In this document: one piece after another, positions 1 through 64,000 of the stretch
How positions within the stretch are numbered: position 1 is the stretch's first letter
How the letters are laid out: each line of letters begins with the position of its first letter
From: an uncultured Thermotogae bacterium
GTDB taxonomy: Bacteria; Bipolaricaulota; Bipolaricaulia; UBA7950; UBA9294
Length of the DNA stretch: 64,000 nucleotides
Assembly: GCA_964608345.1 (NCBI GenBank)
Contig: CAZSNG010000001.1
Span: forward strand, 6,299 to 70,298
Direction of reading: 5' to 3'
The notes under the pieces: generated by a model
The model's database searches: none
What the model saw: the letters and a program-made list of their open reading frames with translations, nothing else
What the model was told of the DNA's origin: nothing
Made by a program: the position numbers and the translations under genes

Positions 1-1
1 G

Positions 2-472
2 ATCGATCACACGGAGCCGGGGGTCCTCCTGTTCGACCGGGAAGGAGGACTCCTTCTCGCCAAGACCGAGGATGCCATAGGTGTCTACCAGGCCGGGGAC
101 GGCGAGCGGCTCCGGACGATCGACGTCGGCACCGCCGTGCTGTCGCACGACGAGGAAACGCTCGTGACGACGACGCGGACGCACACCGCGCTCACGCTCC
201 GGCGACACCTGTTGGCCACGGGCCAGCAGGTCGATGCGTTCGAGCACGACATGTACTCGGTCGAGATCGCTGCCTTCTCCGATGATGAACGCCTGCTTGC
301 CACCGGCTCTCGAGACGAGGTACTCCGGTTGTGGTCGGCGGAGACCGGAAGATGCCCTTCGACTGGAATCCGTCACTCGACGGTGCGATGGAGTCGTGTG
401 GTGCATACATCACGGTGCTCGGCTTCTCGTCGGATGGCGGGTCATTGGCGGGCGTGGCTCGGCCTGGAGTGA
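2..472 (+). CDS. WD40-repeat protein, C-terminal fragment (5' end lies outside the window)
   Basis: The reading frame is open from nt 2 to the stop at 470-472. It contains a LATGSRDEVLRLWSAETG motif typical of a WD40 blade. Confidence 0.5.
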   Translation: MDHTEPGVLLFDREGGLLLAKTEDAIGVYQAGDGERLRTIDVGTAVLSHDEETLVTTTRTHTALTLRRHLLATGQQVDAFEHDMYSVEIAAFSDDERLLATGSRDEVLRLWSAETGRCPSTGIRHSTVRWSRVVHTSRCSASRRMAGHWRAWLGLE

Positions 473-531
473 CGGGCCGAGCCGGAACCCGCGGCCCGTA
501 GCGGCCTCCGGCTCCGGTGTGATGTGGATCT

Positions 532-560
532 CTTGACAGTCGCAGCGGGCCACCCTATGA
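532..560 (+). promoter_or_regulatory. Near-consensus sigma70-type promoter (TTGACA, 17-nt spacer, TATGAT) for the aromatic operon leader
   Basis: TTGACA at 532-537 and TATGAT at 555-560, separated by 17 nt, about 230 nt upstream of the first operon gene. Seen directly in sequence. Confidence 0.55.
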
Positions 561-571
561 TCCATTCCAAC

Positions 572-652
572 ATGCACAGGGAAACGGATCGAGACGCGAG
601 GCAGCTTCCGAGCCGAACCCTGGCTGCATTTTTCTACTATTTTTGGTGCTGA
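572..652 (+). CDS. Leader peptide of an aromatic amino-acid attenuator (MHRETDRDARQLPSRTLAAFFYYFWC)
   Basis: A 26-codon ORF starts about 12 nt after the -10 box, so it is nearly leaderless. It ends with the run F-F-Y-Y-F-W, carrying Phe, Tyr and Trp codons. Alternative hairpins and an intrinsic terminator follow it. Confidence 0.6.
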   Translation: MHRETDRDARQLPSRTLAAFFYYFWC

Positions 653-705
653 CTTCCCTGATCCGATCTAGCGGTTCGTAGATCGAGGAGGGAAGTCAAG
701 AAGGA

Positions 706-737
706 CTGCAGGCAATCGCCTGCGGTCTTTTTCTTTT
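706..737 (+). terminator. Rho-independent attenuator terminator: 8-bp GC stem CTGCAGGC/GCCTGCGG, loop AATC, then the T-tract TTTTTCTTTT
   Basis: The hairpin plus U-tract lies between the leader ORF and aroH. An upstream segment CTTCCCT (653-659) can pair with AGGGAAG (689-695) to form an alternative structure. Confidence 0.6.
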
Positions 738-789
738 GGCTGCGAGGGCCGCCGACGCGGCGGCCGAAGCGAAGGGGCAGGGAGTTGTC

Positions 790-1164
790 ATGAGGTGTTT
801 CGGGATTCGCGGAGCCGTCGACGTGCCGCGGAATGGTGCTGAGGAGATCGTCGATGCGACGCGCGGGCTGCTCGAGCGAATGGCCGCGGAGAACGGGGTC
901 GGGCCGACGGACATCGTCAGCGTGACCTTCTCCGCGACGAAGGATCTGGACGCGGCTGCGCCGGCCCAGGCGGCCCGCGATCTGGGGTGGATGCACACGC
1001 CGCTCCTCTGCGTGCAGGAGATGGAGACGCAGGGCGCTCTGGCACGGTGCGTCCGTGTGCTGATGCACGTCAACGGAGATCGGTCGCCGGACGAGGTTCG
1101 GCACGTCTATCTCGGCGCCGCGAAGGCCCTGCGCCCGGATCTGACGAAGGAGGTGGCGGCATGA
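790..1164 (+). CDS. aroH: Monofunctional chorismate mutase, AroH class
   Basis: MRCFGIRGAVDV...VRHVYLGAAKALRPDL aligns along its full length with Bacillus subtilis AroH (about 125 aa). Its stop overlaps the pheA start as ATGA. Confidence 0.85.
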   Translation: MRCFGIRGAVDVPRNGAEEIVDATRGLLERMAAENGVGPTDIVSVTFSATKDLDAAAPAQAARDLGWMHTPLLCVQEMETQGALARCVRVLMHVNGDRSPDEVRHVYLGAAKALRPDLTKEVAA

Positions 1165-2012
1165 CACGCGTGGCGTACCAAGGGATCGCCGGAGCGTACA
1201 GCGAGGAGGCGATTCGCCAGTACTTCGGACAGGAGGCCGAGGCGGTGCCGTGCGAGTCGTTTGCCGAGGTGTTCACCGCCGTCGAGCGGGGGGACTGCGA
1301 ACACGGGATGCTCCCGGTCGAGAACTCGATTGCCGGATCGGTCAACTGGTCGTACGAGCTGCTGATGGAGCACGATCTGCGGATCTCCGCCGAGGTGATC
1401 CTGCGGGTGCGCCACCTGCTGTTGGCGGCGTCCGGGACGTCGCTGGATGACATCGAGGTCGTCCGGTCGCATCCACAGGCACTCGCCCAATGCTCCCGCT
1501 ACTTGGCGCGGCACGGCTTCGTCGGTGAGGCGACCGAGGACACGGCTGGCGCGGCTCACGAGCTGCGCGAGAGCCCGGCGTCGAACGTCGCGGTGATCGC
1601 CGGCCAAGGGGCGGCCGATCTGACCGGGCTCGACGTTCTCGAACGGACGATCGAGGACTCGCTCTCCAACTACACGCGCTTCTTCGTGCTGTCACTTGAT
1701 GACGCGCCGCGGGCTCAGCGAAGCAAGACATCGATCGTGTTCACGACGCCGCACCGGCCAGGAGCGCTGCACGAGTGCCTCGGCGAGTTCGCCTCGCGCC
1801 GCGTCTCCCTGTGCAAGATCGAGTCGCGCCCGCGAGCCAGCCGTCCGTGGCAGTACATCTTCTACCTCGATTTCGAGGGGCATTGTCAGGATCCGGAGTG
1901 CGAGGCCGCGCTGATGGGGCTGCTGCGACGGTCGTCGTTCGTCAAGATGCTCGGCTCGTACCCGGCAGCGACTACGCCGATCGACGACGCGAGCGGGGAG
2001 GTTCGATTGTGA
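1161..2012 (+). CDS. pheA: Prephenate dehydratase with C-terminal ACT domain
   Basis: A PDT catalytic domain (TRVAYQGIAGAYSEEA...ESRP motif region) is followed by an ACT regulatory domain. The ATG overlaps the aroH stop. Confidence 0.9.
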   Translation: MTRVAYQGIAGAYSEEAIRQYFGQEAEAVPCESFAEVFTAVERGDCEHGMLPVENSIAGSVNWSYELLMEHDLRISAEVILRVRHLLLAASGTSLDDIEVVRSHPQALAQCSRYLARHGFVGEATEDTAGAAHELRESPASNVAVIAGQGAADLTGLDVLERTIEDSLSNYTRFFVLSLDDAPRAQRSKTSIVFTTPHRPGALHECLGEFASRRVSLCKIESRPRASRPWQYIFYLDFEGHCQDPECEAALMGLLRRSSFVKMLGSYPAATTPIDDASGEVRL

Positions 2013-3022
2013 TCGTGATCATGAAACGCGATGCGACACCGGCGCAGCTGACCAACGTCGTCGCCCGCATCGAGCAGATGGGGTGCCAGGCGCACATCTC
2101 ACGTGGCGAGCAGCGAACGCTGGTGGGGATCATCGGCAACGGGCGGCCGTTCGAGACGGAGCACCTGGAGCAGATGGCGGGCGTGGAGAAGACGATGCCC
2201 GTGACACGTCCGTTCAAGCGCGCCAGCCGGGACTTCCATCCGCAGGACACGCACGTCGTGGTCGGTGACGTGACCGTCGGAGGCGCAGAGATCACCCTGA
2301 TCGCCGGTCCGTGCGCGGTGGAGAGCCAGGAGCAGATGTCGGAGATCGGTCGCGCAGTCAAGGAGGCCGGCGCGCAGATGCTTCGGGGTGGCGCGTACAA
2401 ACCGCGGACCTCGCCGTACTCGTTCCAAGGAATGGGCGAGGAAGGACTGAAGATCCTCGCCCGCGTGCGGGAGGAGACCGGCCTTCCGATCGTCACCGAG
2501 GTGGTCCAGCCGGAGTTGGTTCCGCTGGTCACCCGCTACGCCGACGTGCTGCAGATCGGGGCCCGGAACATGCAGAACTTCGCGCTGCTGCACGCCGTCG
2601 GGCAGGCGCACGGCCCGGTGCTGCTGAAGCGGGGGATGATGTCGACGGTGGAAGAGCTGCTGATGGCCGCTGAGTACATCCTCAGCCACGGCAACGACCG
2701 GATCATCCTGTGCGAGCGTGGCATCCGAACATTCGAGCCGTACACCCGCAACACACTCGACATCAACGCCGTGCCGCTGTTGAAGTCGCTGACCCATCTG
2801 CCCGTGATCGTCGACCCGAGCCACGGCACCGGGAAGTGGGAGCTGGTCGAACCGGTGTCGCGGGCCGCCATTGCAGCCGGCGCCGACGGGCTGATCGTCG
2901 AAGTGCACAATCATCCGGAGGACGCTGTCTCGGATGGCGCGCAGTCTCTTCTGCCGAAACGGTTCGTGCAGCTGCGCGAGTCGGTGAACGCGATCGCGGC
3001 GGCCGTCGGGAGGTCGACGTGA
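2009..3022 (+). CDS. 3-deoxy-7-phosphoheptulonate (DAHP) synthase, type I-beta, with an N-terminal ferredoxin-like/ACT regulatory domain
   Basis: The KDSA/DAHPS core carries the GPCAVES and KPRTSPYSFQG motifs. An N-terminal extension of about 75 aa matches the Thermotoga-type regulated DAHPS architecture. The GTG start overlaps the pheA stop as GTGA. Confidence 0.85.
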   Translation: MIVIMKRDATPAQLTNVVARIEQMGCQAHISRGEQRTLVGIIGNGRPFETEHLEQMAGVEKTMPVTRPFKRASRDFHPQDTHVVVGDVTVGGAEITLIAGPCAVESQEQMSEIGRAVKEAGAQMLRGGAYKPRTSPYSFQGMGEEGLKILARVREETGLPIVTEVVQPELVPLVTRYADVLQIGARNMQNFALLHAVGQAHGPVLLKRGMMSTVEELLMAAEYILSHGNDRIILCERGIRTFEPYTRNTLDINAVPLLKSLTHLPVIVDPSHGTGKWELVEPVSRAAIAAGADGLIVEVHNHPEDAVSDGAQSLLPKRFVQLRESVNAIAAAVGRST

Positions 3023-3879
3023 GACGTCTCGCCGACTGCCGTGTGGTCGTCATCGGCCTCGGGCTGATGGGCGGGTCCCTCGCCGGGGCGCTGCGCGGCC
3101 GATGCCGCGCCGTGGTTGGGCTGGCGAGGCGGTCTGCGACGGTGGAATGCGCACGTCGCCGGGACCTGATCGACGAGGGAACGACCGACGCGGAGGTGGC
3201 CTTCCGCGGCGCCGACGTTGTCGTCTTCGCGACGCCGGTCCGGACGATCGTCGAGCAGCTTCGCGCGATCGGGCCGAGACTCCCTCCCGGTTGCCTGGTC
3301 ATGGACCTCGGGAGCACCAAGGGGGGAATCCTTGCTGCGATGGAGGAGCTTCCGGCAGGAGTCGAACCACTCGGCGCGCACCCGATGTGCGGCAAGGAGA
3401 CGAGCGGCGTGGACGTTGCCGATCCGGCGTTGTACGAGAGTTGCACGTTTATTCTCTGCCCGCTCGGGCGGACGTCCGACGAGGCACTCTCGCTCGGCCG
3501 TGAACTGGTCGACGCGATCGGAGCCGAATCGCTGGTGCTCGACGGCGCACGGCAGGATCGGCTCGTCGCGACGCTCAGCCATCTGCCGTATCTCCTCGCC
3601 TGTGCGCTGGTTCAGACGGCGGATGCGACGACGTCGGCCGACCCTGCGGCGTGGACGATCGTCGCCGGTGGCTATCGCGACACAAGCCGCGTGGCGGGAA
3701 GCGACGTGCAAATGATGCTCGATATCTTGACGACGAACCGGGCTGCCGTCCTTCGTTCGGCGGCGACGTTCCGCGAGCAGTTCGACCGGCTCGTCGAGCT
3801 GATCGAGTCTGGCGCGGAGGACGAGCTGTCCGAGGTCTTGAGCGGCTGCCGCGAGGAGCGAAGGAGAATGTTCCGATGA
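3019..3879 (+). CDS. tyrA: Prephenate/arogenate dehydrogenase
   Basis: A Rossmann motif VVVIGLGLMGGSLA is followed by a TyrA-type catalytic domain. The GTG start overlaps the upstream stop. Confidence 0.85.
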   Translation: MRRLADCRVVVIGLGLMGGSLAGALRGRCRAVVGLARRSATVECARRRDLIDEGTTDAEVAFRGADVVVFATPVRTIVEQLRAIGPRLPPGCLVMDLGSTKGGILAAMEELPAGVEPLGAHPMCGKETSGVDVADPALYESCTFILCPLGRTSDEALSLGRELVDAIGAESLVLDGARQDRLVATLSHLPYLLACALVQTADATTSADPAAWTIVAGGYRDTSRVAGSDVQMMLDILTTNRAAVLRSAATFREQFDRLVELIESGAEDELSEVLSGCREERRRMFR

Positions 3880-5165
3880 AGCGATCGATCGAACCGCTCC
3901 GGCGACCGCTACGAGGGACGATTCGGGTCCCCGGCGACAAGTCGATCTCGCATCGGGCACTGCTGCTGCCGGCGATTGCGGACGGGGAGAGCCGGATCGA
4001 CGGTCTGCTGAACTCGCACGACGTGCGCGCGACCCGCGGCTGCCTCGAAGCGCTGGGAGTCGAGATCGGCGATCGGGACGGCGGCGTGGTGGTCGTTCAC
4101 GGGGCCGGCACACGCGGCCTGCGGCGGCCCGTGTCTCCGCTCGACTGCGTGCGCTCGGGCACGACGATGCGTTTGCTCGCCGGCCTGCTCGCCGGCCGGC
4201 CGTTCCCGTCCCTGCTCACCGGAGATCGGCAGCTCCTTCGCCGGCCGATGAGCCGCATCGTCGATCCGCTGCGTGAGATGGGGGCACGGATCGAGTCGGA
4301 AGACGGACACGCGCCGCTGCTGATCCATGGCAAGAGGCTGCGCGGGGTCTCCCATCGGCCGGCGGTGGCGAGCGCGCAGGTGAAGAGCGCGCTGTTGCTA
4401 GCGGGGTTGACGGCGGAGGGCTCGACCGAGGTCCACGAGCCGGGGCCGTCGCGGGACCACACCGAGCGGATGCTCGCCGCGATGGGCGCCGACGTGCGGG
4501 TCGACGGACGGACGATCCGCCTCGAGCCGGCGAGCCGGCTGGAGGCCGTCGATCTGTCCGTTCCGGGCGACCCGAGCTCGGCGGCATTCTGGCTCGTCGC
4601 CGGCGCGATCGTGCCAGGCTCTCGGCTGACGATCGCCGGCGTCGGTGCCAATCCGACGCGCACCGGGCTGATCGACGTCCTGCGTGCGATGGGCGCGTCG
4701 ATCGAGGTCGAGGCGGAGCGAACCGTCGCCGGCGAGCCGGTCGCCGACCTCACCGTCGAAGCACGCGACCTGTGCGGCGTCACGATCGAGGGAGAGACTG
4801 TCGTGCGGATGATCGACGAGTTCCCGATCCTCGCGGTGGCTGCGACGCAGGCGAGCGGCGAGACCGTGGTCCGGGACGCCGGGGAGCTGCGGGTGAAGGA
4901 GTCGGATCGGATCGCGTCGACGGTCGAGTCGTTGCGGCGGCTCGGGGCGCGGATCGACGATCGGACGGACGGGTTCGTCGTCGAGGGACCGACGGCGCTT
5001 CGGGGCGCCGCGGTCGACGCGCGCGACGATCATCGGCTGGTCATGGCGCTGACGATCGTCGGCTGGATCGCCGAGACGCCGGTGTCAATCGACGGAGCCG
5101 AGCGGGTCGAGGACTCGTATCCCGGCTTCTTCGAGCAGATCGACCAGGCCGGGGGGGCGGGATGA
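3876..5165 (+). CDS. aroA: 3-phosphoshikimate 1-carboxyvinyltransferase (EPSP synthase)
   Basis: Carries the LPGDKSISHRALLL signature and matches the EPSPS fold along its full length. The ATGA junction overlaps the tyrA stop. Confidence 0.92.
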   Translation: MKRSIEPLRRPLRGTIRVPGDKSISHRALLLPAIADGESRIDGLLNSHDVRATRGCLEALGVEIGDRDGGVVVVHGAGTRGLRRPVSPLDCVRSGTTMRLLAGLLAGRPFPSLLTGDRQLLRRPMSRIVDPLREMGARIESEDGHAPLLIHGKRLRGVSHRPAVASAQVKSALLLAGLTAEGSTEVHEPGPSRDHTERMLAAMGADVRVDGRTIRLEPASRLEAVDLSVPGDPSSAAFWLVAGAIVPGSRLTIAGVGANPTRTGLIDVLRAMGASIEVEAERTVAGEPVADLTVEARDLCGVTIEGETVVRMIDEFPILAVAATQASGETVVRDAGELRVKESDRIASTVESLRRLGARIDDRTDGFVVEGPTALRGAAVDARDDHRLVMALTIVGWIAETPVSIDGAERVEDSYPGFFEQIDQAGGAG

Positions 5166-6031
5166 TCGACGGACGGACGCAGCTCGTCGGACTGATCGGC
5201 TGGCCGGTCGGCCACAGCCTCTCGCCGGCGATGCACAACGCCGCGTTCGATGCGCTTGGGATGAATTGGCGGTACGTTGCGCTGCCGGTCGTACCGGGCA
5301 CGGTGGCCGAAGCGGTCCGCGGCCTCGCAGCGCTCGGCTTCCGGGGTGCCAACGTCACCGTGCCGCACAAGATGGACGTCTTGAAGGCGCTGGACCGATC
5401 GAGCGACGACGCGTGCGCCCTCGGGGCGGTGAACACCGTGTGCGTCGAGGACGAGGACGGCGAACCGGTGCTCGTCGGCCACAACACCGATCACGAGGGC
5501 CTGATCGACGCGCTGAGTGTCGCTGGGTTCGACCCCGCGGGCGAGGCGGCGGTGGTCGTCGGCGCCGGCGGGGTCGCGCGTGCAACGGTGCATGGCCTGC
5601 TTCGCGCCGGAGCCAATCGAGTCACGGTGCTCGCACGGTCGGTCGACCGAGCGGAGCGGCTCGTACGCGATTTCGACGATGGGCGCCTGCTCGCCGGGCA
5701 ACTGACGGACGAGGCTCTCGTCGAGGTGGCGGGGCGCGGCGCGCTGCTGATCCACGCGACGCCGGTCGGGATGGGGGCGAACGCGGAGCGTTCGATCTGG
5801 CCGGACGGTGTGCCGTACCCCCGGGAGACGGTGGCCTACGACTTGGTGTACACGCCGCGGCGGACGAAGCTGCTAAGGCAGGCGTCGGCGTCCGGGGCGC
5901 TATGCCTCGGCGGCCTCGGCATGCTCGTCGCCCAGGGGGCGCGGTCGTTCGAACTGTGGACCGGGCGCAATGCGCCGGTCGACGTGATGAAGTGCGCCTG
6001 CGAGGAGGCGCTCGGGAGGGCTGAGAGATGA
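5162..6031 (+). CDS. aroE: Shikimate 5-dehydrogenase
   Basis: GLIGWPVGHSLSPAMHNAAF and the NVTVPHK motif are present. The ATGA junction overlaps the aroA stop. Confidence 0.9.
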   Translation: MIDGRTQLVGLIGWPVGHSLSPAMHNAAFDALGMNWRYVALPVVPGTVAEAVRGLAALGFRGANVTVPHKMDVLKALDRSSDDACALGAVNTVCVEDEDGEPVLVGHNTDHEGLIDALSVAGFDPAGEAAVVVGAGGVARATVHGLLRAGANRVTVLARSVDRAERLVRDFDDGRLLAGQLTDEALVEVAGRGALLIHATPVGMGANAERSIWPDGVPYPRETVAYDLVYTPRRTKLLRQASASGALCLGGLGMLVAQGARSFELWTGRNAPVDVMKCACEEALGRAER

Positions 6032-7170
6032 CGCTGCGATTCATCACCGGAGGGGAGTCGCACGGACGATGTCTGACGGCGATTGTCGACGGACTGCCGG
6101 CCGGGCTGCCGATCGACGTGGAGGCGATCGATCGCGATCTGGCGAGACGGCAGTCAGGGTACGGCCGCGGCGGCCGGATGGCGATCGAAGCCGACCGCGT
6201 CGAGATCGTCGGCGGAGTGATCGACGGACACACGATCGGTGCGCCGGTCGTGCTGCGGATCGACAACCGCGATTGGGAGAACTGGAAGGAGCGGTGGGCG
6301 GCGGGGGATCTTGATTCGCTGACCGTGCCGCGGCCCGGCCACGCCGACTACGCCGGGATGGTGAAGTACGGGCTCGACGATGCCCGCCCGATCCTCGAAC
6401 GGGCGAGCGCCCGCGAGACGGCGGCGCGGGTGGCGGTCGGTGCGATCGCGAAGGGGCTGCTCGGCCAGTTTGGCGGGAGGATCTCGAGCTACGTCGAGGC
6501 GATCGGCGGCGTCGCGGCGACGATCCCGGACGTGCCGGGGGAGACGCTGCACCGATGCGCGGAGGGAAACGCCGTTCGCTGTCCGGACGACGAGGCGGGA
6601 CGCCGGATGATCGAAGCGATCGATGCGGCACGGGAATCTGGTGACTCGCTCGGCGGGGTCTTCGTGGTGATCGCGGACGGCGTGCCGATCGGTCTCGGAT
6701 CGCACGCCCAGTGGGACCGAAGGCTCGACGCGCGGCTCGCTGCGGCCGTCGCCTCCATCCCGGCGATCAAGGGGATCGAGATCGGCCCGGCGTTCGCGAA
6801 CGCGGCTTGCCGCGGAACGGAGGTCCACGACCCGTTCGTCCCGAGCGGATCCGGCCGACCGGTCCGCCCTTCGAACCGCGCCGGCGGAATCGAGGGGGGG
6901 ATGTCGAACGGCGAACCGGTCTTCGTTCACGCGGCGATGAAGCCGATCCCCACGACGGTCGCTCCGCAGCCTTCGGTCGATCTGCGGGGAGGCGAGCCGG
7001 CGGAGACGGCGTACCAGCGCTCCGACGTCTGCGCCGTTCCGGCCGCATCGATCGTCGGCGAAGCGATGGTCGCCTGGGCGCTCGCAGTGGCACTGTGCGA
7101 GAAGCTTGGCGGCGACTCCGTGGCGGAGATGGCCGCTCATCGGGCGGCATGGGAGCGCGATGACTGCTAG
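6028..7170 (+). CDS. aroC: Chorismate synthase
   Basis: MTLRFITGGESHG..GRSSARETA..GGMSNG chorismate synthase signatures are present. The ATGA junction overlaps the aroE stop. Confidence 0.92.
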   Translation: MTLRFITGGESHGRCLTAIVDGLPAGLPIDVEAIDRDLARRQSGYGRGGRMAIEADRVEIVGGVIDGHTIGAPVVLRIDNRDWENWKERWAAGDLDSLTVPRPGHADYAGMVKYGLDDARPILERASARETAARVAVGAIAKGLLGQFGGRISSYVEAIGGVAATIPDVPGETLHRCAEGNAVRCPDDEAGRRMIEAIDAARESGDSLGGVFVVIADGVPIGLGSHAQWDRRLDARLAAAVASIPAIKGIEIGPAFANAACRGTEVHDPFVPSGSGRPVRPSNRAGGIEGGMSNGEPVFVHAAMKPIPTTVAPQPSVDLRGGEPAETAYQRSDVCAVPAASIVGEAMVAWALAVALCEKLGGDSVAEMAAHRAAWERDDC

Positions 7171-8770
7171 GAACGTTGTCCTGACCGGGTTCATGGGGAC
7201 CGGGAAGACGACGGCCGGGCGGCTGCTGGCCGATCGGCTCGGCTTGCCGTTTGTCGATGTCGACGACGAGATCAAGGCGCTCGCCGGCCAAACGATCCCG
7301 GAGATCTTCGCGGAGCAGGGCGAGGCGGGATTCCGCGCACTCGAAGCCGCCGCCTGCCGCGACGTGGCCGGACGGGACGGGGCAGTGATCGGCACCGGCG
7401 GCGGGGCGCTCATTGATCCGGTGAATCGAGCAGCACTCGAGGCGACGGGAACGATCGTCTGCCTGACGTGTGCCGCCGGCGAGATTCTGCGACGCCTCGA
7501 CGGCGCCGACGATCGGCCGCTGCTGCGCGGAGGCGCCGAGGATCGGCAGCGGTCGATCGAGCGGCTGCTGGCGGAGCGGGCGGAGACGTACGCGGCGATG
7601 CCGCACCACATCGACACGACCGGCCGCCCGCCCGCGGAGGTTGTTGACGCAGTCGTCGGGCTGATCGGCGAGATCGCCCTGCCGGTTCGTCACGATCGCG
7701 GGATGTACGACGTGCGCATCGGTCTCGGCGGCCTGGAACGCCTCGGCGACGCGATGCGGTCGACGGGGATCGAACGATCGGCAGCCGTCGCGGTTGTCAC
7801 CAACCCGGTCGTCGGGGAGATCTATGGCGGCACGGTGTCCGCTGCCCTGCAAGGCGCCGGGTATCGCGCCGAGGTCTGCGTCGTCCCCGATGGCGAGGAG
7901 CACAAGCGGCTCGCGACGGTCGAGCGGCTGTACGACGATCTGCTCGACGCGGGACTCGACCGGCACGGCGTCGTGGTCGGCCTCGGCGGCGGGGTGACGA
8001 CCGACATCGCCGGCTTCGCGGCGGCGACCGTCCTGCGCGGGGTGCGCGTCGTGCAGGTCCCGACGTCGCTCTTGGCAATGATCGACGCCTCGGTCGGCGG
8101 GAAGACCGGCGTCGACCTGCCGCGGGGGAAGAACCTGGTTGGCGCGTTCTGGCAACCGGAGATCGTCGTCGTCGATCCGCGGGTCCTCAGGACGTTGCCC
8201 GAGGTCGAGTTGCGCTCCGGCCTGGCCGAGCTGATCAAGCACGCCGTTCTCGCGGATCCGGCGTTGTTCGCCGAGCTGTCGGTCTTCTGCGGCGGCGTTG
8301 GCGACTGGTGGTCGGATGGTGCTGTGGAGCGGATCGCGCGCGCCGTGCGGGTGAAGATCGCGGTCGTGGAGGAGGACCCCACCGAGCGCGGGCGCCGCGC
8401 GACACTGAATCTCGGCCACACGGTCGGCCACGCGATCGAGGCGACGAGCGGGTACGCGGTGCGGCACGGCGAGGCGGTGGCGATCGGGTTGGTTGCGGCG
8501 GCACGTCTGGCCGCGGAGGTCGGGACCGTCGAGGACGGACTTGTCGAGAGCATCGAGTCGACGATCGAACGGTGGGAACTACCAACGCGCTGCCCGGACA
8601 TCGGCGTCGACCGGTTGATCGACGCGATGCGCCACGACAAGAAACGTGCGGCGACGGGCCTCCGGTGGATCCTGCCGCGCGCGATCGGGGACGTCATCAT
8701 CGCCGACGGCGTGTCGGACGACGCGGTCCGACGTGTGCTGGTGGGGATGGGAGCGAGGAGCGAGTCATGA
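7160..8770 (+). CDS. Bifunctional shikimate kinase / 3-dehydroquinate synthase (AroK-AroB fusion)
   Basis: The N-terminal ~170 aa carry the P-loop GFMGTGKTT of shikimate kinase. The C-terminal ~360 aa carry the DHQS GGGV and metal-binding motifs. The ORF overlaps the aroC stop by 11 nt. Confidence 0.88.
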
Positions 8771-9237
8771 ACGAAGAACGCGGCGCGAAGCGCCCGAGCA
8801 TTCTGGTGCTGCACGGGCCGAACCTCAACCTTCTCGGGACGCGGGAGCCGGACGTGTACGGCCGGACGACGCTCGCCGAGATCGACGAGCGGTTGCGTGA
8901 GACGGCTGAGGCGGTGTGTGCGGAGGTTCAAACGATGCAGTCGAATCACGAGGGTGTCCTGATCGATGCGGTACACGACGCGGCAACGTGGGCCGACGGC
9001 ATCCTGATCAATCCGGCGGCGTACACGCACACGTCCGTCGCGCTGCGGGACGCGATTGCCGCCGTCGGTCTGCCGACGGTCGAAGTGCATCTGTCGAACG
9101 TCGACGCCCGGGAGCGATTCCGGCGGCGGTCGGTGATCGCGCCGGTCTGCGTCGGCCGGATCTCGGGCTTCGGTCCGGCGAGCTACCGGCTCGGGCTGGA
9201 GGCGTTGCTCGATCACTTGAGAGAAGCGAGCTCGTGA
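8767..9237 (+). CDS. aroQ: Type II 3-dehydroquinate dehydratase
   Basis: [17 protein letters not shown]...HLSNV is the canonical type-II DHQase sequence. The ATGA junction overlaps the upstream stop. Confidence 0.92.
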
Positions 9238-10409
9238 TCCCCTCGGCGCGGCTGGAGGCGGTGACCGAGTTTCCGTTTGCCCGATGGGCGGAGCAGTGCC
9301 GCGCTGCGGAAGCCCGCGGGCTCGACGTGATCCGGCTCGATATTGGGAACCCGGACATGCCACCGCCGGCCGCCGTCATCGAGGCCGCGTGCGCGGCGCT
9401 GCGCACGCCGGTGGTGCACGGCTACCCCGGGTACCGAGGAGCATCCTCGCTGCGCGAGGCGATCTGCGCGCGATACGAGCGACGGTTCGGCGTCGCGCTC
9501 GATCCGGAGAGCCAGGTGGTCTGCCTGCTCGGATCGAAGGAGGGGATCGTGCACCTCCAACAGGCGATCCTCGATCCGGGAGACGCGGTCCTAGTCCCGG
9601 ATCCCGGATACGCACCGTACGCTGCGGGCGCTGGCCTGTCGCGCGCGATGATCGTCCGATTCCCTCTGCAGCGGGCGGACGAGTATCGGCCGGACCTCGA
9701 CGCCATCCCGGCGGAGATCGCGCGGCGGGCGAAAGCCCTCTGGCTCAACTACCCGAACAACCCGACCGGGGCGGCCGCGGACCGAGAGACGTTCGAGCGG
9801 GCGGTCGCCTTCGCTCGTGAATACGGCCTGCTCCTCTGCCACGATGCACCGTACGCCGAGGTTCGTTTCGACGGGAGCGGTCCGGTGAGCGCCCTCCAGG
9901 TTCCCGGCGCCCCCGATGTGACGGTCGAGTTCAACTCCCTGTCGAAGACGTTCAACATGGCTGGCTGGAGGATCGGATACGCGGTCGGCCATCCCGACGC
10001 GATCCGCCTGCTGAGACGGATGAAGTCGAACGTCGACTCGGGGATGTTCCTTCCGCTGCAGCGGGCCGCCGAAGCGGCGTTGCGTACGGACGACGCGTGG
10101 ATCGCAGAGAGGAACGCGATCTATCTCGAGAGGCTCGGTATCCTGGCCGCCGCGCTCTCCGCGGCGGGGCTCGCAACGGCGGTCCCGAAGGCGACGCACT
10201 ACCTGTGGAGCCGGATTCCCGATGGCGAAGTCGCGGAGACGTTCGCGCTCCGGCTGCTCGACGAAGCAGGGATCGCCGTTGCGCCGGGAACCTTCTTCGG
10301 GCCGGGCGGCGAGGGGTTCGTGCGCGTCTCCGCCACCGCTGCGACCGATCGCGCCCGGGAGGCCGGCGCACGATTGCTCGACTGGGCGCGGGGTGCGCGG
10401 GCGTCGTAG
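9234..10409 (+). CDS. Class-I PLP-dependent aminotransferase (probable aromatic/prephenate aminotransferase)
   Basis: Carries NYPNNPTG and [15 protein letters not shown], with the PLP-lysine motif. It is the last coupled gene of the aromatic operon and its GTG overlaps the aroQ stop. Confidence 0.8.
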
Positions 10410-10559
10410 AACCTCCAGAGTCGGGAGCCTAACCGTGGCTTTCGCGTCACGGGTGGACAGGCGCGCCGCTCGTCCGCGAGAATGTCGTACGATGCGTGAC
10501 GCAGATCGCGTTCCCGGCGAACGGGAAGGCGCTCCGCGTGCGTGGGAACAGGAGGATTC

Positions 10560-11537
10560 ATGACGCTACTGCTGGCGAGGGACGAAGTTGCACAGGTGCT
10601 CGGAATGGCCGACTGCATCGACGTGGTCGAGAAGGCGTTCGCCGAGTTGGCCTCCGACACGGCCGTGTTGCCGCTGCGGATCGGGATCAAGCCGCCGGGC
10701 GGCATTTCGCTCTACATGCCGGCGTATCTGAAGGACCTCGGCGCGCTCGCGTGCAAGGTCGTCACGGTCTACAAGGACAACCCGAGCAAGCACGGCATGC
10801 CGACGACGATCGGCAAGGTGCTGCTGCAGGATCCGGACACCGGAGACGTGACCTGCATCATGGACGGCGGGTATCTCACGGCCGTGAGAACCGGTGCCGT
10901 CTCCGGCGTGGCGACCAAGTACCTCGCGCGCAAGGCCGATGGTCTGGTCGCCGGTGTCTTTGGTGCCGGCGTTCAGGCACGGATGCAGCTGCGCGCGGTC
11001 GCCGCCGTGCGCGTGCTGGGCCGCGCCATCTTGTACGACCCGTCGCCCGAGGCGATCGACGGCTTCCTCGAGGCGCTCGCCGACCTCGGCCTCGACATCG
11101 AACGAGCGGAATCGGCCGAGGCAGTCCTCGATCAGGCGGACATCCTGTGTGCCGCAACATCGTCGCCTACGCCGCTGTTTGACGGGAGCCTCGTCCGGCC
11201 GGGAACGCACATCAACGGCATCGGCAGCCACACGCCGAACGCGCGCGAGTTGGACACCGAAATCGTCCGGCGATCGAAGTTCGTCGCCGATTCCGCCGAG
11301 GCTTGCCTCAGCGAGGCGGGCGATCTGATGATCCCGATTGAGGAGGGCGCGATCACCGCGGGTCACATCCACGCGGATCTCGGCGAGATCGTGCTCGGCC
11401 GGAAGCCGGCGCGCGAGACCGACGACGAGATCACCGTGTTCAAGTCTGTCGGCCTCGCGATCCAGGACGTGGCGACGGCCAAGCTCGTCTACGATCGGGC
11501 CGTCGAGGTGGGGATCGGAACCGAGGTCGATCTCTAG
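10560..11537 (+). CDS. Ornithine cyclodeaminase / mu-crystallin family protein
   Basis: Similar to OCD/mu-crystallin along its full length, including the Rossmann region VAGVFGAGVQARMQL. RBS GGAGGA lies upstream. Confidence 0.8.
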   Translation: MTLLLARDEVAQVLGMADCIDVVEKAFAELASDTAVLPLRIGIKPPGGISLYMPAYLKDLGALACKVVTVYKDNPSKHGMPTTIGKVLLQDPDTGDVTCIMDGGYLTAVRTGAVSGVATKYLARKADGLVAGVFGAGVQARMQLRAVAAVRVLGRAILYDPSPEAIDGFLEALADLGLDIERAESAEAVLDQADILCAATSSPTPLFDGSLVRPGTHINGIGSHTPNARELDTEIVRRSKFVADSAEACLSEAGDLMIPIEEGAITAGHIHADLGEIVLGRKPARETDDEITVFKSVGLAIQDVATAKLVYDRAVEVGIGTEVDL

Positions 11538-11674
11538 GTCTCCGGGCCGGGCGCTTCGTCTGAGGGCCGTGTCCTCGACAGAGCCGAGACGACGAGGGCC
11601 GCACGCCGGTTTGCCGCCGAATCGTGATTCGGAGATGCTGTAGATCGCGCAGAACCGCGTGAACCATCAGGGAA

Positions 11675-14233
11675 GTGGTGGGCATGCTTCGCGTCCTCGG
11701 ACTCACGATTGCACTCCTCGCGCTCGGCGCGGCGCTCGTCATCTTCGACGTCGTGCACCGCCCGCTTCCGGACCACGACGGCACCCTCGTGCTAGACGGC
11801 CTTCGGGCGTCGGTTGAGGTCCTTCGCGATGCGCAAGGGGTGCCCCACGTCTTCGCGTCGAACATGCACGATCTCTTCTTCGCGCAGGGGTTCGTGCAGG
11901 CGCAGGATCGCTGGTGGCAGATGGAGTTTTGGCGTCACACGGCGAGCGGGACGTTGTGCGAGCTGGTCGGGCGTAGCGACGCCGCGCTGCGAGCCGATCT
12001 GCTCATCCGGACACTCGGATGGCGGCGGGTCGCGGAGGCCGAAGCCGCAGCGCTCGACGCGACCACCGGCGAGTGGCTCCGGGCGTTCTCCGACGGCGTG
12101 AACGCCTACATCGGCGGCCGGGCACCGAGCGAGTTGGCGCTGGAGTACCTCGTGCTCGGCCTCACCGGGATTGACTTCGACGTCGCACCGTGGACCCCGG
12201 TCGATACCCTCGTCTTCGCCAAGCTGATGGCGTGGGACATGGGCCTGGAAGAGAGCAAGGACGTGCTGCGCGCTGCGCTGTACGAACGGATCGGCCCGGA
12301 GATGACCGACGCGTGGCTGACGCCGCCGTGGCCGTACGACGAACGGCCGACGATCGTGCAGCCGGCAGACCTGCCGGACGCATCAAGTGCACCGGCCGAG
12401 TCCACCGGCCGAACGCCTCCGGCGGTCGGCTCGACGGCGTTTCGGAGGCAGGCGTGGGACAGCGTCGGGGCCACGATCGGCACCGGCCCGGGCGGAGGGA
12501 CGAACGCGTGGGCGGTCGGCGGGGCCTGGACGGCGAGCGGCCGGCCGCTGCTGGCGAACGACACGCACTTGGGAATCCAGCTTCCGACGGTCTGGTACGA
12601 GATCGGTCTGCACTGCTCCGCCGGTGTCGATCCGGCGTTCGACGTCGTTGGCTTCGCCTTCCCCGCGTCGCTCGGCGTCGTTGTCGGGCACAACGGGACC
12701 ATTGCCTGGGCGATCTCGAACGCGTTCCCCGACGTTCACGACGCCTACCGCCTCCGAATCAACCCGGACGACCCGCTGCAGTACGAGTGGAACGGTTCCT
12801 GGCGGGACGTGACGGTCCGCGAGGAGGTCATCGCGTTCGGCGACGGATCGGAGCCGGTCGTGATCCGGGTTCGCGAGACGCACCTCGGCCCGATCACGAC
12901 GGACAACCGCCTCGATCCGGCGACCGGAAGGATTTCGGGCTTCGCAAACGAAGAGCCGCTTGCGCAGCGGTGGACGGCCCTCGATCCGGGGACGGTCTCG
13001 AGAGCCGTCGTTGCCATCGATCGCGCCGAGGACTGGGAGGCGTTCCGCGATGCGTTGCGCGACTGGGACGTCCCTGCGCAGCACTTCGTCTACGCGGACA
13101 CGGAGGGGAACATCGGCTACCAGCTGGCCGGGCGCATCCCCATCCGCGCCGGGGACTTCGACGGGATGGTTCCGACGATTGGGTGGACGGACACGCACGA
13201 GTGGGCCGGATTCGTCCCGTTCGACCTCCTTCCCCACGTGCTGAACCCGGAGAGTGGTGTCGTGGTCGCGGCGAATCACGCAGCGGTTCCGCCTTCGTAC
13301 TCAGGCTTCCTCGCGGATCACCTGGGAGAGGGGCTCAACTACGCGTTCAACGGCGAAATCGACTACGCCTACCGCGCGGCGCGGATCCATGAGCTACTGA
13401 CCGCCGAAACACCGCACTCGGTCGAGAGCTTCCAGGCGATGCAGGCCGACACGAAGCTGCTCTCCGCCGACGAGATTCTGCCGGTTCTCGCGGATCTCCC
13501 GCTCGACGGTATCTCTGCCGAGGCGCGGGACTGGCTGCTTGCGTGGGACGGCCGCTTCGATCCGTCGAGCGCGCGTGCGCTCCTGTACGCGTTGCTGTGG
13601 GACGCGCTGGTCCGGAACGTCTTCGCCGACGAGCTCGGCACCGACGCGCAGCTCGTCGGTGGGGATCGCGAGATGTGGGCGATCCGATGCCTGCTCGACG
13701 TCCCGGAGCACCGTTGGTGGGATGATGTGGAGACCGGGGACGTCGTCGAGGTGCGGGACGACATCTTCCGGCGGTCGTTCGCGGAGGCGTGGGCCGCGGC
13801 GACCGAACGATTCGGTGCGGATCGGTCGTGCTGGTCGTGGGGATGCGTCCACACGGCAACGTTCGTCAGCAAGCCGCTCGGCCAGAGCGGCATCGGGATC
13901 TTCGAGACCCTCGTCAACCGAGGGCCGATCCCGGTGGGTGGGATGACTGACACGATCTCCAATACCCGCTGGAACGTCTCCGCCGGGACGTTCGATGTGA
14001 AGAGCATTCCCGCGATGCGGATGGTCGTCGATCTCGCCGACCTGTCACGCTCCGTGGCGATCCACTCGACCGGACAGAGCGGCCACCCGTTTTCAGTGGA
14101 CTACGACGACATGATCGCGGACTGGCAGGCGGCCCGTGGGGCTCCGATGCTGTGGATGCGCGAGGAGATCGAGGACGCGGCCGTCGATCGCCTGATCCTC
14201 CGTCCGCCGAACCGAATCGGCTCCGGCGTGTAA
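11675..14233 (+). CDS. Penicillin acylase family (S45 Ntn-hydrolase) protein with N-terminal signal/TM segment
   Basis: 852 aa. The GVPHVFASNMHDLFFAQGFVQAQDRWWQMEF motif block is typical of penicillin G / AHL acylases. Confidence 0.8.
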   Translation: MVGMLRVLGLTIALLALGAALVIFDVVHRPLPDHDGTLVLDGLRASVEVLRDAQGVPHVFASNMHDLFFAQGFVQAQDRWWQMEFWRHTASGTLCELVGRSDAALRADLLIRTLGWRRVAEAEAAALDATTGEWLRAFSDGVNAYIGGRAPSELALEYLVLGLTGIDFDVAPWTPVDTLVFAKLMAWDMGLEESKDVLRAALYERIGPEMTDAWLTPPWPYDERPTIVQPADLPDASSAPAESTGRTPPAVGSTAFRRQAWDSVGATIGTGPGGGTNAWAVGGAWTASGRPLLANDTHLGIQLPTVWYEIGLHCSAGVDPAFDVVGFAFPASLGVVVGHNGTIAWAISNAFPDVHDAYRLRINPDDPLQYEWNGSWRDVTVREEVIAFGDGSEPVVIRVRETHLGPITTDNRLDPATGRISGFANEEPLAQRWTALDPGTVSRAVVAIDRAEDWEAFRDALRDWDVPAQHFVYADTEGNIGYQLAGRIPIRAGDFDGMVPTIGWTDTHEWAGFVPFDLLPHVLNPESGVVVAANHAAVPPSYSGFLADHLGEGLNYAFNGEIDYAYRAARIHELLTAETPHSVESFQAMQADTKLLSADEILPVLADLPLDGISAEARDWLLAWDGRFDPSSARALLYALLWDALVRNVFADELGTDAQLVGGDREMWAIRCLLDVPEHRWWDDVETGDVVEVRDDIFRRSFAEAWAAATERFGADRSCWSWGCVHTATFVSKPLGQSGIGIFETLVNRGPIPVGGMTDTISNTRWNVSAGTFDVKSIPAMRMVVDLADLSRSVAIHSTGQSGHPFSVDYDDMIADWQAARGAPMLWMREEIEDAAVDRLILRPPNRIGSGV

Positions 14234-14265
14234 GTCTCCCGAACCCACCCACGGAGGCGATACGC

Positions 14266-16386
14266 ATGCAGCGCCGCATTGTCTGGTCCGTTTTCGTCGT
14301 CACGTTGGGATGGCTCGTCGCGCTCTCCGTCGGCACGTTCGCCGACGGGGTCATCCTTCCGGATCACCCCGAGCTCGGCTGGCTATCAGTCGTCTATCAC
14401 GATGTGGAGGTGACGATCCGCGACGGAGTCGTCACGACGCACGTCGATCAGCTGTTCCGCAACGAGACCGGTCGGGACCTGGAGGGCCGTTACGTCTTCC
14501 CGCTCTCCCCGGGTGCGGTCGTGTCGAGCTTCACGATGTGGATCGACGGCGAGGCACTCGAAGCGCGGATCCTCGACGCCGACGAGGCGCGGGCGATCTA
14601 CGAGGACTACGTTCGCCGGGCGATCGACCCGGCGCTCCTTGAGTACATCGGTCGCGACACGCTGTCGGCGCGGATCTTCCCGATCCCGGCCGGCGGCGAG
14701 CGTCGGATCGAGATCACCTACTCCGAACTGCTGTCGCCGGAGAGCGGAACGTACCGCTACCGGTATCCACTGGACACCGAGCGCTTCTCGGCGAAGCCGC
14801 TCGAGCGGGTGACGATCGCCGTCGACCTGCAGACGAGCGGGCAGCTGTCGGCGATCTACTCCCCGACGCACCCCCTCGATGTGGTCCGGTCGGCCCGGGA
14901 CGCTGCGACGGCCCGGTACGTTGCGTCGTACGTTCGCCCCTCGCAGGACTTCCTCCTGTACTACGCCGTGACCACCGAGGCGATGGGGATGACGGTCTTG
15001 ACGTACCGGATCCCCGGCGAGGACGGCACGTTCCTGCTGATCGCGACGCCGCCCGACCTCGACACGGCGACGATCCCGAAGGACCTGGTGTTCGTCCTCG
15101 ATACGTCGGGGAGCATGAGTGGGCAGAAGATCGCCCAGGCGAAGGAGGCGCTCCGATTCGTCCTCGAGAACCTGAATCCGGAGGATCGGTTCGCGGTGAT
15201 CAGCTTCTCCGACACCAGCGCCGCGCTGTCGACGCAACTCCAGACGGTCTCGGCGGAGACGGTCTCGCAAGCAACGTCGTGGGCTTCGAGGATCGTCGCG
15301 GCCGGCGGGACGAATATCGACGAGGCGCTATCGCTGGCCCTCTCCGTGTTCGAGGAGAACGACCGTCCGCGGTTCCTCGTCTTCCTCACCGACGGCGAGC
15401 CAACGGTCGGAGAGGTCGATCCGGTCGTGATCGCGAGGCATGCTGTGGAGGCGAACGTCACCGATGCGCGGCTGTTCGTGTTCGGCGTCGGCAACGACGT
15501 GAACACGATCCTCCTCGATCAGCTGGCGCAGGAGAACCGGGGGACGACGACCTACGTCCTCCCCGGCGAGAACCTCGAGGTCGCGATCTCGGGCTTCTAC
15601 CGCAAGATCGCCTCGCCGTTGCTGGCCGACACGCAGCTGGTAATCGACGGCGTGGAAGCGTACGACGTTCATCCGACCGTCCTGTCGGACGTCTTCCGTG
15701 GGACCCAGCTCGTTGTGCTCGGCCGCTACCGCGGCGAGGGGGACGCGCGCGTTACCGTGTCAGGGAGCGCCGGCGGGGTTGCCACGGCGTACACGACGGT
15801 TCAATCCTTCCCCGGCGCATCGCTCGAGAATCCGTTCCTCCCACGGCTGTGGGCGGGACGGAAGGTCTCCTATCTGTTGAACCAGATCCGCCTGTACGGC
15901 GAGAGTGACGAGCTCGTCGACGAGGTCGTCCGCCTCAGCCGACGGTACGGCATCATCACACCGTACACGTCGTTCCTCATCGACACGGACGACTACGACG
16001 CCGAAGAGGCGGCCGACGCCGTTCGCGAAGCGGCCGCCGCTCCGGCCACCGGGACGAGCGCCGTCGCGGGGGCATCGTCGCTCAAGAACCTCTCCGAAGC
16101 GGAGACGGTGCAATCGGGTGTTGAGGGAGTACGCATTGTCGACGATCGGACGTACTTCGTCCGCGACGGAGCCTGGGTCGATAGCGAATACGCCGAGCAG
16201 CCGACGATCGACGTCGTTCTGTTCAGCGGGGCCTACTTCGAGCTGTCGGAGATTGTGCCGTGGATCGCCCCGCACCTGGCGATCGGGCAGAAGGTCGTCG
16301 TGCGCGTCGGTGACGTCTTCTTGCGGATCGGGGAGGAAGGTGCAACCGAGCTGACCGCGGAGATCGTCGAGGCCCTGTCCTCGTAG
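14266..16386 (+). CDS. VIT domain plus von Willebrand factor A (VWA) domain protein, secreted or membrane-anchored
   Basis: An N-terminal hydrophobic segment is followed by a VIT domain and then a VWA domain with MIDAS motif DTSGSM. RBS GGAGG lies 9 nt upstream of the ATG. Confidence 0.8.
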   Translation: MQRRIVWSVFVVTLGWLVALSVGTFADGVILPDHPELGWLSVVYHDVEVTIRDGVVTTHVDQLFRNETGRDLEGRYVFPLSPGAVVSSFTMWIDGEALEARILDADEARAIYEDYVRRAIDPALLEYIGRDTLSARIFPIPAGGERRIEITYSELLSPESGTYRYRYPLDTERFSAKPLERVTIAVDLQTSGQLSAIYSPTHPLDVVRSARDAATARYVASYVRPSQDFLLYYAVTTEAMGMTVLTYRIPGEDGTFLLIATPPDLDTATIPKDLVFVLDTSGSMSGQKIAQAKEALRFVLENLNPEDRFAVISFSDTSAALSTQLQTVSAETVSQATSWASRIVAAGGTNIDEALSLALSVFEENDRPRFLVFLTDGEPTVGEVDPVVIARHAVEANVTDARLFVFGVGNDVNTILLDQLAQENRGTTTYVLPGENLEVAISGFYRKIASPLLADTQLVIDGVEAYDVHPTVLSDVFRGTQLVVLGRYRGEGDARVTVSGSAGGVATAYTTVQSFPGASLENPFLPRLWAGRKVSYLLNQIRLYGESDELVDEVVRLSRRYGIITPYTSFLIDTDDYDAEEAADAVREAAAAPATGTSAVAGASSLKNLSEAETVQSGVEGVRIVDDRTYFVRDGAWVDSEYAEQPTIDVVLFSGAYFELSEIVPWIAPHLAIGQKVVVRVGDVFLRIGEEGATELTAEIVEALSS

Positions 16387-16446
16387 CCTCCTCGCATACC
16401 GAGCCGGGCTCTCGCTCCCCACGGCGGGGCCCGGCGCGGATCTCCC

Positions 16447-17568
16447 TCAGGCGGCGGCTCCCTCGAGTGCCTGCCCGAGGTCGGCGAAGAGATCGTCAAC
16501 CGGCTCGAGGCCGACGGAGAGCCGGACCAGGCTGTCGGAGATCCCGGCCTCCGACCGCTCCGCTTCGCTCATCGAGGCGTGTGTGTTCGTCACCGACTGG
16601 TTGGCAAGCGTCGTGACGCCCCCGAGGCTCGTGGCCAGCTTGATCGTGCGGAGCCGATCCATGAACCGCGCCGTTCCCGCGTGGTCCGTCGCCAACTCGA
16701 ACGAAACCATCCCGCCGAAGCCGCTCATCTGCCGCGCGGCGAGCGCGTGGTCGGGGTGGCTCGCCAATCCAGGGTAGTGGACGGCGCGAACGCCCGGCTG
16801 ATCGGCGAGCCAACCGGCGATCCTCCCCGCGGACTCGTTCTGCCGCGCGACGCGCACCTCGAGCGTCTGCAGGCCCCGCCAGACGAGATACGCCTGTGTC
16901 GGATCGAGCACGCCGCCGAGCATCCGGCGCAGCATCCAGATGCGATGCGCCGTCTCCGTGTCGCAGCAGGCGAAGCCGGCCGTCACATCGTGGTGGCCGC
17001 CGAGGTACTTCGTCGCGCTGTGGAGCACGACATCGACGCCGAGGTCGCTCGGGCGCAGGTTGACCGGGGAGGCGAACGTCGCGTCGAGGAGGGCGATCGA
17101 ACCGCCCTCGTGCGCGGCCGCCGCCAGCGTCTCGACGTCGAGGATCCGCAGTAGCGGGTTCATCGGCGACTCCAGATAGAGCACGGCCGCGCCGCGGCGC
17201 AGCCGGTCGATGCACGCCGGCGCGTCGTCGGGGGTAAACAACGTTGTCGGAACGCCGATCGCCGGAAGGAAGTCGGAGAGGAACCGCACCGTCTCGCCGT
17301 ACGTTGCCGTCGCGACGACGTGGTCGCCCGGCGTGACGTGCGCGAGGAGCGACGTGGTGATCGCCGCCATCCCCGAGGCGAAGGCGACCGATTCCTCGGT
17401 GCCCTCGAGCATCGCGAGGCGACGCTCGACTTCGCGGACGGTTGGGTTGTCCCAGCGGGAGTAGACGTAGCCGCTGCGATGCTGCACGACGTCGATCAGA
17501 TCGGCCGTGCTCTCGAAGCGGTACGTGGCGGAGTGGACGATCGGCGGAACGACAGGCTCACCCTTCAT
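16447..17568 (-). CDS. Cystathionine gamma-synthase / gamma-lyase family PLP enzyme (Cys/Met metabolism)
   Basis: 373 aa of the CGS/CBL/MGL family. The PLP-lysine region reads HSATKYLGGHHD. RBS GGAGG is present. Confidence 0.85.
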   Translation of the reverse strand: MKGEPVVPPIVHSATYRFESTADLIDVVQHRSGYVYSRWDNPTVREVERRLAMLEGTEESVAFASGMAAITTSLLAHVTPGDHVVATATYGETVRFLSDFLPAIGVPTTLFTPDDAPACIDRLRRGAAVLYLESPMNPLLRILDVETLAAAAHEGGSIALLDATFASPVNLRPSDLGVDVVLHSATKYLGGHHDVTAGFACCDTETAHRIWMLRRMLGGVLDPTQAYLVWRGLQTLEVRVARQNESAGRIAGWLADQPGVRAVHYPGLASHPDHALAARQMSGFGGMVSFELATDHAGTARFMDRLRTIKLATSLGGVTTLANQSVTNTHASMSEAERSEAGISDSLVRLSVGLEPVDDLFADLGQALEGAAA

Positions 17569-17874
17569 TGGAACCTCCGTGGACGGCTGACCTCGCCGGG
17601 GGGCTATACCGCACCGTACGTCTCCGCGGCGGTGTCGTCAATCGGGGCTGCGGGGCTTCACAGTCGGGGGCTGCCGATCAAGGCCTCACACGTTGCTCGC
17701 TGGACCGCCTGCCGCTGTTCGAAGCAACGGAAGCGATGCGAGGCGGGGCGAGAGGACGCGGGTCGGCTGCCGACCCGCCTGACAGTGAGCGTGCGGGTCA
17801 TGCGGTCGTTGCGATCCGCTTCGTCGCCGAGGCGAAGTTGCTGCTCCCCGGTGCACTCGCTACGATGCGTGCGG

Positions 17875-17903
17875 ATCCGCGATGCGAGCATCGCATCGCG
17901 GAC
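17875..17903 (+). promoter_or_regulatory. Perfect 13-bp inverted repeat TCCGCGATGCGA-gca-TCGCATCGCGGA immediately upstream of the DUF4389 gene start
   Basis: Seen in sequence 14 nt upstream of ATG 17917, abutting the RBS region. It is either a candidate operator or a structured 5' leader. Confidence 0.4.
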
Positions 17904-17916
17904 AGGGGGCCAAGGG

Positions 17917-19227
17917 ATGAGTGCAGGCAGGGTCGTTGGAGTGATTGTGGGAAGTTTGATCCTGGTCGTTGGGATCGGGCTGTTGTTCGGCGGAGGGGCA
18001 CTGGTTGGAGTTGATCGTGGGTTCACTGACGCCGAGGGGTTTCTGACGGTACCGTCGTCCGATCTCGAACGGGACACGTATGCCGTGGCGGCGAAGGCGG
18101 TCTTCGAGGGGGAGTGGATCTGGTGGTACCGGCATCCGACCACGGTACGGATCCGGATGACCGGCGAGCAACCTGTCTTCCTCGGGATTGCCCCGCGCGC
18201 CGATCTCGAAGCCTACTTGTCCGACGTCTCCTATTCGGAGATCGAGGACATCGACTTCGACGACTATCACAAGGATCGTGTGTGGACGACCGAGTATGCA
18301 GATCACATTGGCCCAAACGCGCCGGCGTCTCCGACCGATCAAACGTTCTGGCACGCCAGCGTCCAGGGTGAGGGGACGCAGACGCTGATCTGGACGATCG
18401 AGCCCGGCGACTGGATGCTGGTCGTGATGAATGCCGATGGATCTCGGGGGATCGAGATGAGCGGGACCGTCGGCGCCGAGACCCCGTGGCTGCTCGCTGT
18501 TGGGATTGGCGTCCTCGCTGCTGGCGTCCTGCTGACCGCGATTGGGCTGGTCTTGGTGCTGTTCGTCGCGCGCCGTTCGCGGACCACGGAACCGCAAGAA
18601 GCGGCAGAACCGCAACCAGTTCCATCCGGCGGCTTCCCGCTCACGTTCAAGGCGGAGATGGACGCGTCGCTGTCCCCGGCGCTCTGGCTGGTGAAGTGGT
18701 TCCTCTTGATTCCCCATTTCATCGTGCTGCCGTTCCTCTGGTGCGGATTCGCCGTTTCTTGGTTCCTGTCGTTGTTCGCGATCCTGTTCACCGGTCGATA
18801 TCCGCGGGGACTGTTCGACTACAACGTCGGCGTGATGCGTTGGTCGTGGCGCGTCGCCTTCTACGGCTACGAGGCGCTTGGGACGGATCGGTACCCGCCG
18901 TTCACCCTGAAGGCCGGCGGCTATCCGGCCGACCTCGACGTGCACTATCCAGAGAGGCTCTCGCGCGGACTGGTTCTGGTGAAGTGGTGGCTGCTGGCGA
19001 TTCCGCACTACATTGTCACTGGGATCTTCCAAGGCGGCGCCGGCTTCGAGAAGTTCGGGCTCATCTTCATCCTGACGATCTTCGCTGCCGTCACGCTGCT
19101 GTTCACCGGCCGGTATCCGAAGGACATCTTCCGAATGGTTGTCGGCATGAACCGGTGGACGCTTCGTCTCTGGGCCTACGTCGCGTTGATGACTGACGAG
19201 TATCCGCCGTTTCGGTGGGAGGAGTAG
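17917..19227 (+). CDS. Membrane protein with N-terminal extracytoplasmic domain and two DUF4389 repeats
   Basis: Starts MSAGRVVGVIVGSLILVVGIG. The module KWFLLIPHFIVLP...FTGRYP occurs twice. The long upstream extension in the ORF track is antisense to the CGS gene and is rejected. Confidence 0.7.
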   Translation: MSAGRVVGVIVGSLILVVGIGLLFGGGALVGVDRGFTDAEGFLTVPSSDLERDTYAVAAKAVFEGEWIWWYRHPTTVRIRMTGEQPVFLGIAPRADLEAYLSDVSYSEIEDIDFDDYHKDRVWTTEYADHIGPNAPASPTDQTFWHASVQGEGTQTLIWTIEPGDWMLVVMNADGSRGIEMSGTVGAETPWLLAVGIGVLAAGVLLTAIGLVLVLFVARRSRTTEPQEAAEPQPVPSGGFPLTFKAEMDASLSPALWLVKWFLLIPHFIVLPFLWCGFAVSWFLSLFAILFTGRYPRGLFDYNVGVMRWSWRVAFYGYEALGTDRYPPFTLKAGGYPADLDVHYPERLSRGLVLVKWWLLAIPHYIVTGIFQGGAGFEKFGLIFILTIFAAVTLLFTGRYPKDIFRMVVGMNRWTLRLWAYVALMTDEYPPFRWEE

Positions 19228-19237
19228 CTGGCGCGGT

Positions 19238-20245
19238 CTAGGCGGAGGCGTTTCTCACGCTAAGGTCGACGCCGGGCCGGATCTCGAGTTCGTGCTCGTG
19301 TGACAGCTCCGCAACGCGCATGCCGACCGACTCGTACAGCTGGGTCGCTCCGGTCAGGCCCTGTGCATCGACGTGGAGCGCCACGGCGCCCATTCCTCGC
19401 CGGTGAAACTCCGTGAACGCTTCGAGGAGCAGCGCCCGGCCGAGCCCGCGGCGTCGCCACGCCGGGCGAACGCCGAGCGCCTGAACGTACCCGGTGGCTT
19501 CGTCCCCGGACTCTCTCGGAGAGCACGTGCAGAAGCCGGCGATCTCGTCCCCATCCCATAGCAGCAACCAGAGGGATGGGTCGGTGTTCGGGTCGGTCTC
19601 GATCCGATGCCGAGTTCTCTCGAGTTCATCGTCGATCGATCCGGCGACGAACCCGTAGTGGTCCTGGAACGCGTCCCACGACGCGCGGATGAGAGCCTCG
19701 AGGTCCCGCTTCGGGTCGCACCGGGTGAGGACGAATTCGTCCTTCCAGGCCGGCGACGCCGGAGGCCCGTCGAGATCGATCGTCATTCGCCAGTAGTGGC
19801 GCGACAGGGTGTATCCGGCGCGGTCGAGAAACGTCCTCGCTGCCTCGTCGCCGTCGAACAGGCTCTGACGGACGACCACCCGCATGTCGACGGGTGCTAT
19901 GTCGACCGCGTCCTTCGATCGTTCCAGGATCCAGTCATGCAGGCACGCCCCGATTCCCCGTCCCTGATGAGTGCCGGCAACGAGGCCCCACACGTGAACC
20001 GTCACGTGCGGATCGCGGTGGAAGACGAGGCCGGCTGCAGCGAGTTCGCCCGTCAGGTCGTGCACGAGCCGCACGGATGTCGCCAAGTCGAGGCCCGGCG
20101 TGGACAGCATCGCGCGCAGCTGCTCCTCGGTCGACGTGTTCCGACCCGTCCAGCGTCGGGCGTACGCATTGGCGAGTCGAGTGAGGTGCGGGAGGTCGAT
20201 CATCGTTGCGGTGCGGATTGAGTAGCCTGGCGGCACGATTTGCAT
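19238..20245 (-). CDS. Tandem-GNAT N-acetyltransferase (MshD-like two-domain architecture)
   Basis: Two GNAT cores are present (QGRGIGACL and RRRGLGRALL). A strong RBS AAGGAG sits 5 nt before the ATG at 20245. Confidence 0.75.
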   Translation of the reverse strand: MQIVPPGYSIRTATMIDLPHLTRLANAYARRWTGRNTSTEEQLRAMLSTPGLDLATSVRLVHDLTGELAAAGLVFHRDPHVTVHVWGLVAGTHQGRGIGACLHDWILERSKDAVDIAPVDMRVVVRQSLFDGDEAARTFLDRAGYTLSRHYWRMTIDLDGPPASPAWKDEFVLTRCDPKRDLEALIRASWDAFQDHYGFVAGSIDDELERTRHRIETDPNTDPSLWLLLWDGDEIAGFCTCSPRESGDEATGYVQALGVRPAWRRRGLGRALLLEAFTEFHRRGMGAVALHVDAQGLTGATQLYESVGMRVAELSHEHELEIRPGVDLSVRNASA

Positions 20246-20360
20246 TTACACTCCTTCGTCCATAGGATGTTACCAGATAACCCGGTTGACTCAATCCGGA
20301 CCCGAGCCGGTCGGAAGCATCGATGACATCGACGGTACGCTGAGAAGAAGGCAGGGCGAC

Positions 20361-20750
20361 ATGCCTCGGTACTTGTGGGGACCGGACGGAAGACGGTGGG
20401 AGATCGTCTTCCATCAGGCGTTCCAGATGTGGGAGATCGTCGACTTCGATACCTGCCCGTTCTCGCTCCGATATCTCACGGACGCCGGCCTGCCCGCGGA
20501 GACCTGTCGCATTTGCGGTGGCGTCGCGGATCCCGCCGTCTTCCTCCGCAACCCCGCCACGGAGAGCGTGCTGATCGACACGGGCCCGATCTGCCTCTCG
20601 TGCGTCTGCAGGAATCGGGCCTGGTACACGCTGATCCCGATCTCGATCCCGAGGTCACTCCTGCTCGAACCGGGCTCGCCCTCTCCCGGGCGGCCGATGC
20701 CGATCCGCGCCGGCTGGCCGGCGGAGCCTGATGGCCGGGATCACTTGTAA
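20361..20750 (+). CDS. Hypothetical Cys-rich small protein (possible zinc-ribbon-like)
   Basis: The ORF runs from ATG 20361 (MPRYLWGPDG...) and contains CRICGG and CLSCVC motifs. The ORF-track start at a TTG at 20286 is less likely. Confidence 0.35.
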   Translation: MPRYLWGPDGRRWEIVFHQAFQMWEIVDFDTCPFSLRYLTDAGLPAETCRICGGVADPAVFLRNPATESVLIDTGPICLSCVCRNRAWYTLIPISIPRSLLLEPGSPSPGRPMPIRAGWPAEPDGRDHL

Positions 20751-20810
20751 TGCGGCCCCCCTCGTTGTAGAGTGACGCCGGCAGGGCAAAGGCTATGCTG
20801 GTGGCTATTC

Positions 20811-20869
20811 GCAGGCGGGGTTCTGAGCTGACTCCTTTGTAGTCTTCTCGGGCAGAGCGCCCCGCCTGC
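20811..20869 (+). promoter_or_regulatory. Long-range GC stem (GCAGGCGGGG...CCCCGCCTGC) enclosing 39 nt upstream of the yecH-like gene
   Basis: A 10-bp perfect inverted repeat seen in sequence. It may be a structured leader or a regulator site. Confidence 0.3.
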
Positions 20870-20900
20870 ATTCATTCTTCGGACGTCGGGAGACTGCGCG

Positions 20901-21146
20901 ATGAACAACGTACACGGACACGAGGTTCTACGTTTGATGATCGACGCCGATCGTTCCTTCTCGCGGGACGCCCTGCTGGCCGAGATCGCGGAGCGCTTCG
21001 GCCCGGCCGTTCGCTTCCACACCTGCTCGGCCGAAGGGATGACGGCCGGGGAGCTGATCGAGTTCCTCGAGAGCCGCGGGAAGTTCCTGTCCGACGGCGG
21101 TGGTTGGCGGGTCGACGAGGGCGAGATCTGCAACGACGGCGAGTAA
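20901..21146 (+). CDS. yecH: YecH-like (DUF2492) putative metal-binding protein
   Basis: MNNVHGHEVLRLMI...RFHTCSAEGMTAGELIEFLESRGKF aligns along the full length with E. coli YecH. Confidence 0.8.
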   Translation: MNNVHGHEVLRLMIDADRSFSRDALLAEIAERFGPAVRFHTCSAEGMTAGELIEFLESRGKFLSDGGGWRVDEGEICNDGE

Positions 21147-21197
21147 CGAGGGCGGTCGAGGCACGTCATCTGCCCCTTCTACTCACCGCGCACGCAA

Positions 21198-21338
21198 CAT
21201 TGCGCGGACCCCCTGACGTCGGTACACTGGCGACAATGTTGGTAGGTGCGCAGTCGCTTTCTTGGAGTCCGGATCATTCCTGAAATCCAGAGATCGTTCT
21301 GTTTCGCTTAGGCATCCAGCATGGAGGAGGGTTTCACC
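21198..21338 (+). promoter_or_regulatory. csp promoter (TTGCGC, 17-nt spacer, TACACT) plus ~100-nt 5'UTR with conserved TGTTGGTAG..GCAGTCGCTT..TGGAGTCC element
   Basis: The same -35/-10 hexamers and the same UTR motif recur upstream of the second csp copy (32556-32693). The long structured leader is typical of cspA-type genes. Confidence 0.55.
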
Positions 21339-21548
21339 ATGTCCGAACGGCTGACGGGTACCGTCAAGTGGTTCAACGACGACAAGGGCTTCGGCTTCAT
21401 CGAGCGTGAGGGCGGCGAAGACGTCTTCGTGCACTTCAGCTCGATCCGTGGAGAAGGCTACAAGTCGCTGCAGGACGGCCAGCAGGTCGAGTTCACGCTT
21501 GGACAGGGTCAGAAGGGCCCCCAGGCGCTCGACGTCGTCGCGCTGTAG
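21339..21548 (+). CDS. cspA: Cold-shock protein (CspA family, S1-like cold-shock domain)
   Basis: Carries the RNP1/RNP2 motifs [15 protein letters not shown] and [21 protein letters not shown] is present. Confidence 0.92.
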
Positions 21549-21574
21549 CAGCACGAACGATCCAAGACATTCTT

Positions 21575-21612
21575 CGCGGCGCGCGGATTCTTCCGCGCGC
21601 CGCGTTTTCGTT
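21575..21612 (+). terminator. Rho-independent terminator after csp: stem CGCGGCGCGCGG / CCGCGCGCCGCG followed by TTTTCGTT
   Basis: A 12-bp GC stem plus T-tract seen in sequence. Confidence 0.7.
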
Positions 21613-21632
21613 GGTCGAACCTTGCTGTGGGC

Positions 21633-22937
21633 CTATACCGAGTCCGGCGCTGTCCGGCCGGCCCGGCGGTTGACTGTGAGCAGGATCAGCGTACCGACGA
21701 TGAGGAAGCCGATGATCGACAGCAGCGCGTAGCGGTGTGCCGCCTGTTCGGCCAGGATCGCCGTCTCCCCGCCGCGCTCGAGGACGTTCGCGACGTGAAA
21801 GACGATCGCGCCGAACACGGCCGGGCCGACGGCGGACGACGTCCGTCCCGCGACGGCGAAGAACCCGTAGAACTCCGCGCTTCGACCCGATGGCGCCAGC
21901 AGTCCGACCGTCGCGCGGCTGACCGATTGCACGCCGGTCAGCGCGAAGCCGGCGACGGCTCCGATTGCGTAGAATGCGACGACGGAGCGCGTGAAGAACA
22001 GCCAGACGACGGCTCCGACCATTCCCACCAGCGACATCAACAACACGTTGCGGAAACCGAGCTTCTCGGTGAGGAGCCCGGGCACGAATGCACCCGGAAC
22101 GCTCGCCACCTGAACCAGGATCATGAAGATGATGATCTGGTCCCGCGCCAGTCCGAACAGGGTCGAGCCGAGGATCGCACCGTAGCTCAGCGTGATCAGG
22201 ATTCCTTCGTTATAGACGAGGAATGCGAGCAGGAACTTGCCGAACTCCCGATGCCGACGTGCGGCGCGCAGCGTCTCGGCGAGCCGGAGGAACGGGACCC
22301 TCAGCAGGTCGCGCCCGCGAGGGAGCGGGCGTCGATCGCCCTTCTCGTCCAGATGGAGGAAGAGCGGCACGGAGAACGCGGCGAAGTAGAGGGCCGTGAA
22401 CACCAATGACAGCCGGACGATCAGAGCGCCCCCGATGAGCTTGACCGCCGCGAGGACGACGAGAAGACAGAGTACGCCGCCGGCCGAGCCGATCGCCCAT
22501 CCGTTCCCCGAGACACGTCCCATCTCGCTCTCGCTCGCAATCTCCGGGAGGAAGGAGTTGTAGAATACCTGCCCGCTCCGGTAGCCGATCTCTGCGAGGA
22601 TGAACAACGCCATGCCGAGTACGACAGCGTGCTCCGTGACGAAGAAGAGCGACGCGGTGAACGTGCATGCGATGACGGTGAACAGGAGGAGGAACCGCTT
22701 CTTGCTGCCCGACACATCGGCGATCGCGCCGAACATCGGAGAGATCACGGCGACGACCGCCGTCGCCGCGGTGACGGCGATCCCCCAGAAGAAGGATCCG
22801 AGTGCCCCGCCGACCACGCTCTCCTTGAAGTACGTCGCGTAGATTGCGAGCAGCACGACGGCGGCGTACGCCGAATTCCCTGCATCGAACAGGTACCACG
22901 CCCTTCGCGCCCGCTTCTCGGACCTCTCGCCCGTCAT
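21633..22937 (-). CDS. MFS transporter (UMF1/Atg22-like family)
   Basis: About 434 aa with 12 predicted TM segments. The ATG at 22935-22937 overlaps the plsC-like stop as ATGA. The longer upstream extension in the ORF track is rejected. Confidence 0.75.
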   Translation of the reverse strand: MTGERSEKRARRAWYLFDAGNSAYAAVVLLAIYATYFKESVVGGALGSFFWGIAVTAATAVVAVISPMFGAIADVSGSKKRFLLLFTVIACTFTASLFFVTEHAVVLGMALFILAEIGYRSGQVFYNSFLPEIASESEMGRVSGNGWAIGSAGGVLCLLVVLAAVKLIGGALIVRLSLVFTALYFAAFSVPLFLHLDEKGDRRPLPRGRDLLRVPFLRLAETLRAARRHREFGKFLLAFLVYNEGILITLSYGAILGSTLFGLARDQIIIFMILVQVASVPGAFVPGLLTEKLGFRNVLLMSLVGMVGAVVWLFFTRSVVAFYAIGAVAGFALTGVQSVSRATVGLLAPSGRSAEFYGFFAVAGRTSSAVGPAVFGAIVFHVANVLERGGETAILAEQAAHRYALLSIIGFLIVGTLILLTVNRRAGRTAPDSV

Positions 22938-23683
22938 GTTCGGCCTCCTTCCTCTCTCTCTCGTCCTGTGGCCCACGGATACGCCGCCTCGGTCCGGGCC
23001 GCTTCGCGGACCGCGGCATCCTCCGAGTACACGCCCCGCCGCTCGGCTGGAATCAGCTCCGCGATCCGTTGCATCATCGTCTCGCCGATCCGGTCGATCG
23101 CCTCCCGCCCCTCTCGCCCGCGTGGCGCCGTCTCGAACGGTCCGAACGGCTGGCCGATCCGGATCGTCACGGAGGCTCTTCGGAAGTGGCGAAGGCTCGA
23201 GAAGAGGTCGGTTAGGCCATCGAGTCCGATCGGGAGGACGGGGACTCCGGTTCGCGCTGCGAGGTAGGCCGCTCCCGGCCGGGCTGGTCGGAGGACGGCC
23301 GCCCAGCTGCCTCCCTCCGGGAAGATCCCGAACACGCCGTCGCCCTTGAGAACCGCTTCCGCCGTCCGGAGCGCCTCGCGCGACGAACCTCCGCGCCGGA
23401 CGCGCGTCGTCCCCCACAGTGACGTCAGCCATTTCACGCCTGTCGGAGCGTTCGGGAGTTGGGTGCCACCGATGAACTCGAGCGGCCACGGCATCGCGCG
23501 GATCACAGCGACGGGATCGACGAAGTGGAAGTGATTCGCGACGACGAGCAAGGGACCCCTGTCGGGGAGGTTCTCGAGTCCCTCGATGCGCAGTCGAGCG
23601 AGCACGAGAAACGCGACCCGAATCAACTCCCGGAGGACGGCGCGGAGCGGGCGATGCGTCGGCTGCCAGCGCGGAGCGTCCAT
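22934..23683 (-). CDS. 1-acyl-sn-glycerol-3-phosphate acyltransferase (PlsC/LPLAT family)
   Basis: Carries the HxxxxD acyltransferase motif (NHFHFVDP) and the FPEGG motif. Start taken at MDAPRW; an alternative start is at 23743. Confidence 0.75.
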   Translation of the reverse strand: MDAPRWQPTHRPLRAVLRELIRVAFLVLARLRIEGLENLPDRGPLLVVANHFHFVDPVAVIRAMPWPLEFIGGTQLPNAPTGVKWLTSLWGTTRVRRGGSSREALRTAEAVLKGDGVFGIFPEGGSWAAVLRPARPGAAYLAARTGVPVLPIGLDGLTDLFSSLRHFRRASVTIRIGQPFGPFETAPRGREGREAIDRIGETMMQRIAELIPAERRGVYSEDAAVREAARTEAAYPWATGREREEGGRT

Positions 23684-23720
23684 GGGCGAATCATACCCGC
23701 TGGTTCCGAACCTGCGGGAG

Positions 23721-24611
23721 TCACCCGCCGGCGTCCGGTTCACCTCGGCGGCAGGCGGCCGGGATGGCGGAGATTGCCTCCTGCGCGGCGGGCTCCGGAT
23801 CGAAGAATCGCGCCTCGAACGAAGGCATCGGATGGTGTCCCTGTGGCCACTGCCACGACGTGGCGAAGTCGACGGTGTCGATCGCGCACATCCGCCGGAA
23901 CGTCTCGCTGTCGATCGGGTTGGTGTTCGCGTTCAGCGAGGCGACGTAGAGGAGGCCGTGGTCGTGCGCCAAGGCCGATTGATGGCGATGGACGTCGATC
24001 GGATCGGAGAAGCCCGCCGGCAGCCTACCATGCACGACCTGACCGGAGGCGAAGCCGGCACCGGGCACACGTGCCATGTACGACGGCGGTGCGGTCGAGC
24101 CGATCGGGACGTCGCCAAACGCGGCGCGGATCAGCGCGAAGACGTCCGACAGTTCGTCGGGGTCCACCTCGAAGTCCGGTGGAAGCCCGGCCGGATCGTG
24201 CGGCTCGTCGAGGAACCGCACGCCCCAAACCGTCCCATCCTCGATGAACGGGGCAATCTGCTCGGAAGCGGCGAAGAACGGTTGCAGTTCGCGATGAACC
24301 GTCTCCATTCGAAGGTGTCCGGCCTCATCGAGGTAGGTGTCCGATGAAACGCTGCCGAGGGACAGGATCAGGCGCACGCCGCGCTCGCTGGCGAACGCAA
24401 GATCCGCTACGAGCGCCGCGGCGCCCCGCTCCCCGCGGTAGTGCTTGATCGCTCCGGTCATTCCCTTCGTGGTGAGGTGCTCGTTCGGGGTGTACATCGC
24501 GCCCCACGGAATCGCCGCGGACCGACGGTCCACAGATGCCGCGAGGAAGGAGCAGGCGGTCGCGAGCGCGATGGCTAGGAGCAGCGCCGATCTCCGCCGA
24601 CCCGCGGTCAT
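23721..24611 (-). CDS. Secreted hypothetical protein, possible TIM-barrel glycoside hydrolase (GH5/GH113-like NEP-type motif VRFLDEP)
   Basis: Signal peptide MTAGRRRSALLLAIALATAC. The family assignment rests on weak motifs only. Confidence 0.45.
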   Translation of the reverse strand: MTAGRRRSALLLAIALATACSFLAASVDRRSAAIPWGAMYTPNEHLTTKGMTGAIKHYRGERGAAALVADLAFASERGVRLILSLGSVSSDTYLDEAGHLRMETVHRELQPFFAASEQIAPFIEDGTVWGVRFLDEPHDPAGLPPDFEVDPDELSDVFALIRAAFGDVPIGSTAPPSYMARVPGAGFASGQVVHGRLPAGFSDPIDVHRHQSALAHDHGLLYVASLNANTNPIDSETFRRMCAIDTVDFATSWQWPQGHHPMPSFEARFFDPEPAAQEAISAIPAACRRGEPDAGG

Positions 24612-24636
24612 CTTCGAGCTTCCAGCAGCGCGGACG

Positions 24637-26037
24637 TCAGTCACGGAACAGGGCGTCGTCGAGGTTCGGCGACCAATCGTCTGCCCGGACCCGATCGGCC
24701 ATCTCCGCGATCCCGGCGAGCGGGACCGTCCGCGCCGTCGGTCGTCCGGCCAGGCGGTCTGCGAAGCCCCAGGCCGCGGCGTCGGACAGCCAATCGGCAG
24801 GCTCGGCGTTCGCGTCGTGATCGGGGAAGCCCGTGGCGAGCGACGCGCTCGGATCGATCTCCGACCGGACGTATGCGATGTCGCAGTTGAGGCGCGTCCA
24901 CAGCCCGGCCGTCTTCCGAAAGCCGTCGTACGCTTGGCGGATGTGCGGCTTGTCCGGCGCCGCCTGGACGTGGTCGAACGTGGCGAACGGGAGAAGAACC
25001 TTCATCTCGGGCAGCTTCCGCCCGATCGACGCGTAGTTGTGCACGGTGACGCGGTACGGCCAGAAATCGGCGGTCATCTGCGGCGTGGCGAGATCGTCCG
25101 GCCACGTGGCGAGCGTGAAGGCAGCGTTGTCGAGCAGCGCCTGGGTCAACGCGGGCGAGAACCAGCGGCGCCCTTGGATGTGCGGGCCCTTGTCGTCGAG
25201 AACGTAATCGGTCCCGCCGGGGACGCGGAAGACCGGTCGCCCCTCGGGAAACTCGCTGTTCTGGATCCAGTCGAGTGTCGAGTAGTCGACGGCGATGCGC
25301 GTCGGCTCGTATCCGGCCGGATCGTAGAACGGGTTGAAGACCGGCCGGCGAAGCGGATCGAAGTGGCCGATCTCGAGCGGGTACATCTCGGCCATCGTCG
25401 GGTTCTCCCGCCCGACGAAGTACCGCAGGCCGGGGAATGCCTCGCCGTGATACGCCATGACGTTCGTGGCGACGACCCCGGCGTGCGACGAGGCGAACAG
25501 GCCGACGTTGTCGTAGAGTGGGATCACGTCGAGCAGGTCGTGCAGGTGGGCGCCGTTGACGTCGGGAATGTCGCCGAGGCCGAACCGAATCGTATCGCGT
25601 AGCGCCGCGAGGGAGTCCGGGCCGCCGTAGTCGTAGACGCCGTCGCTCGAGATCCCCGTCTCGGGATCGGTCTTGCCGGGCCAGAGGTGGGAGATCGCGA
25701 TCGCGCCGACGTCGACCGGGTTGTAGACCAGGTGGAACGGTGTCTCCGCGAGCTCGTACTTCTCGACGAACCAGGTCGACGCGACCACGACGATCGGGGC
25801 GGCTGCACCGTACCTGGGGGATTCGGGAACGTCGATGCGAACGGCGATCCGTCCGACCTCGGGGCAGTCGATGTGCGTGGTGACGACGAGATTCCCTCCG
25901 CAATCCTCGGGGCAGAGTCCCTTCTCCCGCTCCACGTCGTCGCAGATCCCATCGCCGCACGGCGTCCCGCACGTGCCCGAGAGCGCGATCCACAGGAGGA
26001 GAGCGAGCAGCGCTGCCGCAGTTCCTCTCATGCGCAT
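24637..26037 (-). CDS. Secreted protein of unknown family (paralog A) with N-terminal Cys-rich module
   Basis: Start MRMRGT with RBS AAGGAGG 6 nt upstream and a signal peptide. Motifs NPFYDPAGYEPTRIAVDYSTLDW and DKPHIRQAYDGF are shared with the ORF at 53371-54699. Confidence 0.7.
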   Translation of the reverse strand: MRMRGTAAALLALLLWIALSGTCGTPCGDGICDDVEREKGLCPEDCGGNLVVTTHIDCPEVGRIAVRIDVPESPRYGAAAPIVVVASTWFVEKYELAETPFHLVYNPVDVGAIAISHLWPGKTDPETGISSDGVYDYGGPDSLAALRDTIRFGLGDIPDVNGAHLHDLLDVIPLYDNVGLFASSHAGVVATNVMAYHGEAFPGLRYFVGRENPTMAEMYPLEIGHFDPLRRPVFNPFYDPAGYEPTRIAVDYSTLDWIQNSEFPEGRPVFRVPGGTDYVLDDKGPHIQGRRWFSPALTQALLDNAAFTLATWPDDLATPQMTADFWPYRVTVHNYASIGRKLPEMKVLLPFATFDHVQAAPDKPHIRQAYDGFRKTAGLWTRLNCDIAYVRSEIDPSASLATGFPDHDANAEPADWLSDAAAWGFADRLAGRPTARTVPLAGIAEMADRVRADDWSPNLDDALFRD

Positions 26038-26130
26038 CTCCAACCTCCTTCGGGCCATCATACAGGCAGTCCCCCGCTGGCTGATGGGATGCTCGCCGGG
26101 TAAGGTAGAGCGGGAAGGGGTTGGCACTGC

Positions 26131-26676
26131 ATGCCGCGAGACCGCAGCAATCTCGTCTGGATCGACCTCGAAACGACGGGTCTGAGCGTCGGGAACCGAG
26201 CGATCCTCGAAATCGCAAGCATCGTCACGGACAAGGACCTGAGCGTTATTGGCGAGGGCCCGGCACTCGTGGTCTATCAGCCGGACGACGTCCTCGCGCG
26301 AATCGATCCGTGGTGCGAGCAGCAACACGGATTCTCGGGGCTACTCGAGGCGTCGCGGGCCTCCGACGTGTCGCTGCGCGACGCGGAACAGCAGACGCTG
26401 ACATTCCTGCGCAAGCACACTCACCGAGGTGTGGCACCGCTGTGCGGGAACTCGATCCTGCTCGACCGGCGATTCCTGATGCACTACATGCCCGAGTTGA
26501 ATGGACATCTCAGTCACCGCAACATCGATGTGAGCGCGATCAATGAACTCGCCTATCGCTGGTTCCCCGGCGCGATCGCGCGGCTCGACAAAGGGGTCAG
26601 GCATCGCGCTGCCGATGACATTCGCGAGTCGATCGAGGAGCTGCGACTGTATCGTCGCCTGATCTTCAAGGAATAG
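26131..26676 (+). CDS. orn: Oligoribonuclease (3'-5' exoribonuclease, DEDDh)
   Basis: Carries WIDLETTGL and the DEDDh exonuclease motifs. 181 aa. Confidence 0.9.
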   Translation: MPRDRSNLVWIDLETTGLSVGNRAILEIASIVTDKDLSVIGEGPALVVYQPDDVLARIDPWCEQQHGFSGLLEASRASDVSLRDAEQQTLTFLRKHTHRGVAPLCGNSILLDRRFLMHYMPELNGHLSHRNIDVSAINELAYRWFPGAIARLDKGVRHRAADDIRESIEELRLYRRLIFKE

Positions 26677-26716
26677 CACGGCCGCTGTCGACTGGGGAAC
26701 CCGACTACAATCGGGC

Positions 26717-27238
26717 ATGAGTGCCCCGGAGTCTCAGCCGCTGACGTCGCTTCCTCTCGGAAGGATCGCCGCGCTGCTGGAGACGGCGTACTCCCCGTAC
26801 CTCACCGAAGATCCCGGCGTCGAGGCCGATTGGCGCGCGAACTGGGCGGCGTACGATGCGGACGTGCATGCCCATCCTGCGACGGTTGGCGCGGCCGGCT
26901 TCGCGACCCTCTTGAACGGACGCTCGATCGGCCTGATGACGTGGGATCCACGCGAGGCGCCGGACGTGATCCGGATCGGCCACAACTGCATCGTGCCGGA
27001 GTTCCAGGAGCGTGGATTCGGTGAATGGCAGCTTGAAGCGGCGATGCGGCACTTCGCCGACGAATCTGTCGTCCGGGTGCGCGTGACGACCGGCGAGGGC
27101 GGATTCTTCGCCCCGGCCCAACGGATGTACGTGACGCGAGGCTTCCGGGAGGTCGGACGGGAATGGAGCGACGCGCCGTCACGGATTCGAACGATCGAGT
27201 ACGAGTGGTCTGCGGACGCGGAAGGGACAGGAAGATGA
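26717..27238 (+). CDS. GNAT family N-acetyltransferase
   Basis: GNAT motif A reads QERGFGEWQL. Confidence 0.7.
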   Translation: MSAPESQPLTSLPLGRIAALLETAYSPYLTEDPGVEADWRANWAAYDADVHAHPATVGAAGFATLLNGRSIGLMTWDPREAPDVIRIGHNCIVPEFQERGFGEWQLEAAMRHFADESVVRVRVTTGEGGFFAPAQRMYVTRGFREVGREWSDAPSRIRTIEYEWSADAEGTGR

Positions 27239-27239
27239 C

Positions 27240-27767
27240 GTGCGCGTCCCGTTTGATCCGCGCTTGCTCGTGACCGGCGTCTACCTCGGAGCCGAGCGGG
27301 CGCACCGCTTCGCGTTGCTCCATCCGGACGAGGTCCGTGCTGTGGCGCCGGTTTGCGGGAACGTCCATACGATGCCGATCGGAGCGCTCGACGACGGACC
27401 GCTCCCGTGGCCGCTTGGGTTGGAGGGATTTGATGCGCTCGACCGCGGTTCCCACGCGTGGGACTCCTGCCTGAGCACTCCGCACTACGTGACCACTTCA
27501 GTGCACGAGATCCTCTGGTACAACAGGATGACGCAGGAGGAGCAGGGGATCGGAACGGACGAACTCGACCGCTACGTTGAGCAGTTCGGCGCCATCCCAC
27601 CGGAGCGAGAGGTGTCCTTTGCGCGGGAGCTCCTCTCGGCCGGACTCGACGTGCAGCTCGTGTGGTCGGATGGCGGTCACGGTTGGATCGATCCGGTCAG
27701 GCTCCGTGTCTTCGAGTTCTTCGCCGGCTTCGAGCTGGAGGCGGCTCCGTCTCAGCGCGGCCCGTGA
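27240..27767 (+). CDS. Hypothetical protein (possibly C-terminal half of an alpha/beta-hydrolase-like fold)
   Basis: The ORF starts 2 nt after the GNAT stop. It has a WSDGGHGW His-containing motif near its C-terminus. No nucleophile-elbow half is present. Confidence 0.4.
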   Translation: MRVPFDPRLLVTGVYLGAERAHRFALLHPDEVRAVAPVCGNVHTMPIGALDDGPLPWPLGLEGFDALDRGSHAWDSCLSTPHYVTTSVHEILWYNRMTQEEQGIGTDELDRYVEQFGAIPPEREVSFARELLSAGLDVQLVWSDGGHGWIDPVRLRVFEFFAGFELEAAPSQRGP

Positions 27768-27848
27768 GGGGCGGCTCCTCGGCCCGAACCATCCACAACC
27801 GAAGAACACATCGGGCACACGTGCGCATCACGGGGGCGCCTACCCTCG

Positions 27849-28499
27849 ATGTGGCGCCGGATGACCGGCTGCCGTGACGTCGAGGGAGGTATCGTGACGT
27901 ACTTCAGAGCTGGGCTGCTGATCGCTGCTGCGGCGACGGCTCTCCTCGTCGGCTGTTCCCCCATTCGGGGGCCTGTCGCGGTGGGAACCGCCGACCCGCG
28001 CGAGGGGCTTCCGCCGCTCGAGGTGACGTTCGACGGGGCTCGTTCCTCGGGGTGGTCCTCGCCGATTGCGTCCTACCGATGGGCATTCGGGGACGGAATG
28101 ACGTCGAGCGAAGCGACTACCGCCCACACCTTCGAGGAGAAGGGCGACTACGTCGTGACCTTGAGTGTGGTCGACGAAGACGGACGGGCGGCGGTCGATG
28201 AACTGATCGTTCGGGTATTGAATCGCGTTCCGCACGCGGAGTTCCACTACTCCCCGTACGGTGCGCCGCGTGATCACCCGATTGCCTTCGACGCATCCGA
28301 ATCGTTCGATCCGGACGGGAGCATCGTCGAGTATCGATGGGACTTCGGTGACGGGTCGACGGCGCTCGGCGTTCGCGTCGAGCACACCTTTCCACAACGG
28401 CTCGAGTACCAGGTGACACTGACAGTCGTCGACGACGACGGCACGGAGAACCGTTCCGTTCGCACGGTGCTCGTCGCCGGCTGCGACACGTGCGGCTGA
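27849..28499 (+). CDS. PKD-domain lipoprotein (two PKD repeats)
   Basis: Lipobox LLVGCS is present. The PKD module WAFGDG/WDFGDG ... TLSVVDEDG/TLTVVDDDG repeats twice. Confidence 0.75.
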   Translation: MWRRMTGCRDVEGGIVTYFRAGLLIAAAATALLVGCSPIRGPVAVGTADPREGLPPLEVTFDGARSSGWSSPIASYRWAFGDGMTSSEATTAHTFEEKGDYVVTLSVVDEDGRAAVDELIVRVLNRVPHAEFHYSPYGAPRDHPIAFDASESFDPDGSIVEYRWDFGDGSTALGVRVEHTFPQRLEYQVTLTVVDDDGTENRSVRTVLVAGCDTCG

Positions 28500-28510
28500 C
28501 AAGCGGTCCT

Positions 28511-29140
28511 CTACGGTCGGGGCGGGACCGGCGGTGGGGCGGCGGGCTTCTCGTCCGGCCATTCAGGCGTCTGCTGTAGGCAGAAGGCGCGCGCGACGGT
28601 GATGGCCTTGGAGATCTCGTCGGGATTGATCACGATGCGCCCCGCTGATCGCTGAAGCCAGGAGCAGTTGTCGACGGCACGGCTGGCGTGCTCGTCCCCG
28701 GCGGAGATCGCGCGAAGAACGGCCATTCCGTCGCGAAGCGCGACGCGGTCGAGGTTGATCTTTTCCGCCCACAGCAGCAGCAGCGTCATCGCGAGAACGG
28801 CGTTGCTCACCGAATGGCGCCCCCGCTCGGGGGTTTGGCGCTTGAATGCCTCCCAATACCGGCGATTGAGAAACAGGTACGGCGGCATGGTCCGCGGATG
28901 GCAGGACGCGAGAATGTCCTTGACGGCAATCCCGAGCTCCGTTGCGAGCGATCGAATCGCCACGCGCTCCTCCTCGGGAACCCACTCGGCGAGTTCCTCC
29001 TCCGATCTTCGCAGGGGGCTCCCACCGAGTCCGGCCTGAATCGCCTCGAACGCCGCCTGCCAGATCTCCGGATCGTCGGACTCGGCCACCGTGACATCAT
29101 CGGCCTTAAGAATCAGTGTAAGTCGCGCTTTGATCACCAT
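28511..29140 (-). CDS. Hypothetical protein, possibly a DNA-binding regulator (candidate HTH AIRSLATELGIAVKDIL)
   Basis: Strong RBS AGGAGGAG is present. It is transcribed divergently from the promoter island. Confidence 0.45.
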   Translation of the reverse strand: MVIKARLTLILKADDVTVAESDDPEIWQAAFEAIQAGLGGSPLRRSEEELAEWVPEEERVAIRSLATELGIAVKDILASCHPRTMPPYLFLNRRYWEAFKRQTPERGRHSVSNAVLAMTLLLLWAEKINLDRVALRDGMAVLRAISAGDEHASRAVDNCSWLQRSAGRIVINPDEISKAITVARAFCLQQTPEWPDEKPAAPPPVPPRP

Positions 29141-29173
29141 AGAGTCTCCTCCTAGGGGTTCGGGCTCTCCTTG

Positions 29174-29201
29174 TATTGTAGGTCCAAAAACTCTTGTGTC
29201 A
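29174..29201 (-). promoter_or_regulatory. Near-consensus sigma70 promoter on minus strand (TTGACA, 16-nt spacer, TACAAT) for the 28511-29140 gene
   Basis: Read from the reverse complement of 29174-29201 within an AT-rich island. Confidence 0.5.
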
Positions 29202-29245
29202 AGGCCGTTCCCTGTCTCTCCGCCCTCTCAAGTGGCGTATAGGGT

Positions 29246-29302
29246 TGACAAGGTGCACCTTATATGTATACTAAGGCACACCTTATCTCCATTGTGGAGA
29301 AA
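29246..29302 (+). promoter_or_regulatory. Near-consensus sigma70 promoter (TTGACA, 16-nt spacer, TATACT) overlapped by perfect palindrome AAGGTGCACCTT, a second half-conserved copy AAGGCACACCTT 21 bp downstream, and palindrome TCTCCAttgTGGAGA
   Basis: All elements are seen in sequence. The promoter is back-to-back with the minus-strand promoter. It is followed by RBS GAGGAGG and ATG 29324. Confidence 0.55.
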
Positions 29303-29323
29303 GGGCCGCCTGAGGAGGTCACC

Positions 29324-29551
29324 GATGTTGACAATTACCGTGGGAAGCATCGCAGCACAGGACACGTCGTGGGGAGGCCCGCACGTGCTCCCTGTCCCGA
29401 CCGCGAGGTCGCGGCGCGCGGCGCAAGCCCGCCACGGCGCAGCGCGGGAGGGCGCCCGTGCTCCCGCAAGCGGCGCGGTCTCCCTTGTGTCCCTGCGGTT
29501 GCTCGGATTGGTTGAGATCACCCGAACGAGGGAGCTTCGTCGATCCCCCTG
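29324..29551 (+). CDS. Small ORF (75 aa) downstream of the regulated promoter; coding status uncertain
   Basis: Good RBS spacing. However, the C-terminal two-thirds is Arg/Ala-rich and GC-skewed. It may instead be a structured 5' leader of the MBL-hydrolase operon. Confidence 0.25.
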
Positions 29552-29612
29552 ACATCATGCCGCCCGGTGTCCGGGCGCCTCGCCTCGGATAGACTGGCGG
29601 CGGGAGGCCGAC

Positions 29613-30461
29613 ATGCGGGACACGCCGAAACGGAGGACCCGGATCGTCCTTCTCGGGTCGGGCACGCCGAACGCCGATCCGGAGCGGGCGGGGCCGGCGG
29701 TCGCCGTGGTAGTCGACGAAACCGCATATCTGGTCGACTTCGGCCCGGGCGTCGTCCGACGCGCCGCGGCGGCGTGCGGGAAGGGGATCGTGGCCCTCGA
29801 CCCGCCGCGGCTCGAGTGCGCCTTCTTGACCCATCTGCACTCGGATCACACCGCAGGGTATCCCGACCTGATCCTCACTCCATGGGTCCTTGGTCGGGAC
29901 CGGCCGCTTCGAGTCTACGGGCCGACCGGACTGAAGCAGATGACAGAGCACGTGCTGGCCGCGTATCGGGAGGACGTGCGGGAGCGGCTCGACGGGCTCG
30001 AGCCGGCGAATCGGACCGGGCACCAGGTCGAGGCCGTCGAGATCGAACCGGGTGTCGTCCTCGAAGACGGCCGCGTCACCGTCGAGGCATTCGCGGTGCA
30101 CCACGGATCATGGCCGGCCTACGGGTATCGATTCACGACCTCCGATCGGGTGATCGTGATCTCCGGTGACACGGCGTTGTTCGACGGATGGGAGAGAGCC
30201 TACGCCGGGTGTGACGTTCTGGTTCACGAAGTGCAATCGACTGCGGGACTGGCCCGGCGTGAGCCGGCATGGCGCGCGTACCACACGGCCGTTCACACGA
30301 CGGCAAGGGACTTGGCCGAAGTCGCCGCGATCGTGAAGCCGGAGCTGCTGCTGTTGGTGCACCTGCTGTTCCACGGCGATTCGCAGGCGGATCTCCTGCG
30401 CGAGATCCGAGAGCGATACGACGGCGAGGTCATCTGCGGAACGGACCTAGGCGTCTACTGA
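29613..30461 (+). CDS. MBL-fold metallo-hydrolase (RNase Z / ElaC-like)
   Basis: Carries the HLHSDH metallo-beta-lactamase motif. RBS GGGAGG is present. Confidence 0.75.
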   Translation: MRDTPKRRTRIVLLGSGTPNADPERAGPAVAVVVDETAYLVDFGPGVVRRAAAACGKGIVALDPPRLECAFLTHLHSDHTAGYPDLILTPWVLGRDRPLRVYGPTGLKQMTEHVLAAYREDVRERLDGLEPANRTGHQVEAVEIEPGVVLEDGRVTVEAFAVHHGSWPAYGYRFTTSDRVIVISGDTALFDGWERAYAGCDVLVHEVQSTAGLARREPAWRAYHTAVHTTARDLAEVAAIVKPELLLLVHLLFHGDSQADLLREIRERYDGEVICGTDLGVY

Positions 30462-30527
30462 TCTCGAGCGCATGCCAGGATGGCGCCCCCCGTTGACCGG
30501 AGTATGATAACGCCGAGGTGATGCCGC

Positions 30528-31280
30528 GTGGAGAGACTGCAGATCGTCGAGCGGATCGTCCAGTACCGTTTCGAGCCCGAGTCGGGGAAGCACTACGGGT
30601 TCAATCTCACCGCCTTGCTCGATGAGGAGGCCGGGCGTGCTCTCCTGATCGACACGGCGTACGAGGAGCAGGCGGCAGCCGCGTATGCCGATCTGACGCG
30701 CCGCGGGTTCGAGTTGGCGACGGTGGTCCTCTCCCACTTCCACCCCGATCACGTGATGGGCCTGAAGGTGCTCCCGCGATGCACGACATACGGCAGCGTG
30801 CGGTGCGAGGAGACGCTGCGGCTGTACACCGAGGCCGAGGAGCGGCTTGCGTTCACGCCGACCGATCCGGTCGGCAACGGTGCGACGGTCACGTTCGGAC
30901 CGTTTGGCCTCACCTTTCGGCTCGCGCCGGGCCACTCCCCGTGCTCGATGTACACCCTCATCGACGATCGCTTCGTCCACGTGGCGGACAACATCATGAC
31001 GTCGAACGCCGGGCAGGACATCTTGCCGTGGGCTGCGTACGACCTGATCGAGGATCACATCCGGTCCTTGGGCGCGCTTGCGGAGATCGGTTCGCGCACG
31101 CTCCTGCTCAGCCACGGTGTCGCTCTGGCGGAGGAGGATGCGATCCGGGAGGCGATCGACAACCGCGTCTCCTACTTCCGGGCGGTCCTTGCCGGCGAGG
31201 GGCGACTTCCGTACGAGGAGGCCGTCGCCGGCTGTAGTTGCGACTTCCTGCACAAGGAGTGGCTGATTCGGACGGAGTAG
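30528..31280 (+). CDS. MBL-fold metallo-hydrolase
   Basis: Carries the SHFHPDH motif and downstream His/Asp ligands. Confidence 0.75.
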   Translation: MERLQIVERIVQYRFEPESGKHYGFNLTALLDEEAGRALLIDTAYEEQAAAAYADLTRRGFELATVVLSHFHPDHVMGLKVLPRCTTYGSVRCEETLRLYTEAEERLAFTPTDPVGNGATVTFGPFGLTFRLAPGHSPCSMYTLIDDRFVHVADNIMTSNAGQDILPWAAYDLIEDHIRSLGALAEIGSRTLLLSHGVALAEEDAIREAIDNRVSYFRAVLAGEGRLPYEEAVAGCSCDFLHKEWLIRTE

Positions 31281-31374
31281 CCAGGCACGTAGCGACTTCC
31301 CCTGAGCACGTCCGAAGACGGCCGCCGCCCTGGCCCTCTTGTCCTCATCGTAACGATAAGGTATTCTCAGATGT

Positions 31375-32505
31375 GTGATGATCTTTCTTTCGCGCGCGGA
31401 CGCGCTTCCCGGCCGGTCGCCTCGGGCCCTACGGCTCGGATACCTCTTTGGAGGCCTCCTACTCGTTGCGCTTGGAGCGGTGGCGGTCGCGTTCGAAGCG
31501 GATTGGGAGATGCTTCTGATCTACGACGCCGGCGCGGCGAAGTGGGAGATGGAGGGAGAGCTGGCCGTTGCCTGGTCGCGCGTGGGGTGGGATATCGGGT
31601 GCGAGATAGCGTTCGAGGAGTCGGTGTGGGATCGAGTCGAGGTCGAGGCGTCCTTCGAAGCGGAATTGGGCAGGATCGGCGCAGCCATCCGATGGGATCC
31701 GGTCATGCGTACGTTCACCAAGCTGTCGCTCGAGGCCTGGATCGAGGCGGCGGGGATCGACGCGAAATGCGACTTCGATCTGTACGCCACTCGCTGCTGG
31801 ACCGATCTGAAGACGGCGTGGGAGGTCGCCGGCTGTGAGATCGATATCGCTGTGCGCCTCGGCGCGTCGAAGCGGTTCTGCGTCGACTTCTACCGGCTCG
31901 ACGCCGCGGTGTCCCTCGAGGTCGAGGACATCCCGATTGACGTAGATGCGCGCTTCACCGCGAAACGGGGATTCGAACGGCTCGACGTCGAAACGGCCTT
32001 CACGGTCCCGCCCTGGCTGGCGATCGATGTGGACGCTCGCTGGACGGCCGACGGTCGCACCGTGTCATTCGAGTCGGAGATGGAAACGCTGGCGTCTTGT
32101 GAGGGAGCCTCAGCCTCGATCGAGCTACTCGGAGAGGCCGTGCTGACGGATTTGCTGCACCTCGAGGGACTGCGCGTCACCGGCTTGGGGTTCGAGGCGG
32201 CGTGGAACGGTGTCTGGGTCGAGAGCCGGACGAGCTTCGATCCGGGACGAAACAAGTCCGTGACCGGGCACAAGGCGTACGGTCGGGCCGTCGGAGTCGG
32301 GTGTGACGTGGACGGTCGATGCGATCGGGAGGTCGAGGTCGCGCTGTGGGCGCTCTCCGTCGATCCGTCGAGGGTCCGGGATTGGGATCGGACGGTGGCC
32401 GAGATCTCCGTCCGTCTCGACGCATCGTTGGAGTTCTCCCTCGCCGCGTCCCTCGAGTCCGGAGCGCTCCACGCAGTGGAGTTGGAGGTCGAGCTCGGAG
32501 GATAG
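31375..32505 (+). CDS. Secreted or membrane-anchored beta-rich repeat protein (family member 1 of 3)
   Basis: An N-terminal hydrophobic segment is followed by alternating acidic/hydrophobic beta-strand-like repeats (VEVEASFEAEL, LEVEDIPIDVDARF, VELEVELGG). Confidence 0.55.
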   Translation: MMIFLSRADALPGRSPRALRLGYLFGGLLLVALGAVAVAFEADWEMLLIYDAGAAKWEMEGELAVAWSRVGWDIGCEIAFEESVWDRVEVEASFEAELGRIGAAIRWDPVMRTFTKLSLEAWIEAAGIDAKCDFDLYATRCWTDLKTAWEVAGCEIDIAVRLGASKRFCVDFYRLDAAVSLEVEDIPIDVDARFTAKRGFERLDVETAFTVPPWLAIDVDARWTADGRTVSFESEMETLASCEGASASIELLGEAVLTDLLHLEGLRVTGLGFEAAWNGVWVESRTSFDPGRNKSVTGHKAYGRAVGVGCDVDGRCDREVEVALWALSVDPSRVRDWDRTVAEISVRLDASLEFSLAASLESGALHAVELEVELGG

Positions 32506-32555
32506 GGCGGCTGCGAGTATCGGGCGAGAGCGTTCGAAGTGCCTTGGTTCGGCGC

Positions 32556-32693
32556 CTTGCGCCGGTCCGCCTCGTGCGGATACACTCCATGTTGTTGGTA
32601 GTTTGCAGTCGCTTCCATGGAGTCCATGTTGCGAGGTCCAGTGAGAGCGCTCTGCTTCGCTAAGGCTCCCAACATAGAGGAGGATTGGTAGGA
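32556..32693 (+). promoter_or_regulatory. Second csp promoter (TTGCGC, 18-nt spacer, TACACT) plus conserved 5'UTR
   Basis: Same hexamers and same UTR element as the first csp copy (21198-21338). Confidence 0.55.
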
Positions 32694-32906
32694 ATGTCCG
32701 ACCGCGAAACCGGTACCGTGAAGTGGTTCAACGACAGCAAGGGCTTCGGCTTCATCGAGCGTGAGGGCGGCGAGGACGTCTTCGTGCACTTCAGCTCCAT
32801 CCGTGGCGAGGGGTTCAAGACCCTGAGCGATGGCCAGAAGGTCGAATTCACCCTGGGGCAGGGCCAGAAAGGCCCCCAGGCCCTGGACGTCGAAGCCGTC
32901 TCCTAG
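32694..32906 (+). CDS. cspA: Cold-shock protein (second copy)
   Basis: Shares about 85% amino-acid identity with the first copy. RBS GAGGAGG is present. Confidence 0.92.
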
Positions 32907-32945
32907 GGATCTCAACAGACGAACCGGACATCCTGTCCGCAGAGA

Positions 32946-32981
32946 GCGCGGCGCGCGGAACCCCGCGCGTCGCGCCGTTTT
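32946..32981 (+). terminator. Rho-independent terminator after second csp (stem GCGCGGCGCGCGG/CCGCGCGTCGCGC plus GTTTT)
   Basis: Same stem sequence as the first csp terminator (21575-21612). Confidence 0.65.
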
Positions 32982-33098
32982 GCATCCGGGCTCCCGTTCG
33001 CACGATGGATTGACCCGCGCCTTCATACTCCCGTCACACGGTCGCCCCCTCTCGCCCACATGGAAGCGCAACACTGTAGGCGGTCCAGAAGGACGGTG

Positions 33099-34094
33099 AT
33101 GGAAATGAAGCGAGTCTTGGGTGCGATCTTGATCGTTCTGGCGGTCGGAGTGACCGCCCTTGGTGGAGTGGAGTCGAAGGCGGAGGTTCTCTCCGCCGAG
33201 CCGATCGGGGGGGCCGCTGTCGAAGCCCTGGGAAGTGCCGCGGGCGGCGGAGCGGGCGCGATCGACTTCGGAGACGAGGTGGCGAACGCTGCGGACGACC
33301 TCGCTGTGTCGCTCGAGTCCACGCACGCCTCGGTCGAGACGGGCGTCGTCGTCACCCTGACCGCCTCCGCGTCCGCCGATGCGTCGGTCGTCCTCTACGA
33401 GTGGGATCTCGATGGAGATGGAGCCTTCGAGGAAGTGACGGAGCACTCCAAGTTCTCTCGGGTGTTCGAGGAGGACGGCGTGGCCGAGATCCGGGTCCGC
33501 GTGACCGACGACCGCGGTCAAGCTGCCGTGTCGGATGCCGTTGAAGTCACAGTGATGAACCGACGACCGGTTGCTGGGTTCTCGATCATGGGCGACCCGG
33601 GAAGCGATGTGGGACTCGTCGAACTCCGTGATGCATCGGATGACCTCGACGGCGAGGTCACGCACTGGGCGTGGGAGTTCGGAGACGGGACGTCTTCGGA
33701 GGAGCCGAATCCGAGCCACTCCTACGACGACGATGGTACCTACATCGTGACGCTTGTCGTGACGGACGATGACGGGGCAAAATCGGCCGCGTTCAATCGG
33801 ACGGTGGATGTCCGAAACAGCGATCCGGTCGCTGCCTTCGCGCCGCCGGCCGACCTGATCGGCACTGGCGAGTCGGTGTCATTCGTCGACGAGTCGGTCG
33901 ATCCGAGCCCGAGCGGCTCGATCGTCCATGTTGCGTGGGACTTCGGCGACGGGTCGTACCAGGCCGGTGGGCCGGCTAGGGCCGGTGTCTATTCGCACAC
34001 CTACGCCGTGGCGGGGACTTACGTCGTTACGCTATACGTCATCGATGACGATGGCGCCATGAGCAGCGCGCAGCTGGTCGTCCTCGTCACGTAG
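33099..34094 (+). CDS. PKD-domain secreted protein (three PKD repeats)
   Basis: Signal peptide MEMKRVLGAILIVLAVGVTALG. Repeats read WDLDGDG, WEFGDG and WDFGDG, each with a T(L/V)VVTDDDG motif. Confidence 0.75.
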   Translation: MEMKRVLGAILIVLAVGVTALGGVESKAEVLSAEPIGGAAVEALGSAAGGGAGAIDFGDEVANAADDLAVSLESTHASVETGVVVTLTASASADASVVLYEWDLDGDGAFEEVTEHSKFSRVFEEDGVAEIRVRVTDDRGQAAVSDAVEVTVMNRRPVAGFSIMGDPGSDVGLVELRDASDDLDGEVTHWAWEFGDGTSSEEPNPSHSYDDDGTYIVTLVVTDDDGAKSAAFNRTVDVRNSDPVAAFAPPADLIGTGESVSFVDESVDPSPSGSIVHVAWDFGDGSYQAGGPARAGVYSHTYAVAGTYVVTLYVIDDDGAMSSAQLVVLVT

Positions 34095-34209
34095 CCGCCG
34101 CGGCTCTCAGGCCGCTCCGGTTGGTCCGATTGGCGATGCCGCCACCGGGTGATATGCTTGCGATCCGTCGTTCCGGCGGATCCGTGCCGACCAGGAGGTG
34201 GCGCTTGCG

Positions 34210-34884
34210 ATGATCGAAGCCGTGGTTCTCGACTTCGATGGGCTGATTCTCGATACCGAGACTCCTTGCCGCCGCTCCTGGGAGTCGGTTTACGCGGCGC
34301 ACGGACTCTCCGTTGCTGCGGCTACCTGGGCAGAGATGGTCGGATCCTCCGCTGACCCGGTGGAGGCGTACGAGCTGCTCGAGGAGCATCTCGGCCGATC
34401 GATCGATCGGGACGCCCTCCGCGAACGAAGAACGGCCCGCGAGCTCGAACTCCTGGCCGACGAGACAGCGATGCCCGGCGTTCGCGAGCTGATCGACGAT
34501 GCCGCGGAGCGGGGGATTCGCTTGGCGGTCGCGTCGAGCTCGGAGCGCGCGTGGGTCGTCGGTCATCTGGACCGGCTCGACCTGCTCGATCGGTTCGAGG
34601 CGATCGCGTCCGCCGATGACGTGGCGGCGACGAAGCCCGCCCCGGATCTCTACCGGCTCGCTCTCGCCCGGTTGAGCGTCCGACCGGATCGGGCCCTCGC
34701 GTTCGAGGACTCCGGCCACGGCGTCGCGTCCGCTAAGGCCGCGGGGCTGTTCTGCGTTGTCGTTCCGAACCGCGTGACGAGGCACTTAACGTTCCCCGGG
34801 GCCGACATGAAGATCGACACGCTCGCTGGCCGCACGCTCGCTGAGTTCATCGAGGCGGCCGACGCCCACTACCGGGCGCAGTGA
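34210..34884 (+). CDS. HAD-family hydrolase (beta-phosphoglucomutase-like phosphatase subfamily)
   Basis: HAD motif I reads VLDFDGLILDTE. The ORF-track start at 34198 is an alternative. Confidence 0.75.
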   Translation: MIEAVVLDFDGLILDTETPCRRSWESVYAAHGLSVAAATWAEMVGSSADPVEAYELLEEHLGRSIDRDALRERRTARELELLADETAMPGVRELIDDAAERGIRLAVASSSERAWVVGHLDRLDLLDRFEAIASADDVAATKPAPDLYRLALARLSVRPDRALAFEDSGHGVASAKAAGLFCVVVPNRVTRHLTFPGADMKIDTLAGRTLAEFIEAADAHYRAQ

Positions 34885-34912
34885 TCGGACGCTGTCTCCA
34901 GCGGCATCGGCC

Positions 34913-34942
34913 GGTTGACAGGCCCAAACGGCTCGCCCTACG
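34913..34942 (+). promoter_or_regulatory. Candidate sigma70 promoter (TTGACA, 18-nt spacer, TACGAT)
   Basis: Seen about 35 nt upstream of the ATG at 34975. Confidence 0.35.
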
Positions 34943-34974
34943 ATGGCGACCATCTGCTCGATGAGGGGGATGGT

Positions 34975-35787
34975 ATGGTTCGAACCAAGGTGGTGTTGCT
35001 GTTGTTCGTCGTGGTGGCGGCCGTAGGAGTCGGCGGATGGGCGGATGAGGAAACGGGGCTTTCCGGGGCCGTCGGAGCCGAACTGGCATTCCTGCCTGCA
35101 TTCGCAGGCGACCTTTGGGTCGATCTCGACTGGAATCTGGGCGGATGGAGCCTCGGTGCCCTGACGGAGATCGGGTTTCTTCCCGCGTTCACGGCGAGGT
35201 GCACGGGCACGGTCGAGGCCACGCTCAGCGTCTTCGACCTGCGCGGCACAGCGATCATCGACGTTGTCCCATTCGACTTCGCGGGCCTGAACCTGTTTGC
35301 CGGTGTCGGGCTTCTCGACATGAGCGGGGAGGGCTTCGCGGTTGCGGTCGACGCGGGGGCTGTCTTCGAGATTCTTCCGGCGCTCGACGCCGGGCTGTCG
35401 CTCGACATCGACGCCTCCTACGGGATCTTCACTGCGTGGGGAGCGTTCGATTTGGGGATTCCCGGCTTCGGCACCACCGTTTGGGCCGGAGCGGAGATCC
35501 GCGCCCTCGACCTCGAGCTGGAAGACGGGCAGTTGACCGTCGACCTCGGGGCCTCGACGTTCATCCTGCCGGCCGGCGATACGCGGCTCTGGCTCGACGT
35601 AGCTCTCCGTCTGGGGATCATCACGGTGACTGCCGAAACCGATTTCGAGCTGAACCCGTTCGGCCTGGCTCAACAGCGGATCGAGATCGAGGTCGGGTTC
35701 GACGGGTTGACGCTCTACGCCTGGGGAGGTTTCACCGGCGTCGGCGACCTGACCGCAGGAGTCGGCGGGACGTACGAGTTCCCGTAG
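34975..35787 (+). CDS. Secreted beta-rich repeat protein (family member 2 of 3)
   Basis: Signal peptide MVRTKVVLLLFVVVAAVGVGGWA. Carries LELEDGQLTVDLGA and IEIEVGFDGLTLYAWGGF repeats. Confidence 0.6.
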   Translation: MVRTKVVLLLFVVVAAVGVGGWADEETGLSGAVGAELAFLPAFAGDLWVDLDWNLGGWSLGALTEIGFLPAFTARCTGTVEATLSVFDLRGTAIIDVVPFDFAGLNLFAGVGLLDMSGEGFAVAVDAGAVFEILPALDAGLSLDIDASYGIFTAWGAFDLGIPGFGTTVWAGAEIRALDLELEDGQLTVDLGASTFILPAGDTRLWLDVALRLGIITVTAETDFELNPFGLAQQRIEIEVGFDGLTLYAWGGFTGVGDLTAGVGGTYEFP

Positions 35788-35809
35788 CCGATCTCGGCAG
35801 GTTCGGACT

Positions 35810-36601
35810 CTACGACGCGTCGTGCCGTGACCGCATGCGCGGCAGGGCGGCGCGTGCACCGTCTGCTCCGCGGACGATCTCGAACTCCATTCCGTAGGCC
35901 GTTCGTAGGGTTTCCTCGGTGACCGCGACGCCGGGAGCTCCGCGAACGGTCGATACTCCGTTGACGAGGAAGGCGACCTCGTCCCCGTAGAGGAGGGCGT
36001 TGTTCGGATGGTGCGAGGTGACGGCGAAGGAGAACCCCTCATCCGCGAGCTGCCGGACGACGTGGAGGACGTCGTGCTGATGATGCGGGTCGAGATGCGC
36101 TGCCGGCTCGTCCATCAGGAGACAGCTGGCCCCTTGCGCGAGACCTCGCGCGATCAGGACGAGCTGTCGCTCGCCGCCGGAGATTCCGGTGTACGGGCGA
36201 TCATGCAGACCCGCAGCGCCGACCACGTCGAGCGCCCGAGCGACGGCGTTCCGGTCGGCGCGCCCGGGGCGGGCGAACAGACCGAGGTGCGGAGCCCTTC
36301 CCATCAGGACCGCTTGCCCGACCGTGTAGGAGAAGACCGGCTCGTGCAGCTGGGGGACGACGCCGATCCTCCTGGCCCGATCCCTGGCAGTCAGATCCGT
36401 CAGACGATCCCCGCCGACGGTGACGTGCCCGGAACGGGGCGTACGCACTCCGCTCAGGCAGTCGAGGAGCGTCGTCTTGCCCGATCCGTTCGCACCGAGG
36501 ACGAACAAGCACTTGCCCGTCTCGACCGTCAGCGAGACGTCGCGGAGGACGTCGGTTCCGCTGCGGTACGCGTAGCAGATCCGATCGGCGACGAGATTCA
36601 T
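35810..36601 (-). CDS. ABC transporter ATP-binding protein (iron-complex/cobalamin FepC/FecE type)
   Basis: Walker A GANGSGKTT, the signature LSGGERQ, and Walker B LLMDEP are present. Confidence 0.85.
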   Translation of the reverse strand: MNLVADRICYAYRSGTDVLRDVSLTVETGKCLFVLGANGSGKTTLLDCLSGVRTPRSGHVTVGGDRLTDLTARDRARRIGVVPQLHEPVFSYTVGQAVLMGRAPHLGLFARPGRADRNAVARALDVVGAAGLHDRPYTGISGGERQLVLIARGLAQGASCLLMDEPAAHLDPHHQHDVLHVVRQLADEGFSFAVTSHHPNNALLYGDEVAFLVNGVSTVRGAPGVAVTEETLRTAYGMEFEIVRGADGARAALPRMRSRHDAS

Positions 36602-37599
36602 CGGACCTCCCCCCGCGCCCGAAGGAATCGAAGGAAGAGGAGGAAGAACGCCGGAACGCCGATCAGGCCGGTGAGGATCCCGAGCGGGATCTCGCTCGGC
36701 AGCGCCGTCCGCGCGATCGTGTCGAGAGCAAGCAGGGTCGCCGCCCCGATGGCCGCCGATGCCGGGATCAGCGCCTTGTGATCCGGTCCGACCCAAGCCC
36801 GCGCGACGTGGGGGACGAACAGCCCGACCCACCCGATCATCCCACCGACCGCCACCGACGCGGCGACCATCACCGTTCCGACCACGATCACGACGATCCG
36901 AAGCGGGCGGACACGGACGCCGAGCGTCGTCGCCTCGGCGTCGGACAGTGTCAGGAGGTTCAGCCGCCACCGGAGGAGAACGAAGAACGCGATCCCGACG
37001 CCGGTGATCGCGATCAGCGGCGGGAGGATCGCCCACCGGCTGCCGTTCAGACCTCCGAGGAGCCAATACGTGATCGCGGGGAGGTTGCTGAGCGGATCCG
37101 CGACGTACTTGACGAGGCCGAGGAGGGCGTCGAACAGGGCGGACACGAGGATCCCGCCGATGACGATCACCAGTGTCGAGGAGCCGAACCGCCAGCCGAC
37201 GGCGGCGACAAGACCGACGGCGGCCAGCGCGAACACGAACGCCGAGCCTTGGATGGCGGCGACGCCGGCGGAGAACAGCAGGGCAAGCGCGGCGCCGAAC
37301 GCCGCGCCTGAGCTGACGCCGAGGATCCGAGGATCGACGAGCGGGTTGCGGAACAACCCTTGGAATGCGGCGCCGCAGACGGCGAGGTTCGCGCCGATGC
37401 AGGCGGCGGCGAGCGCTCGCGGCAACCGAACGCGGAGGATCAGCGAGCGGAGGACATCATCGACCTCGCCGAGTCCGAAGAGGGCGCGAAACGCGTCGCC
37501 CGGATGCACGCCGTATCGCCCGATCAGCAGGGACACGAGGAACAGGATCGGTGGAGCGAGCACGAGGATCCATGCCGCCCGCCGCCGCGAAGTGCTCAT
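36598..37599 (-). CDS. FecCD-family ABC permease (iron complex/B12)
   Basis: 333 aa, polytopic. Its ATGA junction overlaps the SBP stop and it overlaps the ATPase start. Confidence 0.85.
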   Translation of the reverse strand: MSTSRRRAAWILVLAPPILFLVSLLIGRYGVHPGDAFRALFGLGEVDDVLRSLILRVRLPRALAAACIGANLAVCGAAFQGLFRNPLVDPRILGVSSGAAFGAALALLFSAGVAAIQGSAFVFALAAVGLVAAVGWRFGSSTLVIVIGGILVSALFDALLGLVKYVADPLSNLPAITYWLLGGLNGSRWAILPPLIAITGVGIAFFVLLRWRLNLLTLSDAEATTLGVRVRPLRIVVIVVGTVMVAASVAVGGMIGWVGLFVPHVARAWVGPDHKALIPASAAIGAATLLALDTIARTALPSEIPLGILTGLIGVPAFFLLFLRFLRARGEVR

Positions 37600-38639
37600 C
37601 GGCCGGTCAGGTGTTCCAGCTCGGCGTCGGTCAGTGCGATCTCGTAGTAGATCGAGTAGAAGCGCTCGACCTCGGCCGCGAGATCGATGCTGATGAGGTC
37701 GGGATGGAACAGGGTCGCCATCCATGCGACGCCGAGCAGCGATTCGGGCACCGGTGTGTCCATCGGGGCGATCACCCGCGGCATCCGGTGAACGCGGCCG
37801 TTCCGCACGGCGCCGACCGCCGCCCAGTCCGGGTTCTCCAGCAGGTCGGCCGGTTGGACCGGACCGTACGGGGGAATGACGACGACGTCGGGGTTCCACA
37901 GCAGGATCTGCTCGAGGTTGACCTCGTTCCAGTAGCCGGTGAGCTCGCGGGACACCGAGATCCCTCCGGCCGCCTCGATCAGGTGGGTCTGGTACATGTC
38001 GCCGCTTGCCACCTGCAGCGGATCGGTCCCAAGGAAGAGGACGCGGGCTCGTCGGTCCGGGGCAACACCTTCCAGGTCGTCCGCCACCGCGTCGAAGACC
38101 CGGGTGTAGTCACGGACGAAGCGGGTCGCCCGCGTGAGGGCGTCGGCTCCGAGCGCCGCTCCGGTGATCATGACCGACTCCGCCAGTGCCTCGGGCGTCT
38201 CGACGATGTAGCGGATGACCGGAACGCCGAGATCGGTCATCTGATCGGCGAACGCACCGTGCCTTGAGCCGTCGACGAGGATCAGCTGCACACCACGTGC
38301 GAGGACCTCCTCGACGTTCGGATCGCCGAAAGCGAGGAGGTCCTCGATCCGCGGCTCGAGCCGGAGCATCGCCTCCGACGCCCGCTCGATCGCCTTCACA
38401 CCGACGTACCACGCCATCACCAACGGGTCCGCCGCGCCGAGCGCGTAGACGGTGAACGTGCCCGGCCCGTAGACCGAGACGAGCCGCTCGACCGGTTGCT
38501 CGATCCGGACCGTCCGTCCGGTCTGATCGACAACCTGGGTTGCGCTCTCAGCCAGTGCTGGCCCTGCGCCCGTGGCACATGCGACGACGAGCGTTCCGAT
38601 CAGCAGCCAATGAAATTGGCTCCTTGAGTGCTTCCTCAC
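37596..38639 (-). CDS. Periplasmic/lipoprotein substrate-binding protein of the iron-siderophore/B12 ABC system (cluster A-II SBP)
   Basis: GTG start with RBS AGGAGA. Lipoprotein signal LLIGTLVVAC is present. Confidence 0.75.
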   Translation of the reverse strand: MRKHSRSQFHWLLIGTLVVACATGAGPALAESATQVVDQTGRTVRIEQPVERLVSVYGPGTFTVYALGAADPLVMAWYVGVKAIERASEAMLRLEPRIEDLLAFGDPNVEEVLARGVQLILVDGSRHGAFADQMTDLGVPVIRYIVETPEALAESVMITGAALGADALTRATRFVRDYTRVFDAVADDLEGVAPDRRARVLFLGTDPLQVASGDMYQTHLIEAAGGISVSRELTGYWNEVNLEQILLWNPDVVVIPPYGPVQPADLLENPDWAAVGAVRNGRVHRMPRVIAPMDTPVPESLLGVAWMATLFHPDLISIDLAAEVERFYSIYYEIALTDAELEHLTGR

Positions 38640-39193
38640 GTGTTCTCCTCTCCCGCTACGAGATCCTGCTCGTGCTCTTCCAGCCAGCGGATCGTTCCTG
38701 CGATCTGGCTCCGCCGATACGATGCGGCGAGCCGCCCGAGGTCCGCCTCGTCCGATCCGACTCGCTCGCGTCCGCTCAGATGTCCATACAGCTCCCGAAG
38801 AACGTCGAGTTGACCGTCGATGAGGGCGCCGATCCGATCCGGGGCGAGCCGGCGGAGGAAGTAGACCTTCGCCAGGAACTCGATCCGGATCTGCCGGACG
38901 TGCCGAACCGGGGACGTCGCCCAGTCCCAGAACGCCACGTCCCCCGTGCTTGTCGAGCGGTAGACGTTTCTCGAAGGCCCGGCCGAGGGCGTCTCGACGG
39001 TGCACGACACCCAACCCTGCTCGTCCAACCGATGGAGGACCTGATACAGCTGACTCGAGGCGATCCGCCACACGACACCGAGCCCGGCCGCCAGGCGGTC
39101 GCGTAGCTCGTAGCCGTGCATCGGCGCTTCGACGAGATGCCCGAGGACGGCGAATTCGACCGCGAGACCGCGCGAGCGATGCCCATATTCCAT
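38636..39193 (-). CDS. PadR-family transcriptional regulator
   Basis: Carries the winged-HTH LGHLVEAPMHGYELRDRL. It is translationally coupled to the SBP gene. Confidence 0.8.
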   Translation of the reverse strand: MEYGHRSRGLAVEFAVLGHLVEAPMHGYELRDRLAAGLGVVWRIASSQLYQVLHRLDEQGWVSCTVETPSAGPSRNVYRSTSTGDVAFWDWATSPVRHVRQIRIEFLAKVYFLRRLAPDRIGALIDGQLDVLRELYGHLSGRERVGSDEADLGRLAASYRRSQIAGTIRWLEEHEQDLVAGEENT

Positions 39194-39296
39194 GATGGAA
39201 TAGTCTACCGCGTTGTCCGCTCGAAGACCACTGCCTCAACGGAGTGGAGCCTGTCTCAAACGGCGGAGGAGCCGAGTTATCGAGGGACGTCGAGTG

Positions 39297-39830
39297 CTAC
39301 TCGGAGCAGGTCAGTTCGACGATCCGGACCTCGACCTTGCTCCCGAGTTCGAGGAACGCGAACGTCGACCGACCTTGCGTCCGGAGCACCGAGCCCGGGT
39401 TGACGAACAACCGATCGCGCCATTGTTTGACGAGCGGCTCGTGGAAGTGGCCGAAGACGATGATCTCGGCGTCGGGCAGCTGCTCGGCCATCGCTTGGTA
39501 GAAGAGATCCATCTCCGGCGTGTCGTAGCCGAGGCCGATGTAGCGGTCCTGGAGCGCGTGACGCTGATGGCCGTGCTTGACGCCGATCGTTCGTCCGGCG
39601 AAGCGGACGAACGCGCGATCGGGGACGACCGCCGTGACCTCGGGCGGATCCATGTTCCCCGCGACGGCGATCGTCGGCGCGATCTCTCGTAGCGTCTCGA
39701 TAAGGTCCAGACTGACCAGATCGCCGGCGTGCAGGATTGCGTCGACCGCTTCAAGCTGGGTGAGGAGTTCGCTCGGCAGGCGGTCGAGCGACGCCGGGAT
39801 GTGGGTGTCGGAGACGAGGGCGATCTTCAT
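39297..39830 (-). CDS. Metallophosphoesterase (YfcE/MJ0936 family)
   Basis: Metallophosphoesterase motifs MKIALVSDTHIP, GDLV and GHFHEP are present. Confidence 0.8.
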   Translation of the reverse strand: MKIALVSDTHIPASLDRLPSELLTQLEAVDAILHAGDLVSLDLIETLREIAPTIAVAGNMDPPEVTAVVPDRAFVRFAGRTIGVKHGHQRHALQDRYIGLGYDTPEMDLFYQAMAEQLPDAEIIVFGHFHEPLVKQWRDRLFVNPGSVLRTQGRSTFAFLELGSKVEVRIVELTCSE

Positions 39831-41506
39831 CGGGGGTCCTTTCGGCCGTTCGGTGAGTTGGCGTCACGGGTTCGCGCGGCGTACTCGCTGTAGCCGCCGA
39901 CATGACTCGTCAACGTCCCGTCCTCCAAATCGGCGATCCGGTCGACGACGCGATCGAGGAAGTACCGGTCGTGGGAGATGACGAGAACGGCCCCCTCGAA
40001 CGATTCCAGCGCTTCCTCGAGGATCTCGGCCGACCGGATGTCGAGGTTGTTTGTCGGCTCGTCGAGAAGGAGGAAGTTTGCGCCGGAGAGGACGATCAGC
40101 GCCAGCTGAAGACGGCTCCGTTCGCCGCCGGAGAGATCGCCGGCCGGCCGGCGTGCCTGATCGTAGGTGAATGCGAAGCGAAGCAGCGTCCGCATCGCCG
40201 ACTCCTCCGAGACGCCGGCGGCGTACCGGAGGTGGTCGATCAACGACCGCGTGGGTTCGAGCGTCTCGTGCTCCTGGGCGTAGTAGCCGGTTCGCACGCT
40301 CGGTCCGAGGGCGACCGAGCCCCGCGTCGGCCCCTCTTCCCCGAGGATCGTGCGGAAGAGGACCGACTTCCCGGAGCCGTTTGCTCCGACGAGACCGACC
40401 CGCTCCCCGTGCCGGACGAGCAGATCGAGACCGCGCAGGATTTCGTGAACCGGGCCGGGCTCCGCGGTCGACGGGAACGACTTCTCGAGCCCCTTGATCT
40501 CGAGGACCTTCGTGCTCCCGCGCCAGCCGGCGAGCCGCAAGTGCATCCGGCGCTCCTGGTGCGGCCGCTCGACGCGATCCATGCGCTCGAGTCGCTTGAG
40601 GATCGCCTTCCCACGCTTGATGAACTTCTCGTTGTCGTAGACGGCGCCCCAGGTCATCAGCCGCTTCGCGGATTGCTCGAGCCGGTGGATTTCCTTCTGC
40701 TGGTCGGCGAACCGCTGCTCCTGGCGCGCGTAGAGGTGTTCCTTCTCCACTGCGTACTCAGAGTAGTTGCCCGGGAAGCGAGTCAGGCTCTCTCCTTCGA
40801 GTTCGACGATCTCGTCGACGACAAGGTCGAGGAGGTACCGATCGTGCGAGACGAGTACGACCCCGCCCGGATACGCGCGCAGGAACTGCTCCAAGTACTG
40901 CTTGCCGCTCAGATCGAGATGGTTGTCCGGCTCGTCGAGGAGGAGAACGTCCGGCTGGCTGACGGCGCGCGCGGCGAGGCCGACAAGCTTCCGCTGACCG
41001 CCGGAGAGCTCGTCGACCGGACGATCGAAGTCGGGCTCGCGGAATCCGAGGGCGCTCAGGATCGAGCGGATCCTCGCCTCGAGGCCAGGCCCGCCGAGGT
41101 GGTCATAGCGTTCGAGCAGCTCTTCCTGCGCGTGAAGGACTGCCGACAGTGCCTTCTCGTCATCGTAGACGGCCGGATCGGATAGCCGACGTTCGACCTG
41201 GCCGAGCGCCTCCTCGACCTCGATCAGTGGCTCGGCTCCGCTGCGGACCGCGCCGAAGACGCAGCTGTCCGGGGGGAACGCGAGTGCCTGCGGAAGGTAG
41301 CCAATCGTCAGGCCGCTTCGGCGGGCGATCGTGCCTCCGCCGGGGGAGACCTCACCGACGATCGCTTTGAGGATCGAGCTCTTCCCGCACCCGTTCGGCC
41401 CGACGAAGCCGACGATCCGATCGTCGTGGATCTCCCACGAGAGGTCGGTCACGACGGGCGTGGCGGAATACGAGATCGTGATGCGGTCGATCGTGACGGC
41501 GATCAT
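39827..41506 (-). CDS. ABC-F family ATPase (tandem NBDs, translation-factor-type; EttA/Uup-like)
   Basis: Two Walker A motifs (GPNGCGKSS, GANGSGKSV) and two ABC signatures (LSGGQRK, LSGGERS) are present. There is no TM domain. Confidence 0.85.
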   Translation of the reverse strand: MIAVTIDRITISYSATPVVTDLSWEIHDDRIVGFVGPNGCGKSSILKAIVGEVSPGGGTIARRSGLTIGYLPQALAFPPDSCVFGAVRSGAEPLIEVEEALGQVERRLSDPAVYDDEKALSAVLHAQEELLERYDHLGGPGLEARIRSILSALGFREPDFDRPVDELSGGQRKLVGLAARAVSQPDVLLLDEPDNHLDLSGKQYLEQFLRAYPGGVVLVSHDRYLLDLVVDEIVELEGESLTRFPGNYSEYAVEKEHLYARQEQRFADQQKEIHRLEQSAKRLMTWGAVYDNEKFIKRGKAILKRLERMDRVERPHQERRMHLRLAGWRGSTKVLEIKGLEKSFPSTAEPGPVHEILRGLDLLVRHGERVGLVGANGSGKSVLFRTILGEEGPTRGSVALGPSVRTGYYAQEHETLEPTRSLIDHLRYAAGVSEESAMRTLLRFAFTYDQARRPAGDLSGGERSRLQLALIVLSGANFLLLDEPTNNLDIRSAEILEEALESFEGAVLVISHDRYFLDRVVDRIADLEDGTLTSHVGGYSEYAARTRDANSPNGRKDPR

Positions 41507-41510
41507 CGGC

Positions 41511-41978
41511 CTACATCAACAACAGGAGGGCGACGGTCAGAACAATGACGGCCATGATCGCGACGGTCGTGAGCGGGAACGGCGCCCTTTGCAGCCGCGA
41601 CAGCGGCGAGGGGCAGCCGTCGAAGATGCACGCCCGGACGGCCGAACGCAGCTGCAGCTCTCTGTCGCGGCCGACGCCGACGATGACCTGATCGCCGACG
41701 AAGATGACGGGGAACTTCGTGGGGAAGATGCCGTACTCCGCCGACAGGGCCCACATCAGGTCAGATGCCCCGGGTTCCGTCTCCTCGACGTGTGTGACGT
41801 ACAGCTCGGGGTAGAGAACAAGCAGCTCGTCAAGGAGTTCGTCCATGTGGCGGCAGTCGTTGCACTCGTCGCGGTAGAAGACGAGGACGTCCGGTTGCTC
41901 CTCGGCAGTGGCGAACGCAGCGAACACGGCGACAAGAATCAGGGCGAGCACGGCAGCGGCGGGTCTGCGAACGATCAT
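41511..41978 (-). CDS. Thioredoxin/glutaredoxin-fold protein with signal peptide and C-terminal TM anchor
   Basis: CNDC is a CxxC motif. Hydrophobic segments lie at the N-terminus and the C-terminus. Confidence 0.55.
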   Translation of the reverse strand: MIVRRPAAAVLALILVAVFAAFATAEEQPDVLVFYRDECNDCRHMDELLDELLVLYPELYVTHVEETEPGASDLMWALSAEYGIFPTKFPVIFVGDQVIVGVGRDRELQLRSAVRACIFDGCPSPLSRLQRAPFPLTTVAIMAVIVLTVALLLLM

Positions 41979-42050
41979 CGAGTCACCTCGAAGAGGATGA
42001 TGCCGCATCGGACGGCATGGCGGCAACCACGGCCTTGATCGCCGGATCGG

Positions 42051-43007
42051 CTACATCCTCGGCCGGCTCGCTTTCTCCGCGAGAAGCCGACGCAGCTCGG
42101 GCATCGCTGCTTCGGCCGCCTCCTCGCCGCGGTCGATCCCCTCGGCCGCCTCGAGATAGCCGATGAACGACATCGACAGGTCGGGGCGGATCAGCAGATC
42201 GGGGGGATCGAGAATCAGCTTCTGCCGCAGGATCTCCTGCACGAGGATCGAGATCGATTGGTTGAGGATGCTGTACAGCCCGGGCAGCGGCCGCTGTTCG
42301 CGCGACGGCTCCCGGAAGACGGATTCGAGCAGCTCGGTGAGGCTGTTCGGAATCCATGTTCGTTGCGAGAGCCCGTCGTGAATCTGCTCGCCGATGCGGG
42401 ACCACGCCTTCTGTACCGACGACGTGGTCGGCTGGGGCGTCGGCGTGATGTCGACGGCGATGATGAAGTCGGCGCCGAGCTCCCGGCACGTCTGGATCGG
42501 GACCGGGTTGACGAGGCCACCGTCGACGAGCAGCCGTTCACCGCGTCGGACCGGGTGGAAGATGCCCGGGATCGCTGTCGATGCGCGGACCGCGTCGACG
42601 AGCGGACCGCGGTCGAGAACGATCGTCTCTCCCGTGTCGATATCGCATGCGACCGCGGCGTACGGAATCGGGAGATCTTCGATCGTTCCCTCTCCGAGGA
42701 GGTCGCAGAGCAACCTGTGCAGCTCGTTCCCCGTGCTGAGCCCGGCTCGCGGAAACGTCGGCAGGAAGGTGCGAAACAGCCGGTGGGCATCGGTCTGAAG
42801 CCATTCTCGCTCCATCTGCTCGACCGGGATGCCGGCGACGTGCGCCGCGCCGACCAGCGAACCGATACTCGACCCGGCGACGGCGGAGACTTCGATCCCC
42901 TCACGCTCGAGAACACGCAGCACTCCCGTGTGCGCCGCACCGCGGGCCCCGCCGGAGCCGAGGGCGAGGCCGATTCGCAGCTCTTCGTTGCGTGATTCCG
43001 CGTGCAT
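42051..43007 (-). CDS. Patatin-like phospholipase
   Basis: Carries GSGGARG (oxyanion), GSSIGS (GxSxG), and the DGG catalytic Asp. Confidence 0.85.
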   Translation of the reverse strand: MHAESRNEELRIGLALGSGGARGAAHTGVLRVLEREGIEVSAVAGSSIGSLVGAAHVAGIPVEQMEREWLQTDAHRLFRTFLPTFPRAGLSTGNELHRLLCDLLGEGTIEDLPIPYAAVACDIDTGETIVLDRGPLVDAVRASTAIPGIFHPVRRGERLLVDGGLVNPVPIQTCRELGADFIIAVDITPTPQPTTSSVQKAWSRIGEQIHDGLSQRTWIPNSLTELLESVFREPSREQRPLPGLYSILNQSISILVQEILRQKLILDPPDLLIRPDLSMSFIGYLEAAEGIDRGEEAAEAAMPELRRLLAEKASRPRM

Positions 43008-43100
43008 GGACCGATCGTACCGGATGGACGGACGAGGTGGTACCGAGCGGTGATGCGCTGCCGGCCCTTTCCGTCGTGCGAGGAGAAGTAGGAACCACTC

Positions 43101-44396
43101 TCAGCCCGTGGGCGAAGGCGCAGCGGCCGGTGGGCGAACGACCAGGCAGCCGACGGCGAGCGCCAGCGGAAGGAATGCGGAGAGGTTGAAGAAGGTCGCA
43201 TACGTGCCCATCAGATCACGGGCCAGTCCCATCGCCAGCGGCCCGAGGGCCGTGCCGACGATCGCAATCGAGACGGCGGCGCCGGTGATACTGCCCAGGT
43301 GTAGGCGGCCGTAGTACTTCGCCCACATCACTGCGCCGGTGGCTCCCCAGGCGACCTGCATCGCCCCGAAGACGCCGCCGTAAACGAGCGCGCTTGTCGT
43401 CGTGGTCAGTCGAGGCGCCATCCAGAGGACGATGGCCTGGAGAACGAGGCCGACGGCCAGAACGATCTTCGGAGAAACCAGATCGACGACCACGCCGATC
43501 GGGAGCCGGAGGATCGCCTGCGTGAGGCCCAACGGAACGAACACCGCCGCGGCGATCGACGCGGCCAGCCCCTGATCGGTGACGATGCTCGCCATGTGGA
43601 AGATCAGTCCCGTCCCGAGCATCGACATCGTGGCCGTGCCGCAGGCGAGCATCCAGAACAGCGGCGTCCGGAGCGCTTGTCCCAGAGTGAAGCTGGCTTC
43701 CGTACCCGCAGACGATTCTTCGTCAAGCCCCTTGCCGGCGGTGCGCCCGTCGGGCAGCAGTCCGTGATCCTCCGGGCGCCGGCGGAACAGAAGGAACGCG
43801 ATCGGCGCCATCAGCGCGATCGATGCTCCACCCAAGACGACGTACGCCGATCGCCAGCCGACAGCACCGATCAGCGCGATGACGAGCCCCGGCAGGACGC
43901 TCGTGATAGCCGCCGTCACGCTGCCTTGCAGGCCGCGGATGGTCCCCCGTCGGCGGACCCACCACTGGTTGATCATCGTGCTGCTGGCAAGGCTCAGACT
44001 GCCCTGACCGAAGAAGCGCAGTGCGACGAAGCCGATGACGAGCATCATCGCCGTCGAGACGAACCCCATGTAGATGCAGGCGCCTCCGAGCAACACCGCG
44101 CTGAGGAGGGCGACGACGCGAGGCCCGCGGCGGTCGATGATTCGACCGACCCCGATGACCTGGAGCAAAACGGCGTTCCCGACTGTCCCGATCATGTACA
44201 GCGTACTGACCACCGAACGGCTGAGTCCTAGGTCTCGAATGATCGGCTCGATGAACATCGAGACGATGTACGTCTGCCCGGGCGACGTCATGGTCACCCC
44301 GACGGTGCCGGCGGCGAGGATCGCCCAACCGTAGTAGATGGGAAACCGCGTCACCCAATCCGCGCCGGTCGCCGGTGCGCTCGTGGTCTTCGGCAC
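43101..44396 (-). CDS. MFS transporter
   Basis: 12-TM MFS fold. The GTG start at 44396 with RBS GGAGG is the likeliest start; the start position is uncertain. Confidence 0.7.
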   Translation of the reverse strand: MPKTTSAPATGADWVTRFPIYYGWAILAAGTVGVTMTSPGQTYIVSMFIEPIIRDLGLSRSVVSTLYMIGTVGNAVLLQVIGVGRIIDRRGPRVVALLSAVLLGGACIYMGFVSTAMMLVIGFVALRFFGQGSLSLASSTMINQWWVRRRGTIRGLQGSVTAAITSVLPGLVIALIGAVGWRSAYVVLGGASIALMAPIAFLLFRRRPEDHGLLPDGRTAGKGLDEESSAGTEASFTLGQALRTPLFWMLACGTATMSMLGTGLIFHMASIVTDQGLAASIAAAVFVPLGLTQAILRLPIGVVVDLVSPKIVLAVGLVLQAIVLWMAPRLTTTTSALVYGGVFGAMQVAWGATGAVMWAKYYGRLHLGSITGAAVSIAIVGTALGPLAMGLARDLMGTYATFFNLSAFLPLALAVGCLVVRPPAAAPSPTG

Positions 44397-44412
44397 GCGT
44401 TCGTCCCTCCGA

Positions 44413-44730
44413 CTAGTCGTCCGTCCGCTCGATCTTGAAGATGACCGGGCGAAGGCCGTCGTTGCAGCACGTGATCGTGAAACCGGGATCCGCGACCCAC
44501 GGGATCGACGCGCCGTACATGACCATCGCGACCTCGTGGCGGATGTCCGGCCACGCCCGCTCGCAGAAGCCCTCGGGCATCGTGGGCCAGTCCGTCGAGA
44601 CGAAGGTCTGCCCTTCCTCGAACACAAAGCACTTCCCAAAGCTCGCCTTGAACGCCTCGTCCCGGATGTGCTCGTCGAGGATGTCCTGCTGGAATGTCCG
44701 CTTCAGGACCGTGATCTTGGCCTTCGGCAT
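44413..44730 (-). CDS. TIGR04076-family small protein (copy 2)
   Basis: 105 aa, MPKAKITVLK...CCNDGLRPVIFKIER. Its start lies 2 nt after the stop of copy 1. Confidence 0.7.
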   Translation of the reverse strand: MPKAKITVLKRTFQQDILDEHIRDEAFKASFGKCFVFEEGQTFVSTDWPTMPEGFCERAWPDIRHEVAMVMYGASIPWVADPGFTITCCNDGLRPVIFKIERTDD

Positions 44731-44732
44731 GC

Positions 44733-45035
44733 CTAGCCCTCGATCCGCTGGATCCGGAACGTCACCGGCCTCAGGCCGTCGCTGCAGCAGGGGAACTCGG
44801 TGCCCGGGGTCGGGTTCGCGCCCATCATCGTCAGTGCGACGACCTTCCGGATGTCGCTCCACGCCCAGTCGCAGAACCCCTCAGGCTTCGATCCGAACGG
44901 GCCTTCAACCTCGAATGTCTGCCCGACCTCGAAGACCGAGCAGATCCCGGCTTCGCCGCTCAGGTGTGGGAGGTGCTCGTCGATGACGTCTTTGTGAAAC
45001 GCCTTCTTGATCACGGTGATGCGTGCGCTTGCCAT
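44733..45035 (-). CDS. TIGR04076-family small protein (copy 1)
   Basis: 100 aa, MASARITVIKK...CCSDGLRPVTFRIQR. It is paralogous to the adjacent gene. Confidence 0.7.
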   Translation of the reverse strand: MASARITVIKKAFHKDVIDEHLPHLSGEAGICSVFEVGQTFEVEGPFGSKPEGFCDWAWSDIRKVVALTMMGANPTPGTEFPCCSDGLRPVTFRIQRIEG

Positions 45036-45091
45036 GTCGCCTCCTTGAGGGGGAAGTGTACCTCTCGGTGCTCCGGTCTTCCGCCGAGCCG

Positions 45092-45982
45092 CTACGCGTT
45101 CGGGTCCGCCGCGAGCAGGCGCTCATCGAACCACGGCTTGACGTGAACCAAGTGCTCGCGCGGGAAGCCATGCCCGGCCCCGTCGATGACGATCAGCGTC
45201 GAGTCGACGCCAGCGGCGCGAAGTGCCTCGGCGAACGCGATCGACTGCGCGATCGGCACCGTCGGATCGTCGCCTCCGTGCATGATCAGGAACGGAGGAT
45301 CGTCCGCGTCGACGTGATAGATCGGACTGGCAAGCCGCGCCAGCGCCTCGTTCTCCTCGACCGATCCGCCGAGGAGCAGGTCCTCGGGCATCGGACGGCG
45401 CGTGCTCGCGCCGCGCTGCTCGAGCAGGGCGAGGAAGTCGGTCGGTCCGAAGAAGTCGCACACCGCCTGGACGCAGCTCGACTGGTCGAGGTGCTCGCCA
45501 ACCGCTCCCTCGAGATCCTCGTCGTCGCATGTCGTCCCGAGCAGCGCGACGAGGTGCCCGCCGGCCGACGATCCCCACGCGCCGAACCGGCTTGGATCGA
45601 TGCCGTAGGTCTCCGCGTGCGCGCGCAGCCAGCGGACGGCCGCCTTGACGTCGTGGATCTGGGCCGGGAAGACGGCTGTCTGGGAGAGCCGGTAGTCGAT
45701 TGACGCGACGGCGTACGACTCGCTGAGGGTGTTCGGCGCGTACGTCCCGTCCTTGCTCCCGGCGCGCCACGCGCCGCCGTGGACCCAGAGCACGAGCGGA
45801 ACCGGATCGGTCGGTCGTGGATCGGGGAGGTACAGGTCGAGCTTCAGAGAGATCCCGTCGACGACGGCGTACTCCAGATCTCGAAGCACCGTGTGTCCGG
45901 CCGACGTCGCACCGGCAGCGACCGCCGCGGTCGACACGAGGATGCAGATCCACAGACTGCGTCTTGATAGGCGTCGGTTCAT
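45092..45982 (-). CDS. Secreted alpha/beta-hydrolase (esterase/lipase, fold-3)
   Basis: Carries the HGGAW oxyanion motif and the GSSAGG nucleophile elbow. A signal peptide is present. Confidence 0.8.
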   Translation of the reverse strand: MNRRLSRRSLWICILVSTAAVAAGATSAGHTVLRDLEYAVVDGISLKLDLYLPDPRPTDPVPLVLWVHGGAWRAGSKDGTYAPNTLSESYAVASIDYRLSQTAVFPAQIHDVKAAVRWLRAHAETYGIDPSRFGAWGSSAGGHLVALLGTTCDDEDLEGAVGEHLDQSSCVQAVCDFFGPTDFLALLEQRGASTRRPMPEDLLLGGSVEENEALARLASPIYHVDADDPPFLIMHGGDDPTVPIAQSIAFAEALRAAGVDSTLIVIDGAGHGFPREHLVHVKPWFDERLLAADPNA

Positions 45983-46158
45983 GCAATCATCCTAGGCGCC
46001 AACCCGCGTTGCGGCAACCGTCAGTGTCTTCACGATTCTGCCACAGGTCTGGACGACGGTGTCCAAAGGTCCCGTCTACGCTCACGGTGCGGGATCGGAC
46101 GGGGAGCAACTGCAACCGAGGTTCCGCCAAGCTACTGCGAGAGGACGGGAGGGTTCCG

Positions 46159-46809
46159 ATGACGCGCAAGGGTTTGATTCGGCTGGCGGTGGGGCTGTTC
46201 CTTGCTGCCAGCGTGACCGGCTTCGTGGTGACGGAGACGGTCGCACAGGTCCAGATGAGCGGCATGATGTTCGGCTTCGGGGGCTACCCCGGCGGGACAC
46301 TGCACGAAGTGTTCGAGATGCAGCGCGGGGGGCCGAACGCACCGGTCCGGACGTACACGATCGACATCGTCCCCGATGGAGACGGCTACCACATGACCGA
46401 GACGATCGACGCGCCGCTGCTGATGCGCGACGACATCGGATCCGGCCTTGGCCGAAGCGGCGCCGCCGGGACGGCCGGCGCTCGATACGACGAGGAAGGG
46501 GTGCGGCAGAACATCGACCTTACGCCGCTCTCGGCGCTCGAGGAGCGTGGCGTGATCGTCGAACCGAACCAGAACTACTACCTGCCCGACGGCGCGCGCC
46601 TGGTGACCGGCGATGTCGAGACGATCGCGGGGATCGAAGTCGTGATGGGAACGTTCCTCCATCCGAGCTACCCGAGCCAGAAGGTCACGATGTCGTTTGC
46701 CGATCCGGAGATCGAGGCGCTGCTCCTCTTCCCGGTCTATATGCTGCGCGAAGTGGACGGAGAGCAGGATTACCTGGTGCAGTTGGTCGAATTCAGCCAC
46801 GAGCTGTAG
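46159..46809 (+). CDS. Secreted hypothetical protein (first gene of the MacB-type ABC module)
   Basis: Signal peptide MTRKGLIRLAVGLFLAASVTG. No recognisable domain. Confidence 0.55.
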   Translation: MTRKGLIRLAVGLFLAASVTGFVVTETVAQVQMSGMMFGFGGYPGGTLHEVFEMQRGGPNAPVRTYTIDIVPDGDGYHMTETIDAPLLMRDDIGSGLGRSGAAGTAGARYDEEGVRQNIDLTPLSALEERGVIVEPNQNYYLPDGARLVTGDVETIAGIEVVMGTFLHPSYPSQKVTMSFADPEIEALLLFPVYMLREVDGEQDYLVQLVEFSHEL

Positions 46810-46818
46810 GGAGGCGCG

Positions 46819-47655
46819 ATGATCGAGGTGAAGGGCGCATCGCGCACGTTCGCGATGGGTGCGACCCAGGTGCACGCCCTGCGTGGCGTCGACCTGAGGA
46901 TCGAGGACGGCGAGTTCGTCGCCGTCATGGGACCGTCCGGCTCGGGGAAGAGCACGCTGATGTACCTGCTCGGGGCGCTCGACCGGCCGAGCGCGGGGAG
47001 CATCCTGCACGGCAACGAGGATGTCGCGGACTGTGATTCGAACGGACTGGCCGACCTTCGAGGCCGAAGGATCGGCTTTGTGTTTCAGATGTTCAGCCTG
47101 ATGCCGACGCTCTCGGCGTTCGACAACGTCGAGCTTCCGATGGTCTTCCAGCGGATTCCGCGGAGTGAGCGAAAGGTCCGCGCGAAGGAGCTCCTCGAGT
47201 TGGTCGGAATGGGAGACCGGATGGGGCACCTCCCGAGCGAGCTGTCCGGAGGAGAGCAGCAGCGGGTGGCGGTCGCCCGGGCGCTCGCGAACAAGCCGGA
47301 TCTGCTGCTGGCGGACGAGCCGACCGGGAACCTCGATTCAGCGACCGGCGAGCAGATCATCGGCCTGCTGGAGTCGCTGAACCGCGGCCGAAGGACGACG
47401 ATCGTCCTGGTCACGCACGACACGGCGGTGGCGAGCCACGCCGACCGGATCATCAGCTTGTGGGACGGCGTCGTCTTCTCTTCCGGTGAATCCGGAAGAG
47501 AAGACGTGGAAGAAGGCGCAGCGGCCACGCCTTCATCTGTTGATGGAGCGAGCCAACTGGAGGCCCGGAACGCCGATGCGCCAGGTCAAGCCGGAGGCGA
47601 AGACGAGGAAGACGGCGGGAGCGCAGCCCCTTGCGGAGGAGGTGGTTCCCAGTGA
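46819..47655 (+). CDS. ABC transporter ATP-binding protein (MacB/LolD/FtsE type)
   Basis: Walker A GPSGSGKST, the signature LSGGEQQR, and Walker B LLLADEPTG are present. Confidence 0.88.
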   Translation: MIEVKGASRTFAMGATQVHALRGVDLRIEDGEFVAVMGPSGSGKSTLMYLLGALDRPSAGSILHGNEDVADCDSNGLADLRGRRIGFVFQMFSLMPTLSAFDNVELPMVFQRIPRSERKVRAKELLELVGMGDRMGHLPSELSGGEQQRVAVARALANKPDLLLADEPTGNLDSATGEQIIGLLESLNRGRRTTIVLVTHDTAVASHADRIISLWDGVVFSSGESGREDVEEGAAATPSSVDGASQLEARNADAPGQAGGEDEEDGGSAAPCGGGGSQ

Positions 47656-48983
47656 TCCGGGACTACCTGAGGCTGTCGATGAAGAGCCTGCGGCATCGGT
47701 CGCTGCGTTCGTGGCTGACGGTACTTGGCATCGTCGTTGGTGTAGCGGCCGTCGTGGCCCTGATCGCGATCGGCGAGGGGATGCAGCGGTCGGTGGAGAA
47801 GCAGTTCGAGACGATCGGGTACAACACGGTCATCGTCCTCCCGGCGCCCGAAGGGGCCGGCGATCGACTCGCGGAGGGTGCGCCAGCCGCCGAAGGAGTC
47901 GGTCAAGGGCAGGTGGGAGGCCGGCTCGGCGGCATGATGGGCGGATTCATGGGGATGCGCGGCGGTGCGGGGGAGGCGTCTCCGGTTGACATGACGGCGC
48001 TCGAGGCGCTCCCGATGGTCGTCGCGGCCGGCGCACAGCGGACCGAGACGGCGATGGTCACGTCGGAGGGCATGGACGGGCAGGGGTTCCTCCGTCTGTC
48101 TGGAATGACGCCGTCGATGCCGGAGAGCTTCCCCGGGTACTTCGGCGGCTACGTCATCGCCAAAGGCCGCACGTTCACCGATGAGGACCTGCACGTCGTC
48201 GTCCTTGGAGCCAGCGTCGCGAACGACCTGGTGGTCGGAGTTGGCGACCACATCGTCATCGAGACGACGCCGTTCGAGGTGATCGGCATCCTGGGTCAGC
48301 CGGACGAAGAAGGGCGTGGAGGGTTCACGATCGGCAACATGCGCAACAGCCTGTTCGTCCCAATCGCCGCGTTGGAGAACCTGTACGAGGGCGTCGGGAC
48401 GATCACGCAAGCGTTGGTCGAGGTCACCGACGGGACCGGCATTGAACAGGCGAGCCAACTGATTCGTGCCGCCTTCACCCAAGCAGGGACGCCGGTGATG
48501 ACCACGACTGCTTCCGAGCTGAGCGCGCAGATCAAGGGCGTGCTGTCGAGCCTCAACATGACGTTGTCGGCGATCGCCGGGATCTCGCTTCTCGTGGGCG
48601 CAATCGGCGTGATGAATACGATGTACATGTCGGTGCTCGAACGGACGCGCGAGATCGGGATCATGAAGGCCGTAGGCGCCAAGGATCGTGACGTGCTCGG
48701 GCTCTTCCTGATCGAATCGAGCGTGCTTGGCATCGTCGGCGGTGTGCTGGGCATCCTTCTCGGCGCCGGCATCAGCGGGCTGGCAGGCCGCTTCATCTCC
48801 GGCTCGCTGACCCTCGGAGCGGTGAGTCGAATGGCCGGGTCGGCCGGTCTGCAGCCGGCGTTCAGCGCGTGGTTGATCTGCGCCGCACTCGGCCTGTCGT
48901 TGGTCCTGGGGGCACTCGCCGGCGTGCTGCCGGCGCGGCGTGGGGCGAAGCTGCCACCGGTCAAGGCGTTGCGGTACGAGTAG
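47652..48983 (+). CDS. MacB/FtsX-type ABC permease with large periplasmic domain
   Basis: GTGA overlap with the ATPase stop. An N-terminal TM is followed by a ~250-aa periplasmic domain and a C-terminal FtsX 3-TM bundle. Confidence 0.85.
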   Translation: MIRDYLRLSMKSLRHRSLRSWLTVLGIVVGVAAVVALIAIGEGMQRSVEKQFETIGYNTVIVLPAPEGAGDRLAEGAPAAEGVGQGQVGGRLGGMMGGFMGMRGGAGEASPVDMTALEALPMVVAAGAQRTETAMVTSEGMDGQGFLRLSGMTPSMPESFPGYFGGYVIAKGRTFTDEDLHVVVLGASVANDLVVGVGDHIVIETTPFEVIGILGQPDEEGRGGFTIGNMRNSLFVPIAALENLYEGVGTITQALVEVTDGTGIEQASQLIRAAFTQAGTPVMTTTASELSAQIKGVLSSLNMTLSAIAGISLLVGAIGVMNTMYMSVLERTREIGIMKAVGAKDRDVLGLFLIESSVLGIVGGVLGILLGAGISGLAGRFISGSLTLGAVSRMAGSAGLQPAFSAWLICAALGLSLVLGALAGVLPARRGAKLPPVKALRYE

Positions 48984-48992
48984 GGAGGCGCG

Positions 48993-50309
48993 ATGCATTG
49001 GGTGCTCTCGTGGATTCGCAGGGTTTACGGACCGTGGTTGCTGCTGCCGTTCGCGGCGGCGGGGGCGCTGCTTCTCGTCGCCTGGGCTGCGATCGGGGCG
49101 GGCTCGATCGGCTGGGAGGCCGAGCTCGTCGCGGCCCTCTCGGGGCCGACGTTCGGGCTCGACGGCTCATCGACGGTCTTCCGAGGCGAGTACGCCTGGG
49201 GAGACGTTGGCGGCGGAATGGGAGGGGCGAGTCAGACGTTCGGTGAGAACGGATCCCGGGTGGACGGGACCCTCTGTCTCCCGCTGCCGAACGCGACCAC
49301 CGGGACGGTCGCTGTCGGCGTCTACCACAGGACCGATCTGGTGATCGACTGGCCGGTCGGCACGTGGGGCATTGCCGCGGACGCTTCCCTCTCGCTCGAC
49401 ACCTCACGGATGACGAGTCTCTCTGCGACTGCGAACGTGACGGCGTACGGAACGTCGACGACGGCGACGTTCCACCTCAATGAGGATCACGGCGTGTACC
49501 GGAGCGGTCTGACGCTCGAACTGGCCGGAACAGCCCTTTCGGGGATGGGCGTCTCGATCGCCGCGTCGTTCGGTGCGCTGCTCGGTTCGGCACCCGCAGA
49601 ACCATGTGGCTTCGAGTTCCGGGGATTCGCTGTCGGAGTGGAGGGCCTTCCGTGGTGTTGCGTTCACACGGACGTCGATCTGACCTTCGGGCAGGGCGGG
49701 TTCGAGCAGGTGGAGATCGACGTCGACATCGACCTTGCAGAGGGGCTGCTGACGTTCGACGGGTCGCTGTGGTTCGAGATCGATGAGAAGCGAGTGAACC
49801 TGATCCCCCGCATCCACCTGAATCAGCAATGCATCTGGTTCAACGTCGGGATCGAGCCGCAGGGAATCGGCTCAGGGGCACCGAACGTGATTGAGTCTCT
49901 CGTTGTCCGCGGCTTCGGCGTCACCGCCTGCGACATCGGCACGGCGGAATTCAGTGCGATCGCGACGCTCGGCACCGGCCTGTACAGGGCGAAGCGCTCC
50001 TCCGATCTGGAGCTCCACGCCGGTGGCTACTACATCGCGCTCGATCCGACGGCCAATCCAGGGCAGTACGTGCAGACGAACTTCGCGATGGTGTGGACGG
50101 TGGCACAGGGCTTCATGAACGCCGAGTGGACGATCGACGCCTACTTCAGTGCGGGCGGGGCGACCCTGTTTGACCTCGCGCTACTCACCGCGGAGTGGGC
50201 GCAGCAACTGGGGTCGGGTCTTGATGTCCGGCTGGCGCTCCAAGTCGATCCGACCGGCGCAGCGCACAAGCTGCTGTTCGGCGTCACCACCGAGGCGCCA
50301 CTTCCCTAG
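48993..50309 (+). CDS. Secreted beta-rich repeat protein (family member 3 of 3), last gene of the ABC module
   Basis: A signal peptide is present. Repeats are similar in character to the ORFs at 31375 and 34975 (VEIDVDIDLAEGLLTFDGSLWFEID). Confidence 0.6.
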   Translation: MHWVLSWIRRVYGPWLLLPFAAAGALLLVAWAAIGAGSIGWEAELVAALSGPTFGLDGSSTVFRGEYAWGDVGGGMGGASQTFGENGSRVDGTLCLPLPNATTGTVAVGVYHRTDLVIDWPVGTWGIAADASLSLDTSRMTSLSATANVTAYGTSTTATFHLNEDHGVYRSGLTLELAGTALSGMGVSIAASFGALLGSAPAEPCGFEFRGFAVGVEGLPWCCVHTDVDLTFGQGGFEQVEIDVDIDLAEGLLTFDGSLWFEIDEKRVNLIPRIHLNQQCIWFNVGIEPQGIGSGAPNVIESLVVRGFGVTACDIGTAEFSAIATLGTGLYRAKRSSDLELHAGGYYIALDPTANPGQYVQTNFAMVWTVAQGFMNAEWTIDAYFSAGGATLFDLALLTAEWAQQLGSGLDVRLALQVDPTGAAHKLLFGVTTEAPLP

Positions 50310-50365
50310 CCGGACTCGATCGTGGCGAGCGGGTACCATGGCTGCGACCTGAGAGGAGATCACGA

Positions 50366-50842
50366 ATGCCTGAGCAACCCCAGCTGGGTCCCGATGCCGT
50401 TGTTTCGCTGCGCGAGATCACCGGCGAGACCGTGACCACGGTCTGCAAACTAAGCGACACGATGCCCGAGGAGCAGAACAAGATGGTCGCGCCGAACGCG
50501 GTGTCGATCGCCCAGGCACACTTCTCTGAGCACGCGTGGTTCCGCGCGATCTACGCCGCCGACGCGCCGGTCGGCTTCGTGATGCTGTGGGACGACGGAG
50601 AGAAGGGCGAGTACTTCCTCTGGCGGCTGATGGTTGCTGCCGAGCATCAGCGGAAGGGATACGGGCGTCGGGCGATCGAGCAGCTGATTAAGTACGTGAG
50701 GACGCGGCCGAACGCGGCCGAGCTGAAGGCGAGCTACGTCCCGATGGATGACGGCCCGGAGGGCTTCTACCACAAGCTTGGTTTCGAGGAGACCGGCGAG
50801 GTCATGCACGGCGAGCACGTCATCCGCCTGCCGCTGACGTAG
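50366..50842 (+). CDS. GNAT family N-acetyltransferase
   Basis: Motif A reads HQRKGYGRRAIEQL. Confidence 0.75.
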   Translation: MPEQPQLGPDAVVSLREITGETVTTVCKLSDTMPEEQNKMVAPNAVSIAQAHFSEHAWFRAIYAADAPVGFVMLWDDGEKGEYFLWRLMVAAEHQRKGYGRRAIEQLIKYVRTRPNAAELKASYVPMDDGPEGFYHKLGFEETGEVMHGEHVIRLPLT

Positions 50843-51182
50843 CGAAGCGTGGCTGCGGAGCGCTGGGATCGAGGTGGCATAGGATCCGACGCCAGGCCCC
50901 GAGCTTCCGCTCCGCCGGGATTGCGTGAGCAGGGCTCGTCGATGGGAGCCGGAACAGCTCGAGCGGCCGGCGACCATCCTCCGGCAGCGCCCGAAGCACA
51001 CGCCGGAGAAGCGCCCGTTCGGCCTTCGCCTCGTTGAAGGCGATTGCGCGGATCGTCGGGCGCTCTCTCAGCAGATCGGTGATGTCGTTCGGCGTCTCGG
51101 TCGCCTCGACGATGTCGGCATCCAGGCTCCCGGACTGTTCGCAGCTCTGCAGGATGTCCCACAGCCCGATCCAGCGGTCGGC
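50820..51182 (-). pseudogene. Truncated uracil-DNA glycosylase-superfamily gene (Mug / hypoxanthine-DNA glycosylase-like) lacking its N-terminal catalytic motif region and start codon
   Basis: A minus-strand frame without any ATG/GTG/TTG start encodes ...PTIRAIAFNEAKA...LELFRLPSTSPAHAIPAERKLGAWRRI, matching UDG motif-2 regions. A stop codon lies immediately upstream of this frame. Confidence 0.45.
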
Positions 51183-51305
51183 TCATGCGTAGTTGTCAAT
51201 CAGCGATCATCCCTTCTAGTATCTCCGCAGCTCTCTCATGGAAACCGACGAAACGATCGGCCGGTTCGTCGAGGAGAGGCGGCTGCAAGGGAAGAGGAGG
51301 CGAAA

Positions 51306-52436
51306 GTGAAGCGGATTCTACTCTCCGTGCTGTTGGTGATGGGCATCTCGGTCATGGCGGTGTGCGGGGGTCTGGAGCTGTGGAGGTCGCAGCAGTTCCA
51401 CATCGTTGACAATCAGATCGCTCGGGCGGCCCTCTTGACGACGGACGGCTACTACATCTTGGCCGGTGACGGCGACATGCGTTCCGATGCCGTGCTCATC
51501 CGAGCCAGCCTCGACTGCAACTACCCCTTGGTCTGGGCGAAGGTCTACACAGACACGTTCGCCCGGATGTTCAGCGACGTCATCGAGATTGCCGACGGTG
51601 GAGTCGTCGCTGGAGGGTCGGCGTTCTACTCGATCTATGCGGGGGATGAGAACGTCTGGCTCGTCAAGGTTGACAGACAAGGAGACACGATCTGGGAGAA
51701 GCAGTACGGCCGGACGAGCGAGCAGAATGACGTCTACGCGATGACGGCTGCGTCGGACGGCGGGTTCGTCGTCAGTGCGCTTCGGCTGCCCCACGCTGGA
51801 GGCTCGGCGGCGACGTGGCTGTTGAAGCTCGATGCGGACGGGAATCTCTTGTGGGAGAAGACCTTCGCGAGCGGCGTCGGGCTGTCGATCATCGAGGCTT
51901 CCATAGGCGGATTCCTGATCAGCGGACTGCAGAACATCGCCCAGAGCCTTAACAGCTACGTCTGGGCGTTGCGAGTCGATGCCCAGGGGAACCCGATCTG
52001 GGAGAAGACGTACACCGACCTCGAGATCTACGCGCAGCTGTCGAATCAGGTCGTGGAAGCTCCGAACGGGGACTTCGTCATTGCCGGGAAGCAGTTCCTT
52101 CTCAGGGTCGATCCTGCGGGGCAGGTCGTGTGGGACCGGTCACTCCCTGGCCGCTTTCTCGACACGGTTGCGTTCACGGACGACGGGAGGCTGGCGGTGG
52201 GCGGCGCCTACAACGACAACTGCTCCTACGATCACCTCTACGTCGCGCTCCTGTCTGACGATGGCACCACGACCTACTGGGAGGACATCGAGCTGTTGTT
52301 CAACAGCTCGGCGGCCCAGGTGCTGCCAGATCCGTACGACGGGATCGCGGTCGCCGGATGGATCCAGACCGTACCGGGCACAGGCCCAATGGATCCGGGA
52401 ACGATCGACTTCGTCCTCGCCCGCTTCCTCGAATAG
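51306..52436 (+). CDS. Lipoprotein with beta-propeller-like ~40-aa repeats (recurrent WEK motif)
   Basis: GTG start with RBS GAGGAGG. Lipobox-like VMAVCGG. Repeats read DTIWEKQYG, NLLWEKTFA, NPIWEKTYT and QVVWDRSL. Confidence 0.65.
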   Translation: MKRILLSVLLVMGISVMAVCGGLELWRSQQFHIVDNQIARAALLTTDGYYILAGDGDMRSDAVLIRASLDCNYPLVWAKVYTDTFARMFSDVIEIADGGVVAGGSAFYSIYAGDENVWLVKVDRQGDTIWEKQYGRTSEQNDVYAMTAASDGGFVVSALRLPHAGGSAATWLLKLDADGNLLWEKTFASGVGLSIIEASIGGFLISGLQNIAQSLNSYVWALRVDAQGNPIWEKTYTDLEIYAQLSNQVVEAPNGDFVIAGKQFLLRVDPAGQVVWDRSLPGRFLDTVAFTDDGRLAVGGAYNDNCSYDHLYVALLSDDGTTTYWEDIELLFNSSAAQVLPDPYDGIAVAGWIQTVPGTGPMDPGTIDFVLARFLE

Positions 52437-52495
52437 GTGAGGCGATCCTGCGCCGACGGTACTCCGATGGCGCCGCCGGCGTGGGGCCAGCCAGT

Positions 52496-53299
52496 CTATC
52501 CGCGGAGCATGAAGATCAGCGCGCGAAGCACCTCGAAGAAGTCGTCGGTCTCGTAGCGGACGGTCGTCGCGTCGGCGAGGGTGGCGCCCGGGTAGAACGA
52601 CGCGCCATAGGCCTCTCCGTTGCAGCGGAAGACGATCTCGACGGAGATGTGTTTGGGCAGCTCGATCCGGCAGGATGCTCGGTCGCCGGCCAACGCGGTC
52701 TCGGCCGCTCGGCGGATTCGCTCGCAGGCGAGCTCCGGATGAATCGAGATCGTCGACGCGCCGGCACCTCGTTTCACCGGGACGGCCGTGATCCCGGGAA
52801 CGATCTCCGGTGCCTCTGCGCAGATTCCTGCATCGCCGGAGACCAGAGTCGTCGGCACGTCGTACAACGCGGCCGTGTAGGCGGCGAACGCGAACTCGGA
52901 GAACGGCTGCCCGTTGACCCGAACTTCGGTGAGTCGACCGGTGAACGTGTGCTCGAGCGGGCTCGCCCCGGCGCGTGCGCGTGCGTGGTAGCCGATCAGC
53001 AGAACCGCGTCGAAGCTCTCGTCGATCTCCTGCAGCATCGCCAGCGGATGCTCGCTCCACCCGCGGATCAGCTGGACGCTCTTCGGCAGCATACTCGGGA
53101 GCAGGTTGATCGCCAGATGGTGGGCGTCCTTGACCAGGACTTCCTTGGCGCCGGCGGCGAACGCCCCTTCGCACGCCGCGGCGACCTCGACGGTCATCTG
53201 CCTTCGCGCGGCCTCGAACCCGGCCTTCTCGTGATCCGTCTCATCCCACGTTGTTACCCCGGTGATCCCCTCGATGTCCGCGCTGACATAGACCTTCAT
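52496..53299 (-). CDS. dppA: D-aminopeptidase DppA (peptidase family M55)
   Basis: MKVYVSADIEGITGV is the canonical M55 N-terminus. Confidence 0.8.
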   Translation of the reverse strand: MKVYVSADIEGITGVTTWDETDHEKAGFEAARRQMTVEVAAACEGAFAAGAKEVLVKDAHHLAINLLPSMLPKSVQLIRGWSEHPLAMLQEIDESFDAVLLIGYHARARAGASPLEHTFTGRLTEVRVNGQPFSEFAFAAYTAALYDVPTTLVSGDAGICAEAPEIVPGITAVPVKRGAGASTISIHPELACERIRRAAETALAGDRASCRIELPKHISVEIVFRCNGEAYGASFYPGATLADATTVRYETDDFFEVLRALIFMLRG

Positions 53300-53370
53300 T
53301 GATCGGTTCCTTCCTTTGGTCTGGATCATCTTCGCCGGCGACTGCCAGCGGCTTCCGAAACGCTCCTAGG

Positions 53371-54699
53371 TTAGGAGCTTCTGAGCGTGGCGTCCAGATC
53401 AGGTTCCCACACGTCGTAGTACGTGCGGTCGCACATCTCGGCGACGGCGGCGAGGGGGACGAGGACGTTGGTGTTGACGCCGGCCGGTCGCGGGTATCCC
53501 CACGAGCGAATCGTCATCCACGTCGACGGCTCGCGGTTCGCTGCGTTGTCGGGGATCGCTTTGCCGGAACTGTCTCCGCCGATGAAGGCGTCGACATAGG
53601 CGCGGTCCGGGTTCAGACGGCACCACAGCCCGGCGGTGTGGTGGAAGCCGTCGTATGCCTGGCGGATGTGCGGCTTGTCGATGGCGGTTTGCACGTGGTC
53701 GGCGGCGGCGAAGACGAGCATGACCTTCAGGTCGGGCAAGACCTGCGCGAGCCGCGAGTAGCTACCGACCGTCTCGCGGGATGGCCAGTTCGCCGCGGCC
53801 TCCTCCGGCGTGGCGAGCGTCGCGGGCCACGTGTCGCGGGTCAGCGCTCCGTTGTCGAGCAGCGCCTGGAGCAGGTCGGTCGACCAGTAGTCCTTGCCGT
53901 ACATCTGGGGATGCTTGAACGAGCAGATGAAGTCCGCGCGGCCTTCGACCGCGAACGCGGGGCGAGCATGCTCCGCTGACCAGTAGACAGTGGAGTAGTC
54001 GATCGCGATCGAGGTCGGCGTGTAGCCGGCTGGGTCGTAGAACGGGTTGTGCACCGGACGCCCGCTGTCGTCATCCCAGTACCCCGGTTCGAGCGGGTAG
54101 AGCGCGTCGATCGTCGGGTTCTCCCGTCCGACGAAGAACCGGACCCGCTGGAGATCCTCGCCGTGGAGGGCGAGGAGGTTCGTCGCGGCGATGCCGGAAT
54201 GCGAGAAGGCGTACAGGCCGGCGACGTCGTACAGGATCGACACGTCGACCTGTTCATCGAGCATGTGACCGTTGACGTCCACCGTCTCGCCGGTCGCGAA
54301 CCGGACGACGTCGCGCAGCGCCGCGAGGCAGTCGGGACCGCCATAGTCGAACGTTCCTTCGCTGGCGATGCCGGTTCCCCGGTCATCCTTGCCCGGCCAA
54401 AGATACGTCACGTACACCGCGCCGAGCGCGTCGGGGTCGAGTTGGTCGTTGAAGCCGGACGATGCGGTGAAGAAGCCGGAGACGTTGACGACGACCGGTG
54501 CGCCGTTGGCGTACCGCGGCGCGCTCGGGGCTCGGATGGCGACGGCGATGCGGCCGATGCCCGCTGATTCGATGAACGTGATGGTCGTTCCCTCGGGGGA
54601 TCCTCCAGCGATGGCGGACTGGAGCGCGATTGCGATGACCAAGGCAGCGAGGAGAAGGAACCTGATGGTGGGCGCAGCGCGATGAGACGGGGCGTTCAC
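53371..54699 (-). CDS. Secreted protein of unknown family (paralog B of 24637-26037)
   Basis: A signal peptide is present. It shares the NPFYDPAGYTPTSIAIDYSTVYW and DKPHIRQAYDGF blocks with paralog A. Confidence 0.7.
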   Translation of the reverse strand: MNAPSHRAAPTIRFLLLAALVIAIALQSAIAGGSPEGTTITFIESAGIGRIAVAIRAPSAPRYANGAPVVVNVSGFFTASSGFNDQLDPDALGAVYVTYLWPGKDDRGTGIASEGTFDYGGPDCLAALRDVVRFATGETVDVNGHMLDEQVDVSILYDVAGLYAFSHSGIAATNLLALHGEDLQRVRFFVGRENPTIDALYPLEPGYWDDDSGRPVHNPFYDPAGYTPTSIAIDYSTVYWSAEHARPAFAVEGRADFICSFKHPQMYGKDYWSTDLLQALLDNGALTRDTWPATLATPEEAAANWPSRETVGSYSRLAQVLPDLKVMLVFAAADHVQTAIDKPHIRQAYDGFHHTAGLWCRLNPDRAYVDAFIGGDSSGKAIPDNAANREPSTWMTIRSWGYPRPAGVNTNVLVPLAAVAEMCDRTYYDVWEPDLDATLRSS

Positions 54700-54781
54700 G
54701 ACGACCTCCTTGCGATCGTGGGCTTCCCTCCATCTACCACGGTCACCGGCCGACGTTCCCGTTGTGTCGTTGGCAGCCCGG

Positions 54782-56440
54782 CTACTGCTCGAGGATCGCT
54801 CCCTCGCAAGCCGGGCCGACGGAGGATGCGTAGCGGGCGAGGAGGCCGGTCGTCGCCCGGGGAGCCGGCGCGTGCCACTCCTTGCTGCAGTCGTCGAGCG
54901 TTGCGGCGTCGACGTCGAGCGTCAGGGTTCGCGCTGGGATGTCGATCTCGATCTCGTCTCCTTCGGAGACGAGCGCGATCGGTCCGCCAACGGCGGCCTC
55001 GGGTCCGACGTGGCCGATCGCCGCGCCGCGGGTGGCGCCCGAGAAGCGCCCGTCGGTGATTAGCGCGACACGGTCATCGAGCCCTTGCCCCGAGATCGCC
55101 GCCGTGGCGAGGAGCATCTCGGGCATCCCCGGTCCGCCACGCGGTCCCTCGTAGCGGATGACGACGACGTCGCCGGGCTCGATGTCGCCGCCGAGGATCG
55201 CGTCGAGCGCCGCCGGCTCGCCGTCGAAGACGCGTGCCGGTCCGCGGTTCCGGAGCATGCCTTCGACGACCGCGCTCGCCTTGACGACGCAGCCGTCCGG
55301 CGCGAGGTTCCCTCGTAGGACGGCGATCCCCCCTTCGGCGTGGTGCGGATCGTCGATCGACCGGACAACGTCTCCGACGCGCTGCGCCCCGGCGACCGTC
55401 TCCGCGATCGGTGCCCCAGCGACGGTGAGTGCCGAGCCGTCCATCAGCTCGGCCCGCAGCAGCTCGGCCGCGACGGCCGGGATGCCGCCCGCCTCGTCGA
55501 GGTCCTCCAGGTGATGCGGGCCGGACGGGCTCAGCTTGACGAGCGATGGCGTGCGGCGGCTGATCTCGTCGAACCGGTCGAGCGTCAGCCGGATCCCGGC
55601 CTCGCGAGCGATTGCCGGCAGATGCAGCGCGGTGTTCGTCGATCCGCCGATCGCCATGTCGACGGCAATCGCGTTGTCGAACGCCGTTTCGGTGAGGATC
55701 GTGCGGGATGTTGTGCCGCTCTCGATCAGCCACAGGACGGCGGTTCCGGCTCGCTTGGCGAGGCGAAGGCGCGCCGCGTGGACCGCGGGGATCGTCCCAT
55801 TCCCGGGCAGCGCCATCCCGAGCGCCTCGGCGAGGCAGTTCATCGAGTTGGCGGTGAACAGCCCGGCACACGAGCCGCAACCGGGGCAGGCGGCGAGCTC
55901 GAGTTCGGTCAGCGAATCCTCAGACAGGTTCCCGACCCGCACCGCGCCGGCCGCCTCGAACATCGTCACCACGTCGATCGCTTGGCCGCGATGCCTGCCG
56001 GCGAGCATCGGCCCGCCGGAGACGAGGATCGCAGGCATGTCGAGGCGCGCAGCGGCCATCAGCATGCCGGGGACGATCTTGTCGCAGTTCGGCACGAGGG
56101 CGAGGCCGTCGAGCCGATGCGCCGAGGCCATCGCCTCGACCGAGTCGGCGACCAGCTCCCGGCTGGGGAGGGAGAAGCGCATCCCCGCGTGCCCCATCGC
56201 GATGCCGTCGCAGATGCCGATCGTGTTGAATTCGAGCGGCGTCCCCCCGGCGGAGCGGATGCCCGCCTTGACCGCCGCGGCGATTCGATCGAGATGCGCG
56301 TGGCCGGGAGCGATCTCGTTGTACGCGCTCGCGACACCGATCAGCGGCCGCTCGAGTTCCTCCGGTGTCAGCCCGGTGGCGTAGAGGAGGCTCCGGTGGG
56401 CGGCTCGTTCGATCCCTCTCTTGACCCGGTCGCTCCTCAT
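54782..56440 (-). CDS. ilvD: Dihydroxy-acid dehydratase
   Basis: 552 aa. Carries CDKIVPGM and the Fe-S cluster Cys ligands. Confidence 0.92.
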
Positions 56441-57522
56441 CCAGCCGCCTCCTTCGATGCGCAGACCATCGCGGCGATCCGATCGCCCATCTCAGCGGTT
56501 CCGACCGTCGAGCGGGACGGCCCGGCCAGGTCAGGTGTCCGAACTCCCTCTGCGAGAACGCGATCGACGGCTCGCTCCACCGCGACCGCCTCATGCTGCA
56601 GGTCGAGCGAGTGCCGAAGCAACATCCCGACCGAGAGGATTGTACCGATCGGATTCGCGATGCCTCGGCCGGCGATGTCCGGCGCGCTCCCGTGCACTGG
56701 CTCGTAGACGCCCGGTCGCCCGTCGCCGAGCGATGCCGAGGGGAGCATGCCGAGCGAGCCGGCGAGCATCGACGCCTCGTCGCTCAGGATGTCGCCGAAC
56801 ATGTTCGGGGTCAGGAGCACGTCGAAATCGGTCGCCCCGCGCAGGAGCCGCATCGCCGCGGCGTCGACGAGGACGTGCTCGACGCGAACCTTCGGGAACT
56901 CCTCCGCCACGTCGGTCACGGCCCGTCGCCAGAGGCGGCTGCACGCCAGCACGTTCGCCTTATCGATCGATGCGACGGAGCCCCGGCGCTCGCCGGCGAT
57001 CCGGAACGCAACGCGGGCGATCCGGACGATCTCCGCTCGGGTGTAGCGCATCGTGTCGAACGCGATACCGTCGGAGCTCGCTTCCCGGCGGTCGCCGAAG
57101 TAGATCCCCCCGGTCAGCTCGCGAACGACGATCAGGTCGGTTCCCTCGATCCGCTCCGGGCGGAGCGGCGATGCGTCGAGCAGGGCGGGAGACAACCGGA
57201 CTGGGCGGAGGTTGGCGTACAGGCAGAGCTTCTCTCGCAGCCCGAGCAGCCCCTGCTCCGGGCGGATGGCGGCGGTCGGATCGGCCCACTTCGGGCCGCC
57301 GATCGCGCCGAGCAGGACGGCATCTGCGGCGCCGCAGGCGGCGAGGGTCTCCTTTGGCAGCGGAGAGCCGGTCGCGTCGATCGCCGCGCCACCGATCGGG
57401 TGCTCGGAGCAGTCGAAGTTGTGTCCGTACGTCTCTTCGACGGCGAGGAGCACCTTGATTCCCTCGCCGACGACCTCGGGGCCGACCCCGTCCCCGGGGA
57501 GCACGACGATCTTCGCGTTCAT
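56437..57522 (-). CDS. leuB: 3-isopropylmalate dehydrogenase
   Basis: [17 protein letters not shown] is the canonical N-terminus. The ATGA overlap with the ilvD start is seen in sequence. Confidence 0.9.
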
Positions 57523-59114
57523 GTGGTGTGTCCTTTCGATGGGGCGCCGACTTCGGCCGGCGCCGGGCAGAGGGCGTACTCGAGCGCGTCGGCCAACGCG
57601 ATCCAGCTTGCCTCGATGATGTTGTCCGAGCAGCCGACGGTGCTCCACGAGCGAGCGCCGTCGCTCGACGTGATCAGCACGCGGGTCTGGGCGGCCGTCC
57701 CGACCGTCCCGTCCAGGATGCGAACCTTGTAGTCGGTGAGGCGGACGGAGCCCAGTTGCGGGTGGGCCGGCAGCAGGGCCTTGCGGATCGCGGCGTCGAG
57801 CGCGTTGACCGGGCCGTTCCCGTCGGCGGCGGTGTGGACGGTCCGCTCGCCGACCCGCACCTTCACCGTCGCTTCGGCCGTCATCGTGCCGTCATCAGTG
57901 CGGCGGATCAGCACGTGGAAGTCGACGAGCTCGAACGGAGGGCGGTAGTCGGACTCGGTGCGTCGGATCATCAGCTCGACCGAGCCGTCGGCCCCCTCGA
58001 ACTGGAATCCGCGTCCCTCGAGTTCCTTGATCTGGGAAAGGACGGTCGTGGCGATGTCGCGATCACCGAGCGCCAGGCCGAGCTCTTCGGCCTTCTGCAG
58101 GACGTTTCCGCGGCCGGCGAGTTCGGAGACGACGATCCGGGTTCGGTTCCCGACCCGATCCGGCTCGACGTGTTGGTATGTCTCGGCGCGCTTTCGGAGC
58201 GCGTCGACGTGCATTCCGCCCTTGTGAGCGAACGCGCTCGATCCGACGTAGGCGTGGTGCGGATCGAGCCGCTGATTGGCCAGCTCGCTGACGGCGCGCG
58301 CCGTCTCGCTGAGCCGGGCCAGCTGCTCGTCCCGAACGCAGTTGGCGCCGAGCTTCAGCTGAAGCGTCGGGAGGACCGAACAGAGATCGGCGTTTCCGCA
58401 CCGCTCGCCGTACCCGTTGATCGTCCCCTGCACGTGAAGCGCTCCGGCCTCGACTGCCGCAATCGTGCCGGCGACCGCGGTCTCGATGTCGTTGTGCGCG
58501 TGAATGCCGAGCGGCATCGAGACCGATCGTCCGACGGCTTCGACGACCGCTCCGATCCCCGATGGGACGGTGCCGCCGTTCGTGTCGCAGAGCACGACGA
58601 CATCGGCGCCCGCCTCGACGGCGGCGTGCAGCGTCTCCAGTGCGTAGGCCGCATCGGCGCGATGCCCATCGAAGAAGTGCTCCGCGTCGTAGATCACGCG
58701 CCGGCCCACCTCGCGGAGGTATGCGACGGTCTCGCCGATCATCCGCAGATTCTCGTCCGGTGTCGTCCCGAGCACCTCGGTCACGTGAAGGAGCCAACTC
58801 TTCCCGAACACGGTCACCACCGGGGTTCCCGCCTCGATTAGTGCGGCGAGGTTGGCGTCGTCCTCGGCGGCGACACCGGCGCGGCGCGTGCTGCCGAAAG
58901 CGGCGATCTGCGCGTGGGCGAGCGGGAGGTCAGCCACCTGCCCGAAGTACTCGCGGTCCTTCGGATTCGATCCGGGCCATCCGCCCTCGATCATGTCGAT
59001 GCCGAGACGATCGAGCCACCGGGTGATCTTGAGCTTGTCCGCCAGCGAGAATGAGAGTCCCTCACGCTGGGCACCGTCGCGCAGCGTCGTGTCGTAGAGG
59101 GTGATACGCCTCAT
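57519..59114 (-). CDS. cimA: (R)-citramalate synthase (LeuA-related, TIGR00977-type)
   Basis: [53 protein letters not shown] is the signature N-terminus of the CimA clade. 531 aa with a LeuA-like C-terminal domain. Confidence 0.75.
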
Positions 59115-59629
59115 GGTCCGGCCCTCCGCTGCGGCAGGTCGCCTGCCGCGATCCGTGCCCGGGTGTGCGCCGCCAGGCCGCCGGCCCGAAGGATCTCCGT
59201 CATGAACGGTGGGAACGGCTCGAACGCGGTCTCCGCATCAAGGGTCAGGTTACGGATCCGCCCGCCTTCGAGATCGATCTCCCACTCCTGCCCGGCGACC
59301 GCCGTTGCGACGGCGTCCGGGCAGACGACGATCGGCAGGCCGATGTTGATCGCATTGCGGTAGAAGATCCTCGCGAAGCTCGCCGCGACGACACAGCCGA
59401 CGCCGACCGCCCGGATCGCCAGCGGCGCGTGCTCTCGCGAGGAGCCGCAGCCGAAGTTCTCCCCCGCGACGATCAGATCCCCCGGTCGAACTGCGTCGGC
59501 GAAGCCGGCGTCGATCCCCTCCATGCAATGCCGTGCCAGCTCGTCCGGATCTGACGTGTGCAGATAGCGTGCCGGGATGATCGCGTCGGTGTCCACATGG
59601 TCGCCGAACCGCCAGATTCGTCCCTTCAT
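59111..59629 (-). CDS. leuD: 3-isopropylmalate dehydratase small subunit
   Basis: 172 aa aconitase swivel domain. Confidence 0.9.
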   Translation of the reverse strand: MKGRIWRFGDHVDTDAIIPARYLHTSDPDELARHCMEGIDAGFADAVRPGDLIVAGENFGCGSSREHAPLAIRAVGVGCVVAASFARIFYRNAINIGLPIVVCPDAVATAVAGQEWEIDLEGGRIRNLTLDAETAFEPFPPFMTEILRAGGLAAHTRARIAAGDLPQRRAGP

Positions 59630-60921
59630 GTCACGACCTCCTCGGGGTGCGCGAGTCGCCCGGCGATCGCTGATGCGGCAGCGACGGCCGGCCCGGCGAG
59701 AACGACCTCGCTATCAAGCGAGCCCATCCGGCCGCGGAAGTTGCGGTTCGTCGTGGACACCGCCCGCTCGCCCGCCCCGAGAACCCCCATGTGTCCGCCG
59801 AGGCACGGCCCGCAGGTGGGCGTCGAGACCGCCGCTCCCGCCTCCAGGAAGACGTCGACCAGGCCTTCGCGCACGGCGTCGAGCTGAACCGTCGGGCTGC
59901 CGGGGATGACGATGCACCGGACGTCGGGATGGACTGCCCGTCCGCGCAGAACCTCGGCCGCGGTCCGCAGATCCTCGATCCGCCCGTTGGTGCACGATCC
60001 GATGACGGCCTGATCGATGCGGATCGATCCGGCTTCGCGGACCGGCCGGACGTTCGAGGGCAGATGCGGCAGCGCAACGTTCGGCTCGACCGACGCGACG
60101 TCGATCTCGATCGTCTGGGCGTACGACGCGCCGTCGTCGGCAGCGAGTGCGCCGGCGTCTCGCACCGCGCGCCCGTCGAGGTAGGCGAGTGCCTCCTTGT
60201 CGGCCGGGAACAGCCCGGCCTTGGCCCCCGCCTCGATCGCCATGTTCGCGATCGTGAACCGCGCGGCGATCGGCAGACGGTCGAGCGTCGATCCACCGAA
60301 TTCGAGGGCGGCGTAGGTCGCGCCGTCGACGCCGAGTCTCCCGATTGTCTCGAGGATCAGATCCTTGCCTCCGACCCACTGCTGTTGATCCCCGCGAAGC
60401 GTGACGCGGATCGTCTTGGGGACGCGCATCCAGGCGCAGCCGGTCGCCATCGCCACCGCGATGTCCGTCGAACCCATCCCGGTGGCGAAGGCGCCAAGCG
60501 CACCGGCGGTGCAGGTGTGCGAGTCGGCGCCGACGATCACGTCGCCGGGAAGGACGAGCCCGAGCTCGTGCAGAAGGACATGCTCGATCCCGGCGCGTCC
60601 GACATCGTAGTGATGGACGATCGATTGCGAACGGGCGAACGATCGCAGGATCGAGGCCTGCTCCGCCGATGCGATGTCCTTGTTCGGGGTGAAGTGATCG
60701 GCGATCAGAACGATTGCCTCCGGGTCGAAGACGGCCTCCACGCCGAGGGACCCGAATTCGCGGATCGCGATCGGCGCGGTGATGTCGTTGGCGAGTACGA
60801 GATCGACGGCGACCTCGATCAAGTCGCCGGGGCGTGCCGGACTGTGTCCGGGGGCGGATCCATCGCCGTCGACGATTCGGTGCGACGACAGGATCTTCTC
60901 GGCGAGGGTCTGCGGCGTCAT
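59626..60921 (-). CDS. leuC: 3-isopropylmalate dehydratase large subunit
   Basis: 431 aa aconitase-family protein with Fe-S Cys ligands. Confidence 0.9.
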   Translation of the reverse strand: MTPQTLAEKILSSHRIVDGDGSAPGHSPARPGDLIEVAVDLVLANDITAPIAIREFGSLGVEAVFDPEAIVLIADHFTPNKDIASAEQASILRSFARSQSIVHHYDVGRAGIEHVLLHELGLVLPGDVIVGADSHTCTAGALGAFATGMGSTDIAVAMATGCAWMRVPKTIRVTLRGDQQQWVGGKDLILETIGRLGVDGATYAALEFGGSTLDRLPIAARFTIANMAIEAGAKAGLFPADKEALAYLDGRAVRDAGALAADDGASYAQTIEIDVASVEPNVALPHLPSNVRPVREAGSIRIDQAVIGSCTNGRIEDLRTAAEVLRGRAVHPDVRCIVIPGSPTVQLDAVREGLVDVFLEAGAAVSTPTCGPCLGGHMGVLGAGERAVSTTNRNFRGRMGSLDSEVVLAGPAVAAASAIAGRLAHPEEVVT

Positions 60922-60928
60922 TGGTTCA

Positions 60929-62740
60929 CTACCCTTCGCTTGATGCTTGCCGCAGCTTGCGCATTGTCCTCGCCAGGCTCGCCTTCCTCAGGGCGGTGGG
61001 ATCCCAATGAAGCGCCCATCCCTCGATCTCTGCCTCTTCGCGGTGCGACGGACCGGTCGGCCGCTCGAAGCCGGCGGGCGCCGTCTCGGCGTCCTGCTCG
61101 GTTCGCGTCTCTTCGTCTCGTTCCTGCATGCGATTCTCCTTTGCTGCTCGTTTCCGTTTGGGTTCTCCCGCCGCGCCGTCGTGCGGCGCCGCGGCTTGTT
61201 GTTCGACCAATCGATTCAACGCGTTGATGTACGCGTGCGCGCTGGCCACGAGGATGTCGGTGTCGGCGCCGTACCCGCCGATTCGCATCGGAAGCCCGTC
61301 GGCGCTGATGCGAACCGACACGGCTCCCTGCGCGTCGACCCCCTCGGTGACCGCGTGAATGCGGAACTCCTCCAGCCGGCTCGGGGCGCGGACGATCGCG
61401 TCGATCGCGCGATAGATCGCATCGACCGGTCCGGTGCCGACGGAGGCACGGACGTGCTCCTGTTCGTCGGGGCCGAGGAGACGGGCGGTTGCCGTCGACA
61501 GGCCCGGCCGCCCGGCGACAACCTGGAGATCGACCAGCCGGTATGCGTCGTCGGACCGATGCACCAGGTCGGCGATCAGTGCCTCGACGTCGGCGTCGCT
61601 GACCTCGCGCTTCTTTCCGGCCAGCTCTTTGAACCGGTGGAACGCCGCCTCCAGCTGTGCCGGTTCGAGCTCGTATCCGAGGTCACGAATGTGTTCGGCG
61701 AAGGCATGCTGGCCGGAGTGCTTCCCGAGCACGAGGCTCGAGTTGGCGAGGCCGATCGCTTCGGGGCGGATGATCTCGTAGGTCGCCTGGTTCTTGAGGA
61801 CGCCGTCCTGATGGATTCCCGACTCGTGGGCAACCGCGTTTGCCCCGACGATCGCCTTGTTCGGCTGGACCGGGAGGCCGGTGTAGTGGCTGACCATCCG
61901 GCTGGCCCGAGCGATCCGGGTCGTGTCGACGCGGCTGCCAAGGGCGAAGTGATCCTGCCGCGTCGCAAGCGTCATGACGACCTCCTCGAGCGCCGTGTTT
62001 CCGGCACGCTCGCCGATCCCGTTGATCGTCACTTCAGCCTGACGTGCACCGGCGTGGAGGCCGGCGAGTGTGTTCGCGGTGGCCATCCCGAGGTCGTTGT
62101 GGCAGTGGACGGAGATGACGACCGACCCGTCGGACGGCGCTTCGGCGACGATCCGCCCGATCAGCGCCCCAAACTCGTCTGGGACGGAGTAGCCGACGGT
62201 GTCCGGGACGTTGATCGTCGTTGCGCCGGCGTCGATCGCCGCGGCGACCATCTCGCACAGGAAGTCAGGCTCGGCGCGGCTGGCGTCCTCGGGGGAGAAC
62301 TGGACGGCGTCGCAGTACGACCGCGCTCGGGTGACTGCCGCACGCGTTCGCTCGATCGCTTGCGCGCGCGTCATCCGCAGCTTGTGCTCGAGGTGGAGGT
62401 CCGACGCGGCGAGGAAGGTGTGGATTCTCGGCTGCTCGGCGTCGCGAACCGCCTCCCACGCGACGTCAATGTCGGCGTCGGTGGCCCGCGCCAGGGCACA
62501 GATTGCTGGGACCCATCGACCGCCGTCCCGGCCGACCTCGCGCGCCACCCGTTTGACGGCGAAGCGATCATCGGGAGAGGCGGCCGGAAAGCCGGCCTCG
62601 ATCACGTCGACCCCCATCCGGGCGAGCCACCGCGCGATCTCGACCTTCTCCGCCGCGGACAGACTGACCCCGGGCGACTGCTCGCCGTCGCGGAGCGTCG
62701 TGTCGAAGATCCGGATCCTGTCCGCCTGCTCTCGATGCAC
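60929..62740 (-). CDS. leuA: 2-isopropylmalate synthase with ~95-aa charged C-terminal extension
   Basis: Carries the FDTTLRDGEQSPG catalytic N-terminus and the regulatory domain. The ORF continues about 95 codons past the usual LeuA end into low-complexity K/R/E-rich sequence. Confidence 0.85.
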   Translation of the reverse strand: MHREQADRIRIFDTTLRDGEQSPGVSLSAAEKVEIARWLARMGVDVIEAGFPAASPDDRFAVKRVAREVGRDGGRWVPAICALARATDADIDVAWEAVRDAEQPRIHTFLAASDLHLEHKLRMTRAQAIERTRAAVTRARSYCDAVQFSPEDASRAEPDFLCEMVAAAIDAGATTINVPDTVGYSVPDEFGALIGRIVAEAPSDGSVVISVHCHNDLGMATANTLAGLHAGARQAEVTINGIGERAGNTALEEVVMTLATRQDHFALGSRVDTTRIARASRMVSHYTGLPVQPNKAIVGANAVAHESGIHQDGVLKNQATYEIIRPEAIGLANSSLVLGKHSGQHAFAEHIRDLGYELEPAQLEAAFHRFKELAGKKREVSDADVEALIADLVHRSDDAYRLVDLQVVAGRPGLSTATARLLGPDEQEHVRASVGTGPVDAIYRAIDAIVRAPSRLEEFRIHAVTEGVDAQGAVSVRISADGLPMRIGGYGADTDILVASAHAYINALNRLVEQQAAAPHDGAAGEPKRKRAAKENRMQERDEETRTEQDAETAPAGFERPTGPSHREEAEIEGWALHWDPTALRKASLARTMRKLRQASSEG

Positions 62741-62762
62741 GCGTGCCTCCCTCGGACGGCCG

Positions 62763-63821
62763 CTACGGACCGTCCGCGCCCTCGGGTCGGAGAGATCGAA
62801 CGACCTCCCCGGCCTGCCACATCTCGGACTCCCGCATTTGCCGGAGCTCCTCGCTCAGTCGGTCCTGGTAGTCGGGGACAGAGTTCGCTTCGAGAACGAC
62901 GCGCGTCTCCTCGCCGGAGACGACGCGGGCATACAGATCCTCGAACACCGGCGCGACGGCCGCCTTGAACCGCGGCAGCCAGTCCAGTGCACCACGCTGC
63001 GCGGTCGCGCTGCAGTTCGCGTACATCCAGTCCATTCCGTTTCGGCCGACGAGCCGGATCAGGCTCTGGGTCAGCTCCTCGACAGTCTCGTTGAACGCCT
63101 CGCTCGGCGAGTGGCCGTGCGCGCGCAGCGTCTCGTACTGCGCCTCCATGACGCCGGCGAGGGCGCCCATCAGCACGCCACGCTCGCCGGTCAGGTCGGA
63201 GTGCACCTCCTTCTCGAACGTCGTCGGGAAGAGGAAGCCGGAACCGATCCCGATGCCGATCGCCACCGCTCGCTCGGCCGCCCGGCCGGTGGCGTCCTGA
63301 TGGACGGCGTAGCTGCTGTTGATCCCGCTACCTGCCAGGTAGTTGGCGCGAACCGACGTACCGGACCCCTTGGGGGCGACGAGGAAGACGTCGACCTTCG
63401 GCGGCGGAGCGACACTCGTCTGGTCGCGATACGTCACCGAGAAGCCGTGCGCGAAGCAGACGGCACTCCCGTCGGTCAGGTGCGGTTCGATCGACGGCCA
63501 CAGCGCGCGTTGGCCCGCGTCCGAGACCAGGAAGAGGACGATCGTCGCGTCGACAATCGCGTCGGCAAGCGGCAGGAGCGTTTCGCCCTCGACCCAGCCG
63601 TCGCGAAGCGCCTTCGTCCACGACCGCGTGCGCTCCGGCGGGAGACCGACGCGGACGTCGAAACCGTTGTCGCGCAGGTTCAGGCCCTGCGCCGGTCCCT
63701 GGACGCCGTAGCCGACGACGACGATCCGCTCGTCGCGGAGCGTCTCGCGGGCTCGCTCCAGGGGGTACTCCTCGCGGGTCACGATCTCCTCTACGACGCC
63801 GCCGAAACTCATCTTGGCCAT
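62763..63821 (-). CDS. ilvC: Ketol-acid reductoisomerase
   Basis: Carries the NADPH-binding VVGYGVQG. The start is either ATG 63821 or TTG 63824. Confidence 0.9.
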   Translation of the reverse strand: MAKMSFGGVVEEIVTREEYPLERARETLRDERIVVVGYGVQGPAQGLNLRDNGFDVRVGLPPERTRSWTKALRDGWVEGETLLPLADAIVDATIVLFLVSDAGQRALWPSIEPHLTDGSAVCFAHGFSVTYRDQTSVAPPPKVDVFLVAPKGSGTSVRANYLAGSGINSSYAVHQDATGRAAERAVAIGIGIGSGFLFPTTFEKEVHSDLTGERGVLMGALAGVMEAQYETLRAHGHSPSEAFNETVEELTQSLIRLVGRNGMDWMYANCSATAQRGALDWLPRFKAAVAPVFEDLYARVVSGEETRVVLEANSVPDYQDRLSEELRQMRESEMWQAGEVVRSLRPEGADGP

Positions 63822-64000
63822 CAACTGCCTCCTTCGTTCGCCGCCGGGTCCGACCTGGTCGGGGGCGACGCATCGATTCCGCTCTCGATTTCTCCGCGCA
63901 GCATGGCCACGCGGCCGGTGCGCACCAACTCCAGGATTCCATGCCCGCGGAGCGCCTCGACGACCGTGTCGATTCGCCGCTCGCTGCCGGCGATCTCGAC
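63821..64000 (-). CDS. ilvN: Acetolactate synthase small (regulatory) subunit, C-terminal fragment (5' part outside window)
   Basis: The minus-strand frame reads ...LELVRTGRVAMLRGEIESGIDASPP and ends with TGA, which overlaps the ilvC start. Confidence 0.7.
   Translation of the reverse strand, partial: VEIAGSERRIDTVVEALRGHGILELVRTGRVAMLRGEIESGIDASPPTRSDPAANEGGS

Follow-up and report, generated by a model that had tools for sequence, protein, structure and literature searches.

The window, i.e., the whole stretch of 64,000 nucleotides analysed here, carries close to its beginning an operon of ten cistrons, which together encode the common shikimate pathway as well as the Phe and Tyr branches (Table 1). 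Most of the neighbouring genes overlap by 4 nt at their respective stop and start codons and, as such, the ten cistrons constitute one translationally coupled unit. The identities assigned by Pfam agree with a first-pass annotation of this DNA, which had recognised a ten-gene operon for the common pathway plus Phe and Tyr biosynthesis, and no trp gene is found by Pfam among the ten cistrons. Ahead of aroH, the first structural gene, lies a leader region composed of a promoter, a short leader ORF rich in codons for aromatic amino acids, two hairpins designated A and B, and an intrinsic terminator.

Table 1. Coordinates, in the window, of the features of the leader region and of the aromatic operon.
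Feature	Position	Strand	Basis and remarks
-35 hexamer TTGACA	533-538	+	Consensus promoter scan; motif TCTCTTGAC kept in window-type relatives
-10 hexamer TATGAT	556-561	+	17-nt spacer after the -35 hexamer; ATG 10 nt downstream
Leader ORF, 26 codons plus UGA, MHRETDRDARQLPSRTLAAFFYYFWC	572-652	+	Direct reading; UGA at 650-652
Hairpin A, inside the leader ORF, upstream of the Phe/Tyr run	574-624	+	Folding, alignment; outer helix 574-581/618-624, inner helix 585-597/604-615
Phe/Tyr codon run UUU UUC UAC UAU UUU (codons 20-24)	629-643	+	Codon-position entropy
UGG after the Phe/Tyr run, non-conserved	644-646	+	Comparison of homologues
Hairpin B	650-698	+	Folding, alignment; outer stem 650-659/689-698, inner stem 664-670/679-685
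CTTCCCT	653-659	+	Direct reading
AGGGAAG	689-695	+	Direct reading
Intrinsic terminator	699-737	+	15 pairs called by scan; stem 699-713/718-732, loop AAUC, U-tract 728-737
aroH, AroH-type chorismate mutase	790-1164	+	Pfam CM_1, E = 9e-43
pheA, prephenate dehydratase	1161-2012	+	Pfam PDT; start overlaps aroH stop
DAHP synthase, type I catalytic domain plus ferredoxin-like N-domain	2009-3022	+	Pfam, overlap
tyrA, prephenate dehydrogenase	3019-3879	+	Pfam, overlap
aroA, EPSP synthase	3876-5165	+	Pfam, overlap
aroE, shikimate dehydrogenase	5162-6031	+	Pfam, overlap
aroC, chorismate synthase	6028-7170	+	Pfam, overlap
aroK-aroB fusion, shikimate kinase plus dehydroquinate synthase	7160-8770	+	Pfam, overlap
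aroQ, type II dehydroquinase	8767-9237	+	Pfam, overlap
Class I/II aminotransferase, last translationally coupled cistron	9234-10409	+	Pfam, overlap

Considering the leader region element by element, the promoter had been read at first pass as a near-consensus TTGACA-17-TATGAT, and a consensus scan concurs with this reading, the site at 533-561 being an 11/12 match and the best of 2 sites in 14 kb, where 0.7 would be expected. The ORF that follows does have the 26 codons attributed to it, but it begins 10 nt from the -10 box instead of the approximately 12 nt previously given. Direct reading of MHRETDRDARQLPSRTLAAFFYYFWC likewise bears out the earlier count of 3 Phe, 2 Tyr and 1 Trp among the final eight codons, and in the 64-kb window, searched on both strands (128 kb), this is the sole short ORF exhibiting at least five aromatics per seven residues. 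Between the leader ORF and aroH, the canonical intrinsic terminator that had been proposed is also called by the scan, with a stem at 699-732 followed by UUUUUCUUUU; read directly, the stem core is GGACTGCAGGC/GCCTGCGGTC with the loop AATC, and TTTTTCTTTT then occupies 728-737. As a whole, the RNA spanning 565-745 has a folding energy of -78.5 kcal/mol, compared with -56.2 +/- 4.2 kcal/mol for dinucleotide shuffles (z = -5.26), and none of 200 shuffles matches it. In a public source, the start of AroH falls inside the U-tract of the terminator, a start that the analysis of the leader corrects.

Leaders of the same type, hereafter called window-type leaders, were gathered by tracing AroH homologues to their contigs and by scanning metagenomes with a conserved 22-nt leader motif. 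This yielded eleven distinct full leaders, namely those of the window, L001, L002, L004, L006, L088, L091, L092, L095, L097 and L098, and two further incomplete ones, L094 and L096; the AroH proteins of these relatives are 62-77% identical to that of the window. The promoter, the ORF, hairpins A and B and the terminator are kept in 11/11 of the distinct leaders, and in each of them the ORF is exactly 26 codons long, the encoded peptides being exemplified by MPRVTDRDARLLPSRTLAAFYYYFWR, MSRDKARDARQLPICALVSFFYYFEG, MFREMGRDARQLPNCALALFFFYFTY and MSRNTAREVRLTSTRNLAAFYYYFAN. In the alignment, 97.2% of the cells of the three-hairpin structure are paired, against 33-53% when the partners are slid, and compensatory changes occur at 5 pairs; for the terminator helix, 100% of the cells are paired and 3 pairs exhibit compensatory changes. 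The comparison with related genomes suggested at first pass, in which lack of conservation was to speak against attenuation, hence found the small ORF, the hairpin and the terminator conserved across relatives.

The pattern of conservation differs along the ORF. In the Phe/Tyr run (codons 20-24), the entropy among the 11 homologues amounts to 0.09, 0.41 and 0.80 at codon positions 1, 2 and 3, respectively; UUU and UUC, as well as UAU and UAC, are interchangeable, Phe swaps with Tyr, and F20, Y23 and F24 are invariant. Since the variation is found mainly at third codon positions, it is the identity of the amino acids that is under selection. The Trp codon at position 25, on the other hand, is present in just 5 of 11 homologous leaders, from which it follows that the conserved sensor consists of Phe and Tyr, in agreement with the content of an operon dedicated to the synthesis of Phe and Tyr, not of Trp. 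The view that the leader senses all three aromatic amino acids is not supported. For codons 25-26, the first two positions vary freely among the 11 homologues, yet the number of codons is always two. In codons 7-13, it is the third position that is the most conserved (entropy of 0.22), which indicates a constraint at the RNA level, namely hairpin A.

Respective to translation initiation, the -10 box and the ATG are separated by 6-10 nt in 11/11 window-type leaders, and no Shine-Dalgarno sequence is found ahead of the leader ORF in the window or in any of the 11 homologues, so that translation of the leader rests on the assumption of a leaderless mRNA. Judging from the geometry of the promoter, the leader ORF is probably translated in a leaderless or nearly leaderless manner, with a 5' UTR of about 0-4 nt; the same had been supposed at first pass and, with the transcription start as predicted, both the spacing and the missing Shine-Dalgarno sequence fit this view.

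In the window-type alignment, 94-95% of the cells of the hairpin A helices are paired. This hairpin pairs the G of the start codon and comprises a 23-nt stretch, UCGAGACGCGAGRCNGCUUCCGA, which is nearly invariant, third codon positions included. From the position of the ribosome mask, stalling on the Phe/Tyr run places the ribosome over the 3' arm of hairpin A, the likely roles of which are (i) to pause the polymerase for synchronisation, and (ii) to close the 5' AUG after passage of the first ribosome. As the conservation of hairpin A goes beyond the needs of a stem, a second function is possible, e.g., as a protein site or as a trans-acting RNA of the kind represented by Sinorhizobium rnTrpL.

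The outer stem of hairpin B is formed by CTTCCCT and AGGGAAG together with the stop codon UGA paired with UCA. In window-type leaders, 97-98% of its cells are paired, with a free energy of -22 to -31 kcal/mol, and the inner stem is rebuilt from a different sequence in L091 and L094. The stop codon of window-type leaders is always UGA followed by C, which in E. coli is a slow termination context, and it always lies within the base of hairpin B. Equally invariant in these leaders are the two-codon gap after F24 and the spacer AGUC-N6-GACU between hairpin B and the terminator; in L094, the stop is located three codons deeper into hairpin B and the distance from the run to hairpin B is unchanged. 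Considered together, the fixed stop, the ORF length, the two-codon gap and the spacer suggest a precise geometric device. According to ribosome-mask modelling, a ribosome with its A site on codons 20-23 covers the mRNA up to about 641-650, i.e., as far as the base of hairpin B at most, and a ribosome at the UGA covers up to about 662 and thereby removes the entire outer 5' arm of this hairpin. By its position, hairpin B thus reports whether the ribosome has stalled or has finished.

In the archetypal attenuator, the terminator is opposed by a mutually exclusive antiterminator that forms depending on where the ribosome is; in the window-type lineage, folds and complementarity tests against random and shuffled controls revealed no conserved antiterminator mutually exclusive with the terminator. 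By minimum free energy as well as ensemble folding with ribosome masks, the terminator forms in every fold, be it the naked RNA, the RNA with a ribosome on the Phe/Tyr codons or the RNA with a ribosome at the stop. The first-pass annotation had taken CTTCCCT and AGGGAAG for alternative pairing segments and had proposed RNAfold as a check for mutually exclusive hairpins; as candidates for an antiterminator, these segments proved to be the two arms of hairpin B, which pair with one another (at the energies given above) with or without a ribosome mask and coexist with the terminator in all folds. Several other candidates were rejected. With the 3' arm of hairpin A under a stalled ribosome, the region around the start codon would be set free, but its pairing with either terminator arm is at chance level only, and the same applies to the first 42 nt. 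Any strand from the run to the terminator, all of hairpin B included, pairs with the terminator 5' arm at -4.8 to -10.3 kcal/mol, with shuffle fractions of 0.16-0.96. A pseudoknot between the loop of hairpin B and a terminator arm comprises 7 bp in the window and in L001, but in the other leaders the loops have diverged with no corresponding changes. The 4-bp mini-hairpin AGUC-N6-GACU is conserved, but amounts to just -2.2 kcal/mol and would form with hairpin B open, which is the wrong sign.

Still, the leader-peptide attenuator might operate through a conventional RNA switch that these tests missed, either a zipper (623-649/698-713) extending hairpin B or a weak antiterminator overlapping the terminator base as in ilvB, and this appears unlikely. 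A zipper would bring the pyrimidine-rich codon region to face the purine-rich spacer and terminator 5' arm, and when the terminator 3' arm is withheld, 623-636 does pair with 699-713 around hairpin B (-58.2 versus -52.3 kcal/mol). At about -13 kcal/mol, this is the strongest alternative pairing of the window, but it is not conserved, and the broader pairing between codons 15-24 and the spacer plus terminator arm, which reaches -13.5 kcal/mol in the window, is likewise at chance level and not conserved. Moreover, a ribosome stalled on the Phe/Tyr codons would mask 623-636, so that the pairing has the wrong sign, i.e., starvation would lead to termination in a biosynthetic operon. In 5 of 9 relatives, the stem of hairpin B can be lengthened by pairing of the last ORF codons with the GGACU that belongs to the terminator, which gains 1.4-5.9 kcal/mol, and L004 has base pairs between GUAG in its spacer and CUAC in the terminator arm; against this, the partner and the register change from one sequence to another, and the energies, including those of the GGACU extension, are no better than in shuffled or random controls. 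Topological precedents for both forms of such a switch are nonetheless available, namely the zipper-type attenuator of pLS20 and the ilvB attenuator with its 3-nt overlap.

Beyond the window-type lineage, an AroH alignment scan taking one genome per species covered at least 80 loci and, among the matches listed, the best AroH came from Anaerolineae MAGs, with up to 62% identity. What was counted were short ORFs having at least 5/7 aromatic residues and located no more than 350 nt upstream of aroH. On this basis and among the matches listed, an F/Y/W-rich ORF precedes aroH in 34 of 43 Chloroflexota loci, 31 of which also have a terminator, as against 0/43 in the reverse complement of the same Chloroflexota regions, 0/40 in regions situated 750-1100 nt upstream, and 1/33 loci in other phyla. 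Several of the nine Chloroflexota loci below the threshold carry interrupted runs, e.g., AYTYIYF, again among the matches listed. These leaders, here referred to as classical, are present in Roseiflexus as well as in Anaerolineae and Caldilineae MAGs, upstream of aroH-pheA-DAHP synthase-tyrA. They share with the window-type leaders the gene context, the F/Y(/W)-rich ORF and the intrinsic terminator, but differ in that their ORFs run some 9-20 codons past the aromatic run. In this tail, a GCUUCRCG-like strand is complementary to the conserved 5' arm of the terminator, CGUGGAGC, and in nearly all loci it is within reach of the cover of a ribosome at the stop codon. The duplex between tail and terminator has a median of -13.6 kcal/mol, unlike the values that window-type leaders give for run-to-terminator pairing, and among the matches listed a shuffle fraction of 0.05 or below is reached by 15 of 38 loci. 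From their sequences, the distant relatives are thus predicted to have a classical antiterminator, unlike the window type, which lacks the ORF tail, has another terminator sequence and exhibits hairpin B instead. In the literature, no description was found of either type of aromatic leader of Chloroflexota-like bacteria.

The missing antiterminator of the window type, together with a near-invariant 23-nt stretch in hairpin A exceeding what a simple stem needs, could also be explained if the terminator were controlled mainly in trans, e.g., by an RNA-binding protein on hairpin A or B, the ORF then being secondary or incidental. This explanation is regarded as very improbable. An incidental ORF would be expected neither to show selection for Phe/Tyr identity nor to keep a fixed frame of 26 codons, and relatives with quite different RNA sequences nonetheless retain a Phe/Tyr ORF; for hairpin B, the internal and apical loops are not conserved among window-type leaders. 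Furthermore, no Rfam family, T-box and known leaders included, is matched: for positions 1-3000 of the window at E <= 10, the single match is to a terminator-like ctRNA (26.5 bits, the gathering score being 50), and no match in the window was obtained for leader families (Phe_leader, Trp_leader, Leu/phe_leader and others), the T-box or riboswitches, nor for the leader families in ten related loci. It is hardly credible that the terminator is essentially constitutive and that the functional product, acting in trans, is either the RNA of about 170 nt ending there or the peptide of 26 residues: hairpin A does exhibit conservation of sequence at the RNA level and the attenuator RNA rnTrpL and the peptide peTrpL of Sinorhizobium, which act in trans, provide a precedent (PMC6614838 and PMC7298713), but the N-terminus of the peptide is conserved in nucleotides and not specifically in amino acids, a consensus scan recognises no further promoter in the stretch that separates the terminator from aroH (738-790), so that expression of the operon needs read-through, and a function in trans would supplement attenuation, not replace it.

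The leader is therefore best explained, and with considerable confidence, as a ribosome-mediated transcription attenuator predicted to sense charged tRNA-Phe and tRNA-Tyr and to gate the ten-cistron operon. Attenuation in front of the whole aromatic operon, as put forward by the first-pass annotation, is very probably correct in view of the conserved parts, the selection on Phe/Tyr identity and the occurrence of such leaders across a phylum. Under this explanation, transcription would start about 0-4 nt before the ATG and translation of the 26-codon leader would be leaderless or nearly so. With an ample supply of Phe and Tyr, the ribosome would reach the UGA-C stop at the base of hairpin B and melt the 5' arm of the latter; with hairpin B opened, the RNA polymerase would halt at the terminator 47 nt further and the transcript of about 170 nt would be released. 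With too little Phe or Tyr, the ribosome would instead stall on codons 20-24, its leading edge being held at the foot of hairpin B or slightly short of it; hairpin B would stay closed, and more polymerases would read through into aroH. The direction of regulation, i.e., read-through upon shortage of Phe or Tyr, is that which we infer for such an operon, and all conserved features agree with a logic in which hairpin B closed would mean read-through, and hairpin B opened by a terminating ribosome would mean termination.

How a closed hairpin B would lower termination can be proposed with low confidence only, the options being an ilvB-like weak overlap with the terminator base, a steric or tethering effect, or a factor of another kind. 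One rather speculative version would dispense with base-pair competition altogether: closed hairpin B, located exactly 6 nt upstream of the terminator stem, might impede the completion of this stem at the RNA exit channel, be it through steric effects or through tethering to the stalled ribosome, and a ribosome lingering on UGA-C might open hairpin B and restore termination. The invariant length of 26 codons, the UGA-C stop, the spacer and the missing antiterminator make the window-type leaders compatible with such hindrance which, if true, would represent a structural-hindrance antiterminator with two-codon resolution.

Among known systems, pheL-pheA and trpL-trpEDCBA of E. coli resemble the window in having a short ORF in which codons for the end product are clustered in a run, a terminator before the first structural gene and the position of the ribosome as the signal. 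Compared with pheL and trpL, the leader of the window (i) is without sequence or Rfam similarity and would sense two amino acids, Phe and Tyr, (ii) has no Shine-Dalgarno sequence and starts at or next to the predicted 5' end of the transcript, (iii) has its stop two codons past the run, within the base of a hairpin without overlap with the terminator, and (iv) has no 2:3-type antiterminator that could be found in the window type. In the three-hairpin attenuator of ilvBNC in Corynebacterium glutamicum, translation of the leader begins one nt from the transcript start, and the hairpins of antiterminator and terminator lie side by side, with an overlap of 3 nt at the terminator's base (PMC11857589). 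Adjacent hairpins are common to the window, and so would be a leader start near the 5' end of the transcript, for which ilvB serves as a precedent, but in the window hairpin B and the terminator core are 4-6 nt apart without shared nucleotides, and the regulatory amino acids are others. The zipper-type attenuator of pLS20 combines a long central hairpin with pairing between its upstream flank and the downstream terminator, and involves no leader peptide (PMC13401043); folds of the window RNA lacking the terminator 3' arm resemble this topology, but in the window type the complementarity of the flanks is not above chance.

With respect to the amino acids sensed, C. glutamicum aroR (PMC11802643) is a leader with Phe-Tyr-Phe located before aroF, which encodes a DAHP synthase, and controls it by attenuation (Neshat et al., 2014, cited therein), the effect being seen with Phe limitation only. 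Both are mixed Phe/Tyr leaders that control, or would control, entry into the common aromatic pathway by attenuation; the window differs by belonging to another phylum, by a run of five or six codons and by gating ten cistrons, pheA and tyrA included, instead of the aroF-containing operon. Given this precedent, one mixed-aromatic leader for the common pathway is not new, and its description at first pass as unusual is not supported. By analogy of function, the leader of the window would be a member of the trpL/pheL class, with its closest parallel in logic in C. glutamicum aroR. What is new here is the taxon, the breadth of the operon, the existence of two architectures before the same operon and a window type for which no competing antiterminator is detected.

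With these findings, the attenuation of aromatic biosynthesis by leader peptides is extended to Chloroflexota-like bacteria, in which the whole of the common pathway, along with the branches to Phe and Tyr, appears to be under a single leader. For genome annotation, the leader ORF at 572-652 is to be regarded as a real small ORF. The two leader types provide a natural pair of designs before the same operon, with on the one hand a classical antiterminator, and on the other hand a hairpin of fixed geometry between the stop codon and the terminator. If the design present in the window truly regulates, the position of the ribosome would be coupled to transcription termination by something other than strand competition.

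Inside the leader, i.e., the 26-codon Phe/Tyr-rich ORF predicted to act as an attenuator ahead of the aromatic operon, a 23-nt stretch of hairpin A, namely UCGAGACGCGAGGCAGCUUCCGA (589-611), is nearly invariant across the 11 lineages with full leaders of this type, third codon positions included. This stretch holds two GAGAC-like repeats, the second of which reads GAGGC in the window, together with a GCUUCC motif, and these elements resemble the base of the terminator and the 5' arm of hairpin B. That same arm of hairpin B contains a further in-frame UGA (CUU CCC UGA, 653-661), three codons past the leader stop, which is also found in several relatives. In the partial leader of the related locus L094, GGA replaces the first UGA and the ORF terminates at the second one.

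Downstream of the leader, a TTG at position 736 lies in frame with aroH and falls within the terminator U-tract; in one public source, AroH is annotated as starting at this codon, with a length of 142 aa (P0001). However, aroH likely starts at the ATG of position 790, which follows AGGGAG, and this longer annotation is thus probably an error. The spacer running from the terminator to the SD of aroH holds a GC-rich hairpin without a U-tract, which might influence how exposed the SD is or how stable the transcript is, and in relatives this spacer also holds GC-rich hairpins, differing in sequence.

As for the genes in and around the operon (see table), the one encoding a WD40/beta-propeller repeat protein ends 60 nt from the -35 box of the leader promoter. 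A weak promoter-like site (10454-10483) is present in the 132-nt gap preceding the ornithine cyclodeaminase/mu-crystallin family gene, which may or may not be a member of the aromatic operon.

Features of the window in and around the aromatic operon
Feature	Position	Description
WD40/beta-propeller repeat protein, 3' end	2-472	same strand; gene upstream of the leader promoter
GC-rich hairpin	747-767	GGCCGCCG ACGC GGCGGCC
aroK-aroB	7160-8770	shikimate kinase and 3-dehydroquinate synthase fused in a single ORF
ornithine cyclodeaminase/mu-crystallin family gene	within 10410-11537	
penicillin-amidase family gene	11675-14233	downstream of the ornithine cyclodeaminase/mu-crystallin family gene
VIT-VWA protein	14152-16386	downstream of the penicillin-amidase family gene

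SAM riboswitches occur near the aro operon at two related Chloroflexota loci, i.e., L017 (1344-1452; 87 bits) and L012 (6302-6360; 51 bits). Outside the Chloroflexota, a short ORF rich in aromatic residues occurs upstream of aroH at a single locus among the matches listed, L027, from a MAG labelled Neomarinimicrobiota; there, this ORF (…GVSFGFYYWFSDG…) and a terminator precede aroH (at 1782) by some 230 nt. Such a leader could stem from independent evolution, horizontal transfer or mis-binning. In Roseiflexus (L055-L057, L065 and L078), the aromatic run YFFWFWYF includes two conserved Trp codons and, on this ground, Trp sensing may be real in that lineage, although Trp is not conserved in the lineage of the window.

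Follow-up and report, generated by a model that had tools for sequence, protein, structure and literature searches.

The short region at positions 29141–29323 of the window, by which we mean the whole 64-kb stretch of Candidatus Bipolaricaulota DNA that was analysed, appears to be a conserved control region in which a winged-helix regulator specific to Bipolaricaulota would repress a plus-strand promoter (P+) through palindromic operators and would also regulate its own expression. We assign this reading a probability of roughly 0.6. The part of it that is already known is a classical self-regulated switch of ordinary architecture, and such textbook regulatory logic does not overturn current understanding. 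What is newer is that the regulator belongs to an unnamed protein family and that its original target gene has been lost in this genome. To our knowledge, no member of the phylum Bipolaricaulota is in culture and amenable to genetics, and hardly any transcription-factor sites are known from it. A search of the literature on the motif described below and on Bipolaricaulota regulators yielded nothing relevant. The region supplies a testable operator–regulator pair for these bacteria.

In terms of promoter architecture, the region carries two divergent promoters, each agreeing with the sigma-70-type consensus at 11 of 12 positions. P+ (29245–29272, plus strand) consists of TTGACA at 29245–29250, a 16-nt spacer and TATACT at 29267–29272. 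The minus promoter, P− (29175–29202, minus strand), consists of TTGACA at 29202–29197, a 16-nt spacer and TACAAT at 29180–29175. Both lie exactly where a preliminary description of this DNA had placed back-to-back near-consensus promoters, and both strands show the features of a sigma-70-type divergent pair, namely hexamers near TTGACA/TATAAT and a spacer in the 16–18-nt range. A promoter scan of the 6 kb from 27000 to 33000 returned 2 sites against 0.4 expected from shuffles, and only one further promoter matching at 11 of 12 positions, at 533, was found in the 60 kb scanned. Transcription from P+ is predicted to start near 29278–29280 and that from P− near 29168, the latter leaving a predicted 28-nt leader on the regulator mRNA. 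With respect to base composition, the region had been called AT-rich, which is accurate relative to the genome and not in absolute terms: its GC content is 52.5%, compared with 67.1% window-wide, and the lowest-GC 183-bp stretch of the window begins at 29106.

Two operator-like palindromes overlap P+. The first, O1 (29248–29263), is the 16-bp sequence ACAAGGTGCACCTTAT and spans the end of the −35 hexamer and most of the P+ spacer. The second, O2 (29271–29286; CTAAGGCACACCTTAT), begins within the −10 hexamer, of which it takes in the last 2 nt, and reaches to about +8. Their core palindromes are AAGGTGCACCTT (29250–29261) and AAGGCACACCTT (29273–29284), the former being the spacer palindrome of the preliminary description, which is indeed present and overlaps P+. 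The related copy reported downstream of it is also present, at a distance of 23 bp from start to start (an 11-bp gap, or ~2.2 helical turns) rather than the 21 bp, or two helical turns, originally given. Both sites have half-site centres ~10 bp apart and overlap the core promoter, as repressor operators do. The number of AAGGTGCACCTT/AAGGCACACCTT palindromes was reached in 0 of 100 shuffles. When the 64-kb window was searched for the motif, the palindrome proved not to be scattered: the only two exact AAGG-N4-CCTT sites were O1 and O2, both at P+, against an expectation for 64 kb of about 0.6, an estimate from base composition. The two other consensus-like promoters of the window are without the AAGG/CCTT motif.

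A differently spaced inverted repeat, O3, is found on the regulator side. Read on the minus strand it is AAGG-N12-CCTA (29153–29172), and it extends from 2 nt past the minus −10 hexamer, across the predicted P− start, to the Shine–Dalgarno sequence of the regulator gene, which its CCTA arm abuts. The 12-nt gap, compared with 4 nt in O1 and O2, is beyond the span of a single dimer with a 10-bp half-site spacing.

The conservation of these elements was assessed in 55 non-redundant upstream regions taken from 95 fetched loci; the 55 loci are mutually related, such that the counts given here overstate the number of independent observations. P+ is found in essentially every one of the 55 relatives, and its spacer measures 16 nt in 18 of 18 members of the window's own clade; a counterpart of P− lies at the equivalent position in nearly all 55. 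The locus shows near-consensus sigma-70-type promoters in use in a 67%-GC lineage. An inverted-repeat scan of the 55 upstream regions that used no prior motif ranked AAGG-N4-CCTT first (17/55 regions versus 0.4% of background windows), followed by TAAG-N6-CTTA (13/55) and AAGG-N12-CCTT (11/55, with 0.5% of background windows). Allowing at most 1 mismatch, the 55 loci hold 44 AAGG-N4-CCTT sites, compared with 5.0 ± 2.2 in shuffles.

The positions of these sites are also fixed. Measured from the start of the plus −35 hexamer, O1-type sites begin at +5 to +8, within the spacer, in 16 of the 55 loci, and O2-type sites begin at +28/+29, right after the −10 hexamer, in 12 of them. Seven more sites fall at −91 to −94, in the leader of the regulator gene beside its Shine–Dalgarno sequence. 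Within the clade, the consensus across P+ is ATAaGG-TTGACA-AgGtCCgCCATAT-ATgTATACT-AAGG..aaCCTTAt and that of O1 is AAgGtCCgCCATAT; on the other side, AAGG begins 2–3 nt past the minus −10 hexamer in 13 of 18 clade relatives, as read by eye from the alignment table. A site within 1 mismatch of AAGG-N4-CCTT is present in only 29 of the 55 relatives, and the remainder have degenerate variants such as ATATGG, CCTAAT and CCATAT.

AT-rich hexamers are commoner in low-GC spacers than in coding sequence, and both hexamers and palindromes could in principle be the chance product of a low-GC intergenic stretch. We give this explanation practically no weight in view of the two promoters found where 0.4 were expected and the failure of any shuffle to match the motif count, and it is refuted by the comparative data, in which sequence and position are kept across the 55 loci.

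From these observations we infer the following scheme. A dimer of the regulator would bind the 16-bp palindromes by way of half-sites (T/C)AAGG and CCTT(A/T), with 10 bp between their centres. Occupancy of both O1 and O2 would keep RNA polymerase from binding or from escaping the promoter and so repress the plus transcript, and O3, which lies over the start and leader of the regulator's own transcript, would mediate negative autoregulation. Some signal would then release the regulator from DNA. The assignment of the regulator to these sites draws on gene context. Across the 55 loci the operators accompany the regulator gene whatever the other neighbours, and the divergent gene varies from an intact GNAT gene, to a small ORF with metallo-β-lactamase-fold (MBL) genes, to a small ORF with a Phg_2220_C gene and a DnaC-like gene. 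Because the regulator gene is constant and the genes downstream of P+ vary, the regulator is the best candidate for the protein that binds the sites. The earlier proposal that it is the cognate repressor stands to this extent, by virtue of position-conserved sites beside its gene amid changing neighbours.

A different possibility is that the operators are real and are read by another trans-acting factor, or that the 209-aa regulator acts as an activator or dual regulator. The family has no characterized member, and its distant members occur in other gene contexts, both of which leave room for such a reading. We nonetheless consider it unlikely, given that sites in the window occur only beside the regulator gene and that they follow this gene into varied neighbourhoods. 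The GNAT protein would be one such factor, and it is missing from the clade of the window, where the operator sites are best conserved; the GNAT protein is therefore not the binder. As for activation, operators placed within an optimal 16–17-nt spacer and over −10 to +8 have the geometry of repression, not activation, and this is the placement seen here on a near-consensus promoter.

The AAGG and CCTT elements might alternatively act in RNA, forming leader hairpins through which the stability of the mRNA, or ribosome access to its binding site, is controlled. In sequence, CCUU is similar to an anti-Shine–Dalgarno sequence and AAGG to a Shine–Dalgarno sequence. In the plus leader, CCUU (29281–84) can pair with AAGG (29302–05) around a TCTCCA/TGGAGA hairpin; CCTT abuts the Shine–Dalgarno sequence in many regulator leaders, as CCTTAGGAGG; and hairpins recur at one position across relatives. 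Set against this, the predicted start sites lie downstream of O1, of the left half of O2 and of O3's AAGG arm, all of which would hence be untranscribed, and for O1 an upstream position means that it must act as DNA. The fold energies (z = −0.93 and +0.26) are also no better than those of shuffles, and a 4-bp stem is weak. An RNA-level mechanism for the motif as a whole is thus improbable in our estimation, somewhat more so than the preceding alternative, and it would account for the third palindrome at most.

This third palindrome, TCTCCA-ttg-TGGAGA (29286–29300, plus strand), does lie ahead of the ribosome-binding site as first described, and is probably a 5′-UTR RNA hairpin of the P+ transcript, the CCUU/AAGG flanks lengthening its stem. 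The plus leader folds at −15.5 kcal/mol, to which the z of −0.93 belongs. When each sequence was folded singly, many of the 18 clade relatives were predicted to form a hairpin at the matching position, the stems differing from one another (UCUCCA/UGGAGA, GCUCCU/GGGGCU, CUCCCC/GGGGAG, CGCCCC/GGGGCG and ACCGC/GCGGU). The hairpin was missed by RNAalifold when the plus leaders were aligned with MAFFT, since indels put it out of register in the alignment. Since the stem sequence changes and the place of the hairpin is constant, the element resembles a 5′-UTR RNA hairpin more than an operator, and the data are suggestive of that assignment; the palindrome itself is not conserved in sequence. Searches against Rfam gave no match for the whole window at the gathering threshold and only a spurious miRNA for the island at E ≤ 5, so that no known RNA element was identified.

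Turning to the putative autoregulator itself, the 209-aa winged-helix protein is encoded on the minus strand at 28511–29140 and belongs to an unnamed family. Its Shine–Dalgarno sequence, GGAGG (29148–29152, minus strand), is located 7 nt before the ATG (29140–29138), and AGGAGG-type sequences are kept ahead of this ATG in relatives. The protein matches no Pfam or NCBIfam family at E ≤ 0.01 and has no PHROGs or PADLOC match. We identified 115 homologous clusters at 53–88% identity, all from Candidatus Bipolaricaulota where the source is named, and the gene is present in 13 species genomes at one locus apiece. A profile search of 1.84 billion representatives extended the family to 233 clusters (at 50% identity) of ~200-aa unnamed proteins, one of them from Desulfobacula. 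These clusters define an unnamed winged-helix family that lies outside Pfam and NCBIfam.

A first AlphaFold model built with close homologues only reached a pLDDT of 73. After distant members were added, the pLDDT rose to 91.5 with a pTM of 0.75, and this model holds a winged-helix DNA-binding domain; the helix-turn-helix earlier regarded as plausible is accordingly seen as a winged helix in a confident model. The domain occupies the C-terminal half of the protein (helices 113–127, 135–144 and 152–158, followed by the hairpin of strands 162–165 and 168–171 in the model) and is its most conserved part. D149, H151, A152, R154, A155, N158, C159 and W161 are invariant among Bipolaricaulota members, and the putative recognition-helix segment D149–W161, with these eight invariant residues, fits with a common half-site. 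Outside the winged helix, no structural analogue was found for the remaining regions, which are a beta hairpin and helix at the N-terminus, a variable linker, and a helical segment containing CHPR. The fold match is confined to the one domain, with a moderate Z of at most 7.6. The first, lower-confidence model gave no match at E < 0.9 when searched with Foldseek against the PDB, and a PDB sequence-profile search with the protein gave only thioredoxin (E = 0.2), which we took as noise.

The layout of the locus resembles that of the autoregulated divergent loci of MarR-family regulators, such as MexR at mexR–mexAB, HucR–hucO and OhrR–ohrA. The 209-aa protein shares with MarR proteins a winged helix-turn-helix fold and does not match the MarR profiles PF01047, PF12802 and PF13463. 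A second point of comparison is the Tn10 tet region, in which TetR represses both its target tetA and itself from two tandem palindromic operators 11 bp apart, between back-to-back promoters. Divergent promoters and two operators with an 11-bp gap overlapping a promoter are found here too. Unlike in the tet region, both sites lie on P+, with a differently spaced repeat over the regulator leader, and whereas TetR has an N-terminal TetR-type helix-turn-helix, the present protein has a winged helix and is related to TetR in neither sequence nor fold.

The Rrf2 family (IscR, NsrR) combines an N-terminal winged helix with three cluster-binding cysteines, and the 209-aa protein likewise pairs a winged helix with three widely conserved cysteines. 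In contrast to Rrf2 proteins, it has no PF02082 match, its winged helix is in the C-terminal half, and its cysteines (C80, C159 and C187), though common in the wider family, are not present in every member. It is speculation on our part that these three cysteines might sense a redox or metal signal. With no profile match and a fold match limited to one domain, the protein is outside MarR, Rrf2, TetR and any other defined family.

The wider family shows a second type of gene arrangement. Distant members come from Desulfobacula and from unnamed metagenome bins, and at three of their loci (L023 5001–6347, L096 3001–4358 and L097 3001–4850) the family member is followed by a conserved ~240-aa protein on the same strand. 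Two of these partner proteins share 49% identity, each with a weak DUF4145 match (E about 0.02), and the wider family may form a two-gene module. The AAGG palindromes are not shared by the distant members L023, L024, L096 and L097; given this and their different arrangement, the general role of the family may differ from that of a simple local repressor.

With regard to the genes that P+ would control, the divergent gene in roughly 20 of the 55 loci encodes a ~330–348-aa protein with an N-terminal GNAT domain (PF00583, 1e-18 to 1e-20). As GNAT is the sole recurring recognizable partner, it is probably ancestral, and the ancestral target of P+ was probably this ~330-aa GNAT acetyltransferase. 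The GNAT gene is absent in the clade of the window, where P+ is followed instead by a small ORF of 75 aa (29325–29552, plus strand, ATG at 29325) that is annotated by gene callers and preceded, 6 nt before its ATG, by a Shine–Dalgarno sequence, GAGGAGG (29312–29318, plus strand), invariant in the clade. The GNAT gene has been deleted in the clade save for its first ~230 nt, and the 75-aa ORF is another reading frame of this 5′ remnant. The partnership with GNAT does not reproduce a GNAT toxin–antitoxin system of the TacAT/AtaRT type, in which a small antitoxin gene precedes a same-strand gene for a ~170-aa GNAT toxin; here the partner GNAT is ~330 aa, divergent, and absent from the window.

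Descent of the small ORF from GNAT is traced through a short match, EEVTDVDNY in the GNAT frame of the window versus LAEVAYVEDY in intact GNAT genes, together with colinearity and a graded series of relatives; over a longer stretch of the same frame, the window reads EEVTDVDNYRGK where intact genes read LAEVAYVEDYRRIG. Likewise, LRLLGLVEI, which is conserved at the C-terminus of the small ORF, corresponds to the GNAT segment (F)ARxGxxGxxWSI read in the alternative frame. A tblastn search with intact GNAT proteins against 29101–31400 of the window gave no significant match.

Several features point to probable translation of the small ORF in this clade. Its frame is open in every one of the 18 clade members, at 71–82 aa and with conserved ends, and the ORF has a pN/pS of 0.70 in its own frame versus 0.93 and 1.15 in the other two. 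The spacer between the Shine–Dalgarno sequence and the ATG varies within the clade in sequence and by 1 nt in length, from which it follows that this stretch is not coding. One could go further and regard the ORF as a young gene born by overprinting, its frame kept under purifying selection across the clade after GNAT loss, and the regulator as a new, possibly cysteine-based, winged-helix sensor family that now controls a newly arisen peptide. The ancestral promoter and operators would in that event have been retained alongside the GNAT 5′ remnant, and the ribosome-binding site GAGGAGG would have been recruited from former GAG GAG GTC codons (Glu-Glu-Val). This extended account is tentative, and we hold it to be clearly less probable than the plain switch. 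In intact GNAT genes (those at L051, L059, L061, L071 and L092 among them), the alternative frame is often open for 71 codons, and on synonymous-codon resampling of such genes it stayed open in 20–77% of resamples; openness of the frame is chance-expected and therefore gives no evidence of selection on it before GNAT was lost. The small ORF is nonetheless a tidy candidate for the birth of a gene from the alternative frame of a dying one.

Beyond the small ORF lie two MBL-fold hydrolase genes on the plus strand, namely MBL1 (29613–30461; 282 aa, RNase Z-like; Lactamase_B_2, 3.5e-21) and a second gene for a 250-aa protein (30528–31280; Lactamase_B, 3.1e-13). No canonical terminator was found between 29552 and 29613, and read-through into the MBL genes is therefore plausible and would probably be how both are transcribed. 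The preliminary description had the plus side driving the small ORF and these two genes. That remains tenable by read-through, with the qualification that the commonest and probably ancestral target is GNAT and that the MBL pair occurs in some clade members only: it comes next after the small ORF in the window and in L004 and L010, an extra gene is inserted in L011, and other genes take its place in L012, L013 and L022. By this distribution, the MBL genes are non-conserved passengers. Sub-threshold matches of MBL1 include RNase Z, guanitoxin GntH and a cyclic-nucleotide-degrading phosphodiesterase model, and its precomputed annotation is a weak Anti-Pycsar Apyc1; all of its sub-threshold matches are far under curated cut-offs.

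Two further gene sets were noted downstream of P+ in relatives. In one subgroup (L008, L015, L016, L017 and L020), a conserved trio of genes lies about 1–3 kb past P+, after GNAT or after a short ORF replacing it. The products are 55–70 aa, 244 aa and ~270 aa long; the second is a DUF4004 protein with an N-terminus that, by eye, resembles MerR, and the third matches bactofilin faintly. In two more distant relatives, L006 (about 2347–3753) and L018 (at the equivalent position), P+ and the small ORF precede a phage-type replication module, made up of genes for a Phg_2220_C-domain protein and a DnaC/IstB-like AAA ATPase. This arrangement suggests insertion of an element into what had been the GNAT gene; L018 additionally carries what we take, judging from its sequence, to be a probable Rrf2-type regulator.

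A CI/Cro-like lysis–lysogeny or maintenance switch of a horizontally acquired prophage or integrative element would present a similar layout, its divergent promoters and operators flanked by a regulator and a small ORF on opposite sides, and the Phg_2220_C and DnaC-like genes behind the small ORF in L006 and L018 could be seen in the same light. The usual partner of the regulator is a GNAT gene rather than a phage gene, and neither homology to a phage repressor nor adjacent phage genes were found in the window, where the neighbours are ordinary chromosomal genes. Searches of the five genes against PHROGs and PADLOC gave no matches save a generic metal-dependent hydrolase for MBL1, and no relative of the 209-aa family was present among 2.9 million viral contigs. 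The regulator, small ORF and MBL genes have GC3 values of 0.74–0.87, compared with 0.77–0.81 in neighbouring genes, and the MBL pair and an RNase T gene stay beside the regulator in close relatives. With PHROGs/PADLOC, viral contigs, GC3 and neighbour conservation all against it, we regard a phage-type switch as very improbable.

On the same grounds of neighbour-like GC3, shared neighbour genes and empty phage and viral searches, a foreign or phage origin of the cassette was dropped. The possibility of horizontal acquisition raised at the outset is not borne out, as GC3 matches that of the neighbours, close relatives keep the adjoining genes, and phage, defence and viral searches gave no matches. 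A reading as a defence system was also dropped, PADLOC being without a relevant match.

A separate observation concerns the third consensus promoter of the window, TTGACA-17-TATGAT at 533–561. It is followed by an ORF at 572–652 that encodes 26 aa, MHRETDRDARQLPSRTLAAFFYYFWC, with six aromatics within its last eight residues; the ATG lies ~4 nt past the predicted start, which would make the mRNA nearly leaderless. A search of this region against Rfam returned only a weak terminator-like match under threshold. Further downstream are a strong intrinsic terminator (699–732) with a 15-bp stem and a T-run, a chorismate mutase type I gene (790–1164; PF07736, 9e-43) and then a prephenate dehydratase gene (about 1161–2012; PF00800, 1e-60). 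On the basis of this order of elements, the region 533–1164 is likely a leader-peptide attenuator for phenylalanine biosynthesis.

Follow-up and report, generated by a model that had tools for sequence, protein, structure and literature searches.

A conserved four-gene MacB-type ABC module in Bipolaricaulota with a predicted LolA-like periplasmic protein and a predicted outer-membrane beta-barrel

Introduction

How is the Toga-type outer membrane of deep-branching, LPS-less diderms supplied with hydrophobic molecules? Thermotogota has Bipolaricaulota and Fraserbacteria as sister phyla, and a four-gene locus from Bipolaricaulota, described here, bears on this wider question. The outer membrane of Bipolaricaulota is Toga-like and LPS genes are absent (PMC6092417; bioRxiv 10.1101/2025.11.21.689855), and surveys have found no Lol, Mla or LPS-transport machinery in this phylum, the lack of Lol (bioRxiv 10.1101/2021.05.31.446380) and of Mla (PMC10665443) having been reported along with the lack of any match to the canonical LolA Pfam model (bioRxiv 10.1101/2021.05.31.446380). 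The locus raises the question of what an ABC transporter flanked by two secreted proteins without known relatives does in such an envelope, and whether the four genes act together.

Results

Gene organization and junctions

The window, a stretch of 64,000 nucleotides from an uncultured Thermotogae bacterium (Bipolaricaulota; GCA_964608345.1, contig CAZSNG010000001.1, positions 6,299 to 70,298 of the forward strand), contains four co-directional and tightly coupled genes, g1 to g4 (Table 1), as an earlier note on this DNA had read them. The g1/g2 and g3/g4 spacers are each 9 nt, g2 and g3 overlap by 4 nt, GC3 is 0.76-0.85 across the four genes, and no terminator-like site was found within them. 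The promoter of the module presumably lies in the divergent intergenic region upstream of g1, a search of which returned no sigma-70-like site, terminator, Rfam match or convincing operator repeat.

Table 1. Features of the four-gene module and its upstream flank (window coordinates).
Feature	Position	Strand	Description
Secreted esterase gene	45092-45982	-	Upstream neighbour of g1
Divergent intergenic region	45983-46158		Between the esterase gene and g1
g1	46159-46809	+	Periplasmic protein, 216 aa, predicted LolA-like fold; ATG behind GGGAGGG
Junction 1	46806-46821	+	g1 stop TAG, SD GGAGG, 4-nt spacer, g2 ATG; 16-mer copy 1
g2	46819-47655	+	ABC ATPase of the MacB/LolD/FtsE group, 278 aa
g3	47652-48983	+	MacB-fold (type VII) permease, periplasmic core domain and FtsX 4-TM module, 443 aa from GTG
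Junction 2	48980-48995	+	g3 stop TAG, SD GGAGG, 4-nt spacer, g4 ATG; 16-mer copy 2
g4	48993-50309	+	Predicted outer-membrane beta-barrel, 438 aa

The GTGA coupling of g2 and g3 proposed previously was confirmed: the GTG at 47652 overlaps the g2 stop codon and, because g3 orthologues start with M/V-LRD(Y/F) behind GGAGGTG, is the true g3 start. An identical string ahead of g2 and g4 had also been reported, and the 16-mer GTAGGGAGGCGCGATG was indeed found exactly twice, both times at a stop/start junction. Two matches at ≤2 mismatches arose in 1 of 100 shuffles, placing the identity weakly beyond chance. Since function dictates about 11 of the 16 positions (TAG stop, GGAGG, ATG), both junctions of close relatives read TAG-G(G)AGG-4 to 6 nt-ATG with differing spacer sequences, and the g3-g4 gap is 100-140 nt in distant relatives, the identity is a product of constrained coupling design and chance, and a repeat element was rejected as its explanation.

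The ABC motor

The g2 protein matched ABC_tran (PF00005) at 1.7e-32, and its translation shows GPSGSGKST, LSGGEQQR and LLLADEPT (Walker A, signature and Walker B), identifying it as an ABC ATPase, the C-terminal tail of which (~55 aa) is variable, acidic and of low complexity. Its best NCBIfam matches were MacB (1.9e-68) and LolD (3.4e-68), all under the equivalog cut-offs, and the DevA family was also matched (2.7e-59). The g3 protein matched MacB_PCD (9.7e-31, residues 27-280) and FtsX (9.6e-23, residues 314-443), in agreement with the type VII permease layout, in which a TM helix at the N-terminus and a large periplasmic core (Porter/Sabre) precede a 3-TM FtsX module. Its nearest solved relatives were MacB (5e-36), Spr0695 (8e-35) and YtrF (3e-21), whereas solved LolF, LolC and LolE were matched only at 3e-12 to 4e-5; the TIGR02212 lolCE model gave 74 bits against a cut-off of 362, and FtsX models fitted poorly (38 bits, cut-off 250). 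Judged by these comparisons, the permease belongs to the MacB clade and not to the LolC/E/F clade, and the previous description of a MacB/LolD-like ATPase with a MacB-type permease holds. Neither a membrane-fusion protein (MFP) of the MacA/HlyD family nor a TolC-type duct is present in the module itself or in any of the related loci for which genes were called.

The flanking proteins

Domain analysis of the first and last proteins, which the earlier note had proposed, yielded no sequence family in Pfam, NCBIfam or the PDB for either; what it yielded were predicted folds, LolA-like for g1 and outer-membrane-barrel-like for g4. The g1 protein has a cleavable Sec-type signal peptide with a conserved A-x-A↓Q site and no lipobox Cys, and its predicted structure is a LolA/LolB/RseB/LppX-like fold with the unclosed beta-barrel of LolA. 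When g1 and 38 members of its family were compared with Pfam and NCBIfam, no match was obtained even at E≤1, and the LolA family (PF03548) and its relatives were not found. It is thus more than the anonymous secreted protein it had been taken for: the absence of an MFP stands, but that of a lipoprotein-release partner stands at the sequence level only, the predicted fold of g1 being of the partner type that had been called missing. A LolB-type outer-membrane lipoprotein (LolA fold plus lipobox) was not found at these loci, where g4 is a predicted barrel without a lipobox and g1, in tandem duplication at some of them, lacks the lipobox Cys in both copies. RseB is a sensor with the same fold. 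GerS, an allosteric activator, likewise puts a LolA-like fold to use in amidase activation (bioRxiv 10.1101/2025.01.13.632879). The predicted fold of g1 is therefore insufficient, taken alone, as proof of lipid carriage.

The signal peptide of g4 was recognized by inspection of the family alignment (A1), with a basic n-region, a hydrophobic core of 15-20 residues and small residues at -3/-1 of the cleavage site (AYG↓S, AGA↓G). The mature part is predicted to be an all-beta hairpin meander of ~20-22 strands, and the predicted fold matched membrane beta-barrels only, the best being TBDT, usher, VDAC and porin-like structures; the TM-scores to solved barrels were low (0.28-0.37), and the model had a moderate pLDDT of 62.8, with residues 12-121 below 50. 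In the wider family, comprising at least 159 clusters at 50% identity, 48 of 60 members end in F, W or Y, whereas L-P is the C-terminus of the window protein and of its close subfamily. We assign g4 to an unannotated family and predict it to be an outer-membrane beta-barrel. Its subfamily is strictly linked to ABC genes, a linkage that holds across 24-62% identity, and distant paralogues stand alone, with no ABC genes nearby.

Conservation and neighbourhood

All related loci examined came from Bipolaricaulota/Acetothermia, plus one from Fraserbacteria, with g1 identities of 34-85%. The order g1-ATPase-permease was kept in every related locus examined (metagenomic and GTDB) amid unrelated flanks, and a g4 homologue came next wherever the locus was long enough to tell, the exceptions being L027 and, with a doubtful short match, L025. 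The two proteins without known relatives therefore do co-occur with MacB homologues, as the earlier note would have it, and the four genes are one conserved module; g4 is not obligatory, since L027, the most divergent locus, has g1-g2-g3 without it.

The surroundings vary. Six distinct loci have a PadR regulator gene directly upstream and six others a gene for a Spy/CpxP-like lipoprotein, the latter in one clade; the genomes encode lipoproteins with a classical lipobox, in one clade with the gene placed immediately before g1; accessory genes differ among loci; and no hydrolase, anti-sigma or sigma gene is conserved beside the module in the related loci examined. PadR regulators often control efflux and detoxification genes. 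Given these upstream PadR or Spy-like genes in relatives, the module is probably stress-linked, and a conditional role in stress or detoxification is more probable than a housekeeping one.

Discussion

A proposed envelope-spanning machine

The four genes look like an undescribed route by which greasy molecules reach the outer membrane. At roughly even probability, we propose that g1-g4 form one envelope-spanning machine of an atypical, LPS-less diderm, consisting of an inner-membrane ABC extractor, a periplasmic carrier of hydrophobic cargo and an outer-membrane barrel. In this proposal g2 and g3 would assemble an inner-membrane transporter of the MacB fold (type VII, "mechanotransmission"), whose periplasmic domains, driven by ATP, would collect a hydrophobic or amphiphilic molecule either in the periplasm or at the outer face of that membrane; candidates are lipids, lipopeptides, lipoproteins and toxic hydrophobic compounds. 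The cargo would be handed over to g1, a soluble LolA-like half-barrel, and ferried through the periplasm to the g4 barrel, which would accept it and either insert it into the outer membrane or let it through to the other side. Gene structure, tight coupling, conserved synteny, the ABC family assignment and the lack of an MFP or TolC were observed, and the LolA-like fold of g1 and the barrel nature of g4 come from predicted structures, whereas which way transport runs, how the components pass the cargo on and what that cargo is are pure inference.

A housekeeping Lol equivalent, in which g2/g3 would release lipoproteins in the manner of LolDF, g1 would be the LolA chaperone and g4 would insert the lipoproteins in place of LolB, is distinctly unlikely. 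The upstream PadR-type regulators suggest an inducible system, the tandem copies of g1 and the changing set of accessory genes point to an accessory one, g4 is missing from L027, g3 is much nearer to MacB than to any Lol permease, and outer-membrane lipoproteins are thought to have been ancestrally absent in Terrabacteria (bioRxiv 10.1101/2021.05.31.446380). What speaks for such an equivalent is the predicted fold of g1, the similar scores of g2 with LolD and MacB models, the lipobox lipoproteins of these genomes, including those beside g1, and the ease with which a LolA analogue invisible at the sequence level could escape a Pfam survey (bioRxiv 10.1101/2021.05.31.446380).

Drug, peptide or toxin efflux by a MacAB-TolC analogue, with g4 as the exit duct and g1 as an MFP substitute or substrate-capture protein, overlaps with the envelope-spanning machine proposed above and differs from it by a continuous duct and a xenobiotic cargo; we hold it to be similarly improbable. 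The MacB-clade permease, the PadR regulators in six loci and the accessory, variable character of the module would all suit a pump, but none of the loci encodes a HlyD/MacA-type adaptor or a TolC-type protein, g1 has a small monomeric-type LolA fold without a coiled-coil hairpin able to bridge the periplasm, and g4 is predicted to be a porin/TBDT-like barrel rather than a TolC-like alpha/beta tunnel. Were the module nonetheless a stress-induced efflux device, it would represent a new coupling of a MacB pump to the outer membrane without an MFP or TolC.

The earlier note had suggested a dedicated export or envelope-stress system for the beta-rich protein, with g4 as the cargo. The envelope or stress role remains plausible from the PadR and Spy/CpxP-like genes upstream in relatives. 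That g4 would rely on the ABC transporter for its export or assembly and be chaperoned by g1 in the periplasm is very unlikely, despite the strict linkage of g4 to ABC genes within its subfamily and a passage of PMC6304351 that cites discussion of LolA-dependent piggy-back targeting of some outer-membrane proteins. Having its own Sec signal peptide, g4 can cross the inner membrane independently of an ABC transporter; the fold can form without the module, since distant paralogues lack ABC genes; and L027 keeps the first three genes without g4. MacB-fold transporters lack a transmembrane substrate channel, as the structures of MacB and LolCDE show, and are not known to move proteins across the inner membrane. 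For these reasons, together with the barrel-only fold matches, g4 is more likely a component of the module, in the outer membrane, than its cargo.

Least probable is a signalling or enzyme-activating role, in which an FtsEX-like motor would act through a GerS/RseB-like g1 on a periplasmic enzyme or stress response and g4 would be an unrelated recruited porin: FtsEX-type ABC systems do act as mechanotransmitters, GerS offers a precedent for g1, and one clade has a Spy/CpxP-like stress protein upstream, yet no enzyme or sigma-factor gene of the expected kinds is conserved beside the module, g3 has a full MacB periplasmic core domain and scores far below the FtsX cut-off, and the strict linkage of g4 across wide divergence argues for a functional partner.

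Significance

A more specific form of the envelope-spanning machine, which we regard as rather unlikely, is that Bipolaricaulota and Fraserbacteria own an ATP-driven lipid or lipoprotein shuttle to the outer membrane, built from a MacB-clade ABC transporter, a LolA-fold carrier invisible at the sequence level and a barrel receptor or insertase replacing LolB. If so, periplasmic shuttling of the LolA type would not be a Gracilicutes invention, and would be older than thought or convergent in Terrabacteria. The module offers a concrete candidate, one that surveys with sequence profiles would overlook because g1 and g4 match no curated family, and g1 defines an unannotated family of predicted LolA fold whose members are always found with a MacB-type ABC transporter. 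The first cultured member of Bipolaricaulota has now been reported, which makes the hypothesis testable.

Comparison with known systems

The Lol system of Gracilicutes (LolCDE/LolDF, LolA, LolB) likewise combines a MacB-fold ABC transporter, a periplasmic LolA half-barrel and an outer-membrane acceptor, the last two being predicted here, and g2 fits LolD models as well as MacB models. The module differs from Lol in its MacB-clade permease, in the lack of sequence similarity between g1 and LolA families, in an outer-membrane partner that is predicted to be a large integral beta-barrel rather than a LolA-fold lipoprotein like LolB, and in having all parts within one, probably inducible, operon. 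MacAB-TolC and DevBCA-HgdD share the permease family of g3, and the DevA match of g2 extends the likeness to the latter, a glycolipid exporter that demonstrates, for a diderm of the Terrabacteria, lipid export by a pump of the MacB type; in place of their membrane-fusion adaptor and TolC-type duct, the loci here have the predicted LolA-fold protein and porin-like barrel.

The DUF1329/DUF1302 pairs of Proteobacteria, encoded beside RND/MMPL-type transporters, also join a LolA-like periplasmic protein and an outer-membrane barrel to an inner-membrane transporter (PMC6304351 describes a related arrangement), but with an RND/MMPL motor instead of an ABC motor, without sequence similarity, and with a function that is likewise unproven. 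The Borrelia BBJ23-BBJ29 cluster, a computationally proposed export system (PMC13078400), belongs to a different phylum, has an Omp85-type barrel unlike the best fold matches of g4, and includes two TPR proteins and a seventh gene not seen here. A sequence relationship is not evident, and the likeness rests on a shared logic, in which a homodimeric MacB-like ABC transporter, a LolA-like protein and an outer-membrane beta-barrel are encoded in one cluster (PMC13078400) of a host that is also an LPS-less diderm.

Organization and Conservation of the Module

The four genes of the module, encoding a periplasmic protein of LolA-like predicted fold (g1), an ABC ATPase (g2), a MacB-type permease (g3), and a predicted outer-membrane beta-barrel (g4), share one direction and have the high third-position GC of genuine genes in the 66% GC window. 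The g3 start in the mechanical ORF list was TTG 47631; the g3 orthologs begin with M/V-LRD(Y/F) a few bases 3′ of GGAGGTG, in agreement with GTG 47652, which overlaps the g2 stop as GTGA. The GTGA coupling of the permease described in the earlier note was right. No terminator-like sites were found within 45000-51500, and scans of the g1 upstream region and operon for promoters, terminators, Rfam families, and inverted repeats gave nothing usable.

Metagenomes and MAGs provided 12 clusters of g4 homologs and 50 of g1 homologs, none containing a Pfam domain. Around g4 homologs of 38-46% identity, g1, either single or as a tandem pair, was followed by the ABC ATPase, the MacB/FtsX permease, and g4, with wholly different flanks. 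Around the g1 homologs the gene order was unchanged; there the next gene past the permease was missed by word-based search, and profile comparison identified it as a g4 homolog (99.2-99.8% probability). When GTDB species representatives were scanned with the g1 alignment, the scan yielded 21 loci labeled as Bipolaricaulota, Acetothermia, or “uncultured Thermotogae” MAGs, plus one Candidatus Fraserbacteria. In an HMM-based map, g1-g2-g3 were present in all loci mapped, and g4 came next after g3 in all sufficiently long loci except L027, the most divergent (g1 35% identical), where the next gene beyond the permease is convergent and deacetylase-like, and L025, where the g4 match was only short and weak. 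Identities to the window proteins were 24-62% for g4, 34-85% for g1, 35-89% for g3, and 54-77% for g2, and by this measure g4 is the fastest-evolving member. The two unannotated proteins therefore co-occur with MacB genes, g1-g2-g3 in every locus and g4 almost constantly, and since both travel with the ABC genes while the outer flanks differ, the possibility raised in the earlier note that the flanking genes are unrelated fails. Judged from synteny, the module is solidly real and conserved: g1-g2-g3 make up the core, and g4 accompanies them almost always as the fourth gene.

Two ∼220-aa g1 paralogs stood in tandem at three loci, each with a signal peptide and neither with a lipobox. In Acetothermia bacterium 64_32, one ORF matches the N-terminal half of g4 and a second ORF the C-terminal half; the predicted barrel is either truly split there or interrupted by a frameshift or an assembly error. 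The esterase, GNAT, MFS, and patatin genes flanking the module in the window were rejected as parts of it, as they do not recur in related loci. Elsewhere in the window, two adjacent paralogous proteins of ∼100 aa, neither with a Pfam match, share the motif ...ITV[IL]KK/RxF..D..DEH...PEGFC..AW.DI...CC.DGLRPV.F.I.R, and five sizeable coding-like ORFs, some with signal-peptide-like N-termini, have no Pfam family, typical dark matter of the phylum.

Coordinates of the module, its neighbors, and related features in the window and in numbered related loci (L).
Feature	Source	Coordinates	Strand	Length
g1	window	46159-46809	+	216 aa
g2	window	46819-47655	+	278 aa
g2 C-terminal acidic tail	window	47480-47652		∼55 aa
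g3	window	47652-48983	+	443 aa
g3 Gly/Met-rich insert	window	47850-48000
g4	window	48993-50309	+	438 aa
g4 C205; C223; C280	window	49605; 49659; 49830
BD-FAE/alpha-beta-hydrolase esterase gene, upstream neighbor of g1	window	45092-45982	-
GNAT acetyltransferase gene, downstream neighbor of g4	window	50366-50842
Adjacent paralogous proteins	window	44413-44862; 44733-45035	-	∼100 aa
ORFs without Pfam family	window	51300-52436; 31375-32505; 34915-35787	+
ORFs without Pfam family	window	53371-54699; 23721-26328	-
Tandem g1 paralogs	L001; L005; L012	3326-4686; 976-2317; 5773-7175		∼220 aa each
g4 homolog in two ORFs	L006	9607-10290; 10363-10920
g1-g2-g3 without g4	L027	6501-10145
PadR-family regulator	L008; L024; L025; L026; L033	129-524; 6009-6479; 3247-3642; 1677-2069; 4004-4405
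Upstream lipoprotein	L007; L013; L015; L017; L018; L019	6367-6990; 1941-2612; 1914-2642; 5890-6438; 5695-6477; 4060-4989
Stand-alone g4-family gene	L030; L035; L036	7001-8218; 6001-7293; 6001-7191

Gene Junctions

The window contains exactly two copies of the string GTAGGGAGGCGCGATG, one at the g1/g2 junction and one at the g3/g4 junction, bearing out an observation made from the sequence at the outset. The TAG stop, GGAGG Shine-Dalgarno, and ATG account for 11 of its 16 positions, and the abutment of the stop on a strong Shine-Dalgarno points to tight translational coupling. At the corresponding junctions of the closest relatives (L009, L010, and L011), TAG is fused to G(G)AGG and followed after 4-6 nt by ATG, with spacer bases different from those of the window; loci farther removed have a g3/g4 spacer widened to 100-140 nt. 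The stop-Shine-Dalgarno-start design is therefore kept within the near clade, and constraint together with chance best accounts for the exact identity of the two copies in the window genome. A repeat element, operator, or regulatory element was rejected, as orthologous loci share the design only.

A MacB-Clade ABC Core

The g2 protein is an ABC ATPase (PF00005, 1.7e-32) whose top NCBIfam scores were to the MacB, LolD, YbbA, DarD, FtsE, and DevA models, each under the equivalog cut-off, and g3 carries a MacB periplasmic core domain (9.7e-31) and an FtsX module (9.6e-23). Among solved structures, g3 was nearest to Acinetobacter MacB (5e-36), the pneumococcal Spr0695 permease (8e-35), other MacBs, and YtrF (3e-21), whereas LolF, LolC, and LolE matched at 3e-12 to 4e-5 only. 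On sequence grounds the core is thus assigned to the MacB-clade type VII ABC transporters, and a LolCDE or LolDF ortholog was rejected. Orthologous permeases span 395-473 aa and ATPases 224-293 aa; a low-complexity Gly/Met-rich insert in the g3 periplasmic domain (GGRLGGMMGGFMGMRGGAG) and a low-complexity acidic tail on g2 are variable or absent among them.

A LolA-Like Periplasmic Protein and a Predicted Outer-Membrane Barrel

In the g1 alignment, the N-terminus is basic and is followed by a hydrophobic core and a conserved A-x-A|Q site, with no cysteine. These features indicate that g1 is soluble in the periplasm and that its Sec signal peptide is cleaved. No Pfam model matched a member of the g1 family, even with the threshold relaxed to E ≤ 1; g1 and g4, as proteins and as family alignments, matched no family in Pfam/NCBIfam, and PDB profile searches from three family alignments (the g4 alignment A1, the deep g4 alignment A3, and A2) gave chance-level matches only. 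An AF2 model of g1 from 38 sequences was good (pLDDT 81.4, pTM 0.72), and its predicted fold is the unclosed barrel of the LolA superfamily, members of which mostly carry or sense acyl chains and lipids. At about residues 95-110 lies a conserved loop rich in Gly/Ala, GRSGAAGxAGARY; modeled with low confidence and lacking in the L027 g1, it might, speculatively, be a lid or docking element.

The g4 N-terminus is signal-peptide-like, and the rest of the protein has no hydrophobic segment. With only 12 sequences as input, the AF2 model was moderate (pLDDT 62.8, residues 12-121 poor) and has ∼20-22 long strands joined by hairpins, the predicted strands alternating strongly between hydrophobic and polar faces throughout the alignment. 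Foldseek returned membrane beta-barrels only, at low TM-scores (0.28-0.37), and no specific solved relative. Searching 1.84 billion representatives exhaustively by profile recovered 159 relatives (77 at E ≤ 1e-10), mostly of 360-500 aa, and a further search from the deep alignment added at least two distant members. None of 60 sampled relatives belonged to a Pfam/NCBIfam family, and the sole NuoJ match in A3 stems from one mis-called or fused sequence (P0159). An aromatic end after an alternating hydrophobic strand is the classical C-terminal signal of outer-membrane proteins; 48 of the 60 carry it, with F, W, or Y as the last residue, and the window subfamily ends in L-P. Distant members (P0209, P0210, and P0119) are stand-alone genes with no ABC neighbor, intermediate members (P0075 and P0080) again follow a MacB permease, and the annotation of at least one distant member gives Candidatus Bipolaricaulota as its source. 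The g4 protein is best read as belonging to the branch, linked to ABC genes, of a predicted outer-membrane barrel family that lacks annotation and may be a major porin-like family of these phyla. No SLH/Omp-alpha neighbor of a Thermotoga-type tether, in which g4 would be Omp-beta, occurred in the contexts seen.

The stand-alone genes at L030, L035, and L036 encode aromatic C-termini, and one sits amid PKD/WD40 surface-protein genes. Within the g4 subfamily, C205 and C223 are invariant and C280 nearly so; these cysteines and a highly conserved block (DLVIDWPVGTWG / TANVTAYGTSTTATF) could represent disulfides or a partner-docking site in the outer-membrane protein of an anaerobe.

Proposed Relay and Relation to Known Systems

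Bipolaricaulota (Acetothermia) have cell-envelope extensions and BamA-like markers and no LPS genes (PMC6092417). In the first isolate, which is Gram-negative, cryo-EM revealed an outer membrane of Toga-like appearance (bioRxiv 10.1101/2025.11.21.689855). Bipolaricaulota and Fraserbacteria fell beside Thermotogae in a phylum-wide survey, which described Lol as “practically absent from Terrabacteria,” with LolA sought by Pfam PF03548 (bioRxiv 10.1101/2021.05.31.446380); Mla homologs were reported absent too (PMC10665443). Our literature search returned no link of Bipolaricaulota with MacB, and mentions of LolA were confined to the envelope surveys.

MacB-fold transporters (MacB, LolCDE, FtsEX, and HrtBA) have no transmembrane substrate path; ATP hydrolysis moves their periplasmic domains, expelling or extracting substrate on the periplasmic side. 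For such a motor, translationally coupled to a LolA-fold periplasmic protein and followed by a predicted barrel, in an organism with an outer membrane and no membrane-fusion protein or TolC partner, the most economical model is a relay, in which the g2/g3 motor would extract a substrate on the periplasmic side, g1 would ferry it through the periplasm, and g4 would receive, insert, or pass it. We give this model roughly an even chance, and beyond family and fold assignment and synteny it is what we infer.

The genes beside related loci bear on when such a relay might act. A PadR-family regulator lies immediately upstream of g1 in a more divergent clade (L008/L020, L024, L025, L026, and L033), which suggests ligand-inducible expression. 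Another clade (L007/L014, L013, L015, L017, L018, and L019) has at this position a conserved lipoprotein, with an L-S/T-G-C-G lipobox and LTXXQ/Spy-CpxP/ZraP-like helical repeats; this lipoprotein may act as a stress chaperone or even be what the module transports. Winged-helix regulators or an AbrB/MazE-like gene occur elsewhere, and no regulator gene adjoins the module in the window. This pattern suggests a conditional role related to envelope stress or detoxification over constitutive biogenesis; a genuine housekeeping analog of Lol is improbable. A continuous duct for the efflux of xenobiotics is just as improbable. That g4, the predicted barrel, is itself the cargo is quite unlikely, and a signaling or activation device of the GerS/RseB/FtsEX type slightly more so.

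The module includes two unannotated protein families, its taxonomic setting lends some evolutionary interest, and the relay, a function that we infer with a g4 model of moderate confidence, can now be tested in culture. The module resembles the Lol system in working outline but differs in permease clade, LolA sequence family, and LolB, and it falls within the transporter family of the MacAB-TolC pump without the defining MacA and TolC partners. The nearest described analog is the computationally proposed Borrelia BBJ23-29 cluster, which combines a MacB-like ABC transporter, a LolA-like protein, and an Omp85-type barrel (PMC13078400), although its barrel type and accessory proteins are unlike those of the module.
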